Made by a program: the position numbers and the translations under genes. A stretch of DNA of 56,754 bases, counting the filler, from Dirinaria sp. TL-2023a (Eukaryota): assembly GCA_051941275.1 (NCBI GenBank). It is 6 parts of 6 records of this genome, joined end to end, with 100 filler letters (N's around TTAATTAATTAA, not from the genome) between each part and the next. Parts side by side here need not be neighbours in the genome. Positions count along the whole stretch, not along the records: positions 37,943 to 47,306 come from JAVEBF010001067.1; 5 more parts are not named here. One strand, given 5' to 3'. The notes under the pieces are model-generated. The model had not been told where the DNA came from and ran no database searches. It saw nothing but the letters and a program-made list of their open reading frames with translations. Shown here one piece after another: positions 1-56,754 of the stretch (the stretch's first letter is position 1; each line of letters starts with the position of its first letter).

Positions 1-2
1 TT

Positions 3-155
3 TGGCATACCTTTGGTCGGCTGTGATATGGCAGGGTCCTTTTCCTTAACGTCTTGGGAATCTTTGCATGCAGCCTTTTCTTTTCGAGTAGTGGTGGTAC
101 CTGTTTGGAGGTGCTCTTGGTAGGCGATCCTGCAGGAGGACAGAGACATGCCCAT
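3..155 (-). CDS. Possible 5' part of a gene running off the window edge (MGMSLSSCRIAYQEHLQTG...)
   Basis: ATG at 155 opens a frame with no stop to position 3; the N-terminus fits the MGxxxS myristoylation pattern. No recognisable domain. Confidence 0.25.
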   Translation of the reverse strand, partial: MGMSLSSCRIAYQEHLQTGTTTTRKEKAACKDSQDVKEKDPAISQPTKGMP

Positions 156-867
156 TGTTCGCTTCAACAAAGAAGAACTATCGTGCTTCATAACTAGTAC
201 TCCGAGACTGAGAGGGGGTCCTTATATCGATCTTTGCTGTTTTGAATCTAAGCTGTTTGAGTATGAAAGAGTTGAGCAACAGTATGGTCAGAAAACAAAG
301 ATGAGGGATCTGTGGGTTAAATAGTATAACTGGAAGGTGACAAAACTCGAACATTAAGATTGTGTGAAGTGCAAACTTGGAAGCTAAAGTAAGTGTCATT
401 GTAGGATTTCTTACTAATAGCGGTTTTGCGATTGTCACAGTAATGTTCATTACTTGAGAGAAACAGTCTCTAGCTATCTCTTCACCATCTCACCATGGAC
501 TGTCTATGACGCTCTAGCAATTTCTCCTAAGACTCATCTAAGGTTTTTGCAAGGTTGTATAGTCATTGCTCTTTTGAAGAGTATACTCTTATGTTAAGGC
601 TTCATGTACAATCACCTCTTGTCGCAGGACATGACATAGATATCCTTCTATCACGATGTTGGGGGTCACTGTTCTTCCCAGTAGACCAGTATTTATATTC
701 CCTTTGCCTCTCAATCCTCTTTACACTTCCCACAGCCTGCATGCTTACAATCCACGGAGAGCAGCCAAAGCAGTACCTACAATACTACTCTACAAAAGAG
801 AAAATCATCTTTCACGAGATCATATCCAATATTTAACTGCTGGTTACAAAGCCGTGTATCATACAAG

Positions 868-1896
868 ATGTATCATTCTCACCCACAACCACCGCGAAGG
901 CCGTGGCCCCGTCATCCAAATGGATGCCCTGCCTCAAATCTCCACAGCGAATCCCAACACGACCAGCAATGGGGATTACTGATGCGCTGCATAATGTACT
1001 ACCGTATCCAGGGTCCGGATCATCTAGAAGCGATCTTCGATGAGTATCGCCCCCAAGTCTGGCAGTATGATGAGATCGAAGAGGACATGATGGGAAGGGG
1101 CATTGACCGATGGACCTTAGAACATTACGGCTTACTGTATCCCCTATGGCACTTGGAGCTCGGTGTTGTACACTTCGGTGGAGCTTGCTCTCATGATATG
1201 CACCACGGTGGTGGTCAGGGCGGTGGACGGCCTGGAGCAAGAGGTGGTCACACACAAGGGGGCAGAAACACAGCTAGGCACGCAAATATCGATCGTTCGG
1301 CTCTTACCGTAACGCAGATGCCGACTATGGAAGGCAGCCATCCTCGAGCTGAAGGACGAGGGAACACGCGTCATCAACCAGAATGGCATCAGGGTCCTGA
1401 TGAATTCCACGACGAAGAAGAAGACCAAGAGGATGGTGGGCCATGGTGGAGCGACGATGAAGCTGGCCCCTCGTCAAAACACATGGATAAGCATGGCCAG
1501 ATCCACCCTACCGTAATTGGCCCTTTTGGTGATGAGGAGGAGGACGACACCTCTGATGCTGGCAGCGAGTATAGATCACGATACCGGCCTACGGAGCTTG
1601 GGACTACTACCCCTGCTCCTGCTCCTAAGAAAAGCCATAAACCGGGCAAGAGTAGAGCTACAACCACTCCGGGGATGGCGATCGATTTTAATGATATTGA
1701 GGAAGAAGATGGTGATGATGAATATCGTCAGCAACATACGAAGGCAACCAGAAATGGCACGAAGCACCCAAGGGGAACAAAAAAGGGGACAGAGGCTCAT
1801 AGTAAACCGAAAAAGAGCACCAGGGCCGCGGAGACTACGAAGAAGGGAGTCGCGGGTGGAAAGCAAAAGCCGGCAGAGCCAAGAGATCGGTACTAG
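868..1896 (+). CDS. Hypothetical protein, 342 aa: unrecognised N-terminal domain plus G/H/D/E/K-rich disordered tail (paralogue of 2473-3213)
   Basis: Long intronless ORF; segment QQWGLL...DHLEAIFDE...LEHYGLLYP aligns by eye with the neighbouring ORF. Confidence 0.7.
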   Translation: MYHSHPQPPRRPWPRHPNGCPASNLHSESQHDQQWGLLMRCIMYYRIQGPDHLEAIFDEYRPQVWQYDEIEEDMMGRGIDRWTLEHYGLLYPLWHLELGVVHFGGACSHDMHHGGGQGGGRPGARGGHTQGGRNTARHANIDRSALTVTQMPTMEGSHPRAEGRGNTRHQPEWHQGPDEFHDEEEDQEDGGPWWSDDEAGPSSKHMDKHGQIHPTVIGPFGDEEEDDTSDAGSEYRSRYRPTELGTTTPAPAPKKSHKPGKSRATTTPGMAIDFNDIEEEDGDDEYRQQHTKATRNGTKHPRGTKKGTEAHSKPKKSTRAAETTKKGVAGGKQKPAEPRDRY

Positions 1897-2472
1897 AATG
1901 TAAAGCTGGGGATTATTGGTGATTATGTATGCACAGATCTGAGTTAGAGCTAGACTGCGAGTTTATGTACTGCATGCTAGTATTCAATTTAAATGATTCC
2001 CTGCAGATTCGATGAAGCCTGGCTTTTTGAACACCAGGTCATCAGCACTATACCGAACGATTTCGGAACGATAGTCTTCCTTAGAAAGTGTTTCCTAGTC
2101 GGAGGTAGATGTTGGGGTGCTAATTCCAAGCTCTGACCCATTTCATTCTATTGTAGCTTCATTATCACGCATTATTGATTATCTACAGTTGCATTACCTC
2201 AAGAGACAACTCTCACGGGTTTCCTGTTTCCCAACGTTTTCAAGGTACACAAGAGTCGATGGTGTAGACTTCACCCTGTGTTGATCGACAGACTCTTTGG
2301 TGTCTCAGTGGAATCATCTAAGTCTGTTACAGCACATATAACTTGCCTTGTTGCCCATCTCCTGCTTCTCCTTTCCTTTTACTACAAACCCAGAGACCCA
2401 ATAAAACTTTTCACTAATTGGAACAGCCATCCGAATGAGCCTCTCGCGGCCCAAAAAGATAACTCAGCAGCC

Positions 2473-3213
2473 ATGTATGCCTCCTATAGTCAACATCGCC
2501 TAGGTTACAGTCCTCGCTATTGGCGAGGCTTCAGTAATTGGCCTGACTACCGAGACCCACCGCCTTGCGATGGCACATGCCAGGGCCCGACGCACCCTTA
2601 CACCTATCAGTGGCTGTTAGAATTCCTATGGGCAGATTTTGGGTTCACGAGCATCGACCAGCTCGAGCATATTTTCTCCGAAAGCCAGAATGCAGTGCCA
2701 TACGCGCGGGAAATGAGAATGAGTATGGCTAGCCACAGCCCACCAATAACCAAAGAGATTCTCGAACATTTTCGGCTCCTGAGGCCGGAAACGGGTGGAT
2801 ATGATACGGACGTGTACAATGGTGGCGCAACGATGGATTATTATAACACGGACCCGTACCACATCGGCGGGCCCACGGCGTATCATGGCACAGGACCATA
2901 CCATGGTCGCTCGGTGATGGACAGTTATGACATCGACCCTTATGCTATTCAACCAACTCTTTTAGGATCCCACATGAGCCCGTTTCAAGATCCATACAGT
3001 ATGAATGGAGGCTCACAAAGCCACGGAGGCGGACATCCGGGACCACGAGGGCATGCTAGCAGCGCAGAAGGTGGTCAACATTGGGGTGGACAAGCCGATG
3101 ATGATGATGATGGCAGCAATCATCCTGCTAGTATCAGGGTAGGGGAGTCTTATAAACGGTATGGAGAGCGTCGGCGAGACCAGGGAAGACATGGAAACAA
3201 TGGCGGGAGCTGA
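2473..3213 (+). CDS. Hypothetical protein, 246 aa: same N-terminal domain, Y/D/G-rich repeats and G/H-rich tail
   Basis: First ATG at 2473 in good context (GCCATG) within the 2278-3213 frame; YQWLL...DQLEHIFSE...LEHFRLLRP matches the upstream ORF. Confidence 0.7.
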   Translation: MYASYSQHRLGYSPRYWRGFSNWPDYRDPPPCDGTCQGPTHPYTYQWLLEFLWADFGFTSIDQLEHIFSESQNAVPYAREMRMSMASHSPPITKEILEHFRLLRPETGGYDTDVYNGGATMDYYNTDPYHIGGPTAYHGTGPYHGRSVMDSYDIDPYAIQPTLLGSHMSPFQDPYSMNGGSQSHGGGHPGPRGHASSAEGGQHWGGQADDDDDGSNHPASIRVGESYKRYGERRRDQGRHGNNGGS

Positions 3214-4994
3214 GGTGATGGCCAATCTTGCTAGTCAGAGAACGAAATCGATCAAGACATTGAGAGACTGGTTGAATGGAGATATTCGGCTGTGAAAGGA
3301 TTTAGCTGAAGGTTGCAAGGTCGGCGTACTTGCATACTTAATTTTTTCAGAAATTGACGCATGTTCGTAGTCGCTCTTTCCGATATTCTTCTGTCACTAT
3401 AGCCAATACATCTTTTACGATGCGTTGGATTGATGACAGCTTATTCCTCGATATTGCCGTCCATCGTCGCTTCCTTGATACGCTTTATGTCGTGAGGTGT
3501 TGGTGCGCTTGGAACAGGTACTTCTGCCAGAGATCGAGGGTAGGTTGTTGGATGAGAGGTAAGAAGCGGGGTAGAGAGAAGGAAGAGGGGTTGAGATGGA
3601 AAAGGCCCAATCTATCTATTGTATACAGGTACATCGCTAAGGCGCCGCCTTGTGCACCCCGAGTCAACAGGAGTAAGGAACGGTTGAACATATTATGGCT
3701 GCCAGCGAGGACCTTGAACACAATCTAATTTGCTCCGTCGGGCACTAATTTCCAGCCTTGTGAATTGTTGTAGTCGCCGTAATCCACAATGTCAAGCCTT
3801 CACAAACCTTGTCCGGGCATCTTTGGGCTTGATCTGATTGATGGCCAGCTCGAAGATGCCGTCAGTTTCTGGTAATCATTTTGAAAAAGTGACCACCGAG
3901 GGGGTCTTAGTTCTCTTCAATACGGTAGTCAGATTAATCGTTGAATCCCATGTTGTATATTTCGCCGCCATGAAATTTCACACTAAGAACAAAACTCGAG
4001 CAGAGACTAATGTGGCCACTAGAAGAAAAGGATGCAGCATGAAAAGCAGAAAATTCCCGCAGAATGGGTCATGACCACAGCCGGCACATTAGCTCAACGC
4101 GGTCTTCGACGATTGGCATGAGGGATTAAATATGTCTCTCAACGCTTCGCTCCATCAGATAGGAGAATTCTAACTCCTCAATTAGAAACGAGAAATTCCC
4201 TATTCATAATCCATAATCCATAATCTCAGAAAGGCTCTGTAATCAGAGGTGTTTCAGCGTACCTAATGTGAAACATTCGGCAATACAGCCTATTGCTATC
4301 GGTATGCAGCTTGGCTACCAGCTATATCTGTGTCCATCTTTCTCGAATACTGTCCTTGGGCGTCTATAAACTGTCCTTCTGGCTACTGAATTCTTTGCGA
4401 ACTCGTAGTACTTGATTACCATTCAGCCGTTCGTCGGAATTCCACTGCGTTGCTCAGAAGATATCAAGCCATCATCTGTACTGCATATGTTGACACAAGC
4501 CCAATTCATACCCGAGCTATATAGAGGAGTCAATTGCGGTGTTTTGTTCTGAGGCAGGATGCTGATTTCGAGAGCTTGTCGGATCGAAAGCACCCCTTAT
4601 TGGTTTTCAGCCTGATCGGAAAGGTATGGCAGACAACCGGTCAACACAATGACGAAGAGCCATTGTTGAGATGGGCGACCGTGAAAGCGGTATTACCTGA
4701 AGTAGTACCACGAGCGAGGCATAGTACAAAAGCTGAAGTTTGCTGAATCGGACTAAGCCTCTTCAGGCTCTTGAAGGTGGCAAGTAATAAAGGCCGCATA
4801 GTAAGCTTTTTGGCGCTAGTGGTTTCAATTCCCCAACAGCCTTCATATCACGGTCCCTGGCTTTTGAATATATAAACCCAGTGCCTTCCCTCAATTTCAG
4901 GGCTTTTCTTCTCTTGCGGCCTCTGTCCACTCTTTCCGGACATGCCTGCTTCCTTCCTTCATTGCTCCCCCCTCCGTCTTCCCGTCTTTTGCCC

Positions 4995-5500
4995 GGTCGC
5001 TTCCACTTGGTCGTCTCCACCTGGCTGCCTTCAAGTGGTTTACTCCCATCTGATTGCGCCCACTTAGTTGCTTCCTTCTTGGTTGCCTCTACCTGGTCGT
5101 CTTCACCTGGTCGGTGCCATTTGTTTGCGCCTTCTGGTTACCTCCACCTGGTTGTCTCCTGGCTTGCACCCCGGCATGGTCGCGTCCATCTGATTGTGCC
5201 CACCTGGTTGCCTCCTTCTTGGTTGCCTCCACTTGGTCGCCTTCACTTGGTCGCTCCCATATGGCCGCTTGCTCTCCGTCTTCCCCTCCCCGTCTGCTTT
5301 TCCGCCGTCTACCCTTTCGCCGCCTTCCTTCTCGCCTCCATCTGATTGCGTCCACCTGGTTGCTTCCTATTCGGTTGCCTCCACTTGGCTGCCTTCACCT
5401 AGTTGCTACTGTCACCTACCTTTTCTCGCCCATCTGATTGCGTCCACCTGATTGCGCTCTTCTTGATCGCCTTCACTTGGCTGCCTTCACCTGGTCGCTC
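4995..5500. repeat. Degenerate pyrimidine-rich minisatellite (~15-bp unit CCACYTGGTYGCCTY) with a higher-order unit starting CCATCTGATTGYGYCCAC
   Basis: CCATCTGATTGYGYCCAC recurs near 5046, 5186, 5338 and 5430, with many CACYTGGTYGCC copies between; this produces overlapping repetitive ORFs in several frames. Confidence 0.75.
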
Positions 5501-5640
5501 GCTTGCGACTTTTCCGTCCTCCTTTATCGTCTCCGACCTAAGGTACCTCTTCGCGGGACATCCACCTTTCCCCTCCCCCTCTTCGCTCCTCCTTTCAGTG
5601 TAGTTGTTGTACACATTGGCTCCTACTTCGCGGATCGTAA

Positions 5641-5923
5641 ATAGTCAACTCGTACTTCAACGAGGGTGGGTGGTGGGCAAAGGTAAGTTGGCAAGTATTT
5701 GTCTTCCCTGATTTGGAATTTGGCCTCTGTGGTTTGCCACTGACTTCAGACACTTGACCTTACTTCTTTGATTCTAACGTTGGTATCAATCAATTCAATA
5801 TCTGAAAACATGCTATCTACCAGCGTTAGTCGTCACTTCTGCTCCCACCATAAAATAAATGTTGTGCGTGTTGACTCGTGCTTTGTCATTAGTACATGTA
5901 TATAGTCAACTCGTACTTCAACG
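5641..5923. repeat. 22-bp exact direct repeat ATAGTCAACTCGTACTTCAACG
   Basis: Copies at 5641-5662 and 5902-5923. Confidence 0.8.
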
Positions 5924-6912
5924 GGGCCGGGCGACAGGTGAAGGTGCGTTCGTAATTTTCGCTTTCCAATCGTCTTTGCTTGTGCTTTCTTCTGAACGTT
6001 TCCGCTTTCGTATTGGATGGGAACTAAATGCTGACCTCCATGTCACGTGTACCGAGCAAAGTTGCCTAGAATGTCAGCGCAGTAAATACATAGTGCACTT
6101 TTATAGTAGGTAAATGTCGCTTCTCCAGCTTCTATAGATACCATAGTAACTAAGCGTATTGGCCCCTCTGTTTTGGTAGTGTTAATTATTCAGTATATTA
6201 CCGTAACTTCACGAGGTTAATACCGGAAATTCACGAGGTTGAGGTTTTGTCCATGGCGATACCATCGGATTAACTCAAGCAGTTGTGGTGTTTGTGTTCT
6301 CGTTGTCCCGTCTTGCTATCATCCCCTCATCTTCCCATAAATTCTCCGGCATCTTCCCATTCTCAACCCTTACTCCACGAGCTTCAGACCTACTTTTTCT
6401 TGTAGCTTGATTATTCAAACGATCATCCCTCTCAACCCTGAGAATTGCGTGTAACATCGACTCTAGTCAGATACGTCGCGCTCACTCCTCGCAGTAGTCG
6501 AGCTTTCAGACCCCAAGCTGTACATTGCACAAGGGCGAATCTTGACTTCAACCCACACTTCGCTTGAAGCTCCGTTGGGTCCCCTTAGTTGCGTGAGGAT
6601 ATTAGGAGAGTTTCGTAACATGTCTGGATTTTATTTCGGCATATTCGCTCGCATGATTTCACATATGAATTAAGAACAAATACAAACTTGGCAAAAAAAC
6701 AAGACAGCATCGAGCCGAAAGGACGATTGAGCTTTTTCTAGAAAAAGGCTATCTGAAATCGGTCGAGAGCCTAATTGGCTGTCAACGTGTAAAGGCGGAC
6801 TAACTCCACGAACTTACTCATACCATACTCTTGCATGGGAATTAATACTTTTTCGGTAGGGAAGCCCATAATGACACAGCATGTCAGAAAACCTCACCAT
6901 TTCCAAAAACCC

Positions 6913-8649
6913 TCACTCTCGTATCCATGTCATGACGGTAACGGCCGTCGAGTAGATCATCGCTCCCAAACCCAGCGTCATCAGTGCACCGTCGCCCGCC
7001 TTGACCCATTTCGAGTGTGCGACACCTTTGTAATGCAGGAACGCGGGGTAGATGTAGACCAGCGGCACACACGCGAAGCTTCCCGTAAGAGAGACGAATT
7101 TGTCGAGATCGCTGGCACCCACGATGGCGATGAGGCCGCACATGACCGTGATCGCAGTGCGAAAGGCGTTCTTTTTCCATTTCGTCGCCGCAGACCGTTT
7201 GCCGGAGATGCTGCCGCGGAAGAGCGATGTCTCGAGGATGCGTATGGCGGGGAAAAGCTGCACCGGCGTGCCGATAAGGACGGAAAGAGAGTATAGGAAC
7301 TGCACTGCATTGACGAGCTTGCTGTGCTGCGGGTAGTTGGAGATGATTTCGACACGGGTGTTTTCGCCGAAGGTCGCGTAGCAGAGCGCCCCAACTGATG
7401 TAAAGATGGCGGTGATGATAATCATGACGATGCCGAGGAGCAGAGGGAACTTCTGTGGGGCCGCCATCGAGGATTGAATGGGCAATAGGAGACCGATGCC
7501 TTCGTAGGTAAAGATGGCGCTGCCGATAGTAAGCGTAAAGCTTTGTGGATTGAACTTCTGGACTGTCGGATGCATGCCGCGGGATGCGAGAGTCGCGATG
7601 TCGAAGTACCAGATGTAGACCAGGCCAAGCATGATAAAGAGATCGGCTAGCAGCGCCGCGGGCCCAAGGTTAGAAATATCCCGAATCAGAGCCAACGGGA
7701 TGAGCACAACGAATTGCAACGCTATTAGCACGTTGGTCCCTATAGCTACGGTTGAGCCAGGAGTCACAGCATTAAGGAAGGAAATGATGTTCTCGGCAAT
7801 GAAGATCATCCCAGCGCAGACGAACCCGATCTGAGAGAGGAAAATCGACCCAAGAATGATAGATCTGAGTTTCGGACCTCCGATTGCAGCCCCGATCTCA
7901 CCGTAGCCACCACCATAGCGCTTTCGACACTGTAGAAGCAAATGGAAACATAGGCCAGAGACAACGGAGACAGTGATCAGAGTGATTGATGAGAATAGAA
8001 TGCCACCGTTGTTGAATGCTTTTGGTAAAAACATAATACCTGTGCCGACAAATGCCTTCAGTAAGGTAAAGAACGATTTCACAGTCCCAGCATCGCCAGG
8101 CTTAACAGGTCGTCGTGAACTCTTACGGCGGTCCAACAGCGGTCTAGTCTCGTTCGGTCTTGCTCCTGCATCGTCATCGGTGTCGCTGGGAGTAGATTCA
8201 TCGTCAGATTGCTCGAGATCCTCGCCCGCGAAGTTCCCATACAGCGCGAGAAAAGATACGAAATTTGAAGTCACTGGTTTTGTGGCCACGCTTAGACGAC
8301 TCTGCTGCCTCTGAAGAAAGCGGCGGCGGAAACCCCCGGGAGCCATTTGTTCGCTCGCTGAGAGGCCATTGGAATAGGGGCCATAAGTACTAGACCTACG
8401 AGGAGGGGCGGGAGCGTATGTAGCAGCGCGCTGATGAAGTTTGGGCTTAGCGCCGATCTTAAAGATATTGCGGTGGATGTCGCCACCTTGCAACTTCAGC
8501 GAGTCCTGTGCGGACGCTGCTCCAGCGTCATGACTCGGACTACTCAGTAAGACCTCGGGATCGGCGGTGTATCCTGGCGGAAGGTGCCTGGAGACTATGT
8601 CGGCGTCTGCCTGGCTCCGCTCATTTTGCTGGGATAGTGTGTCGGTCAT
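6913..8649 (-). CDS. AVT3: Vacuolar amino-acid transporter, Aa_trans/AAAP family (Avt3/Avt4-like), 578 aa
   Basis: Characteristic LKLQGGDIHR, PGGFRR, FLALYGNFAGEDL, LLKAFVGTGIMFLPKAFNNGG and IFTYEGIGL motifs; about 11 hydrophobic helices. Confidence 0.92.
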   Translation of the reverse strand: MTDTLSQQNERSQADADIVSRHLPPGYTADPEVLLSSPSHDAGAASAQDSLKLQGGDIHRNIFKIGAKPKLHQRAATYAPAPPRRSSTYGPYSNGLSASEQMAPGGFRRRFLQRQQSRLSVATKPVTSNFVSFLALYGNFAGEDLEQSDDESTPSDTDDDAGARPNETRPLLDRRKSSRRPVKPGDAGTVKSFFTLLKAFVGTGIMFLPKAFNNGGILFSSITLITVSVVSGLCFHLLLQCRKRYGGGYGEIGAAIGGPKLRSIILGSIFLSQIGFVCAGMIFIAENIISFLNAVTPGSTVAIGTNVLIALQFVVLIPLALIRDISNLGPAALLADLFIMLGLVYIWYFDIATLASRGMHPTVQKFNPQSFTLTIGSAIFTYEGIGLLLPIQSSMAAPQKFPLLLGIVMIIITAIFTSVGALCYATFGENTRVEIISNYPQHSKLVNAVQFLYSLSVLIGTPVQLFPAIRILETSLFRGSISGKRSAATKWKKNAFRTAITVMCGLIAIVGASDLDKFVSLTGSFACVPLVYIYPAFLHYKGVAHSKWVKAGDGALMTLGLGAMIYSTAVTVMTWIRE

Positions 8650-9390
8650 CGGATACTACTGAAATGTTGATATCCAGACAATGTCATTTAAGCCACAGAG
8701 CGGCATCAACAGGATAAGATGCATCAATAAGCTTTACATGAAGAGCCCGAGTAGGTGTGAGCAAAAAAACTTTACTCGGGTGAAGTGCTTACGCGATGGC
8801 GGAACAGATGGTTGGATGATGATGTGGCTATTAGCACTAACCCTAGAAGTGAGCACGTAACACAACCCTAATTTCTCGGCTTACGCAATTCGGCAGCGTA
8901 TTCCCTTGATCGTACAAGCAGTCGTTTTAAGAATATTTTAGACGCAAGGTGTCTTCTGAGACCTCTAGGTGTTGAAATTGGCCTTACCATAGGCCGATGG
9001 TATCACGCCGGGCTGCTGATTACATTAATATGCAGTTCACCTAGCATAGTCATGGCCAAATGAAGATGTGCTTGCGCGATCATACGTGGAAGACCATCCA
9101 TTGTTACAAAGTTGAATTGAGGGTCTCAAGATTCAATTTAAGTTCATACTTTATGAATTTGCAAGACTCACTTGCCTAAAACTAAAGTTTGTGTCATGAT
9201 TACAAGGGATGCGGATATGAAGACGTAGATATGAAGACGCAGATATCGAGACACAGAGCAGCCTTCCAAAAAGCAGGACTAATATATTCATTCCATTATC
9301 GTACATTGATGACCTATTCATTGTCATCACACTGCTGTAACGGCTTTTCAAATTTGCCAAGGGCCCGTCGACCCAACCACCATAAGAACC

Positions 9391-9490
9391 NNNNNNNNNN
9401 NNNNNNNNNNNNNNNNNNNNNNNNNNNNNNNNNNTTAATTAATTAANNNNNNNNNNNNNNNNNNNNNNNNNNNNNNNNNNNNNNNNNNNN
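9391..9490. other. Artificial contig spacer (N44-TTAATTAATTAA-N44)
   Basis: Six-frame-stop linker flanked by Ns, identical at all five junctions. Confidence 0.99.
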
Positions 9491-10118
9491 GTTTTGGGAT
9501 ATGGGTCGTTTGTAGATCCTGTTCCTTCAACCCTGTGCCTCTGTATCTCCTTCTCTGTGTCTGTCTGCGTCTGTTGCGGATAGGTGGTAGTAATACATGG
9601 GTTCTTCGAAGAAGAAGAAAAATAGAGAAGAAAGAAAACGCCAAGTCTTCCCATCATCCTAAGATGCTCAAAAGGTCCGAGGGGGACAAGCTAAGCTAAG
9701 CTCATGTAGCCGAATATCATTGCAAAAGTTTTCGTCAAGGTACCTTCAGCAGAGAGCACACAGCACAGCATACAGTAGCCATGCAACAAATTTCCCCGGT
9801 TCCCTGTTCCCAGATTATATAGCATGGATCTTCTTTCTGTTCCCATAAATTTGAAAAACCCCCTTGCAAAACGCCATCGTGGAGGTAAGATAGGTAGTGT
9901 GGCTCCGGCGTATAACCTTGCCTGGTTTTATTTCTGCCCCCGCCTCTTTAAAATCCCATCGAATCGCAACGAGAAACTTTGCTCCATTATTTGGTTTTAT
10001 TTTCTTGGTTTGTAAGGAAAATTTCTCGAAAAAAATATCCACTTTGCTTCTTCTGGCACTCGCAAACTGGGAATGCGTGTAGCCCGCGAGAAGAAAGCGG
10101 GCATCGGGCTTCATCATT

Positions 10119-11125
10119 TCACATGATGGTGCAGCATCTGCAGCCGGGACTGCGTTCCATGCCTTCGCGGTCGCGGGTCCCGCCTTTTTGCGCCTCTTCC
10201 TCGTCGATGAAGTCTTGCGGTTTGACGGTCATGTGCACGACGTGCGGGGTGGGGCCGAGCTGGAACTTGCATTCTGTTGGGAGTGTGCCTTAGTCAGCAG
10301 GTATAACTTCCTCATGTTGTGAAAGCCATCAATCCTCGGGTACTAAGCAGAGAAAACAGGAAGAATTGCCATCCCGGATGGGGTGGTGCATGGGAGTAGA
10401 GGCAAAGGAAAGCAACCACACAACGACAACATACCCGATAATCTCAGGCTGTCACCCGGCATCCCGCCCGCGTATATCAGACGTATACTACTTGGACTGC
10501 TTGGTCGGACTTCCCATTCCTCCCTCCATTCCCGCCATATCAGCTCCTTGAGCGTGTAGATACTCATTTCCACCGGGTTGCCGTTCTCCACGTTGACGTT
10601 TCGCTTTTTGAGATATTTCTCATTGATGATGTACGGATGCCGCGCCCCGTTAGTGAGCAGCAGCGTCAGCGTCAGTGATTTCTCCGTATCAGATGGCGCT
10701 GTGGTGCCGGGATGCGAGATAGGTTGGTCGGACGAGGGGCCGATGGCCGGGGCTGTAGGTTCGCGTGTCAAGGGGGCCGGGGCGGGCTCGATAGATTGAT
10801 TCGGAGTGGTTTGTGAAGGAGCTTCGGTTTGTATCTGTGGAGGACTTGGTGGTGTCGAGGGTGAAGGACGTGCTTGTGTTTGTTCTTCCTGCGGCGGCGA
10901 TGGCAATTGCGCGCTGGATGCAGGCTCTGATGACGCGTTGAATGCTTCTCCATCGGATGATGACTGTACCTGCTGCGCCAAATCACTCATTTCCATAGGG
11001 GATGAAGTCGCCGGGCCTTGGTCTGAATGTTGCCATTGAGAAGCTGGGGTTGAATTATTGGGAAGGTCGATTGGCTCGGTGGTTGCGGCTCCACGTGGGG
11101 TGTCTGCGGCCGCGGGTGAAGCCAT
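10119..11125 (-). CDS. UBL3/MUB-like membrane-anchored ubiquitin-fold protein; exons 11125-10435 and 10273-10119
   Basis: P/S/Q-rich N-terminus, then LTLLLTNGARH...MSIYTLKELIWREW...PSSPSSIRLIYAG. An intron (GTATGT...CTGAC...CAG) joins this in frame to ECKFQLGPTPHVVHMTVKP...PGCRCCTIM*, ending in a CAAX box. Confidence 0.88.
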
Positions 11126-11974
11126 AGTAGCGAGCGGTATCAAATGGAGGAGGCTTAAACGAGCGGATGTGGTAGTCGTAGACACTTTTTAAGTGCCTGA
11201 AGTGCGAAGTTCGAATTCTTGATCCAAGAGAGACGTCATGGACGGCTCAGTGGGCCAATGGATCGGAACGTTTTCCGGCTAGAGTGGATTGCTGTCTTCA
11301 ACGAGGTGACGTGCTGCAATACTTGGACTGGATGGATTGAATCGAGGTGGTTGCAAAAATGATGCCACACGCAATCGTGTCATCAATGTTGGACATGAGG
11401 GGTGGAGAGTGGGAGAGTGGGAGAGTGGATAGCGAGGATGGATTATTATTGTAAGTCAGATCAAGTAGGTAGGTAGAGTGAAGTAAGGCAGAGAGAAGCA
11501 AGTCGATCATCCGGCTTGGCTGGTCTGGTGGCTTTGCCCACTTGCACACCTACAGCAAGTACCTTACATGGATGATAACCAAGGTCCTAAGCTAAAGTAA
11601 CTACTGGTTCTGACGCCCCGACCGATAATATGCTTTTTGCATGGGCGTGGACTACCTGGAATTTACGGTCTTCGTACCTTAGTCATCGACTTGGTCAGGA
11701 GAAAAGCGCTACGAAAGACGTCTACAATCCTGTACTGTCAATACGATGGCCATTCAGCATGATTGTGGACTTCTTAAGGGAGGCTCCCTTAAACATGTTT
11801 AATTAGAAGTTTGGAGCTGGTGGGATGGTCTATTGCAGCGATTGCATCGGTGGAACGCGCAAAAGCTCTGGTCCAAGGGCACTCACTCACTTGGTAGGAC
11901 GAAGCGCGAGATGACGCCGGAAACCCTTGCTGACCCCGTGGTACAACCACCTACATGTAACAACTCAGACCCCA

Positions 11975-13590
11975 TCAGCTGAGCCAAGATGTATACAACC
12001 CTACATCCTCAAGATGGGCCCCTTGCATCTCTTGTTTCACCCCCAGAAGCCGCACTCGGCCTATAGTATCTCCCTCGCCAGATGCCGCGTCGACTGGGTA
12101 ACTATCGAGAAACTGCCCAACATTCTGCACCACCTCTTCCTCATCTTTGACCAGCAGTGCAATGGCATCGTACCCGCCAGCGCCGGGGACCATACCTCCA
12201 ACGACACCAGGAAGCCTGGAGCAGGCATCCAATAGATCTGTCTGCACTTTCGGCTCGATTGGGACCCCGGCTTTCGTCGACATTTCCCGGATCAGAGATC
12301 GAATGGTCAAGATGACCGTTCGGAGGTTTTCGTAATCGCTGTCCGCAGTTGCACGTGCAAGCGCCAGTCCTTGGAGCTCCTGAGCAAGGTCTTCATTCGC
12401 CTTTTGCAAAGTCCCCCAAAGTAACGCTGCCTCATCACCATTCTCCTTCCTCCACCCGAGTACTCTCTTCACCATCCCAACCGTCTCAGACCCACAGTCA
12501 ACATCGCACATCACCAACCTCAGTCCCCTGGGAACAATGGCCAAGGATTTCTCGACCTCTGTGTCCCATTTCTGGCCATCAATGGTATCTTCCACCACGG
12601 CCCTAAGTCGGCTCGAAAAGCCTTTCATGCCTATTTCTCCCAGCTTTTCTAGGATTAATGGTGAGAAGCGGCGATACACCGAGGACCCGTAGACAGCCGC
12701 TGCCACGTCGAAACCTGATCCAACTTTGCCTTGGGCAGCACAATGCGCGGCTTGAGCCAGATTGTGCAAACGAGCACTTCCCACATCGCCGGCTACTAAG
12801 TCACCTGCTTTGGGAAGGTAATGCGCGAGCACAGCGGCCGTGAATGCTGTGACCAGCGCGGCAGAGGATCCCAAGCCAGTCTTATGTGCCTGGCTCAGGG
12901 GTAGGTTGAAATCAACAAAGCGCGCTGATGCTGAGTTGGCGGCTCCTCTAGGGGCACCGCCATGAGAATAGTAATCTGCGTCAGCAAAGATCGTAATTAC
13001 AGCTGGTTGGAACTTGGCGTGTGTGACAGCCGACACGTAGGTCAATGCGTAGGCGAGAGCTGTCTCCACGAACTTGTTACGAGCCTGGGTGGCCGTTGAG
13101 TGTCTGTTGGCGTAAGTAGTGATCAGTGGGCCAAGTAACTTCTATGACACGGAAGGGTGCAGAGTGCTCTGATCTGCTTCGCATACTGTATATCTTTGGT
13201 AATCAACCGTGGCAAAGAGAAATATCACCCATGACACGAAAGCGACCTGCAAGAATCACGCCACAACCTCTCATGAACGCTGAAGGAGCTCGACCTCACA
13301 GGGACACCGGCAACTGAGGGGGTCTGTACTCACCCCTTCAACTGAGTCACTGCAATACCCCCGTCATCTTCGCTCTCCGTGTAGCCATATCTCCATTCGG
13401 CTTCTCGAAATTGAGGGGAGCGAACAATGATCTCGGACAGGGACACTCCTGGTGAAGTGGGCAAGGCCGTAACGTGTACATGAATGCGTGCATCGAGGCC
13501 GAACACGAGACCTGTATGGTCTCTGTCCAGGACCAGATAGCCCCCGGCCAGTAAGACCTTTCCAGGTGCTGAAGCAGCAACCGAAGTCAT
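11975..13590 (-). CDS. ERG8: Phosphomevalonate kinase; exons 13590-13334 and 13103-11975
   Basis: SAPGKVLLAGGYLVLD, KTGLGSSAAL (GHMP ATP loop), HCAAQGKVGSGFDVAAAVYG and VPGAGGYDA motifs; a GTGAGT...CAG intron joins the exons in frame. Confidence 0.96.
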
Positions 13591-14676
13591 TTTCGCAGCG
13601 TCCCTCCACCTTTCATCCTTACCTTGAGAAGGCAAGTATTTTCTCGTCTTACTAGTCGCTTATTCAGGAGCGAAGGCTACGGTACTGCCAGTTGCCCTGC
13701 ATCAACCACCTCTGCAGCGTACAAAGCCACGATCGAGGACGGTCTACCTTACAGTGCCTTACAGTGAGTGGTACAGAGGTTCACGCATCCATCAACCGAT
13801 GCACCACAACTCAAGCCAATTGACAAGCCCTTAAGCTACATGTACCTTACTTGTAGAAATGTATTTTGTACTGTAAGTTCGAAGCCGCGAAGCCTCGGCA
13901 TCATTGGAGGCGGCAGGAAGTTCTCCCGGCACTAGAGTACTTTAGTATCAGTGATGGCCAAGGCGAACGAAAACAGGCCGGGTACGGAACGACTAACGCG
14001 AGGCCAAAATAAGTCGGAGGCGAAAATTAGCCGGGACAGTAAGAGCTTGAGGCCGTGATACCAACATGAACCTACGGGAATACACGGCCACGGCCACCAC
14101 TCGAGCCAGTCTGGCTGAATAATATATGAACATCTCGCCTGTGCTGGCCAATTGACATCGACTCTTGCCCCGAGGATTGAGGCATTTCCACTCGTTCATA
14201 GCCAAGACTTCCTCCGGTACCTTACTCGTGCCTTGCCCTGTTCAGCCATAGATATTCAGGCAGTCACCAAACGCAGTCATCAGTCATCACCTCACTCTTC
14301 CCCCCTAAGCTTCCCATCTTTCTGCCCACCACAGCTCGACAATTTCAAGCACACCTTACAGTAGCTGTAGCGACGTCGACTTGAGTCTGCAAGACAAGTT
14401 CAATCACCATACGCATCGCCCGTGCATCTCAGACGTGCGACATCGGCCATCGAGCTCCATCCAAATCTCTATAATTCCCTTCACTGCGCGTTCTTTGACG
14501 GCTACAGGGTCGTCAAATGAACCTGCATTTAATCTTGGTCCTATTTCTGCAGTATGTGCGTTCCAACAGCACGGCTCTACCGCCGGAGTACCCTTACCGT
14601 TTGCGAGATTGAGTGGAATATCTAACAGTGTCAACAGCATCGAAGCTCCGACTTGAAGGGCTGACCCTACCGCTAA

Positions 14677-17600
14677 ATGGTGCTGAACAAATTCGCTTTC
14701 CTCACGCGTCAAGGTCTTGGAAAGACACTTACCCACGTTCCTCAAACTTTCGTCGCCGGCACCCAATCCTCCTACGCCTCCTCCAGTAGTCCGTTTGCCC
14801 CCCTAGGTAATCACGGCACTGGCAAATTTGGAAAAGCCGGTAGCGCACACCTTCACACATCCTTCCAGGGCCCTCCAAGTCCCGCTGTTGTTTATGGCAA
14901 GGCTGCCTCGGGGAGTGGCAATGGAGAGAAGAGTGACAGCGGTTTAGCCGCCTACTACGATGCTTGGCAGAAGCAGCACCAGCCCGGTGCAGAAGAGAAG
15001 GAATGGAAGCAATTTCAATTTACGAAGCGCATTGGATGGAAGACTCCCACTGCCGCAGTGCTTGCTGGTCGGGCCAAAGAGAGGGAGGAACTTGGTCTTC
15101 GGTCCGAGGCCAGATTGAATCATGGGTCTCTGAACCGAGCATATAGTGCCAGCGCCGTTGATGATATCAAGAAGTCGGATGACGCTAAGGCCGAGGTGGA
15201 GGCGCTCGCCAAAGTCGATGAAGCCATTGCAGAGGAAATAAGTCAATTCACCAATCCGGCGAGCACCGACAATCATGTCAAGACATTCCTTACATCACCG
15301 GAATCAGTACTCCCATCCACACCGAAGGTTCGCTCGGCCAGTCCCCATTCGGTACAGTCTCGTAGTACAGGCGAGCTGTCGACGGTGTCCTGGCTCCTCA
15401 GCAATGAAACCGCTACTACCCCAGATCACTCTGTTGATGATGCAGCTTCCTTCGGCGAGCATATTCGGAAACTCAGCGATGCTAAGCGATATGCGGAAAT
15501 CCCTCCAGTCTTTGAGTCGATGCTTACCAAAGGGTTACGTCCAACGATTCAAGCATACAACGGACTGCTGTCAGCTGTTGTTCATCTTCCGATCGCCAAG
15601 CATCAAGTGGTCCCAAAAGCTCTTGATGTCTACACTGACATGCTTCGGCGGGGAGTGGTCCCGGATACGGTATTCTATACGGCTTTGATCCAGCTACTGT
15701 CTCATCACGCTCTGGATGTGGCTGATACCAAGCAAGAAATGGAGAAGCGCAGGATGCGTTTCAATGGTCTAGCAGAGAAAGGTCGGTTCTTGTTTGAATC
15801 AAAAGAAACCGAGTACGATATGCTCTTGGAGGACGATTCGCTTGCGAATGCTGTCAAGATTTTCGAGTCATCCCTCTTAAAGAAGCAGGACCGCCTCTAT
15901 TCCTCTGAAACGTACCGTCTGCTAGTAACTGCTTGCGCTCAATATGGTAAAGTTGACGAGATGATTCGGGTGTACTCACACATGGAGGTGCATAAGGTAG
16001 TACCCATAGCTTCTATGTTTCCTTCCATGATTGAGGCTTTTGGCATTTCTGGAGATCTCGCTAGCGTTGTTGAATGTTACAATGAGTATAAAGCACTGGC
16101 TATCTCAGATGACAATGGCAAGCTAGTCGTTCTGGGCCGTAAAGACAACGAAGTTTACACGGCCGTCATCAAAGCCTATGCTAGTTGTGATAAACTTGAA
16201 GCTGGCAAGAGATTCTATGACAGGATACTTGGTTCCTATGATTTAGCAGCAGCAGAAAAACGGGGGGAACTTCTGAGCGCTACACGAGATTCTGTACTAG
16301 TCCATGCTTTTGTTCAACAGCGTGTCGACTCTCGTGATTTCGTGCAAGCTTTAAAGATTGCAGAAGACCAAGACTTGAGCTCCTCAGCACGCAACAAAGC
16401 TTTAGCTACGGTCACCATTGCAGCTGCAGACACCATTACAGCAACAGCAACAGACAGTGATACTGTTGACATTTCCACAACCGCTTACCGCAAGATGGAT
16501 CCGGCATATCACGCAATGAAGGATGTCCATCTGTCAATGCTTGCTAAATATATCCGCGACCAAGATGTTTACAATGCCAAAATGACCTGGTTTCTGTTAC
16601 TTCAAGATCCTAAGCTGGATGAGACATTCATTGAATACACAGCTCTATACTCGATGTTTATGCTTCGCATGGGTGAGATAGCTGAAGGTCTCATACAAGC
16701 GAAAGAGGTGTTCACACGCATTCGCCGTTCAGCTGGCAAGCACCTCAGAGTTTTGGAAGCTATCGACGAAGCCATTGAAAGGATTGCTCATTCTATCTAT
16801 CATTTTGATAGGGTCCAGGCCATGGTTGGAGATCCTAGCACTGAATCGAGCACTAGCATCTACTTACGATCAACTTCTACCTCGGCAGCCTCCGCAAGAG
16901 TCGCTTTTATTAGGGCAATGAAGGAGAATCGTGGCCTTGTCTCGCCAGCCGCCGAGCAAACAATAGCTTACCTTGGTGCCGAAGAGATCGCAAGGCTTAG
17001 TTGGCAAGATCTTAAATTTCTTCTACAGATCCAGGCCGAGATCCTCCCTCGTGGTCATCCAGCGTATTCGAGTTTTCATCCCGAGCGGTTTCGTAGCATT
17101 GTCGCAACCATGGCCAATAGCAGAACACCTGTCGATCAGCATACATCTGATCTAGTGGACTATGTGATAGCGCAAGTCGGACATCATCACCCTAGTATTG
17201 AGGCTCAGTGGCGAGACTTCCAACGCTCCGTCCACGTGCTGGACCCATACGCGGAGACAACCGATTTTCCAGGATCAACTATGATCGCCAGCGAGCTCGA
17301 CGATCACCGTTATGGTACCGCTGCTGCGCTCGGCCAAGCTCTATCCCAACTCAGTAACATGCGCGATACTGGTCGACACCCAAGCTACATCGTCTACTCG
17401 AAAATCATCACCGCTGCAGCAAAGGAAGGCCGGGAGGAGCTAGTCCATCAGCTTCTGGGGTTCGCTGAAAAAGATACGCCTTTCTTACCTTACAACCAGC
17501 CTGTACGTGATGGCTGGTCTTTTATATACGATGCAATGGTGGGAGCGTGCCTCACATTTGGGAACCGCACCCTAGCAGGCCAATATCACGAGAAGCTTCG

Positions 17601-18624
17601 GAGCATGGGCGCTAGTCCGACAGCCAACACCTATGGACTCTACATAACCACCATGAAGGGATCCACCAACGACGAAGCCAGCGACGCTCTCAAGATATTC
17701 AAGCAGGCGCAGAACGAGGGAGTTGAGCCAACTTCATTCCTCTACAATGCGCTCATTGGCAAGTTAGCAAAAGCGCGGCGCATCAATGACTGCCTATACC
17801 ACTTCTCAGAGATGCGCAGCCTCGGAATCCGCCCCACAAGTGTGACATACGGCACGATTGTGAACGCCCTCTGCCGTGTCAGCGATTGGCGTCAAGCAGA
17901 AGAGTTTTTCGAAGAGATGGAGTCAATGCCGAACTACAAGCCGAAGGCCGCTCCTTACAATTGCTTGATGCAATTCTTCCTGGAGACCAAGCGCGACAGC
18001 CAGAAAGTGCTCGCCTACTATGAGCGTATGCAGTCAACCAACATCCAGCCGACAATGCACACATACAAGCTCCTCATCCAGACCTACGCTACGCTCGAAC
18101 CAATCAATCTTTCGGCAGCGGAGGGAGTTTTGGAGACCATCCGTGCTTCTGGCCAGAAGCCTGAGGCGAACCATTACGCCTCTCTCATCAAAGCCAAGGG
18201 CTGCGCTCTTCATGACATGGCAGGCGCGCGCCGAATCTTCGACGACGTCTTGGCCAAATGCGAAGTCCGCCCAGAAGCCTGCCTCTACCAGGCCCTGTTC
18301 GAGTCCATGGTCGCCAACCACAACGTCTCCGGGACCGAACCGGTCCTCCAAGGCATGGCCAGCAACCGGATCCCGATGACTCCCTACATCGCCAACACAC
18401 TGATCCGGGGCTGGGCCACGCAAGGAGACATCTCGAAGGCCCACTCGATCTACGATCGCGTGGGCCGAGAAGGGAGAGAGCCGACCACCTACGAAGCCAT
18501 GACGAGGGCGTTCTTGAGTGCCGGCCTCCGCAGCAGGGCGATGGATGTTTTCCAAGAGATGATGAGCAAGAACTATCCACCCGCCGTCTCCGCGAAGTCG
18601 GCCGAGCTCCTGGGACTGAAGTGA
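14677..18624 (+). CDS. Pentatricopeptide-repeat protein, 1315 aa, probably a mitochondrial RNA-binding factor
   Basis: Multiple 35-aa PPR motifs (PTIQAYNGLL, PDTVFYTALI, PTSFLYNALIGKLAK, PTSVTYGTIVNALCR, PTMHTYKLLI); basic, acid-poor N-terminus like a mitochondrial presequence. Confidence 0.93.
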   Translation: MVLNKFAFLTRQGLGKTLTHVPQTFVAGTQSSYASSSSPFAPLGNHGTGKFGKAGSAHLHTSFQGPPSPAVVYGKAASGSGNGEKSDSGLAAYYDAWQKQHQPGAEEKEWKQFQFTKRIGWKTPTAAVLAGRAKEREELGLRSEARLNHGSLNRAYSASAVDDIKKSDDAKAEVEALAKVDEAIAEEISQFTNPASTDNHVKTFLTSPESVLPSTPKVRSASPHSVQSRSTGELSTVSWLLSNETATTPDHSVDDAASFGEHIRKLSDAKRYAEIPPVFESMLTKGLRPTIQAYNGLLSAVVHLPIAKHQVVPKALDVYTDMLRRGVVPDTVFYTALIQLLSHHALDVADTKQEMEKRRMRFNGLAEKGRFLFESKETEYDMLLEDDSLANAVKIFESSLLKKQDRLYSSETYRLLVTACAQYGKVDEMIRVYSHMEVHKVVPIASMFPSMIEAFGISGDLASVVECYNEYKALAISDDNGKLVVLGRKDNEVYTAVIKAYASCDKLEAGKRFYDRILGSYDLAAAEKRGELLSATRDSVLVHAFVQQRVDSRDFVQALKIAEDQDLSSSARNKALATVTIAAADTITATATDSDTVDISTTAYRKMDPAYHAMKDVHLSMLAKYIRDQDVYNAKMTWFLLLQDPKLDETFIEYTALYSMFMLRMGEIAEGLIQAKEVFTRIRRSAGKHLRVLEAIDEAIERIAHSIYHFDRVQAMVGDPSTESSTSIYLRSTSTSAASARVAFIRAMKENRGLVSPAAEQTIAYLGAEEIARLSWQDLKFLLQIQAEILPRGHPAYSSFHPERFRSIVATMANSRTPVDQHTSDLVDYVIAQVGHHHPSIEAQWRDFQRSVHVLDPYAETTDFPGSTMIASELDDHRYGTAAALGQALSQLSNMRDTGRHPSYIVYSKIITAAAKEGREELVHQLLGFAEKDTPFLPYNQPVRDGWSFIYDAMVGACLTFGNRTLAGQYHEKLRSMGASPTANTYGLYITTMKGSTNDEASDALKIFKQAQNEGVEPTSFLYNALIGKLAKARRINDCLYHFSEMRSLGIRPTSVTYGTIVNALCRVSDWRQAEEFFEEMESMPNYKPKAAPYNCLMQFFLETKRDSQKVLAYYERMQSTNIQPTMHTYKLLIQTYATLEPINLSAAEGVLETIRASGQKPEANHYASLIKAKGCALHDMAGARRIFDDVLAKCEVRPEACLYQALFESMVANHNVSGTEPVLQGMASNRIPMTPYIANTLIRGWATQGDISKAHSIYDRVGREGREPTTYEAMTRAFLSAGLRSRAMDVFQEMMSKNYPPAVSAKSAELLGLK

Positions 18625-18878
18625 GTGGTTGAATACTTTGCAGGCGCGGCTGTTTCCCTGTTCATGTGTTTTTTTTTTTTTTTTTTTTTTTCTTTCTCTT
18701 TCCCTTCCGGAATGATGAGTTAGTGAAGGTTTAGACACAGGATAGAATGGGGGGAAATATACATGAAACATTCCTTTGGAAGTTTGGGAGGAAGGGAAAT
18801 AATTATAAGAGTAAGGAAGGGGAAAGGGGGTGTAGAGGCAGAGTTTATGCAGAATTTTAATGAGAGGGTGAAAGAGGG

Positions 18879-18978
18879 NNNNNNNNNNNNNNNNNNNNNN
18901 NNNNNNNNNNNNNNNNNNNNNNTTAATTAATTAANNNNNNNNNNNNNNNNNNNNNNNNNNNNNNNNNNNNNNNNNNNN
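18879..18978. other. Artificial contig spacer
   Basis: N44-TTAATTAATTAA-N44. Confidence 0.99.
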
Positions 18979-19087
18979 AAAGGTGTATTCTAGAGCGGTG
19001 GTCAGTACTGCAACCATCACGTGGGTAGTCAGTCTGGCATTATATATAGGTCTCGCATGGGCCCTTAAATGGGTGTCAAATCGAGTA

Positions 19088-19126
<39 letters not shown>

Positions 19127-20430
19127 CGTTTTAACAAAGATCCAGCGCACTCATTCTCATGTGAAATATAGAAGCCCGAAAATTAGTGATTACGAGCAAA
19201 TATTAATATACCAATTCTTCGCCGACCACTCAACAAGCTCTCAAATGCGCTAGACTTCTCCCCCACTTCCAATCATGAAGATACCACTGAAATGAGAAAT
19301 TAGCGAATAGCTACTTCTCAAACCCCGACCTATGAACAACCACCGAAGCTTCTCCAGACTCTCAGAGATCCCTGCTTCATCCTTATTCCCTACTTCTGTT
19401 TATGAGGCAAGAGATTCAGGTTCACGCAACATTTCCCCTCGAGCGAGCTATCACCACTGAGCTGAGGTATTGCTCAGAATAAGAAGCCAGCTCTTTTCCA
19501 TACTGTGGCTTATGGTGCTCTCGAAGCGTACGTAAAGCGCTACATAATATGCCCAGTGCTTACTTTCAATTGTTTAGACTATAACACCGAATTGCTCCTC
19601 ATGTATATGATACATCAATTTCTCTTACTCCCAAGGCTCAATTATTCAAGAATATGTTGCACATGCTAGAAATTGACAGGAAAATTGCTTCGGGTCCTGC
19701 CCAGCCAGTCATTATATTTCAAAAACAAGCATCGAGAGCACTTCTTCTGCTCTCTATAGTATCTGCGTTTATAAACCATCGAACCCCATGGGATATTTGT
19801 GACCAAGTAATGAATAGACGAAGTGCAGGTATTTACCTGCTCTTTCAGAAAGCGATTAGATGAGATGATAGTCATGAATATTTTCTTATAATGCAAGCCT
19901 TATCTCGTCAACACCAATAAAAGAGAGAAACCCTCATTGACCAAGCAAATATCCATAGTAGTAAAACCACATGCTTCTGGTATCTAGTGCTGAAGACATG
20001 CCACATCCTGGGTTCAACCCTATGAGATAGGATTGGATGCTTGGGGAAGAGAAGGCATGTATTGAGATAAAGCTTAAATAAATCGGTACTTACATGTAGA
20101 TTCTGAATTGTATTAGGTGTACTGATCTGTTGGACTCGATTGTCGTTGCTACTGACTGGTAATTCGTGGCCTGCTGGATCATTACCTAGTATGTATTAAC
20201 ATCTATATAATGATTGTGTAAGTGCATCTAGTCTTAGCTTCAAAACCTCTTTTGAGCCTATACGTGCTACAGCTATTAATGGCAACCCCATTACTAGGTC
20301 AGAATGACGCACGAGGGCGGTCGGAAGGGTATCAAAAAGACAACACAACCCTTTCCCCGACCAAAGTCAGGGCGAGCACCGCATATTCCCAACCGATGAC
20401 GCCATATGCTTAATGATGCAGATTCATTGA

Positions 20431-22325
20431 TTACTGCTGGTTTCCAGCCTGATACTCCCATTGCTTCCTCCATTCGGTTGCTCGATCCTCAGGGTGTGTC
20501 ATCTCACGGTGACAGTCTCGTACATGGGACCGGAAGGCGTCAAGGTGCAAGAAGCTTTGCGTCCTGCAGTTGGGAGCTCGGCAGGTATATGTGCATCCAG
20601 TGGCATACCGTTCCCATTGCGGGGTATCCATCCTTTCTCTCCTGCACTCCACAAGTTTTTTGGCGCAGTTCTGAAGGTCTTCAAAATTTCCGTTTGCTAG
20701 CCATCTATTAAAAGCATTTTCGATCTTTTTGATCGTCTTTGAACCCGCATCTTTCTCGGGGATGAAGAAACTGCGCTTGGGCTTCCATTCATCTAGAGGA
20801 ATATCTAAACCATCGGAATCGTTCAGTCGGTAGTAATGGAAAATGTTGCCTTCGGTGCTTTCTTCTGTCATGTCATTGTGTATCACTTCCGGATCAGTGG
20901 TTTTGTGGGCCAGATGATAGGCAGCGTCTCGAAGGCTGAAGATTTTGCATTTTTTTATATCGCTTCTGGTGCTTCTCGCCGTGCCAACGCTGACCACAAT
21001 GTTTACTTTATTATGTTCATTCAGACTTCTGATCTCGCGAATGCCCTCTTTGGTTGGATTGTTCAGCAAGCTGAACCCACCGTCTGTGAAACGGACATAT
21101 TTGCCCGATTGCCGGGTCTTCCTTTCAAAGGGCTCGAAGTAGAATTTAGCTGCAGTAGCGGCTCGCGCAACCTCCATCACTTCGAACTGGTGGGCTTTCC
21201 CATAATTGACCCTTGGATGTCCATGTCCACCAACTTGAAGCGTGGCAGATCTGTTCGTGATCGAATGATTTGGATGCGAGCCTCGAGGACGTGGTTGGTC
21301 CGCTGTCAGAATTGGAGTAGATGGCTGTTCGTGATCGTAAGTACGGAGTAAATAAGGTTTTCCGACAGATTTCTCTGTATCCTTCAATGTAGTAACAACA
21401 CTAGACCATAGTTAGCGTCATTTACTATGACAGATTCCAGCGCATCAGAACAAAACGGGCACTCCTGAAGTAAGATTACATCATTCAATCGCAAAGACGT
21501 GCTTGATAAGTAAGTCATGGACGGTACTAGATTATACCTGAAAGTAGGGAACTCACACTTTGCATAAGCCTGGTGGCATTGGAAAGTCAATTCTTTGATG
21601 ATCCTCCATCTCCTCGCAGCGTCTCTCAGCTACGTCCTGAAGAACTTTCTCAAGCCTGGCCGTACTATACTTCTTCCTATCCCCAAGTTTGAAGCGAAGA
21701 GCGTGCACAACACGTGGCTTCCCAAAAACTTCTTCTCCAAGCCGTCTATACTCGTGTAGGCAGTCTGGCACAGGCATCCGAAATCGTCCCAGCATGATAG
21801 CAATAAGGCTTATCTCAATTAGCCTGAGCAGGGATAAGATGATGGAAGGAAGACCTACGCTCCAGTACTAGAGCCGCACATGAGGTCAAAATAATGACAG
21901 GGTAGGTATTTGATTGCGTTATCGATGACAGCACCATCGACGCCTCTTCGCTGCTCGTGCGTACTTAAATGCGAAACGTTCTTGGGGTAGCTCTGTGGTG
22001 CGAAGCTATGGTGATCCGCGGTGGCTTTATCTAGGCTTTGCTCTTCAGTAGCAATGCACTGGAATAGCTTCCTCAGGACTAGCAGGGACCAGTAGCCTCG
22101 AATGCCGCCACCGTCTGGTTGATGGGTTGTTAGCGTAGCTCGAGAGATCCGTGGCCAGTTTTATGTACCTAAGCTGAGGAGGTTGCACTTGTCCCAAGCA
22201 TTGCTTTGAGTAAAATTCGGCTCGTTTAGGACGTTAGGTCCACTATGGTTCTTTTGCGTTGGTAGTTCCGGGATAGGATCTTGTACTTCCAGCATTTGCG
22301 CATCATTACTGGCTTGGTAGCTCAT
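20431..22325 (-). CDS. Patatin-like phospholipase (iPLA2/PNPLA type), 4 exons, with C-terminal C2H2-like zinc finger
   Basis: Spliced reading gives LLSL|DGGGIRG (oxyanion loop, intron 22168-22115), PCHYFDLMCGSSTG (GxSxG nucleophile), LIAIMLGR, EVARAATAA and FTDGG (catalytic Asp). Tail CRAPNCRTQSFLHLDAFRSHVRDCH. Confidence 0.9.
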
Positions 22326-23271
22326 GAGGGTAAGTATTGCATGGCCTATACATGTCGAGCAGGCAAAGTACTATATCTCATCGGGCTAAGAAGTATTTAC
22401 CGACAAGGCCTGCAAGCAGAGCCGCAGAAGAGACACCTAGTGTTGGGCTGGTCTGCACCACTGGGTAGGAATCCTGAAGTTGCTAAGGCAGTGGCAGTGT
22501 GCCAGACGGTGGCTTTGTTGGGGAAAACCATTATGATTTTTGGAGACTGGAGAGGCAGACCTCTTACGAGTCGCCGCAGTGCAGCCCCAGAATAGGAATG
22601 TGCTGGTTTTTTCCAAGTACAGCAATAATCTTCAAGCTGCAGAGCCTTGACCGGTGAAGAGAGAACACGAGCGGTTGCATGTGTGTAACTGCTGTAAGTG
22701 AGAGGTTTGCCTGGCATGCTATGAAGCCTATCGCTGCCTCGAGCACTCCCGAGTCGGAAGTTTACTAGATTCTTCAACTGGCTTCACAGAACCTGCTAAA
22801 CAGTTTAGAGCAGCTCAGATGCAGAACATTCATGTTGGATCCTGCCTGCATATCTACGCTCGATGCAAGATTTCTGGAAAATTTTGATTGGTTAAGGTTA
22901 CGTGGTGTACCGTGTACGCTAGCAGGTAATTTTCGCTTCGCAACCCGAGTTTTGTTTTCGCTTCGTGTAAGACCTAACGCAAGTAAGCCGTGGCGGCGGC
23001 GGGCTCTCAGGTGATGTAGCACGGCTTTTTACTTGACCCAATCACGCCGTTGCTGTGCAAGGCTCATGCTGCATACGTAGCGCCCAATGAAACCTAGAGT
23101 ACCAGAACTTCTCCCTCGTGAAAGGACGGGTCAGCAGGTCCAGGCATACATAAGTATGAGCATGATTCCAGATGCGCTGGGCCTCTGGTAAGCATAGGAT
23201 GCTCCTTTCCCACCTCTAAATACATTAGAAGTTAAGGAACTCCTTGTCTGTCTTCATTCTCGCTTAAAAAG

Positions 23272-23782
23272 ATGAATCATGCCGATGCAACTCTTCCAAG
23301 GGACGCTGCATTCGAAAGCAACGCGGGGACTTTGAGCAACAGACTTGCTTCCCAGAAAGCTCAAAAACACGAGTCCCATACCAAGACACGCACAGGACGA
23401 TCGAGAAAGGTCCTAGTCTACGACTGCGCCAAAGAGACCATGGGTGTCGAGAGTGAAGAAAACATTCATAACAGTAAGGGTTTGCCGACGAATAAAGGGC
23501 GCGCTGACACATGTCCCATGACTAGAATTCAAAGAGCACTCGACAATGCAGCTTCCGCGAGGTAGTGAAGTCACCGTTTTTGTGGATTCAAAATCGAGGC
23601 CCACGACGGAGAACACCGCTCCAAGCGGTCACAGCAACGATATGCTGATCCAACTTCACCTCAATCGCCTTCGACCGTGGCCCAAGGTTCTTCGTTTCCT
23701 AGGACGTCTCGATAAGTTATACGTTCTGAACGCAGGGCCACTTAGTGACGATGGTTCGTCTCTGGATCAGAGGCAGCGATAA
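23272..23782 (+). CDS. Small hypothetical protein A, 152 aa; exons 23272-23473 and 23526-23782
   Basis: A 52-nt GTAAGG...GCTGAC...TAG intron joins two listed ORFs in frame; the product aligns with the paralogue at 27507-27993. Confidence 0.8.
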
Positions 23783-24148
23783 TGGACACGCATTTTAATG
23801 TTCCTAAGTGCACCAACGACGGGTTGATACTGGAATTTCTAGGACATATACCAAGTATACAACCGGTTCTAGCGTAGTTGCGCTCAAGAGTAGACGGGAG
23901 AGTTGAAGTCCGCTATTTGAATACATGCTACTTGTTTATCTTTGGCGGTTATGCAAGCTCTTGTAGACTGTACACCGTCTTCGGTGGTAGATCTACAGAT
24001 GTGCTAGGTCAATTGGAAAATTTCATAGTCTTCGGCGGCATGAGAACAGCTCGACCACGGAATCTTCAGGAATAATCTGAACCTCCACTTGGCGACTTAG
24101 CTCAGCATTTGGCGTATCTTCGATCACTTGGCGTTCGTATCAAGAATC

Positions 24149-24173
24149 AAGGTAAGGTAAGGTAAGGTAAGGT
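24149..24173. repeat. (AAGGT)5 microsatellite
   Basis: Direct reading of the sequence. Confidence 0.8.
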
Positions 24174-25581
24174 GAGTAGCGTAAGAAATCGCTGACTAGC
24201 ACCGGTGTAATAAACCGCTATATCTTATTTTATCATCCGTTTCGGGTGTATCCTGCCGACTCTCGGATATCGAAAACGCCATCAGATATTCAGATGGCGG
24301 AGGAATAGTGGAGCACAATGTCATGTGGGTCATGCGAGCTGCGGTTGGAATAAGGTTACACAAGACGGATGCGGGTCCCTTCATATCCTGGTGATCCAGA
24401 TGCAGAGATGGAGGGAGACTACTGTATTACCTTAGGTAAGGTAGTCATTGAGGTGCCAATGAGTTCTGTGATAACTCGAAATCCGCGCTATCGCATAATT
24501 CCAAAAAGCGGGGCCTGCGTTACATCTTGCCTACTTTAGGCAGCTTTACTGTGCCTCTGCATATATAGAGCATCGATTCATTCGCGGAATCGAATTCCCA
24601 CAATCGCAAAGCGGGGCTGAGCTTTCTGAGATGCCTCGTAGCAAGGCGGTGCTCTGCAATGAGAGGCACAGACCAACTGCGTCTTTACAAGTCTTGAAAC
24701 CGGGACACCGGGACCGGGTTTACACAAGTGTATCATAGGAAGGGGGCGTGTTGTCTGGCTCAATTGGTCTGCGCACCACAGTCCGACCTGCTTGATGGGG
24801 TAATCATCTCTACTCCTAACTCGGTCGGATTGACGTAAGGTAAGTATTACTGGCCGAATCTACCCAAGTGGAGCGTCTACCGGCTTTCGGCTTCGGAACG
24901 CGGACAACGAAGCGGTCCCATGCAGGCAACCATCGCTTTTGTGGAAGAAAAGTCTACTTGATCCGGCTGACTGACGTGTGTTGACGCATGACTCGTTGTC
25001 TTGTCATTGCAGAGAACGGAATCGTCCCATCTACCCGTCCAATTGAAGGAGTTTCTAATATAGATGAGTTTCGTTCTTTGAACTTCGCATGGATGGAATC
25101 TTTTTCTTGGTTCCCCGACTTTTCTTTCATTCGAGCGACCAGGCGCAAAAATACAGAGAAAGTTGGATGCGCGCTCAGTTAGAAACGCTTTCTCGAAAAC
25201 TCCAATTCGGTAGTTGTGCCGCAACAGCGGGAAGTGGAGGTTCAGGTTAGAGATCATGATCTGTCGAGAGGATTTCAAGCTAGCTCGGTGGATTGGATAA
25301 TAACGACCTCAGGCAGAAGCGGGGAAAGCCAATGGCGTTCTTATGCGAAGTTTTTAGTCACGTGAGTACTAGTACCTAGTACCTAGTGCATTGTATTCTG
25401 ACCATTCGTACTCACCGTATGTACTCAGGGGTTTTCATTTGATACTACCTTATTATACGATTCTCATTGAACGACGGTCAAGGGTGACTATGACGACAGT
25501 CAATAATTAGCAGAATACGGTCAAATTGAAGCAAAGCCACAGAGTCTTCTACAGAGCGTTCCCAGCTGTACTGAGCATAAC

Positions 25582-25618
25582 CTTCTCTCTCTCCCTCTCT
25601 CCCTCTCTCCCTCTCTCC
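25582..25618. repeat. CT-rich microsatellite (CTCTCTCC-like units)
   Basis: Direct reading of the sequence. Confidence 0.7.
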
Positions 25619-27506
25619 AGTTTTTGATCGCTCCGAAGGCTCTAATTACGTATTACCTAAGAAGACTCTGAAAGGAGCAGTAGCCGATGACCATAGCCTC
25701 TCTCTGAGTCATGTTTGTGGAAGTGATTACCATTCCAAAATCTGACTCTGTCTTGGTCGCAAGGTGACTCTTAATTTCATATTTAATCTCAGAAACATGG
25801 CGTTCGTCAATTTTTCCCTGGGCTAATGTAAAGAGTATCCGCTATTTCGCAGCATCAAGATCAGTAAATGGACTTGACCAAGAAGAGGTGAGTGACCGAG
25901 AAAAAGGGAAGACGAAACGCGTCCTTCAGTCGTTGGGCATTTCCCAAGTGGCGGTTTCACACAGAAGAGTCTTCAATACATCAATACCATGGAACAAAAG
26001 CTGGCAATACTTTTCTAATTTGCATCCTTCAATCCTGGTTGATGTCATGATCAGCTGCTGACTAAAAATTCGAATCCATGGACTATCGGTCCGAAAGCAG
26101 AATGCCAAATGCTGCTTCTAGCGCTGACGATTACGTCTTGCTATCGGGTCGGCGCGGACCGCGGATACCGGATGGTGCAAGCTTCCAGATTTTCGGTATT
26201 GAGCAATAATAAAAGGTATATTAGATGTTCTTATATGTCTCGACGATCGCTCCCACACGGAGCACCAGATTGCCATCAGAAATTCACACCTGCTTCTACT
26301 TTTATCTACCAGAAAGCTGTATGGTGAGTCACAAAATCTCATAGCATATCCATTGGCTGTAGAAAGACCTTTATGCCAAGCACGGTCATATCTGACGTCA
26401 TGGTTACAAAGATTTCACAAGTACTTTACCTTCCCTACCTTAGATGCACGTGCCTCGAGCTGTATCAAGTCTGAAAAACCAGCACCTCGATCTGAAAAGA
26501 GCCCACATATCTGCGCTCACATGGCTTTCGCTGCGTGAAACATTTCAGCTGAACCACAAATAGTATAATTGAGGATATCTGAGCACAAGCGCACATGTGG
26601 GCATAGCGCGTCAGAAAGCCTAAAAACCATCTGCAAAACGCAGTTCGACATCCAAACATTGTTCTTAGTTTACAAGCCTCGAACACCTATGCAATACTTC
26701 CCTTTAAAGAGCTTTCATTACGCGATATCAGCGCCGCACTTTTGAAAAACTAGAGGCAATATGGTCAAAAGCTGGGCGCAATAAAAATGCCTTACACGAA
26801 CCCAATTCAACCTACATGCAGAATGCTTACGACATGACTTTCCAAGGAATGGCAACCAACTCAGAACATGTATACTCTGCGGATGATGATGAGACAGCGA
26901 TATGGTACAAGATCATTTCCAAGATGATCTAGATAATTCGAAAGAGGCCTACAAGGGTACGCTCTGGCCCCAACAGCGACCATATCCTTGTTGTCAGGCC
27001 GTCCTTGGTATCGACCTTAAATTTCATTTTGCAACTGGCGTATAACTTCCTGAATCCCCAAGTTGAGCCTTTTCAATATTTATTTTGCCATTCGCATCCT
27101 GTGCCATACCAATGATTGCTCATACACAGCATCAGCGCTGGGAGATGAGTCATAGGCCACGAAGTAAGGACAAATATAATCGTGCATCACGATTACTGCT
27201 AAAATTATCCAAAAAAAAACTAGACCATAGGTTGACATGCTTCACCACGAAACCTGGAGTCATAAGCCTTCGCTTTAGTCTCAGACAGTTCGAACACGAG
27301 GAGGGCGGCAGGGCTCATGTGACACACATAAGTATGAGCAAATCGCTCAGGCGGGCGTTGTTTGCTACCTTACCCACCTGAATACTCTTACATTATTTCT
27401 CTCCTACACTCAACTTCGTCCAAACACCTTTCAAAAATCTTCACCCAGCGATCAATCCGATCTCAAAAAACGAACAAAAAACGCCACCACCCTGTTTCCA
27501 ACCAAT

Positions 27507-27993
27507 ATGAAACCCCCCAAACACACCCGCCTTTCCATAAACCCTCCTTCGGCTACCTCCTCCACTCGAAAACCGACACGCCCACACCGCTGCTTAAAAG
27601 CAAAAGCCTTACTATACAACTGCGCTTCCCAAACCCTACGCGTTGAAAACGAAGAATCGATCCTCCATTACCTGAACAGTAACTCCCCCTCCCCTTTCCT
27701 ATCTCAAACCAGAACTCCCCCAAAAATTCCTGCCTCGTGCTAACCATGCACCAGACCCAAAACCAAAAGCATACCAATCCCTCCCCCTCCCAGCACACAG
27801 CTCCCAGATCGCCGTATTCGTGGACTCAGAATCGAAGATCACGTTTCAGAACAGTGAGTCGGCGACGAAAAGCAATGATTTGCTATTTGCGATCTATGCC
27901 GATCGGTTACGGCTTTGGGAGAAGGGTTTGAGGGCGGTGGGGTTGCTTGAGAGGCTTTATGTACTGGAGGAAGAAGAGGGAGGGATGGGATAA
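27507..27993 (+). CDS. Small hypothetical protein B, 136 aa; exons 27507-27678 and 27755-27993
   Basis: Phase-1 GTAACT...GCTAAC...CAG intron; exon 2 reads NPKPKAYQSLPLPAHSSQIAVFVDSESK...SNDLLFAIYADRLRLWEKGLRAVGLLERLYVLEEEEGGMG*; homologous to protein A. Confidence 0.8.
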
Positions 27994-28362
27994 AGGGAGA
28001 TGATTGCCGGGGAGCACGGCAATGACTTGATCTTATTCCAGAAAATCCGATCACCCATTCGATCCAGAAAATTTCCATGGACTTTTGGAACCATGCGTGG
28101 GAAAGAGAGATCTCTATTTTTTTTATTAGAGAACAGGTATTCTTTTTTACGATCAGTTAGATTAATAATCAGTATATCTCCCCCCTTCTACCTTACTGTG
28201 AGGGAGAGACGATCATGAATCCCGCGATAGCTGACACCCAACGAACCCATATTTGCACAGAGAGTTCCTGTCTCTCTTCGTAATGACGTGATAGCTAGTT
28301 TATATCTTTATCCTGTAATCGATCACAAGAAATCAGTGATGAGTCGCTGCTCAGCATTCGGG

Positions 28363-28462
28363 NNNNNNNNNNNNNNNNNNNNNNNNNNNNNNNNNNNNNN
28401 NNNNNNTTAATTAATTAANNNNNNNNNNNNNNNNNNNNNNNNNNNNNNNNNNNNNNNNNNNN
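28363..28462. other. Artificial contig spacer
   Basis: N44-TTAATTAATTAA-N44. Confidence 0.99.
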
Positions 28463-28976
28463 CCCTCTCCCCGGTCTCCAACAACAACTCCCCCAAACCC
28501 CCTCCCTTACACCCAGTAAACTTCCACCAATTGCCATCCTCCACGATCCCGCTCTTCTCCCGATCCCACACCTTGCAGTCGAACCCTTTCACCTTGCGGC
28601 CCAGCGCGCGCTGCTTGTTCGGCTCCGGCTCGCGCATGATCTGGCCCGCGATTTTGAAGTCGGAGAAGAGGACCGCTTTGCGGTACATCATGTACTGCTC
28701 CGTGGTATTGAACGTGAGGGTTTTGTTCTTCCCTGAGGCGTTCTTGGGGGATGAGGAGGCGGACGAGGAGGTTGCGGTGGCGGTGGCGGAGGAGAGAGAA
28801 GGTGCCGTGAAGGGCGAGTCGTACCATTGCGAGAGGAAGCCGTACGGTTCGTCGTATTCGCGCCAGAAGAAGACTGAGGGGAGGATTGAGGTCTCGGCTC
28901 CGGCTTCGGTGGAGGGGGGATCTTTACTTTCCGCAGCGGCCTTGGTGGGGGAAGAAGCTTGCGTGGAGGACCTCAT
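28463..28976 (-). CDS. NADAR/YbiA-family protein, 3' end cut by the contig boundary
   Basis: FFWREY...YGFLSQWYDSPF, TFNTTEQYMMYRKAVLF, QRALGRKVKGFD...W...IVEDGNWWKF and LLLETGER motifs. Confidence 0.88.
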
Positions 28977-30866
28977 TTTGCCGGGAAGTGGATTGGGGGT
29001 TCATGGGAAGAAGGTTAGTGCTGGATGAAGGTGTGAGATGGAGTTGAAGTAGGGATTAAATCTTCTCGGAGGTATGAGTTTTGCGGGGGAAGGTGTCAAG
29101 GAGGTCGAAAGGATGCTCCTTCCATATTTTCCGTTTCCCTGTCGATGAGACATGCTAGTGACTCAGAGCAGATAATCAGGTAAAATCTGGCAGCCGTTGC
29201 AAGCGGAACATGTGAAATGTACGGTAGTGTACCACTGGTAAAACCCTCGGCATACTCGTAGCGTGTGCATAACTCTTCGAGAAAACTGGGCGCTGGGTGC
29301 GGAAAAGGGGCTAAAGCACGTGATCTGATCCGAGTGAGAACCCCTGAATCCGTACGAGTTTGTCAAGGTTTCTGCCTTAAAGCATTGAACTTCCTGGAAA
29401 CTGCTATTGGTAATTGACTTGGCTTTATAGAAATTCGTATACTCATGTCCTTCCATCAGGTCTGAGTTCCATGCTATCCAAGAATAACTATAGTGCCACT
29501 CTCAATCTTAGCTGTAGCGCCTGCATTTCCTCTTTTCGAACCCATCGGATTCAACATCGGAAGACGAGGATATATTGGAGTAGATGGAAGATCGCTATTG
29601 TATCTTTGGCCGGACACCCTGTAGAATCGATGGGCCTACAAGGTTTTCACAGCTACTAAGCTGGGAAGGTTAATTTCCGAAGGAAATTGGTTTTACGGCT
29701 CAAGGTGCAGACTTCGATATTTCAGAAAGGAGCATGAGTAGATGGAAATAAGTAGTGGCGAAGCGGGTGTAGCAGCAAAGTAAAGGTAGTGTGGCGCTAG
29801 TGGCTCCCTAATTGATGAGACAATACCTGAAAGAATACTGGAAAGTAGGTACTCGGCCTGTCGAACTTTGAAGTGAGTGAGATCAAGAAGCCGGTGGAGG
29901 GAAATGAGTATTCTAGGCAATGAGTAGTTATGAATAAATACGTCATTTGTCTATACTCTCTTGATGCGTTGGGAGTATGTGTATGGAAGGAACCAGTTCG
30001 TTTCGTTGTACATATCGTGAATTGGAATTGAGGGTATTCTGACCATGATCCATGGCTTAATATTGTGGTCGCTTCTAAAGCTGCATAGAAACGCCTGTTA
30101 GATGCGGGATGGGTTATTCACCTAGTGGGCCACTGCGAGAGACTTACAACCTAAGCGTAGCCTGGGGTTCGAGAGTTGATCGAGATTATCATGGTCTGCA
30201 GTGTATGAGCAGCCAGGTATACGTTTTCGGCCTTAAACATGATACAGGATCACAGAGCCTCGAATAGAAAAATTCACCATCCTCGAGGGAGGCACTTACG
30301 GCATTTCTGTAACCATTAGCGGCTATTGGACCTGCAATTGCTGGTAGGATTTTGATCTGAGAAACATACTTCATGCAGCATGTGGAACAGTTTCGTTTTG
30401 TACCATGCAGTCTTCCAGCGAACGTACGAAACACGCCTCAGCCTCGAACAGCAGGAACAATGGTGCTTGGCTTGAATGAAGCAGCCTCTGGAGCTCAACA
30501 TGCTGGTTCATAGTACATGGCACGTTGTAATATGGCCCCGAGAATGATGCAGAATGTGTTTCTGGAGGTCAGCCCCGAGCTTCAAACTCTCTGACACGAG
30601 GTCTGATCTAGACACATCAGCGTGAAAGCGTTGAGCGATGACACAGTATGACATTTTCTCACACAATCTTGAGTTTCAGACTCGCTAGACTAGGCTCTCG
30701 AGGAGTGCATAAGCCCGAGCTCATGACTTCTTTAGAAGCATAGTCTCTGATTGTCAGTGATATCAACTCTGAAGGCGAAAAACCTGTTCCTGTTGCCAAC
30801 AACCATCCTACTAGCCACCAGAAAAGCCTTAGAACTCGAAGGTGCACGACCCTGACCTGCAGCAAA

Positions 30867-31850
30867 ATGTTAGGTCCACATGGAAGCAACAGTAGAGCAA
30901 GAACCGGATCGTCTTCAGGGGGCTGGTACTCGTACGCAGGGTCTGCGCCGACATTGGGTTACTCATCATACACTAGACAGGTTCAGAATACAGCATCTCT
31001 ACCTCGTCTCACTGAAGAGGAGGCATACGACAAAATCAGAGAGACAACAGAGCCTACACCGTTATGGAATACACACCATCGGCCATCACGTGCACTAGAC
31101 ACGGCTCAGCAAGCAATGGGAGTAGTAGAGGCAGGGCAAGCCTCTCAAGGGCAAGCTAAGATTCATGATCACGCAAGTCGGCAAACTTCACAGTCTCCAT
31201 CCCCATACAAGCCACTGCATGCACCAAATGCTGTTCCACAAGCGATCAGAGTGGCGGGGATATCCCAAGCGCAGGACACACATCATGAGGAACAGAGAAA
31301 GCATCGACAGAAGCAACTTGAGCGTCATTACGCCCAAGTAAAGACATTCCAAGCGCAGGACAGATATGTTAAGGAACAAAGGCAGCACTGGCAGAAGCAA
31401 CTTGAGCATGATCAGCCCCAAAGAATGAGAGTAGCGGAGATATCCCAAGCGCTGGCGAGATATCATGAGGCACAAGAGAAGCAACTTGAGCATGATCGTG
31501 CCCAAAGACCGAGAGTGGCGGAGACATCTCAAGAGAAGGCAAGACATCGTCAGGAAGAAAGGAAGGAGCGACAAAAGTTAATGGAGCAAGATCGTGCTCA
31601 AGTAATGAGAATAGTGGAGACACCCCAAGCGCAGGACAGACATCGTGAGGATCAAAAGAAGCATCGACAGAAGCAACTTGAGCATGATCGGGCCCAAAGA
31701 GAGGAAGTGGCGGAGACATCCTCAGCGGAGGAAAGATACTGTACGGAAGAAAAGGCACGTAAGAGGAGGATACGTAATACGATTTTCCATGTATTTCCCG
31801 GGGAGAGAGTCTATGCGAAGGAAGCCGCAGCTCGATACAAACGAATGTAG
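30867..31850 (+). CDS. Hypothetical protein with about six tandem 28-32-aa charged helical repeats; frame continues past the TAG
   Basis: Repeat consensus RVAEISQAQDRHHEEQRKHRQKQLEHDRAQ, also visible at DNA level between about 31245 and 31745. Confidence 0.65.
   Translation: MLGPHGSNSRARTGSSSGGWYSYAGSAPTLGYSSYTRQVQNTASLPRLTEEEAYDKIRETTEPTPLWNTHHRPSRALDTAQQAMGVVEAGQASQGQAKIHDHASRQTSQSPSPYKPLHAPNAVPQAIRVAGISQAQDTHHEEQRKHRQKQLERHYAQVKTFQAQDRYVKEQRQHWQKQLEHDQPQRMRVAEISQALARYHEAQEKQLEHDRAQRPRVAETSQEKARHRQEERKERQKLMEQDRAQVMRIVETPQAQDRHREDQKKHRQKQLEHDRAQREEVAETSSAEERYCTEEKARKRRIRNTIFHVFPGERVYAKEAAARYKRM
31245..31745 (+). repeat. Coding tandem repeat of about 84-96-bp units
   Basis: CAAGCGCAGGACA and GAAGCAACTTGAGC segments recur several times. 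Confidence 0.85.
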
Positions 31851-32495
31851 AAAGAGCGCGAAGAAGAGCTTGCCAAGCGAGAAGAAAGGCAGGCCAAGCG
31901 CAGTCCGCCCAGTAGCAGAGATTCTCTTTTGCGCCGGTCCAAACATTGACATTCGCGAGAACGTTAGCATGGAATCAACCCCAGGACGAGAAAACATGCT
32001 TGATCAATGCTTGACCACGAGCATTTCCAGCATTGTCAAATACTCAACAGTCCTTACAGTCAGCTCCAAAACGATCACCTTACCTTATCCACCCCCTAGA
32101 TCTCCTTTTCGGTTACGGACTTCTTACTCTCTAGACTAATACAACACCCACGGAACTTCTTTCTATTCCCTGATGAGAATGGGATTGGAAGGATAGCAGA
32201 TCCCAGAGTGGCTGCAGGTTTCTTATTTAGATTTCTTTGCTTTCTGTCTGCGAGCGAGGGTTGGGAGGGCTTTGGGCCTTGTCTTAATGGGTGGATGCTG
32301 GATGGGGCGGCTTATTTTCTTAGAGTCTTTAATTGTAATGGTTCAGAATATAGAGAGCGTCTAAATTACTAGACTGAATCCCAGGTTATCAGCAAAATAG
32401 ATCCATTCATTTCATACCAGGGAAGGATCATGGATCACACGCTACCTTAACAGGAGACATTTTCTGGCCAGAATACACGGTGGTTGTATTGGATT

Positions 32496-35400
32496 CTACT
32501 TCTGGGCAAGCTCCTCAAGGACATGATCTCGCCAGTACGAGTCTAATCCTGTGGTTTGATACATTCGCTCCTTCTCCGCGCCCACGAAACTTCTTGCTTG
32601 ACGTTCGACTTTCGCACTCTCTTGCATTTGCCCACACTTGAGCAGCGCGAAAGCAATTCCGAAGCATAAGGTAGCAACATCCGGTCCTGGACTTTTGCCG
32701 AGCACCCGAAGAACCGTCAAAGCTGCATTCCAGCAATGCAAAGCCTCCTCCCACTCTTCTTGACCTTCCGATATCCGAGCTAACATGGTCCAAGTACGAA
32801 AGAGATTTCGATTCGTTATGTTGTCATTTTCTCTCTTGTTTTGGATTACTCTTTGCACATTGGCGAGGACCTTCGAGGCCCGTTGATACGAACCACTTCT
32901 TATATAACTCTCTGCCAAGACTGATTGTAGACGTCTGCCACTGCTCGTGTTATGGCTTGTCGCTAGTCTCATGCTCTCTAATTCGGGTATGAGTATAGCT
33001 TGGGCATCCGCGGGTCGTCCAACTTCGCAATACAGATCTCCAAGATTGGCAAAAAGTACTCGCCGCCAACCACCTGCCATAACATCCTCTGATTCAATCT
33101 GTTGGAATGTCCGGCCCAAGAGGCCAAGCGCATCTTGGAACTGACCTTGAGTCTTGAGAATGCGGCCCAGTGAGACATTTATGCTTACCTGGACGGTCTT
33201 TTCCATAGATGAGGGCGAATGATCGTCGATAGGCGTCCAGCGGAGAAGCTGGGTCTGAGCCGCCTCCAAGTCACCGGAATCAAGGAGGTTTTCTGCTCTC
33301 GAATGGATTAATTTACCTAGTCGAGCGTTGCATCTCAAGTCTACGCGGAAGGTTTCGGGTTTGGTGCTTGGGTCATTGCCAATGAACCCTATAAGTACGG
33401 CATCTGACTGCGATCCTTTCCCCGTCATCCGCAAGAGGGAGCTTTCTCGCTCAGCAACCGACATACAAAGGTATTGATCATTTATATCTTGGGACAGTCT
33501 CTTTGCTTGGTTGATGCATTCCGTTTTCCAGGTTTTTGTCCTGAATCGAGAAGCGCTAAGATATAAGGCTGCCATATTGCGCTTCAAGAGCGTTGAGTCC
33601 AGTGCTGTTTCAGAGAGGAACATGAATTCCTGGTGGATGCGCCATACATGGGGAAGTTGCTCAATTCCCGCCTTGAAGTAGCTTTCATGAATTAGCAGGG
33701 GTACAGAACAAGATTTCTACATGCTTACAAAGGCTCCAAGATATCATCCCGAGGGAAAGCGTGGCAGATGAGCGCTATCGCCTGTAATCTCCAATACTCT
33801 CGAAACTCCACCGAAACACGCTGTGATGCGCAATATTGGACTAGGGGGTGGATTGAGAACTTTCGCAATCCGGTTTTTTGGTCCTGATTGACGTAAATTA
33901 ACGAAAACGATTGTAAAACTTCAATAGCATCATCGAATTTCAGCTCATTCTTTACTAATTGGACGAATTCCTCATCAATACCAGAGCTCACTGGACTCTC
34001 TTCAAGTATCTCTCCGCGGTGATCCCAGCGCTTTTGCGAAGTACAAGCACGATCGAGCATAGCTTCTGGAATGTCTGCTGGTTCCAGATAGCAGAATAAA
34101 AGCAGTAGTATACGTGCATCTCGAGAATCCCGTTCGACCTGCTCGAAATTCATGTTCCAGGTCGTCAAAACTGTCTGATCGTAAGCTGCTAGACGGGGCT
34201 TGAAATCTAGGATGTCTTTCCGCCGTTCCTGGCAAAGTTTTTTGAAAGCAGCTAGGCTCTTGTGTCGGGATCTGATGTAGGCTCCAGCCTGATTGATAGC
34301 AATTGGGAGGCAGCCGAACTGTAAAACGATGTCGCGTGCATGCTCTATGTCTTCCGCAGATGGGCTATGTATATTAGATTCCTGTAGCAATACGGATATG
34401 GCTTCCTCGACGGCAAGCTGATCCATTAAGCATCCATACTTTGCCAGTGTACCAATCGCAGTCGGTCTTTGGAATATAGTCTGAAAACGGCACAACCTCC
34501 AAATCATCCGCATTGTCGAGAATTAACAACCAGCCGGCATTTTCTCTACGCGAGAGCCATTTTTTGAACTTCTGCAATGGCTCGGAGCCGTCATTCAGTT
34601 ATAAAACTTCACATATTCGTGATAGGTCTGCTGTCAGGGTTGCTTCCGATCTTGCCGACAGAAAGAATACTCCGCATGGGTATCTCTGACGATGAGAGTC
34701 CGCATATTTCAGTGCTGTTTGCGTCTTGCCTAGACCGCCCAAATGTTCGGAAACTCATAAGTTTCGACTAAGCGAGAATTCATGAAGGGCTCGCACCAAG
34801 TCCACATAGAGCATAGCTCAGCTGGCCCACGTTCTGCGTTGGAAGGCAATCGAAATAATAGTCCATCTGTTTTAATACAGCTTTGCGTCCCTGAAACGTA
34901 CCGAAGGGAAGCGATGGGGCTTCAAATAAGTATGCGTGACCTACACTTGGGTAAGCTTCGGGCGGATACTAAGCAAAGAAATACTGGTTCTAAAGGCTCA
35001 CTTGAGCTACTCTCATCTTGTGGTGACGATATGGGATTCAGTGATTTTTGCTGGTCCATAATTTCATTCCTGTAGATTTCAAGTCTCCGCGATAACGGTC
35101 GAAAATTGCGATCATGCAAGGAGAGAAAACGAGCGATTTCGCGGTGGTCAGCATTTTGACCAATTCGAACCTCATTGGAGATCATGAGGACAGCGGAAGG
35201 CTCCCTTACAACCTGATTTCCATCGTCAATACCAAACGCCGTTCTCAAAGCCTGGCGCGTGTCGACGTACCATTTTCTTCAATAGACCGATTCTTGTCAT
35301 CTTCGTTTCGTAGAATGAGATAATCTGAAGTTTAGATACTTTAACAACAAAGTCTGATGTCAACTCAAAAAGAGCTTGAGAATCTTTGCGAAGGGTTTCT

Positions 35401-36193
35401 AAAAGAGCTTGGGGTGGTTTTAGAGGTGAACAAAATTTTGTTATTGTAGCAAGCACGCTACCATACGCGGCCAGACTACTTCCGTTGTGAGGAGTTGCTA
35501 CAATGCTCGATATCTTGTCAGCGACTTTCAGCGCTCGACGGGCTCTTATTCATTCCACTGTACCCAGAAAGATTATGCCGTAGACACAGTCTTGAACTTG
35601 CGCTTGTTCCTTCGAAACTTCAAGTAAGAGGGCCTTAAGAAGTCTTGTTAGCGTTAAAAGTTTTCACATGATTTAGATTGAACTGAAAACAACCTTTTTT
35701 GCAATGATCCCTCCCAAGCTATGGCACAGAAATACGATTGGCCTTCGTGATTCCTTTTGGTAATATCAGCATTTTCAAAGCACAGTCAAATGGCTGGCCT
35801 GTGTTTTTCGACACCTGACTCGCACTTGCTCCTGTTCGTAGATCTGCCAATTCTGCCAACAGCTTGGCGGCGATAGACCGAACATCTTGATTAGCGGTAA
35901 AGTTATGGAACGACGCATTGTAGCCATAGGTCATGATGCGGACATTGGGAAGAGCCTGAGGTAGAAGATCCCGTAGCCACATTGGGTGGCCACTGACATG
36001 GGTCCATGTTAAGAATGGATCTCCTGCTAAGCCGTGGATGGCCACCAAACTAATCACCCCATTTTAGCCTCTGTAAACACAAACTTAAGATTCAGTGGAC
36101 GTACTCGAAGATAATTTCTCCAGGCTCTGAACTTGTTGCAAGGTTTTCGATTGGATGAAGAATAGTGATACCGAAATTTTGGCCCTGATCCAT
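32496..36193 (-). pseudogene. Fungal NLR (SesB-like alpha/beta-hydrolase + NB-ARC + TPR-like repeats) with inactivating lesions
   Basis: Hydrolase: LVAIHGLAG...WLRDLLP...RIMTYGYNA, IVFLCHSLGG, TPHNGS, ISFYETK, ADHREIARF. NB-ARC: CGL|GGLGKT, WLLILDNADD, GCLPIAINQAGAYI, FSIHPLVQ. TPR-like C-terminus. Lesions: TAA at 34601-34599, frameshifting deletion near 34465, and a non-AG acceptor near 34742. Confidence 0.85.
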
Positions 36194-37053
36194 GACTGAA
36201 TTTGACGTTCTAACGACCAAAGCGGGGAACGAAATATGTATGGTTGCGACCGGGCTGAAAGGATTCGCGAAAAGGCGCCACTCAATGTACAATGATATCA
36301 TCCGATTTAAGGAACATACGGGAACTGCTTGAAGCGATCAAGAAACGTAAATATCTCTATCACTTTGCTACGAGCAACTCAGAGAAATGTTTGGCAGGCA
36401 TTCACGAAGGACCGTAGCCAAATGGACATCTTCCGAAACGCTGTTAAATCTCCGTATTAGGGCATTGGACTTGTATATGTATCATCGCCGTGCACTATTT
36501 GAGTGATAGGCTTAGATTCTCACAGATTGACAAATCCACGATCGAGTAAGCGAGTCCTTGAATTTTTACGTGATAATTCTGCATTGAAGCTGCAGAAGCT
36601 TAGGAATAGGAGTCAGTGGCAAAAGGAGTTATACGTACGTGTGAGCAGAGATATAATTAAAGGGTCCCACTGCCGCCACACCACCCTTCCCCACGAACTA
36701 CTACTCATTCTTGGGTCATAATGCATCCGATCTCTTTGATACCTCGGGCTAAAGATTTATCGATCTCTCTTGCTCCGATAGAGTGCGAGTCTCAAGCAAC
36801 GATGATCTTACGAGATGACGATGAGCTGATTTCACCACGAACGTGCCATCGTCAAATAGGCAAACCGTTAAAGCAGGTCGAAGGTGTTAGAAATTTTTTT
36901 TGAGAGAGAGAGGCATTGATAGATGGAAAACAATAACTGGGGAGGGCGGCGTGGGCAGCAAAAACGAAGGTGGTGTGACAGCAAAGTAGGGTGGTGTGGC
37001 GGTAGTGGTTGCCCAATTCAAAAGTCATGGTTTGCAATAGGAATTTCAGGTGT

Positions 37054-37842
37054 TTATCCTCGCTCAGTGCAAGGTTCCAAAATACGGAGAGCGCTGCCAA
37101 CAAGATACAGGCTACCCGTTATAAGAGTCAGCATGCCTTCACCTTGGTCAGAGGCCTTGGCAAGACTCAAAGCCCCCTCTACCGTCGGCTCCACTGATAC
37201 CATGGCGTTTGGCTGGAACTCTGTCCAAGCATTGATGTACTGCTGTTGTAGAATTTCAGAAAGGGGCAACTTATCGCCGCCAGCTGATGCTTAGTTAGGC
37301 CAAGCACTACTCAGAATGATGATCCTCAGCTCACCGGTATCCTCTTGGCCATCTAGTCGCTCGTGGTAAGTACTTAAGATGAGATGATTGATGGCAACAC
37401 CGTGATTATGTAGGGTTCTGGCTATGGTACGTAGCATCGCTGCTCCGTCACGTTGAGAAAGGTGACTGAAGATGAGGATACGTGGTATTGGTCCTAGATG
37501 TCTGCACAGTTGTGTCAGCGCGGGCGCATAATACGACACACTCCTTTCCACAACCTGAGGTCTTTCGTCACCATTTCCGCGAACCACTGTGCCGGATATG
37601 GAACACTCAATTCATTGTGTGCTCCATCCAAGAACCATCTTTGACTTCCTTGGGTGATTTGCTGAAAGCGACCATTCCAGGAGAAATCTTCTATGCCTTC
37701 CCTAACGTCATGTGATGTTAAATGATGCTCACAATTTGGCCCTTTCTGGGAGAGAAATGCGTTCGCAAGTCGGACGGCAAGAGCAGCGTTGCTCCTTTGA
37801 ACTGCTGTCTTCATAGCTGGTGCGTCCGTGTTGTCTGCCAAC
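37054..37842 (-). CDS. Folylpolyglutamate synthase (FolC/Met7 family), 3' part with introns; 5' part beyond the contig end
   Basis: QRSNAALAVRLA, WNGRFQ, WFLDGAHN, RILIFSH and LITGSLYLVG motifs. Confidence 0.88.
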
Positions 37843-37942
37843 NNNNNNNNNNNNNNNNNNNNNNNNNNNNNNNNNNNNNNNNNNNNTTAATTAATTAANN
37901 NNNNNNNNNNNNNNNNNNNNNNNNNNNNNNNNNNNNNNNNNN
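37843..37942. other. Artificial contig spacer
   Basis: N44-TTAATTAATTAA-N44. Confidence 0.99.
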
Positions 37943-38221
37943 GTTGTGACGAAGAGTAATAATTCAGACACACGAAAGTGAATTATCCGTAGCTTGGACC
38001 CACTCGCACTTACTGAGCTTTTGATTCATTGCCTCACAATCAAGGGCCGGTATCGGATGCACCTCCTTCATTTGCTGCTGGGATATTTGTTTACTGACAA
38101 GTCACATGCATCACTTCACTTCGATGTCGCTTAAATAGTGTATTTTGATCTTGTGTCTTTTGTCTGGTTCCATTGTGCCTTTCATAGTTTGCCGAGCTTT
38201 TTACATATTTATTGCAAAGCC

Positions 38222-39177
38222 ATGGAGAAGGAGAAGAAGAGGGCAGATCTGAAGGAAGACAAGAGTCTCGGCTGTTCAACGAGTAATGAACCGCGCTCAA
38301 GACCAAAATTGGCAATTCCAGCTGCTGCTAGAATGATACGCCATGATTTGGGTCTTTCAAAAGATGTAAGAGCGAAATTTGAGAGATTTCAGGGGGAAAG
38401 AGCTTACTCACACTGGGAGCAGAAGACCGATTTATCGTCGCCGAGCAATGTTATGCATGATAATGTCGATATTACATCGCCAGGACTTCCTGTCAAGAGA
38501 TCATTGCAAGCTACGCATCCTGATCCTTCGAAAGATGCTGCGGCACTACCGAGGCCTTCTTCGAGCTCCTTAAAGGAGGAGAATCATCTTGAAGAGCGCA
38601 CCAATAGCAGTGGCACGAATTTATCCTCTTAGAACTTCAAGCGCAGTGTCACTCATGCATCAGCAGAAACTCTTCTTAAGGAACCATCGCAAGCCACGCA
38701 TCCGGATCCATCGAAAGGCTCCATGTTACCACCGACGCACTTTTCAAGTCCATTGGAAGGAAGACCGGCTCTTGAAGAGCGCACCAATAGTGTAAGGAGA
38801 GCCCTTACCTCTAACCATGAAACCCAGAAATGCCGCTGATAACCCAATCAATCAAGTCAACCAATCTTCCTCTCAAGACGAAGAGACCGGACCAAAAGCT
38901 CTGGGAGTGCGGTGGTCTCCGGGGTAATAGTACACGGAACAATAAAACATCACAGACCGCAGGAGCGAGCGATGTCACACAGAAAGAAGCCATCCAGAGT
39001 AGGAACACGCAGAACAATAAGGTATCCGCAGTCGTAGAAGCGAGCGATAAACAAAAAAGACAGAAGGAGGCTATTCAAGCCTGGCATCGTGAGTATCTAT
39101 CTCATGCCTTTTCTTGCTCTTGCTCTGATCATGCCGGAGAACTGATTCTAGATAACAAACAGATGTATCGTGAATGA
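38222..39177 (+). pseudogene. Low-complexity hypothetical gene or pseudogene with an internal duplication interrupted by an in-frame TAG
   Basis: ATG at 38222; the module QATHPDPSK...LEERTNS occurs twice in the same frame on either side of TAG 38630-38632; plausible GTAAGG and GTGAGT introns downstream. Confidence 0.45.
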
Positions 39178-39972
39178 GCCAGTAGGACCAGATCCTGGTA
39201 GAAGCCTTCACCGGAGAAATGGTTCCAGGCTCTGGCTTTCCATCCGATCTGTCAACAGCGATCCACGCTCAAAAAAGGTTACCTTATGGTGCAAGACGTC
39301 TCTAACTGCAATGCTGCGTACCAAGAGAATTCAGATGTGAATAATAGCTACAAAAATAGTGATGAGAGTCGGCGCAGATAAATGCTAAGAAGCCATGATC
39401 GAGCCAATGTGATAACATTCGTCAAGATTGAAACTCGAATGAACACCTGTGCAGTTTGGGAATCTGCACGCCAGTTTTGAGCTTTCTTCTCAAGGCCATT
39501 GAGCCGCTCGAGCGTGGATCCCTTCCAAATGCGAGCGACTGAACTGTGAAAGTTACCAAAGGTGGGAACATGAGATGAATTGCCGCACACTGATATTTGG
39601 AGTAGGTTTAACCGAGACCCATGAATAACTTGCTTAATAAGCAAGCGGCCCGTTATCGGTCCGCTTTACCGCTGAAATCCTCAACATCAGCATCGAAGAA
39701 ACATCCCAACCATCACCAAATGCCCCATGGGCTCTTCAACATTTCCACAGCCAACCACAAATACCTACTAGTACTTGTCGTACCTTAGGCAAAATGAGGC
39801 AATTACCTAGCAAATGCGAAAATTTGTTGCGGAATGCACAAGCGACTGATGAAATGTCAATCATCCTCGAGGCAACGCCATGAACTCAATTTAAACGGTA
39901 TGGTCTAGGCTTATATAATCCTGCAATTTCTTTCCAATGAAATACTTCTTGCACGCTCTCCGTCTCCATTCT

Positions 39973-42087
39973 CTATTTGGACTTTGAACCGCTTGCTAAA
40001 CTCTCCGACAATTTCCTTGCTCTCGTTTCTGTAGATGATATGATCTGGTCGCCGAGACCCATCTTGGCCCCACTGACATGGTCTGGAATCTCGGCGATGG
40101 TAAGTCTTTGCAATATCTTGGGCTCGCGAGAAATATAAGTCGTCCTGATGGGGCTGGTCAGGAGCAAAATCAGTATTGGTGGATTTGATTTTGCAAGGCT
40201 TGTTAATTCCCTAACGATCTTGCCGGTATCATCGCATTGGTGACGGCTTTCGTAGTATGAGACTCCGTCGAGAATGCATACAACAGGAGTCGCCTCAGAT
40301 GAACGTCGAAGCAATCTTTGAAAGAGGTCCAGAAGCTTTTTGAGATCTTGCGTATCTAGATCATTTTGATCATCCATGCTGCATCTGCAACATGACAAGC
40401 AGAGAAGCTGGCAGATGAGACTACGCAGCATACCTAAGGGGTTTCCGCCAGCTCCATGGCTATGCAAGCCACAGAACCAATAAAGTGTGGGAAAGGACAA
40501 TTTCTTCCAGAAGACGTGGATCAGCAAAGCGCAAGCAACAGATGTCGGAGAGAAGGGATCGTAGCGTCGACTGTTACCGTGGACCAACAGCGCTCCGAAA
40601 AGTGGGTTGAGCAGCCAGCCTTGCATCTCTTTATGCTCGACCATTGCTCCTACCCGGTCTTGATCTGCCAAAGTCATTGATTCAATCTGGCTCAGCACAT
40701 ACTCCACATCGCGTGACGGGTCGTCATGGAGGGGTCCGAAACGGTCAAGCAGCGACCTCCGTGCAGTCACGTTCTTCTCTTCAACAGCTAATGGTTAGCA
40801 CAACGTGACAGGGAACATGAGCTTTTTAATCACCTTCTTGCTCCAAGATTGCCTTGTTTCTGCTTACTCTCCGAGCTTCTTTTGCTGACTTGGACTCCTT
40901 CCAGCCTGAAAGCTTAAGCGACATGAGCATGGTTTTTTCAGTTGTGATACCTACTTTGCAGAACTTCTTGCCACATCTCGCTATCCTTGAAGACGTTGTA
41001 CAGATGATTGCGCGCTTCAACAGCAAGAATCTTCAGTTGTCCCACCTGATCATGAGCTGAATAAAGGCATTAGCTTCATCGCTACAGCTGATCGTAAAAC
41101 AACCATACTTTGTCCGGTAACAGCTTGGATGGTTTTTAACCTATCCTGCTGCCTCTCACTCGCTCGTTCATCCATGGCCTGTGACGCTTTCTCTACATTC
41201 TTCATTTTAGTCTTCAGCATTTCTGCGTATGCAGGACCTTTGCAGAAAGCGCTAATATACTTCACTGATAGTAATCAGTAACGATCCACGCTGACTTACT
41301 TGCGTGGACTTTAGAAACTTACGGCCTGCCGCGTGTTTATACCACCCAAGGATGTGCTGAAGTGCATCTATTATGGCCACATAAAGATTTTCCATCTGCT
41401 GGTTTACATGCTGATAGCCGTACGTCCGCATGAAGAATTGCGCTTTCTCGATGCGCAGAGGCATCTCGTCAAGGGCACTTAAGGTCTCCTTTCGGAGCTT
41501 CCTGAGATGGACTGCCGCCTGCCTTTAATCAGCTCCTATTGCGAATCATTCCCATGGATGCATGCCTCTAGAATTATCGTCAAACCACCGCATACAACGG
41601 AGCCATATATTGAGGTTGATGGCAAAAGTTTCAACCATGCTTCGATAGCTGGCGCGGCAGTTTGGAAAGTCTTCAGTCCATGGTCTATTTTCTTCAGGAT
41701 GCCTCTTTGGCCGACACCTGTATATTTCTTGCGGGCTTCATCGGCATATTCCATCACCTCATTCCATGTATGAGTAGCGCGAAGATCGATCGCGGACTTG
41801 TATTTCGGTTTTACCCCTTGCTGGAACTGTTCTAGCGCATTGGAAAAGGCCTTCTGACTGTCGAACAAGGCTGCTTCATCGTACAGGTCTTCAGACTCCG
41901 CAGCAAAGCAGTCATTACTCGTATCATATTTGAGTCCAGAGCCTTCGAAAGCAGGATGAAGGTCCTCAGTAACGCGGTTTTTAGCATAGGTCGCCGACTC
42001 TTTGAAGGTATTTGGGCTCGGTAAGTCGTCGCGAAGCGTTTCATCATCAGGAATACTCTGAGAATCTCTTGTTAAATTTGGTGTCAT
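39973..42087 (-). CDS. Helical STAND-type N-terminal domain plus degenerate, truncated NACHT-like domain; about 6 exons
   Basis: N-terminal HTWNEVM...AIEAWLKLLPSTSIYGSVVCGGLTIILE|AA resembles the N-terminal domains of fungal NACHT proteins. C-terminal WL...LLVHGN...YWFCGLH...MLRSLICQLL...VVCILDGVSYYE...LLLTSP follows the NACHT core order but lacks GK[ST]. All exons splice in frame, using one GC-AG intron (41565-41519). Confidence 0.8.
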
Positions 42088-43332
42088 ATTTTGGATAAGA
42101 TTCTTTGATATGGTTCTGGCATTTCTCTTCTTTATTACTGGAGATCGTGCTCATGGCACGCTGCCAATTATCTGCGGGGGCACGGCACGGTCTTGCGCCC
42201 ACGCGCGGCTTCTCTGTTGCCCGAAGTTAGTTAATAACGCTTCACTTTTTACAAGCTTGGGTGGGTCGGCATCCGTTCGAACTCAGCCTTGCGCGGTCAA
42301 TCCCAAGGTGTGACGCGATAACGATCTGCGGTATAGATGGATGGTACTACAGATGCCAATATTCACTAAAATGCAGGACCACTTCGAGTAAAAGCCACTT
42401 AAGAGGTCTTGTACGTTCTCCATGAGCGTTGCAAACCTGGTCCGTCTTTTTCGAACGTGGCAGCCTCGCGAACCGCAGCTGCAGCTGTAAAGACTACCCG
42501 TGCTACGTTCCCGAGGCTGGCACATAAGGTACAAACCCACTTAGAGTCTACTAGCTCCCAGCCTTGCTCAAGATCACAATACCTTACGAGGCCTTCGTAC
42601 ACCCAACTCATTTCGGACAAGGTTGCATTCCAGGTCGGTTTTATTGAGGCACATGCAAGTCAAGCGTCGGTAGCGAGATCGACTTAAAATCCAAGAGCCT
42701 CGCTTCTTGCAAGCCATTCTAGCGTTGCTCTGCAAGGCTACACCTCCACATCATGCAATACCGCCTCCGCAACATAGACTGGGCTTGAGTCTAAAATGCA
42801 TCCTCTCTAGTCCACGGTGAGTGAAGCTACCAATAGCATTCATGCACAAGTCAGAGCTCAGCCCCGTGTGGTGAGTAGAACGACAGAGCCGTCGACGGGT
42901 ATTCTTTTCTCGGGCGCCTTTCGCGGGTAGAAATCATCCCTTTCACGTACGAGTACCATCCAAAGCTCGTCATTTTCAGTGGATAACACGGCTTGCGAAT
43001 GCATTGAAAGTATATCAGCTGCCAGTCTCCCTCTATATTCCAAAATATTAACCTTCCGTAAAAGCGTCTTCAAACCGTCGAGGATTTCCATAGCCTTGGC
43101 TCCACTAATGACCTAGACTTATCGGTCATTGTCTACCCTTTTTTCAGTCTAAAGCCGTAACGTTCCTTTTAATAGCGTTAGCATAGAAGGGCATTAAAGC
43201 TTCGAAGGCTTGCGTAGGATTGCTCGGGTGGATACTCCTCATACGAAACATATTTCACCTAGAATCCCATTTTCTGCCGAAATCAGTGTATCAGCCCTCT
43301 ACTAACTTCGCTTGGGCTTCAGCACCAGCGAA

Positions 43333-46300
43333 ATGTCGTCTACCCAATCTTCGGACAACAGCCAGTCGGAAGATGATGCAGGACCTATCCTGCGCAAACG
43401 TTTGGACTCCACTCCCCGTACACCACTCTTCCCTGAAGACGCTTTTCCTAGTACCGAGGCATCCAAAACGCACCGCAGTAACTCTTTCGTCCGCTTCCAA
43501 GAGGACGAGAACAGTCCAATATCTAGAAAAGTGCCGAACAATCCGACGATATTACCTGCAAACAACGACGAAGATGATGCGGCGAAGAATTCACACCAAA
43601 TCCAATCTCAACTTTTCGACCGCATCGCATCACTGGAGAACCAGCTTCAGAATCTAGAGCTCTCGAGACATCCCGGGAGCTCGGAGAAAGGCGAAAGTAC
43701 GTCCGAGCAAACCGGTTTGAGCACAGAGATCCAATGGATGAGCTGGCAGGAATACTTGGAAGATGCAACAAAAGCATCGAATATCCTCGAAGTCCTTATT
43801 GAAAAGCCTCACACCAACAGCAGACGCAGAACCTCCGCTTCTCAGCCCACGCTCGAGGTCCCACGAAGGACATCGACAAAGTCGCAGCCGAACCCCCACA
43901 AGAATATTGAGCGCATTCGAATCAGATCATTCCACATCATCAACGCCCTGCAAACCATAACGGAACAAACGTTTTCCCATTCAACTCGCCTTATAATTCA
44001 TCGCCCTTTCAAAGTCCTATTGTTCTACAAGGAGCAAATACTAGATCACCTTGAGGAGCTGGAGCATGACTTTGCGGAGAACACCCTGTGCCCTCTTGGA
44101 GAGAAGTGTAAAGGATTTGTCCAGTTGGATGACGGAAATGTCAGCCCTCAAGGCTCACGGCGCAGACGTAGCAGCAGCAACATCAATACCCGACGAGCGC
44201 CTTCAGATGAATCTGCACGTGGGCTTTTACCAAGCGGCGCGCCTTCTATGAGATCAGACGACAGTAAATGCAGACACGAGGTGTCCGAAGAACTACTGGC
44301 CCAAGTAGAAGCTATCACGCACCTTCGAATACTCACCAAGTTCATGAAAGGAGATATGCATGAGATTTTCGAAAAACACGAACTGCTCCGATCTCGTAAG
44401 GCAACCACGATTGCTTTCCAAGACATGTGGCATCTTTTCATGGCCGGGGACCTGGTCGTTGCGGAAAGCGAATCCAGTGAAAGGGGTCTGGAATTGTATC
44501 AAGTAGCGATCCTTCCCGCTTGCGACCTGTTTTCAAGCAGACGGCCGGTCAAGCAGATCCAGACCAGAACCGAGGGGTCACACCAACTCGTCGAATCGGT
44601 GTACCGGGAAGAAGCAGTCAGCGTCATGAGCGTCTTCACCGTCGACGTGTTCTACTTTGACTTTGACGGACACAAATTCGGCCCCGTCGAGCGACGCATG
44701 CAGTTGATCTCCTACGAAGGGGAGAAGAATATTGTGGACCTGCCAGTGTACCCTCTTCGATTCCGCAAAGATGCCGCCCAAGTCAAAACCACGATGCTGG
44801 AACGAGGCATGAAGTTTCGAGAACTATCCGCCCCGAATATGTACCCCCATCGCGAGTATAACGGCCTAAGTGTGGGTGAGCCGCAAGAACAGGTAAGCTG
44901 AACCCCCCAGCGAGCGCTCTCGAGGGGGACGAATCTCAAACCGCTAAAACACCCTCGTGTCTCTATCTAGATCGACAGTCAGGTCATCATCGACTTCGCT
45001 TTAGCATACCAAAAGCATCCCAAGAATGCGCCAAAGTTTGGCCTCAGATCTTGGATTGAGGATGATGCGAGGATAGTTGTATGTACTTCCCTTTTTTTTT
45101 TGGTGTGAATTCCAGTACTACGAGAGCATATGCTAATGCAGCAAGCGACTAGACCGAAGCATGCGGCGTCCCCGGCTGCACGGACTGTTTCAAGGACAGG
45201 TTCATGTTCGACGATCACAGAGTGGATCGTCAGAGGACAGTTGAGTTCATCAGAGCCAACGGGTCACTTCTGCGGGCCATCAGTAACAGCGACGAGTTGA
45301 CCGACAGCATGATGATACTTCTGCCGCAGAAAGTCTACGGATTCGTGCTGCGCAGTCGAAGGTGGCATTTCCTTAACATCGACAACATCCGTCCGCTCGA
45401 GCGCAACAGCGACGGCTTCGAATCTCTGATCCTTCCTCCCGGTGTGGCGAGACTGGTGGAGTCGCTCGTGAAAACGCATGAGCCGCAGAGTGTGTCTGCG
45501 TCCACCGGCGGCAGCGACGGCGAAGAAGAGCACCATGTCGATCTGGTGCGTGGAAAAGGAAAAGGTCTGGTCATTCTGCTCCACGGAGCCCCCGGCGTGG
45601 GGAAGACCAGTACAGCCGAGTGTGTGGCGGATTACACGCATCGACCTCTTTTCCCCATCACCTGTGGCGACATTGGTGAGACGTCGAAGGAGGTCGAGCA
45701 CAACCTGGAGCAGAATTTTAGTCTTGCTCACCGATGGGGATGTGTACTTCTGGTGAGTGGAAACACTTCTGTTTTCGTAATCGTTCAAGCAGCTCTGTTG
45801 TTCTTTGATCTCGTTTTAATATAGAGTACCTTACACTAACACCATTCCTCATGTCCTAGCTCGACGAAGCCGACGTCTTCCTCCAAGCGCGAGACCGAGA
45901 AAACATGCGGCGCAACAGCGTCGTCTCCGTCTTCCTGCGCGTCCTCGAGTACTACTCAGGCATCCTCTTCCTGACGACCAACAAAATCGGGCACTTCGAC
46001 GAAGCCTTCAAGTCGCGCATCCACGTCAGCCTGCTCTACCCGCCGCTCGACAAACGCTCGACGCTCAAGGTGTGGAAAATGAACCTCGAGCGGCTGTGCA
46101 AGGGCAAGAAAAGGACGCTCGAGGTCGAGGCGGACGAGATCTACGAGTACGCGCGCAACCACTACAAGGAGCTGCACCGCCACGGCAAAACGACGTGGAA
46201 CGGGCGCCAGATCAAGAACGCGTTTCAGACCGCCATCGCCCTCGCCGAGTTCGACGCGAACAAGAAGCAGGGCAAGCCGGTGCTCGCGCTGGAGCATTTC

Positions 46301-46699
46301 AAGGTCGTCGCGCAGGCGTCGGAGGATTTCGACGATTACCTGTGTCGCGTCCACGGCGGTACCGAGGCCGATCTGGCAAAGAGGTTTTTGTTGAGGGATG
46401 ATGATCATCCTCCTGCTGTTGGTGAGGGGAGGAGGCAGAGTTTACCCTACAGTATGGCGGGCATGATGAGGAACTCTAGTAGGAGGCAGCAGAGTTCGAC
46501 GACGACGACCACGACGACGGACGAGAGCAGCGAGGATGAAGAGGCCACCGCCGCCGCCGCCGCTGCTGCTGCTAAGGAAAAAAGGAGGCGCAAGAAGGAA
46601 AAGAAGGTGGCGCGGAAGAAGACTACTAGCAGTAGCAAAAACAAGGAGAAGGCGAAGGTGTCGTCTGAGAGCGAGGATTTGTCTTCTTCTCTGGAGTAG
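43333..46699 (+). CDS. Fungal AAA+ ATPase with large N-terminal (DUF7025-type) region, about 1035 aa; exons 43333-44892, 44971-45078, 45153-45752, 45860-46699
   Basis: ERIRIRS, IAFQDMWHLFMAGDLV, FDFDGHKFGP, DLPVYPLRF and ERGMKF in the N-terminal region. AAA core: DLVRGKGKGLVILLHGAPGVGKT (Walker A), VLL|LDEAD (Walker B), LFLTTN, DEAFKSRIH, WNGRQIKN. Acidic/basic tail. Confidence 0.93.
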
Positions 46700-47306
46700 G
46701 AGACTTTTGGTTCGGGAAATGATGATGATGATATGTTTCATTTTTTGCATTGAGCACGGGTCTTGCGTTTTTTTTTTTTTGTTTTTTTTTTGTGGAGCAT
46801 TGTTGCATAAAGCTATCATGAGTTCTTACTTTTGCTCTTACCTGTTTTATCTATATACTTATAAGCATAACGGCTCCCTTTTTTGAATCTTGAAGCTGAC
46901 GGATTTTTATTTTTTCCCTTCGTTTTGAATCCGGTCAGTAGGAATTTGGGGGGCTGAGCTGTGCTAAGTTTATTCGATAGATGGGCTGCTGCGCAAAATA
47001 TCTACATAATTGCCGGGTGTTGCCGAATGAGTGGTTGATCAGTATCTGTCGCTTTACGCCTAGGCGGGTGACCATTGCATGGGGAGTAGCAAAATAGAGC
47101 TGAGGGATCCCATGAAACCAAGCGCTGCGAAGGATTGGCTTACCGGAGCCATTGGTATAATTCCAGGGGCTTTTCTAGCGAGCCAAGGTAATGTCTGTCC
47201 CAGTGTCGCGGAAAACCCACCGTGCCGGAAAATAAGATGGGTACTTTGACTTCAAGCGAGGATAACTCTGCGCACATATCGAACTTCATTAGCATTAGAT
47301 ATCCAT

Positions 47307-47406
47307 NNNNNNNNNNNNNNNNNNNNNNNNNNNNNNNNNNNNNNNNNNNNTTAATTAATTAANNNNNNNNNNNNNNNNNNNNNNNNNNNNNNNNNNNNNN
47401 NNNNNN
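47307..47406. other. Artificial contig spacer
   Basis: N44-TTAATTAATTAA-N44. Confidence 0.99.
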
Positions 47407-47424
47407 AAAAAAAAAAAAAAACAT

Positions 47425-47825
47425 ATTTTAAATCTTTTCTTCATCGTCCGTCCATCATGCAAAAGTTCTGTCAAGGTGTAGAGTCTCAAACAAGCTCACA
47501 GCAGTCAATCAGCAAACATAGCGCAGGGAACAAGTATCTTGCCGCACAAATTCTTTCTCTTCCTCTTCCTCTTCCAGATTTATAAATTAGCCCCTTCTTT
47601 CGTTCCATCAGTTCATTACTTTGAACTTCACTAAACTTACAAAAAATAAAAAAAATCAGATTTAAATCTACTCTTTATCCATATCCATGCAAAAGTCAAG
47701 ATGTGAAGTCTAGAAACAAGCAGCCAGTCAGAGAAGAATAATTTTGTCACAAATTTTTGTCTTTCTTCCAGATATGTAGATTTGTCTCGAGTTTTGGCTG
47801 GTTCACTACATGTACTTTGAATCGC
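47425..47825. repeat. Degenerate tandem duplication of about 230 bp
   Basis: TTTAAATC...CATGCAAAAG...GTCAAG...AGTCT...AAACAAGC...CACAAATT...CTTCCAGAT...TACTTTGAA occurs twice, starting near 47427 and 47661. Confidence 0.65.
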
Positions 47826-49558
47826 GTTCGAAGAACTGAACAGTGATTTTAAGTGAAACGGTTTAGGACTTTGCTGATGGAATCGAGTTGTGGATGGATG
47901 GATAGTGGATAAAGTGAATATCCTTTTTCTAGGAAGGAAGAGGCCTATTTAAGTATGGAGGAGCTGCTATGAGCTCCTCTCTTCACGAAACAAGGAAATT
48001 GTATGAAGAACAGGGAATTTACCGCGCTGGGCCCTTCTTACCAAAGAACAAAAGGTCGGGAAACGGAGAGACTTCTTACCTGAGTTTAGATACCAAAAAA
48101 AAATTTGTAGAGAGAGTAGGTACAAGTGGGGAACTTGGCGGCACGGGATGGGATGGATGAAGATAGCCTTCATCTCTCTGCGCACGGACACGTAAGATTG
48201 AAGCTTCCAGGTACAATTGTACTGTGAGACTGGTTCAATAATATGGCAGGACTGGCTCACGCGATTTATTATGAAAATAATTTATTCATTGTTGGGGGTA
48301 AATTACACACGCTTCATTCCTGGTGCTGAGGGAAGAAGCGAGGATGAATGCAGTTTGGGTACTCAATTCCCAGGCTCTAGAGAAAAAAAGGGTTTTTTTG
48401 TCTGCAAATCAATAGTATGTGATTATTATACCCTTCCTTCTATCTTGATAGAAATTTCTGTGTTGGGTTCGGGGGATTATGAACGCAATTTCAACCATTG
48501 CGATCTCATTTTCAGAGGGAGGGCTATTCTTGCTTAGGGAAAATTTTCAATTGAGATTTCTGTGTTTCATTTTACTCGTTTGTATTCAATTTTTTATCGA
48601 GTCAAATCAGAGTGTTGAATGGCGCTGAGGGTGGTGGGAGGGGGGGGGTTTGAGTAGAGCTCCACTCATTCAAAAAGAAAATATGAATAGGAACAAAGGA
48701 GAGCGAGAGAAGCGCAGCAAAGCGTATTCCAGAAACTAGAGAGCTTAGAGCAATTTTGTTGTGGGGTAGAAGGTTACGTGGCATATCCTGCTTTATGCTG
48801 AGCCTTGCATAAAGTCTGCTAGAATCAGAGTCTGGAAATCGGTGGAAGATGAACGGGTTTGGAATAGACTCCCCCCCTTTCCCAGTCGTGCATTGAGTGG
48901 AGCTTGCCGAATGCGAAGAAGAGTCCAGTGGGAGTTCTTGGGTTGCTTTTGTCCTTAGACGTTTCGGGGCCAGATTTTAGAGATCTCGTGCATTTGTTCA
49001 TGTTGCTAGCAGCATTATCTCTACCAATTATTTTCAACCATGTGGTTCTTCAGATATCCATATTGGAACTGTTTTCAAAAGAATTTGAAAAATTGTCTTC
49101 GTTCTCGCAGCGAGGAATAAGTAAAAATCTATAGTAAAACACACGCTGAGATTAGTAAAAAGAGTGGAATGTACGCTGTAAGGATCTGCTGCGACATTCT
49201 TGATTTGCAGACACTGATAGAATCGAGAGGAGTAGAAGTTTCTTAGATAGAACAGGACTTCATATAGAGATATAGGATCAGCAGAGTTCTCATGACTAAC
49301 GCACCCAGAATTAACGTCTCGGTTAGTCTCATAAACCTTCTCTGTGACCAATCGATCTAAAGAGTGCTTGCGGACCTTTTGAAAAGACTCTGTCTAGCTG
49401 TCAACATTATTCAGGTTAATATTAGAAATATCACCATCTTGTGCTGATCTGAGTCTCAAATGCAACGCGCGGTATATAAACAGGGGTGGATAGGATAAGC
49501 TCACACGACGCCTCGTCTCTGGGCGGCAATTCGTATAGAGGCGCATATTGAGATTTTT

Positions 49559-51112
49559 ATGGCTTCGTTAATGCTTGTTTCGGTGTCAGTGGCGCCACGC
49601 GACACGCGATACTTGTATATTGTCACTCACACGAAACCAGTTAAGCGATGTCAACTTTTTTTCTCCACACACCAAAGACTGCTCCTTCATACCTTACATA
49701 TGAGATTGCCGCCATCGCCGAATCGTGTGTGATCAGCGGCGCCGTGATGCCCGGAGCTGTTCTTCCAACCCTCCCTGCCGTACCTCCATTGACCTGGGCA
49801 GATTTCCAACAGTGCGATATCAGATATGGAACTGAAATCCTGGTTTCTGATTGCCGGATCGCCGGCAACTTTCTACCTCGAGGCCTCAACCCAACAAATT
49901 ACTGGACCTCACCCGGTCATGATGAAGCGTACACTTTGCCTTGGTCCAAGACATACGGTCAGAAGAGATTCCGGAAACGTTGCACGGAGGCGATGCCACT
50001 GCTAAAATATGGCAGGCACCTGTACTGTAACCGTAGAACTCGCAGGCCCCGCAGCATCCAATACCAATTCCATCAATCTTGTGCCCGACCAGATTCGAGG
50101 CATGGCAGGCTACGTGATCCAGCGATGCCCTGGTGGCGGTGACATGACGCATAATTATGCCAATTTCGCCGGCGGACTGGGAGGTTATGTGACCTCAGGC
50201 CTGGAAAACATTCTCGAATCGATAGAGCAATCGAACCTGTACTTGAACCCTAACAGCCGTCTGAGCAGTATGTGTTGTGTTATTTGCTCCGCAAAAGAAC
50301 GTGCAAAAGTTAAGCAGTTATTGTAGCACCGTGGGATGACAGTAGGGCAGAGTTTGTTACTGTAACGGTGCAGAAGCCTACCAGTTCTGCAAGAAAACCT
50401 GGGGACACCGATATCCATACGGCAAATAGAATCCTTGGATTTGCGCGTCAGCTCTGGGACGGTGAAAATGACCCACAGCACAAGAATTGGTACTGGGATC
50501 TGGCGGACACTTTGGAAGAAAAAATAGAGGAAATGACTCCGGACGGTAACGATGTTTCATGGTGGGAGCCTGTTGATCCCACAAGCACGAACAAGATGTT
50601 ATACACATGCAACAATGGGACTGACGGTCCGGCGGTTGTCGATTGCCTTAAATTGCAGTATCAAGGTCTGGGAGAAGGAACAGCTGATCTCAAGCAGGGC
50701 GAAACACGATATTTCAATCAGAGTAAATGCCTTGATGCTGGAAATGTCTCAAAAGCTAAAGAGAAATGCTGACTTGCACGGCACAGACACTTGTGCTCTC
50801 GCTGTGTCTGCAACTAAGGCTGTGACCCTGACCTGGGATCAGATCAGCGCCGCTTTCGATACGCTCTTCACTTTCTGCGTTGAACATCCGTTTATGCCTC
50901 CTAGAAGTGGGCGCGCATCCTACAGCACAAATCCTCAGTTGCAGCTTTTCGGACGGAAGGTAAAGAGGAACGGGGATGTGTCAGGATTGAATGCATTACC
51001 TAGAGGTTTAATTATAAGTTTGTGGAAACATGGCGGCAATGGAGAAAGCATGGCATGCGAGTTGGCCGCTTTATTGCGTGGACAGCCACTCAGCCAATGC
51101 GCGACATCATAA
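49559..51112 (+). CDS. Multi-exon, cysteine-patterned, probably secreted protein with two Ecp2/Hce2-like modules; start uncertain (49559 or 49648)
   Basis: TATATAAA at about 49474. Module 1: CDIRYG...SDC...LP...YG|TCTVTVEL...IRGMAGYVIQRC...GGYVT. Module 2: YTC...PAVVDC...TCALAV...WDQI...LFTFC...GRA. A KR site follows. The listed ORFs are joined by short introns. Confidence 0.65.
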
Positions 51113-52077
51113 CATAGTCTCTGCGTCTAGGAATAGGCAAAATGGTTCATTTTACACCACGAGCTGAAATGCTCGTCGAAGTCCATCGCCTAGCAGAGAT
51201 TGCTTTTCGCTTTCAAATGATAATGCCGTCGTTCTTTCCTTAGCGTCTATAACCTGCGATACATTAGTAGCATCCTGTGTTACCTTTGTCTGTGCAACGC
51301 ACATTTCTTAAGAACTCAATTGGAAGCCCCGGCGTATGTTTATTTAGCAGTGAGTGCCGGCGTAAAGTCGCTAGTCTCGTTGAACTGGTGTCCAGTTCAT
51401 CATTATGTCTCCGGATGGAGAGCTTCAGGCGCGGGTAAATTTTCAAATACTTGCAATCTTTACTTAAACCATGTTGGAGTTGTGATAGCGGGAAGTAAAG
51501 AGTGCTTTATTGAATTTAATGTCGACGCCAAGGTATTTGTCAGTCTACAAGAAGTCAATGGTCGCCTTCTGTCTTGTCCCACCCACAGCAACGTGTCTTT
51601 GTTGAAGCACTGAGCAATGCACTTGGTGGCATACATGAAGCATTGCATTGTCTTAAGTCTATGAAGTATGTGTGTGAGTTCTGATAAGGTAGAACTCACC
51701 GAGGCAACCACGCTAGTGCCGAGCAAACACTATAGGCACAACACTATGGGGCAACACATCTGCTTGAACAGTCTTGAACAGCTGTTTTGGCGCTCTAGCG
51801 AGGTCCATCATGACCATAAAAAACTTTTGTAGGCAGTAAATACCCGGGGTCTGCTGACTCATCTACACTCTAACCACTGTCGTCAAACTATCCTTGGCAT
51901 TTTGTTAGTGGTGGTGAGTTTTCTGCCTTACATCATCGATATATCGCGTTGCTTGCACCTCTCACTTTCGACCCTATGCGGGTACTGAATGACTCGAACC
52001 ATTACCACGACACATTATAGTATTTGTTAAATATTCTGAAGTCTGCGTACCATACGTTATGTTCCAGTAAATTTGAT

Positions 52078-53139
52078 TCAGCGCCAACCATTGTTGTAAT
52101 ACCTGGAACCCTGCAAGTCAACTTTTGACAGCGTACCTCCTAAGCCTGGCGCGGTGGCATTCGACGATATACCGCCTGTCGTCGTTATGTAAAGCGCCTT
52201 CTTGTCACTCCGCAGTCTCCCGAATTGACAACTGCTCGGCCCAGCAAGCACATGCTTATCTTGCAACGGCGCACCAGCCAAGACCGTGATGTTTTTTGCG
52301 CCCTCGGACCCCAGATACCCGAGGTTATTAGCCCCATTCTGGGCTAGAAATGCATCGCCCTTCCCATCGAGCGCAAAATCATCTCCTAGAGAATTGGTGG
52401 AGAGCGTTTCGATAGGCCCAGAAGCCGTTCCATCGGGGTTGATAGGGACTTTCACAAAGATTTTTTGCCCGGCATTGGTGAAGAAGAGACTGCCCTTCCG
52501 AATCTTGATGCCATTAATGCCAACGGGCGATGGTGGAACAGGGTTCATGGTCGGGTCTTTGATAACGATCTTGACCTCATTCGTTTTGACGTTATAGCGG
52601 TAGACGGCACCGGCGCCAGCATCACCGAGTAGGATAAGACCTTTGCTCGCATCCAGGGTCACAAGTCCATTAAGAAGGACAAAGTCCGGAAAATTGCTGA
52701 TTTGGGCGACTTTGGCCTTTCTCGGGCCTTTTGTAAGATCGACTTCGTAAATATTCCAAGCGCCTGGTACGTTTTTCTTGCTAAATACCGAATAATTGCC
52801 TGCGGCCAAGTAGAAGATGTCCCTGGTGGTTTCTGTGATACCAAGAAGGCCCAAGTGCTCGGGGAAAGAATGCACGAGTATAGGGGACGTTTCATTGCTT
52901 GGATCAATTTGATAGAGATCAGGTGTACTTAGCACAGACACAAGGACCTGACCACACGAGCGAACTGCGAGGTTCTCAAGCCAGGTGCCTTGCGGAAATT
53001 CATGAATGATCTCGACTGGTAGAGGGGCCTGCTTCCTGGCCCCGGATGGGCTAGGGGTGATTTGGGGCAGAGCAACAGTATGTGAAACGGTAGAAATGAA
53101 CGCCGAGAAGAATAGAGTGATGTAAGGAATGGACTGCAT
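52078..53139 (-). CDS. Secreted six-bladed beta-propeller (SMP-30/gluconolactonase/NHL-like), 353 aa
   Basis: Signal peptide; WLENLAVR, LNGL, GINGIKI, LFFTN, GDDFALD, GPSSCQFGR and LYITTTGG blade motifs. Confidence 0.88.
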   Translation of the reverse strand: MQSIPYITLFFSAFISTVSHTVALPQITPSPSGARKQAPLPVEIIHEFPQGTWLENLAVRSCGQVLVSVLSTPDLYQIDPSNETSPILVHSFPEHLGLLGITETTRDIFYLAAGNYSVFSKKNVPGAWNIYEVDLTKGPRKAKVAQISNFPDFVLLNGLVTLDASKGLILLGDAGAGAVYRYNVKTNEVKIVIKDPTMNPVPPSPVGINGIKIRKGSLFFTNAGQKIFVKVPINPDGTASGPIETLSTNSLGDDFALDGKGDAFLAQNGANNLGYLGSEGAKNITVLAGAPLQDKHVLAGPSSCQFGRLRSDKKALYITTTGGISSNATAPGLGGTLSKVDLQGSRYYNNGWR

Positions 53140-54191
53140 ACTGACACTATCCTATTCTGATGTTGCTCAAAATGCTCGAGAACTTTGAAGCTGCTGTATA
53201 GATATACTAGGAGAAAGCAAGAAGGCATGAATTATATAACCTTTTTTAATATCTTTCAAATAAACTTGCGTTAGCCGTGAGCCACTGACTCATTAGATCC
53301 TACAGTGCTTTTTCAAGAAAGTTAACGTAATTGACTTAATTTGCTTTTTGGAAGTACCCATAACTCCGAGGAAGCCACACGAGCTAGATCGAGTCGCAAA
53401 ATCCGATGAAAAAGGCTTTAGGACATAGGATGGGTTGATTGGTTTGGAAATTCGCAGGAACCTGAAATGCTCCATTGTGCAAGATTGGTGGCCTACAGCG
53501 ATAAGTTTTTGAGTGCTAATAGAGGTTTGCAACGCTGTCTTCACCTCTTTCCGTGGTCAGATTTGCCGATCTCATACCATTATTAGTGACGATGTCGTGA
53601 CGGCAGCACATAGCTTAAACGCTTCGCAAGCTAGTCGGAGCTAATAGCTTAGAGCTAGTACTCCAAGTACATTATCTCTAGCCATAAAGTTAAGTAATAC
53701 CTACTCTTTACAGCAATTCATATTGATATACTGATGAAACAAGCGACTAAACGGGCGCTTTCCTGTAGTAGTCATGGCCTTTACCGATACCTAGGGGGTG
53801 ATCTGCTGTAGGGAGCTACCTTTGGGTCTATGCGGCGTTTGTACTTCTAGTTGATTGCGAGGAGAGAGCGGCAGGTACGAAGAGTATCAAGGTAGACTTC
53901 GACCACTCGGCTGCTAATTCCTCCGCATTAGTACACCAACTACTGCAGGATTAATAGGATGCTGACAACGATCGCTCACTAAGATAAGAGGCCGCAGTAG
54001 CAACACTTCATCTTTTGATCGGTCTTACTAGAGATATTTTTTTATTTATTAAAGTGTGCGCCAGGAACGCGGAAGGAAGGGCAAGATGCAGGTGAATAGT
54101 TGGCAAGTCTAGGCTTGCTAAGCCCCGTCTAGTGAGAGCTGCGCTGTACATCTGGCCAGTGGCCCGTGAGTGACGTAGATAAGGACATGAG

Positions 54192-54225
<34 letters not shown>

Positions 54226-56754
54226 GTCTTTCTTTTTCTTCTTTCTTCTTTTAAGACTGAAATGGGCTCGCCATCAAATTACGAAGAAAGGGTGTGGGCT
54301 TCGCCTCCTGGCTCGGATGCGCAAGTAATCGCTCAAAGAGTAAAACCTCTCTACCCTAGTCCTCCAAATCGTCTACAATCGTAGGCCAAGTACGTCTGAT
54401 GGGGTATAAAATTTGCAAATCCTCCAATATTAAGGTAGTGAGCGAACGTAGTCACACGAATTTTCCTTGCTCCGGCCACACTACGCATTTCCGACATCAT
54501 TAGAGCCTTATGAAATGTAATGTGTCGCAGAGAACCGCAGAGACAGCCAGCCTACTTGCCCCAAGGAACGTAATCGTGACGAAAAGAGGTGCGAGTTTCG
54601 ATGTAATGTAGTGATCGGAAAGGCACTGGCCCCGTGTTGACACCTTATACAAAAGGTATCCTCCCAGCAATCTGTCATGACTTATGATGGCGCATTGCCG
54701 ACTTGAAGTCTGATTATGAAATGAAATATCTAGTAGCGTTATAGAATATCATCTGTTCGTGGCACTGCTCAGACGCGTTTCGTTCAGCCAGGAGTTGTCT
54801 TCCTCAACCTATTCAAACTTTGCCTGAAACCACACCTTTTCACGATCTCCAAGATACTTATCTACACTATCGTCAAAACAAAAATTTGACAACACCCTGA
54901 TACTGAATGCAGTAAAAAGAACCGTAGCCATCCACAGCTTTCTAAATGGCGACCAGAGGGACTGAGGACAGAATTGCCCATTTAGAAGAGCTTTTTTTTT
55001 TTCAGACGCTGCAAGGCTAGGGAACATAAGGCGGTATGTCCTCGCCTTGCGGGTACCCTTATCATCCTTTGAAAAGAATGCAAGACTCGTATCAGCTCAA
55101 GTCAAACCGGGCCGCGAAGAGACCCAATAGCTGCCTGTCGCGCACAAGGCTAGAATCAAAGGACCATGGCTAAGGATCGCTGACAATTCTCGATCAAGCC
55201 ACAGGCGATGGATTCGAGTACCAGGAGTATCACACATTAATTTGAGTCCATTGACCAGGTCTATAATAGGAAATGCGCTATATCGGGGAGCCACTCTTTT
55301 GGCAAATAATGCTATGCATTTCTGTGTCCTTCCATAGGGTATTGTCAGTGATCTGCACGTCAGAGAATATGCATGCTTCTCTTAGTAAACACTTCAGTCC
55401 GTCCAACTGTATACCATTCTGAAATACTGCGTTTCAAGTCTGACAAATCCTACCAACCGTGATAAGTCATGCGAGGCACCGGGCATGCGAGACACGTGCT
55501 ATCATCAGGCCGATCTCGCGAATTTGAGGAAGCTGAAACAGCAGAACCGCGTGGCAACTGGGTTTGCTTATGCAGCTGAGGGTGCCACAAGACGTTAAGC
55601 CGGCAGATCATGGATTTGGAAATTCGAAACTATCCCGGACGGAGTTCCGGGGGCGGACGAGGGAGATCGAAGGATGCCACGTTGCCAAGAGTTTGGGAAT
55701 CTATCCAGATGACGGTCCTCCAAGTAAGGGAGTAATGCTCCAGGCACCACTAGGGTAAGTAAGTAAGAAGCAAACGATTGCAATTGTCAGCAGCGGGGGG
55801 AAGAGTGGGACGGATTGACTCCCTGCGCTTAACTTCACACGGAGGATTCAGGACGCAAGCGCTTGGAGTTATTACTCATGGTATTTGACTTTTCTAAAAC
55901 TCGTTCATTGACGAATTGCATGGAGACTCTGGCAATCGTCTGCCCCACAGGACTCGCGTAAAGCTGGGTGGAGGGCAGCTCTCAACCTGATCCAGTTAGC
56001 CTGGAATACGAACATTGGCCGAGATACATTTGATGATAACAAAGGTGGAGTCATTCGTCCTTCGTCAGCTAATCTCTGATATAGAAGAGTACCTAACCTT
56101 AGGTTAGGTTGTTAGGTATCTTTAGATGTTACCTTATTATTATTGGGTTGTGACTCAATTATTATTGACCCGTAATCGAGGCAGGACTAGGCAGGAATAG
56201 TTCACCGGGGTCCCCACCTCACCCATCGTCATCCCCCTTTCTACCCGCATGTCACCTGTGTCAGCCGAGGGGCTTGGCGCCGAGAAGAGCCCGAGGGCCC
56301 CGGAGGCAGCTCAGCTGAGGGTGTTTGTTGCTTTATTATTATTATTCTCAGCTGGCAAACACTTCACTTCCACTAGGTACTACCCTACCCAAGTAATGTA
56401 GCCTTACCTTACCTCGCATGACTGCACGGCGTTTCTCTCGCAGTTCCAGATAATAACGCAGGGGCTTTACCCTCCATGTTCCAACTCAGTCAGCACTGCC
56501 CGATATAGCCTCATTGATGTCAATCCCTTTCAGCCAAGGCTGTGGCTCACCACTCACCACCCCCAAAACGCATTAGGCCACAGGGGGCGGCGCCCGTCCG
56601 CAGCACGCTCTGTGACTGGGCATTTCAAGCGCTGCCGCCCTCTCTCCCCCATTCGGCGCATTCGCACACTTATCGAACCCACCAGTCAACCTCGTTCACT
56701 GCGCCCTTGCACAGCATGTCTATTATGACTAGCAGAAACCTCCCTCCCTTCCCC

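Follow-up and report, generated by a model that had tools for sequence, protein, structure and literature searches.

A divergent gene pair encoding a P-loop-less NACHT-type protein and a classical AAA ATPase in the lichen Dirinaria and in distantly related fungi

Results

The window, that is, the whole stretch of DNA analysed (56,754 nucleotides, filler included, from Dirinaria sp. TL-2023a), comprises six separate contigs, with N44-TTAATTAATTAA-N44 spacers between them. Since the contigs are separate, sequence outside positions 37943-47306, which delimit the contig carrying the gene pair described here, has no linkage to the pair. An NB-ARC/TPR NLR gene at 36063-32496 was rejected as a cluster member because it sits on a different contig. 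The sequence-only reading of this DNA had reported two intact multi-exon genes diverging from a 1245-bp spacer, and this observation was confirmed, with both genes located where they had been placed (Table 1). The plus-gene translation is identical to database protein P0164. The first intron of the minus gene (41519-41565; 47 nt, GC-AG) has RNA support; the database model P0151 (610 aa) differs from ours in using a GT donor at 41595 for this intron, and omits 10 conserved residues of the protein. In the RNA contigs of one lichen sample, spliced joints bridge five introns of the minus gene and two of the plus gene (45079-45152 and 45753-45859), both genes being spliced in one and the same thallus RNA sample. 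Around the spacer, RNA contigs extend to 42073 on one side and start at 42647 on the other. Comparison of the pair with RNA of a related strain listed 39 differences, of which 29 are synonymous and 10 non-synonymous.

Table 1. Positions of the two genes and their features within the window
Feature	Position	Strand	Details
Pseudo-NACHT gene	39973..42087	-	620 aa; ATG 42087, stop codon end 39973
Pseudo-NACHT gene, six exons	42087-41566, 41518-41323, 41264-41109, 41056-40955, 40905-40834, 40787-39973	-	Gene model; RNA joints
Conserved N-terminal motif TYAKNRVTEDLHPAFEGSGLKYD	41923..41991	-	Family alignments; consensus ..DFIDN..(Y)HPAF......YD
DUF7708 helical bundle (approximate), across introns 1 and 2	41130..41620	-	Pfam; followed by a ~95-residue helix
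NACHT-type nucleotide-binding-domain fold (NPHP3_N match), without nucleotide-binding motif	40153..40641	-	Pfam, AF2, VIA-align
Loop at Walker A position, HGNSRRYDPFSPTS	40540..40581	-	Family consensus [NHD]-G-N-x5-8-[IV]-S-P-x-S
Walker-B-like strand, VVCILDGVSYYE	40249..40284	-	D in 147/150 and E in 147/150 family rows
Strand 4 / sensor-1 position, ILILLLTSPIR	40144..40176	-	Family consensus FKLLxTSP
Divergent intergenic region	42088..43332	.	1245 bp
AAA ATPase gene	43333..46699	+	1035 aa; ATG 43333, stop codon end 46699
AAA ATPase gene, four exons	43333-44892, 44971-45078, 45153-45752, 45860-46699	+	Gene model; RNA joints
DUF7025 domain	44383..44766	+	Pfam 1.1e-19; inside conserved N-terminal region, residues ~94-690
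AAA domain, across intron 3	45573..46033	+	Pfam AAA (PF00004) 3.8e-19
Walker A GAPGVGKTS	45585-45611	+	Motif reading
Walker B LL|LDEAD	45747-45752 plus 45860-45874	+	Motif reading; split by intron 3
AAA_lid_13, fungal AAA+ lid domain	46046..46360	+	Pfam 1.3e-20

The minus protein, referred to here as the pseudo-NACHT protein, carries a helical N-terminal domain ahead of a NACHT-type core, in agreement with what had been read from the sequence, the order being DUF7708, long helix and NPHP3_N. DUF7708 was matched with 29.4 bits (1.2e-5 on exon 2, 8e-7 on P0151) and in 36 of 45 family members, and the full-length structure model has helices at residues 164-326. The Goodbye (PF17109) and NACHT_N (PF17100) profiles found no match in the 45 members, DUF7708 alone appearing at E<=0.01; the Goodbye link of this domain consists of the names that sources give to its relatives. 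Structure comparison of the N-domain within the full-length model (residues 155-270) gave generic helical bundles (Z<=11), with MLKL not among the best 50 rows.

With a cut-off of 24.8 bits, NPHP3_N (PF24883) matched the C-terminal domain at 38 bits (exon 6) and 36.7 bits (P0151); the match spanned profile positions 7-163 of 164 (P0151) and recurred in 43 of the 45 family members. Whether this domain models as a P-loop/NACHT fold was a check set beforehand, and the outcome was positive: the AF2 model (pLDDT 95.2) has five strands (65-69, 100-104, 168-173, 205-211 and 228-232), and its best VIA-align match was the STAND protein Avs3 (Z 12.9), followed by Cdc6/ORC proteins (Z 11-12.6) and, within an overall range of Z 9-12.6, MalT, Apaf-1 and ZAR1. 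Foldseek searches of the PDB with the domain and full-length models returned weak rows only (ORC, Cdc6, MalT; best E 2.8e-3), and a profile search with a 150-row family alignment revealed no relevant sequence relative among solved structures.

The family to which the pseudo-NACHT protein belongs has 1002 ascomycete representatives at E<=1e-3. As had been noted, there is no GK[ST] at the P-loop position; indeed, the Walker A motif GxxxxGK[ST] is absent from the minus protein and from all of the best 150 of the 1002 representatives, two of which do contain GK[ST], though in a loop with the wrong spacing. Other positions are well preserved, with near-invariant residues at the strand ends (G70, C105, G106, H108, Q126, D173, E179 and TSP). 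The Walker B aspartate ends a hydrophobic strand, VVCILD173, and is followed at +6 by the acidic residue E179 (147/150 family rows), whereas NACHT proteins have DE at +3/+4. The sensor-1 position reads TSP (P in 128/149 rows, with R two residues on in 65/149); the NACHT sensor-1 arginine after strand 4 is the TSR motif. Judged from these alignments, the missing P-loop is a trait of the whole ascomycete family and not decay or a lesion of the Dirinaria copy. The earlier statement that the protein ends without winged helix or sensor also holds, since in the models it stops one helix past strand 5 with no helical or winged-helix domain behind the core, and C-terminal repeat families were matched in none of the 45 family members (Pfam).

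The plus gene had been described as encoding a complete AAA+ ATPase with a large N-terminal domain, and the motifs, lid and DUF7025 region listed in Table 1 bear this out. The sensor-1 asparagine lies in TTN within LFLTTN, and the arginine of the FKSR motif (R809) is invariant in 20/20 orthologues, so that the features of classical AAA enzymes (Walker A, Walker B, sensor-1 asparagine, SRH arginine and lid domain) are all present. The nearest solved sequences are Rix7, p97 D1, NVL, FIGL1 and Msp1, and the plus protein is classed as a single-ring, classical-clade AAA ATPase with an intact AAA domain. Searches by sequence found no solved relative of the N-region (DUF7025 plus extension), the conserved extension beside DUF7025 being specific to partner ATPases among those compared. 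Threading unfoldases have an aromatic residue in pore-loop-1. No such residue is present in the plus protein, where DIGETSKE aligns to VIGGTSGE of Rix7 D1, and it is thus a poor fit to a threading unfoldase.

Whether homologues of the two genes stay adjacent and divergent in other genomes, the second check set beforehand, was answered in the affirmative. Orthologues of both genes have consecutive locus tags in 8 of the 9 lichen species with both partners listed, adjacency here meaning consecutive tags on contigs recorded as equally long, with tags silent on orientation. The pairs are Dirinaria 006209/006210, Blastenia 003032/003033, Ikaeria 001012/001013, Pyrenodesmia sp. 2 003543/003542, Polycauliona sp. 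2 006596/006595, Polycauliona sp. 1 002280/002279, Teloschistes chrysophthalmus 008503/008504 and Lecanora helva 000529/000528; in the ninth species the genes are partial, each alone on a small contig (2.8 and 3.2 kb). More distant family members were drawn from metagenomes with the single peptide pattern FC[IV]IDGI[SNT]x[YF], built on a 20-row family alignment and covering part of the family. This gave 19 loci in 8 groups, 6 of which have sufficient upstream DNA, and in 5 of these 6 a gene encoding the DUF7025, AAA and lid domains lies on the opposite strand ~0.7-1.3 kb upstream, pairing being scored in one direction, from pseudo-NACHT family members to a DUF7025-AAA neighbour. All five paired groups are divergent (head-to-head), at identities between groups of 24-44% for the pseudo-NACHT domains and 36-59% for the AAA segment, and tblastx showed no further gene shared among these loci and the window contig. 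The one unpaired group has a 5'-truncated family gene that begins inside DUF7708, right behind a GMC oxidoreductase, and thus comprises a copy without N-domain and without ATPase. At one metagenome locus, two members of the family lie less than 10 kb apart, and the upstream content differs in a relative 95% identical to this locus, which suggests local turnover. In the controls, namely the locus flanks and the remaining 47 kb of the window, a single additional AAA fragment (L013) was seen and neither family had another copy. Taken across distant relatives, adjacency and divergence of the two genes appear to be retained far beyond chance while the flanking genes change.

Distances between orthologues of the two proteins were correlated among lichens (Mantel r=0.83, p=0.01) and when the 12 pairs were taken together (r=0.86, p=1e-4). 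The species tree explains both values, the correlation for the 12 pairs being that expected of any two vertically inherited genes. Among 7 deep representatives the correlation was not significant (r=0.13, p=0.30), and co-phylogeny at depth is thus not demonstrable. Orthologues of both genes appear one-to-one across lichen genera. Together with the mostly synonymous differences noted above, this fits a locus of conserved function better than one for polymorphic recognition, and one-to-one orthology with apparent purifying selection is unlike what fungal NLR or het loci typically show. None of the measurements made here supports the immunity or allorecognition label that the sequence-only reading attached to the pair. 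Prediction of a complex between ATPase residues 94-480 and the full pseudo-NACHT protein, with alignments unused and no controls, gave a score of 0.00, which we count neither for nor against contact.

Discussion

A search of the AAA, NLR, NACHT and heterokaryon incompatibility literature found no description of the pseudo-NACHT/AAA ATPase pair. By name, DUF7708 and DUF7025 were found in no publication, and PF24883 in one paper, which has neither of the other two with it; the Protein Atlas gives the same Pfam families and automatic names only. We know of no described function for DUF7708 or DUF7025. The presence of the same pair in distantly related fungi points to an undescribed two-protein unit. 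One fungal NLR census demands a P-loop and would leave the pseudo-NACHT family out (PMC13449251); another dropped an orthogroup without systematic C-terminal repeats (PMC12258605). A family of ~600-residue proteins with 1002 representative clusters thus falls outside these two censuses despite its size. Even between deeply diverged members the family stays tied to a single ATPase subfamily, and the pair provides both families with a concrete, testable hypothesis.

Several explanations of the conserved arrangement were weighed. That the genes are chance neighbours, the minus gene being a decaying NLR remnant beside one of the many fungal AAA genes, is compatible with the large size of both families in ascomycetes and with a minus protein devoid of Walker A and sensor. 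However, both linkage and conservation already speak against it, and we give it almost no credence: the minus-gene frame is open, spliced and transcribed, the motif is lost in 150/150 relatives with other positions conserved, adjacency is seen in 8/9 lichen species and 5/6 distant loci, and the remaining 47 kb of the window holds no further copy of either family. The constant head-to-head geometry with a ~0.7-1.3 kb spacer, and the RNA of both genes in one sample, could instead reflect regulation only, in which a bidirectional promoter or common chromatin context holds together genes whose products make no contact. This is decidedly unlikely, as pairs held by a promoter alone are not expected at 24-44% protein identity with all flanking genes changed, and in the sole unpaired copy the 5' half of the family gene is missing too.

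A somewhat unlikely but more substantial alternative is that of a housekeeping pair, with the pseudo-NACHT protein as an adaptor or substrate-recruiting cofactor of the ATPase, in the manner of UBX/p97 or SNAP/NSF, engaged in ordinary membrane or protein-complex remodelling and with no part in immunity or cell death. The apparently one-to-one orthologues in many lichen genera, the 29/39 synonymous differences, expression of both genes in a thallus sample, and an ATPase nearest to Rix7, p97, NVL, FIGL1 and Msp1 among solved sequences all favour such a role, which would itself provide a dedicated partner for one branch of the fungal AAA enzymes, a large expansion that is uncharacterised. Set against this are the parts of the minus protein, which are those of the NLR repertoire (DUF7708/Goodbye-like plus NPHP3_N), the local turnover suggested by two members within 10 kb and by the upstream change in a 95%-identical relative, and the absence of the names DUF7708 and DUF7025 from the literature searched.

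The reading that we favour, tentatively and at slightly less than an even chance, is that of an old, obligate, co-regulated ascomycete unit in which an NLR-derived scaffold, itself blind to nucleotides, relies on the AAA ATPase for the nucleotide-dependent step. We infer, as the best reading, that the AAA motor stands in place of the lost nucleotide switch, and the physical contact, direction of control and cellular role that we infer along with it would be as follows. The minus protein would descend from a fungal NACHT-type NLR, having kept the Goodbye-like/DUF7708 N-domain with its N-terminal motif, the long helix and the five-stranded core, and having lost the Walker A lysine loop, the repeat sensor and, with the helical and winged-helix domains, all means of clamping a nucleotide. 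Since it is without Walker A, clamp domains and sensor, no switching would be expected of it on its own. The plus protein, as the presumed sole ATP user of the pair, would then be a nucleotide-dependent switch in trans, its N-terminal region binding the pseudo-NACHT protein and governing its assembly state, most probably, by analogy with classical AAA enzymes, by holding it disassembled. Output would pass through the Goodbye-like N-domain, possibly to a regulated cell-death or stress response. If true, this would be the first NLR-derived scaffold under trans control of a classical AAA enzyme, with a bearing on how Goodbye-like domains act and on the ways in which separate parts can reconstitute NLR signalling.

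A stronger version, which we consider improbable, is a 'split NLR' across ascomycetes, with switch and sensor moved to the dedicated AAA ATPase and the two proteins forming a killer-and-protector pair. Here, the P-loop-less scaffold, with an MLKL-related Goodbye-like executioner domain, would assemble by default, and the ATPase would use ATP to keep it apart, with its large N-terminal region reading the trigger. Such a unit would account for genes that are never separated and for the unpaired copy without N-domain; if true, it would constitute a new logic of NLR-type cell-death control.

Comparison with known systems

Among solved structures, the pseudo-NACHT core is closest to Avs3 (8dgc), Cdc6 (1fnn, 2qby), ORC subunits and MalT (8bob), at Z 12.9 to 10.4, with 160-190 residues aligned at rmsd 3.2-3.9 and 8-14% sequence identity for the STAND/ORC-type cores. 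Matches at Z 10.1 include the ORC2/3 chains 5uj8_E and 7cte_B; ORC2 and ORC3 are likewise nucleotide-poor scaffolds. The solved STAND and ORC/Cdc6 proteins carry lid and winged-helix domains, however, and the pseudo-NACHT protein has neither.

Fungal NACHT-type NLRs, e.g. the Podospora NWD proteins, have Goodbye-like, NACHT_N or DUF7708 N-termini (Dyrka et al. 2014, PMC4986451; Wojciechowski et al. 2022, PMC9815663), and head-to-head NLR pairs are reported to be rare in Sordariales (PMC12258605). In common with these NLRs, the pseudo-NACHT protein has its helical Goodbye-like domain ahead of an NPHP3_N/NACHT-type fold, and the motifs FFCGxH, RSLIxQLL, hhhhDG and TSP at strand ends. It differs from them in the absence of GxxxxGK[ST], of helical and winged-helix domains and of a WD40/ANK/TPR sensor, in its size (~600 aa versus >1000), and in adjoining an AAA gene.

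The plus protein resembles classical AAA ATPases in its single AAA module with Walker A/B, sensor 1, arginine, lid and large N-region, but differs in having an N-region for which no solved relative was found and a non-aromatic residue at the pore-loop-1 position. Classical AAA enzymes such as p97/UBX, NSF/SNAP, Vps4/ESCRT-III and Msp1 have cofactors or clients bound at the N-domain; genetic linkage to one dedicated partner is, to our knowledge, unusual among eukaryotic AAA enzymes. The plant sensor/helper NLR pairs RGA5/RGA4 and RRS1/RPS4 are encoded by divergent genes that are inherited as a unit, with one partner working without a functional P-loop and the other providing the nucleotide-dependent activity. 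The analogy with such pairs, drawn in the sequence-only reading, holds for the head-to-head geometry but not for the partner ATPase, which is no NLR. Both the plant pairs and, as proposed here, the Dirinaria pair would combine in a divergent unit a P-loop-less partner with a nucleotide-dependent one; in Dirinaria, however, a classical AAA ATPase takes the place of the active NLR, and the inactive partner has dispensed with the sensor as well.

Gene models and transcription of the pair

The window is made up of six segments of 9390, 9388, 9384, 9380, 9364 and 9348 bases, the fifth of which holds the minus gene (pseudo-NACHT) and plus gene (ATPase) that diverge from a 1245-bp spacer. At 9364 bases, this fifth segment matches the longest contig on record for both of the encoded proteins. 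Since the segments are separate, genes elsewhere in the window are unlinked to the pair, and neighbourhood arguments drawn across spacers are invalid. The rest of the window contains no additional copy of either family.

Features of the window and of the divergent gene pair
Feature	Position	Strand	Remarks
Spacers between segments	9391-9490, 18879-18978, 28363-28462, 37843-37942, 47307-47406		N44-TTAATTAATTAA-N44
Fungal NLR	36063-32496	-	SesB-like alpha/beta-hydrolase N-terminus, NB-ARC-like region, DUF7779, TPR repeats; separate contig from pair
Folylpolyglutamate-synthase-like fragment	37054-37886	-	Different contig from pair; no linkage
Fifth segment	37943-47306		Entire pair
RNA contig coverage	39930-42073, 42647-46489
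Minus gene	39973-42087	-	620 aa, six exons
Family FKLL site	40144-40176	-	Isoleucine in place of lysine
Last intron in RNA	40779-40833	-	Acceptor shifted
Introns	40906-40954, 41265-41322	-	Matched by RNA joints
Intron	41057-41108	-	RNA joint carries nine replaced letters
Intron 1 in RNA	41519-41565	-	47 nt, GC-AG
Upstream ORF	42051-42155	-	35 codons
Plus gene	43333-46699	+	1035 aa, four exons
Introns	45079-45152, 45753-45859	+	Matched by RNA joints
Pore-loop-1	45650-45690	+	DIGETSKE
Low-complexity tail	46440-46699	+	T run, A run, K/S/E-rich stretches
Repeats	46535-46579, 46760-46799		RNA appears cut here

The plus-gene product is identical to database protein P0164, whose locus tag directly follows, in the same record, that of P0151, a 610-residue model of the minus gene labelled as a hypothetical protein from a Dirinaria sp. 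metagenome-assembled genome. RNA contigs from three RNA-seq runs of a single lichen sample, 90-99% alike to the window, contain spliced joints in both genes, which are therefore transcribed and spliced in that sample. P0151 agrees with our minus-gene model apart from its intron 1 donor (GT at 41595), which is placed 30 bases upstream of the GC donor indicated by the RNA, and it lacks ten family-conserved residues (VCGGLTIILE) that the GC-AG form retains. The acceptor of the last minus-gene intron in RNA is placed nine bases further in than in our own and the database models, taking out three residues (AVE); either strain variation or use of a second acceptor may account for this. The short upstream ORF starts 68 bases before the minus-gene ATG, which it overlaps in another frame.

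A family of NACHT-type proteins lacking the P-loop

The minus protein matches DUF7708 and NPHP3_N (NACHT-type) in Pfam, the latter over nearly the full profile. Used as query against 1.84 billion representative proteins, the last exon matched 1002 of them at E<=1e-3, of which 273 reached E<=1e-10; among the listed matches of ~500-700 residues, the domain sits close to the C-terminus. The sequence-only reading had described a core with a dead Walker A motif in this one protein. The absence of GxxxxGK[ST] stands, but extends to all of the best 150 of the 1002 matches. The family consensus reads LLV[NHD]GN-x5-8-[IV]SPxS, FFCGxH, RSLIxQLL, FCIIDGISxYE and FKLLxTSP, with C105, G106, H108, Q126, D173 and E179 kept in 90-99% of alignment rows. 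Because none of the 150 relatives carries the motif while other positions are conserved, the dead P-loop is, judging by the alignment, a trait that this pseudo-NTPase family conserves rather than a lesion of the window copy. The conserved residues are placed at the C-terminal ends of strands, which form the nucleotide face in P-loop NTPases, and this suggests a new use for the former nucleotide pocket.

One family member, at ~10200 in metagenome locus L007, has the loop DGHCDRARIGKTSPMS, in which GKTS occurs off the Walker A spacing and could be a relic or chance. Separately, the FKLL lysine is found in 141 of 149 family members. P0006 from Lepraria neglecta has it; it is absent from the minus protein and also from P0003, the single lichen-clade sequence visible in the full alignment.

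An AlphaFold2 model of the C-terminal domain (150-row alignment; pLDDT 95.2) predicts an alpha/beta core of five strands with one helix after it. Comparison with 48,161 solved chains by VIA-align gave Avs3 as the best match (Z 12.9, rmsd 3.6, 188 aligned residues), with archaeal Cdc6/Orc1 at Z 12.3-12.6 and ORC subunits, TnsC, MalT, a TPR-STAND protein, ZAR1, Apaf-1 and CED-4 among the other top matches; Foldseek weakly recovered the same kinds of protein. The predicted fold thus agrees with the P-loop/NACHT-type assignment made previously. In the full-length model (pLDDT 78.8) the core is preceded by a helical bundle and a ~95-residue helix, the N-domain matching generic bundles only. Relatives are named 'Goodbye domain-containing' or 'NWD NACHT-NTPase N-terminal domain-containing' at source; neither the Goodbye nor the NACHT_N profile matched at E<=0.01 in the family members examined. 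Wojciechowski et al. (PMC9815663) describe Goodbye-like domains as having a four-helix core in common with MLKL and HeLo and no demonstrated function.

The partner ATPase

The plus protein, comprising DUF7025, AAA and AAA_lid_13, has every catalytic motif and, as proposed earlier, appears to be a complete AAA+ ATPase. Its closest solved sequences are Rix7, p97 D1, NVL, FIGL1 and Msp1, which on sequence grounds places it in the classical clade. Residues ~94 to 690 are conserved across 20 orthologues, and the region is also recognisable in the ATPases paired with distant family members, where identity is 25-32%. Pore-loop-1, aligned with VIGGTSGE of the Rix7 D1 ring, is without an aromatic residue. 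The low-complexity tail is probably disordered.

Linkage of the two genes

Linkage in lichens was read from locus tags in protein names for the nine species with both partners listed; the many others with a single partner listed were left unscored (one representative per 90% cluster, candidates found by shared words). Tags were consecutive, and contigs of equal recorded size, in eight of the nine, which represent Caliciales, Teloschistales and Lecanorales. The ninth species, Gallowayella concinna, has two partial proteins on separate contigs of 2833 and 3161 bases, neither with room for both genes.

A metagenome scan with 20 distant family members yielded 19 loci, grouped by nucleotide identity as L001/2/3, L004/5/6/10, L007, L008/9/19, L011/13/17b, L012/14/15/16, the second member in L017, and L018. 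The six groups with at least 5.5 kb upstream were scored; L004, L005, L010, L011, L012, L015, L016, L018 and the first family member in L017 were left out for short upstream DNA. In five of the six, tblastn with three ATPase orthologues located a complete ATPase homologue upstream, on the opposite strand and pointing away. The head-to-head arrangement noted in the window recurs in distant loci, with a spacer of ~0.7-1.3 kb against 1245 bp in the window (measured between the most upstream aligned pieces, allowing for unaligned N-termini). Pfam matched DUF7025, AAA and AAA_lid_13 in two of the partner genes, and the family genes matched NPHP3_N; between groups, pseudo-NACHT domains are 24-44% and an ATPase segment 36-59% identical. 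Since tblastx revealed no further genes shared among the group representatives and the window contig, the conserved unit is the pair itself and not a syntenic block. In the exceptional group, L008/9/19, the family gene starts within DUF7708, separated by ~320 bases from a preceding GMC oxidoreductase gene, and has lost its 5' half; the ATPase is absent too.

The only additional ATPase copy in the retrieved flanks is a fragment in L013. The L013 (2658-4635) and L017 (2650-4659) contigs are 95% alike across the pair and differ upstream, L013 having this fragment and L017 a second pseudo-NACHT member, tail-to-tail with the ATPase, which suggests local duplication or turnover.

Discussion

A STAND core without nucleotide, clamp domains or sensor cannot be a switch, and the neighbouring ATPase is the sole ATP-using part of the unit. 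Strict co-inheritance across deep divergence argues that the two proteins would function jointly. In the favoured reading, the ATPase would act in trans to determine how the pseudo-NACHT protein assembles, and the Goodbye-like N-domain would deliver the output. As classical AAA enzymes mostly disassemble complexes, the direction preferred by analogy is that the ATPase would keep the pseudo-NACHT protein apart.

Counting against such control in trans are the non-aromatic pore loop, the differences between window and RNA, whose pattern looks like ordinary purifying selection (of the 39 listed, 29 are synonymous and 10 non-synonymous; a further 138 lie outside this listing), and the apparently one-to-one orthology. 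The signs of purifying selection and the orthology are at least as compatible with a conserved cellular task as with immunity, and the allorecognition role raised by the sequence-only reading, in particular, receives no support here.

Supplementary tables apart, DUF7708 and DUF7025 were not mentioned in the literature searched, in which PF24883 occurs in one paper; nor, in titles and abstracts, was an AAA-plus-pseudo-NACHT pair described. The P-loop variants that Dyrka et al. (PMC4986451) noted for fungal NLRs are single-residue changes and not loss of the motif. By their selection rules, the pseudo-NACHT family would be omitted both by an NLR census requiring a P-loop (PMC13449251) and by one dropping an orthogroup without systematic C-terminal repeats (PMC12258605). 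What is new is a conserved combination of NLR-derived parts with a classical AAA enzyme, each of a kind already known.
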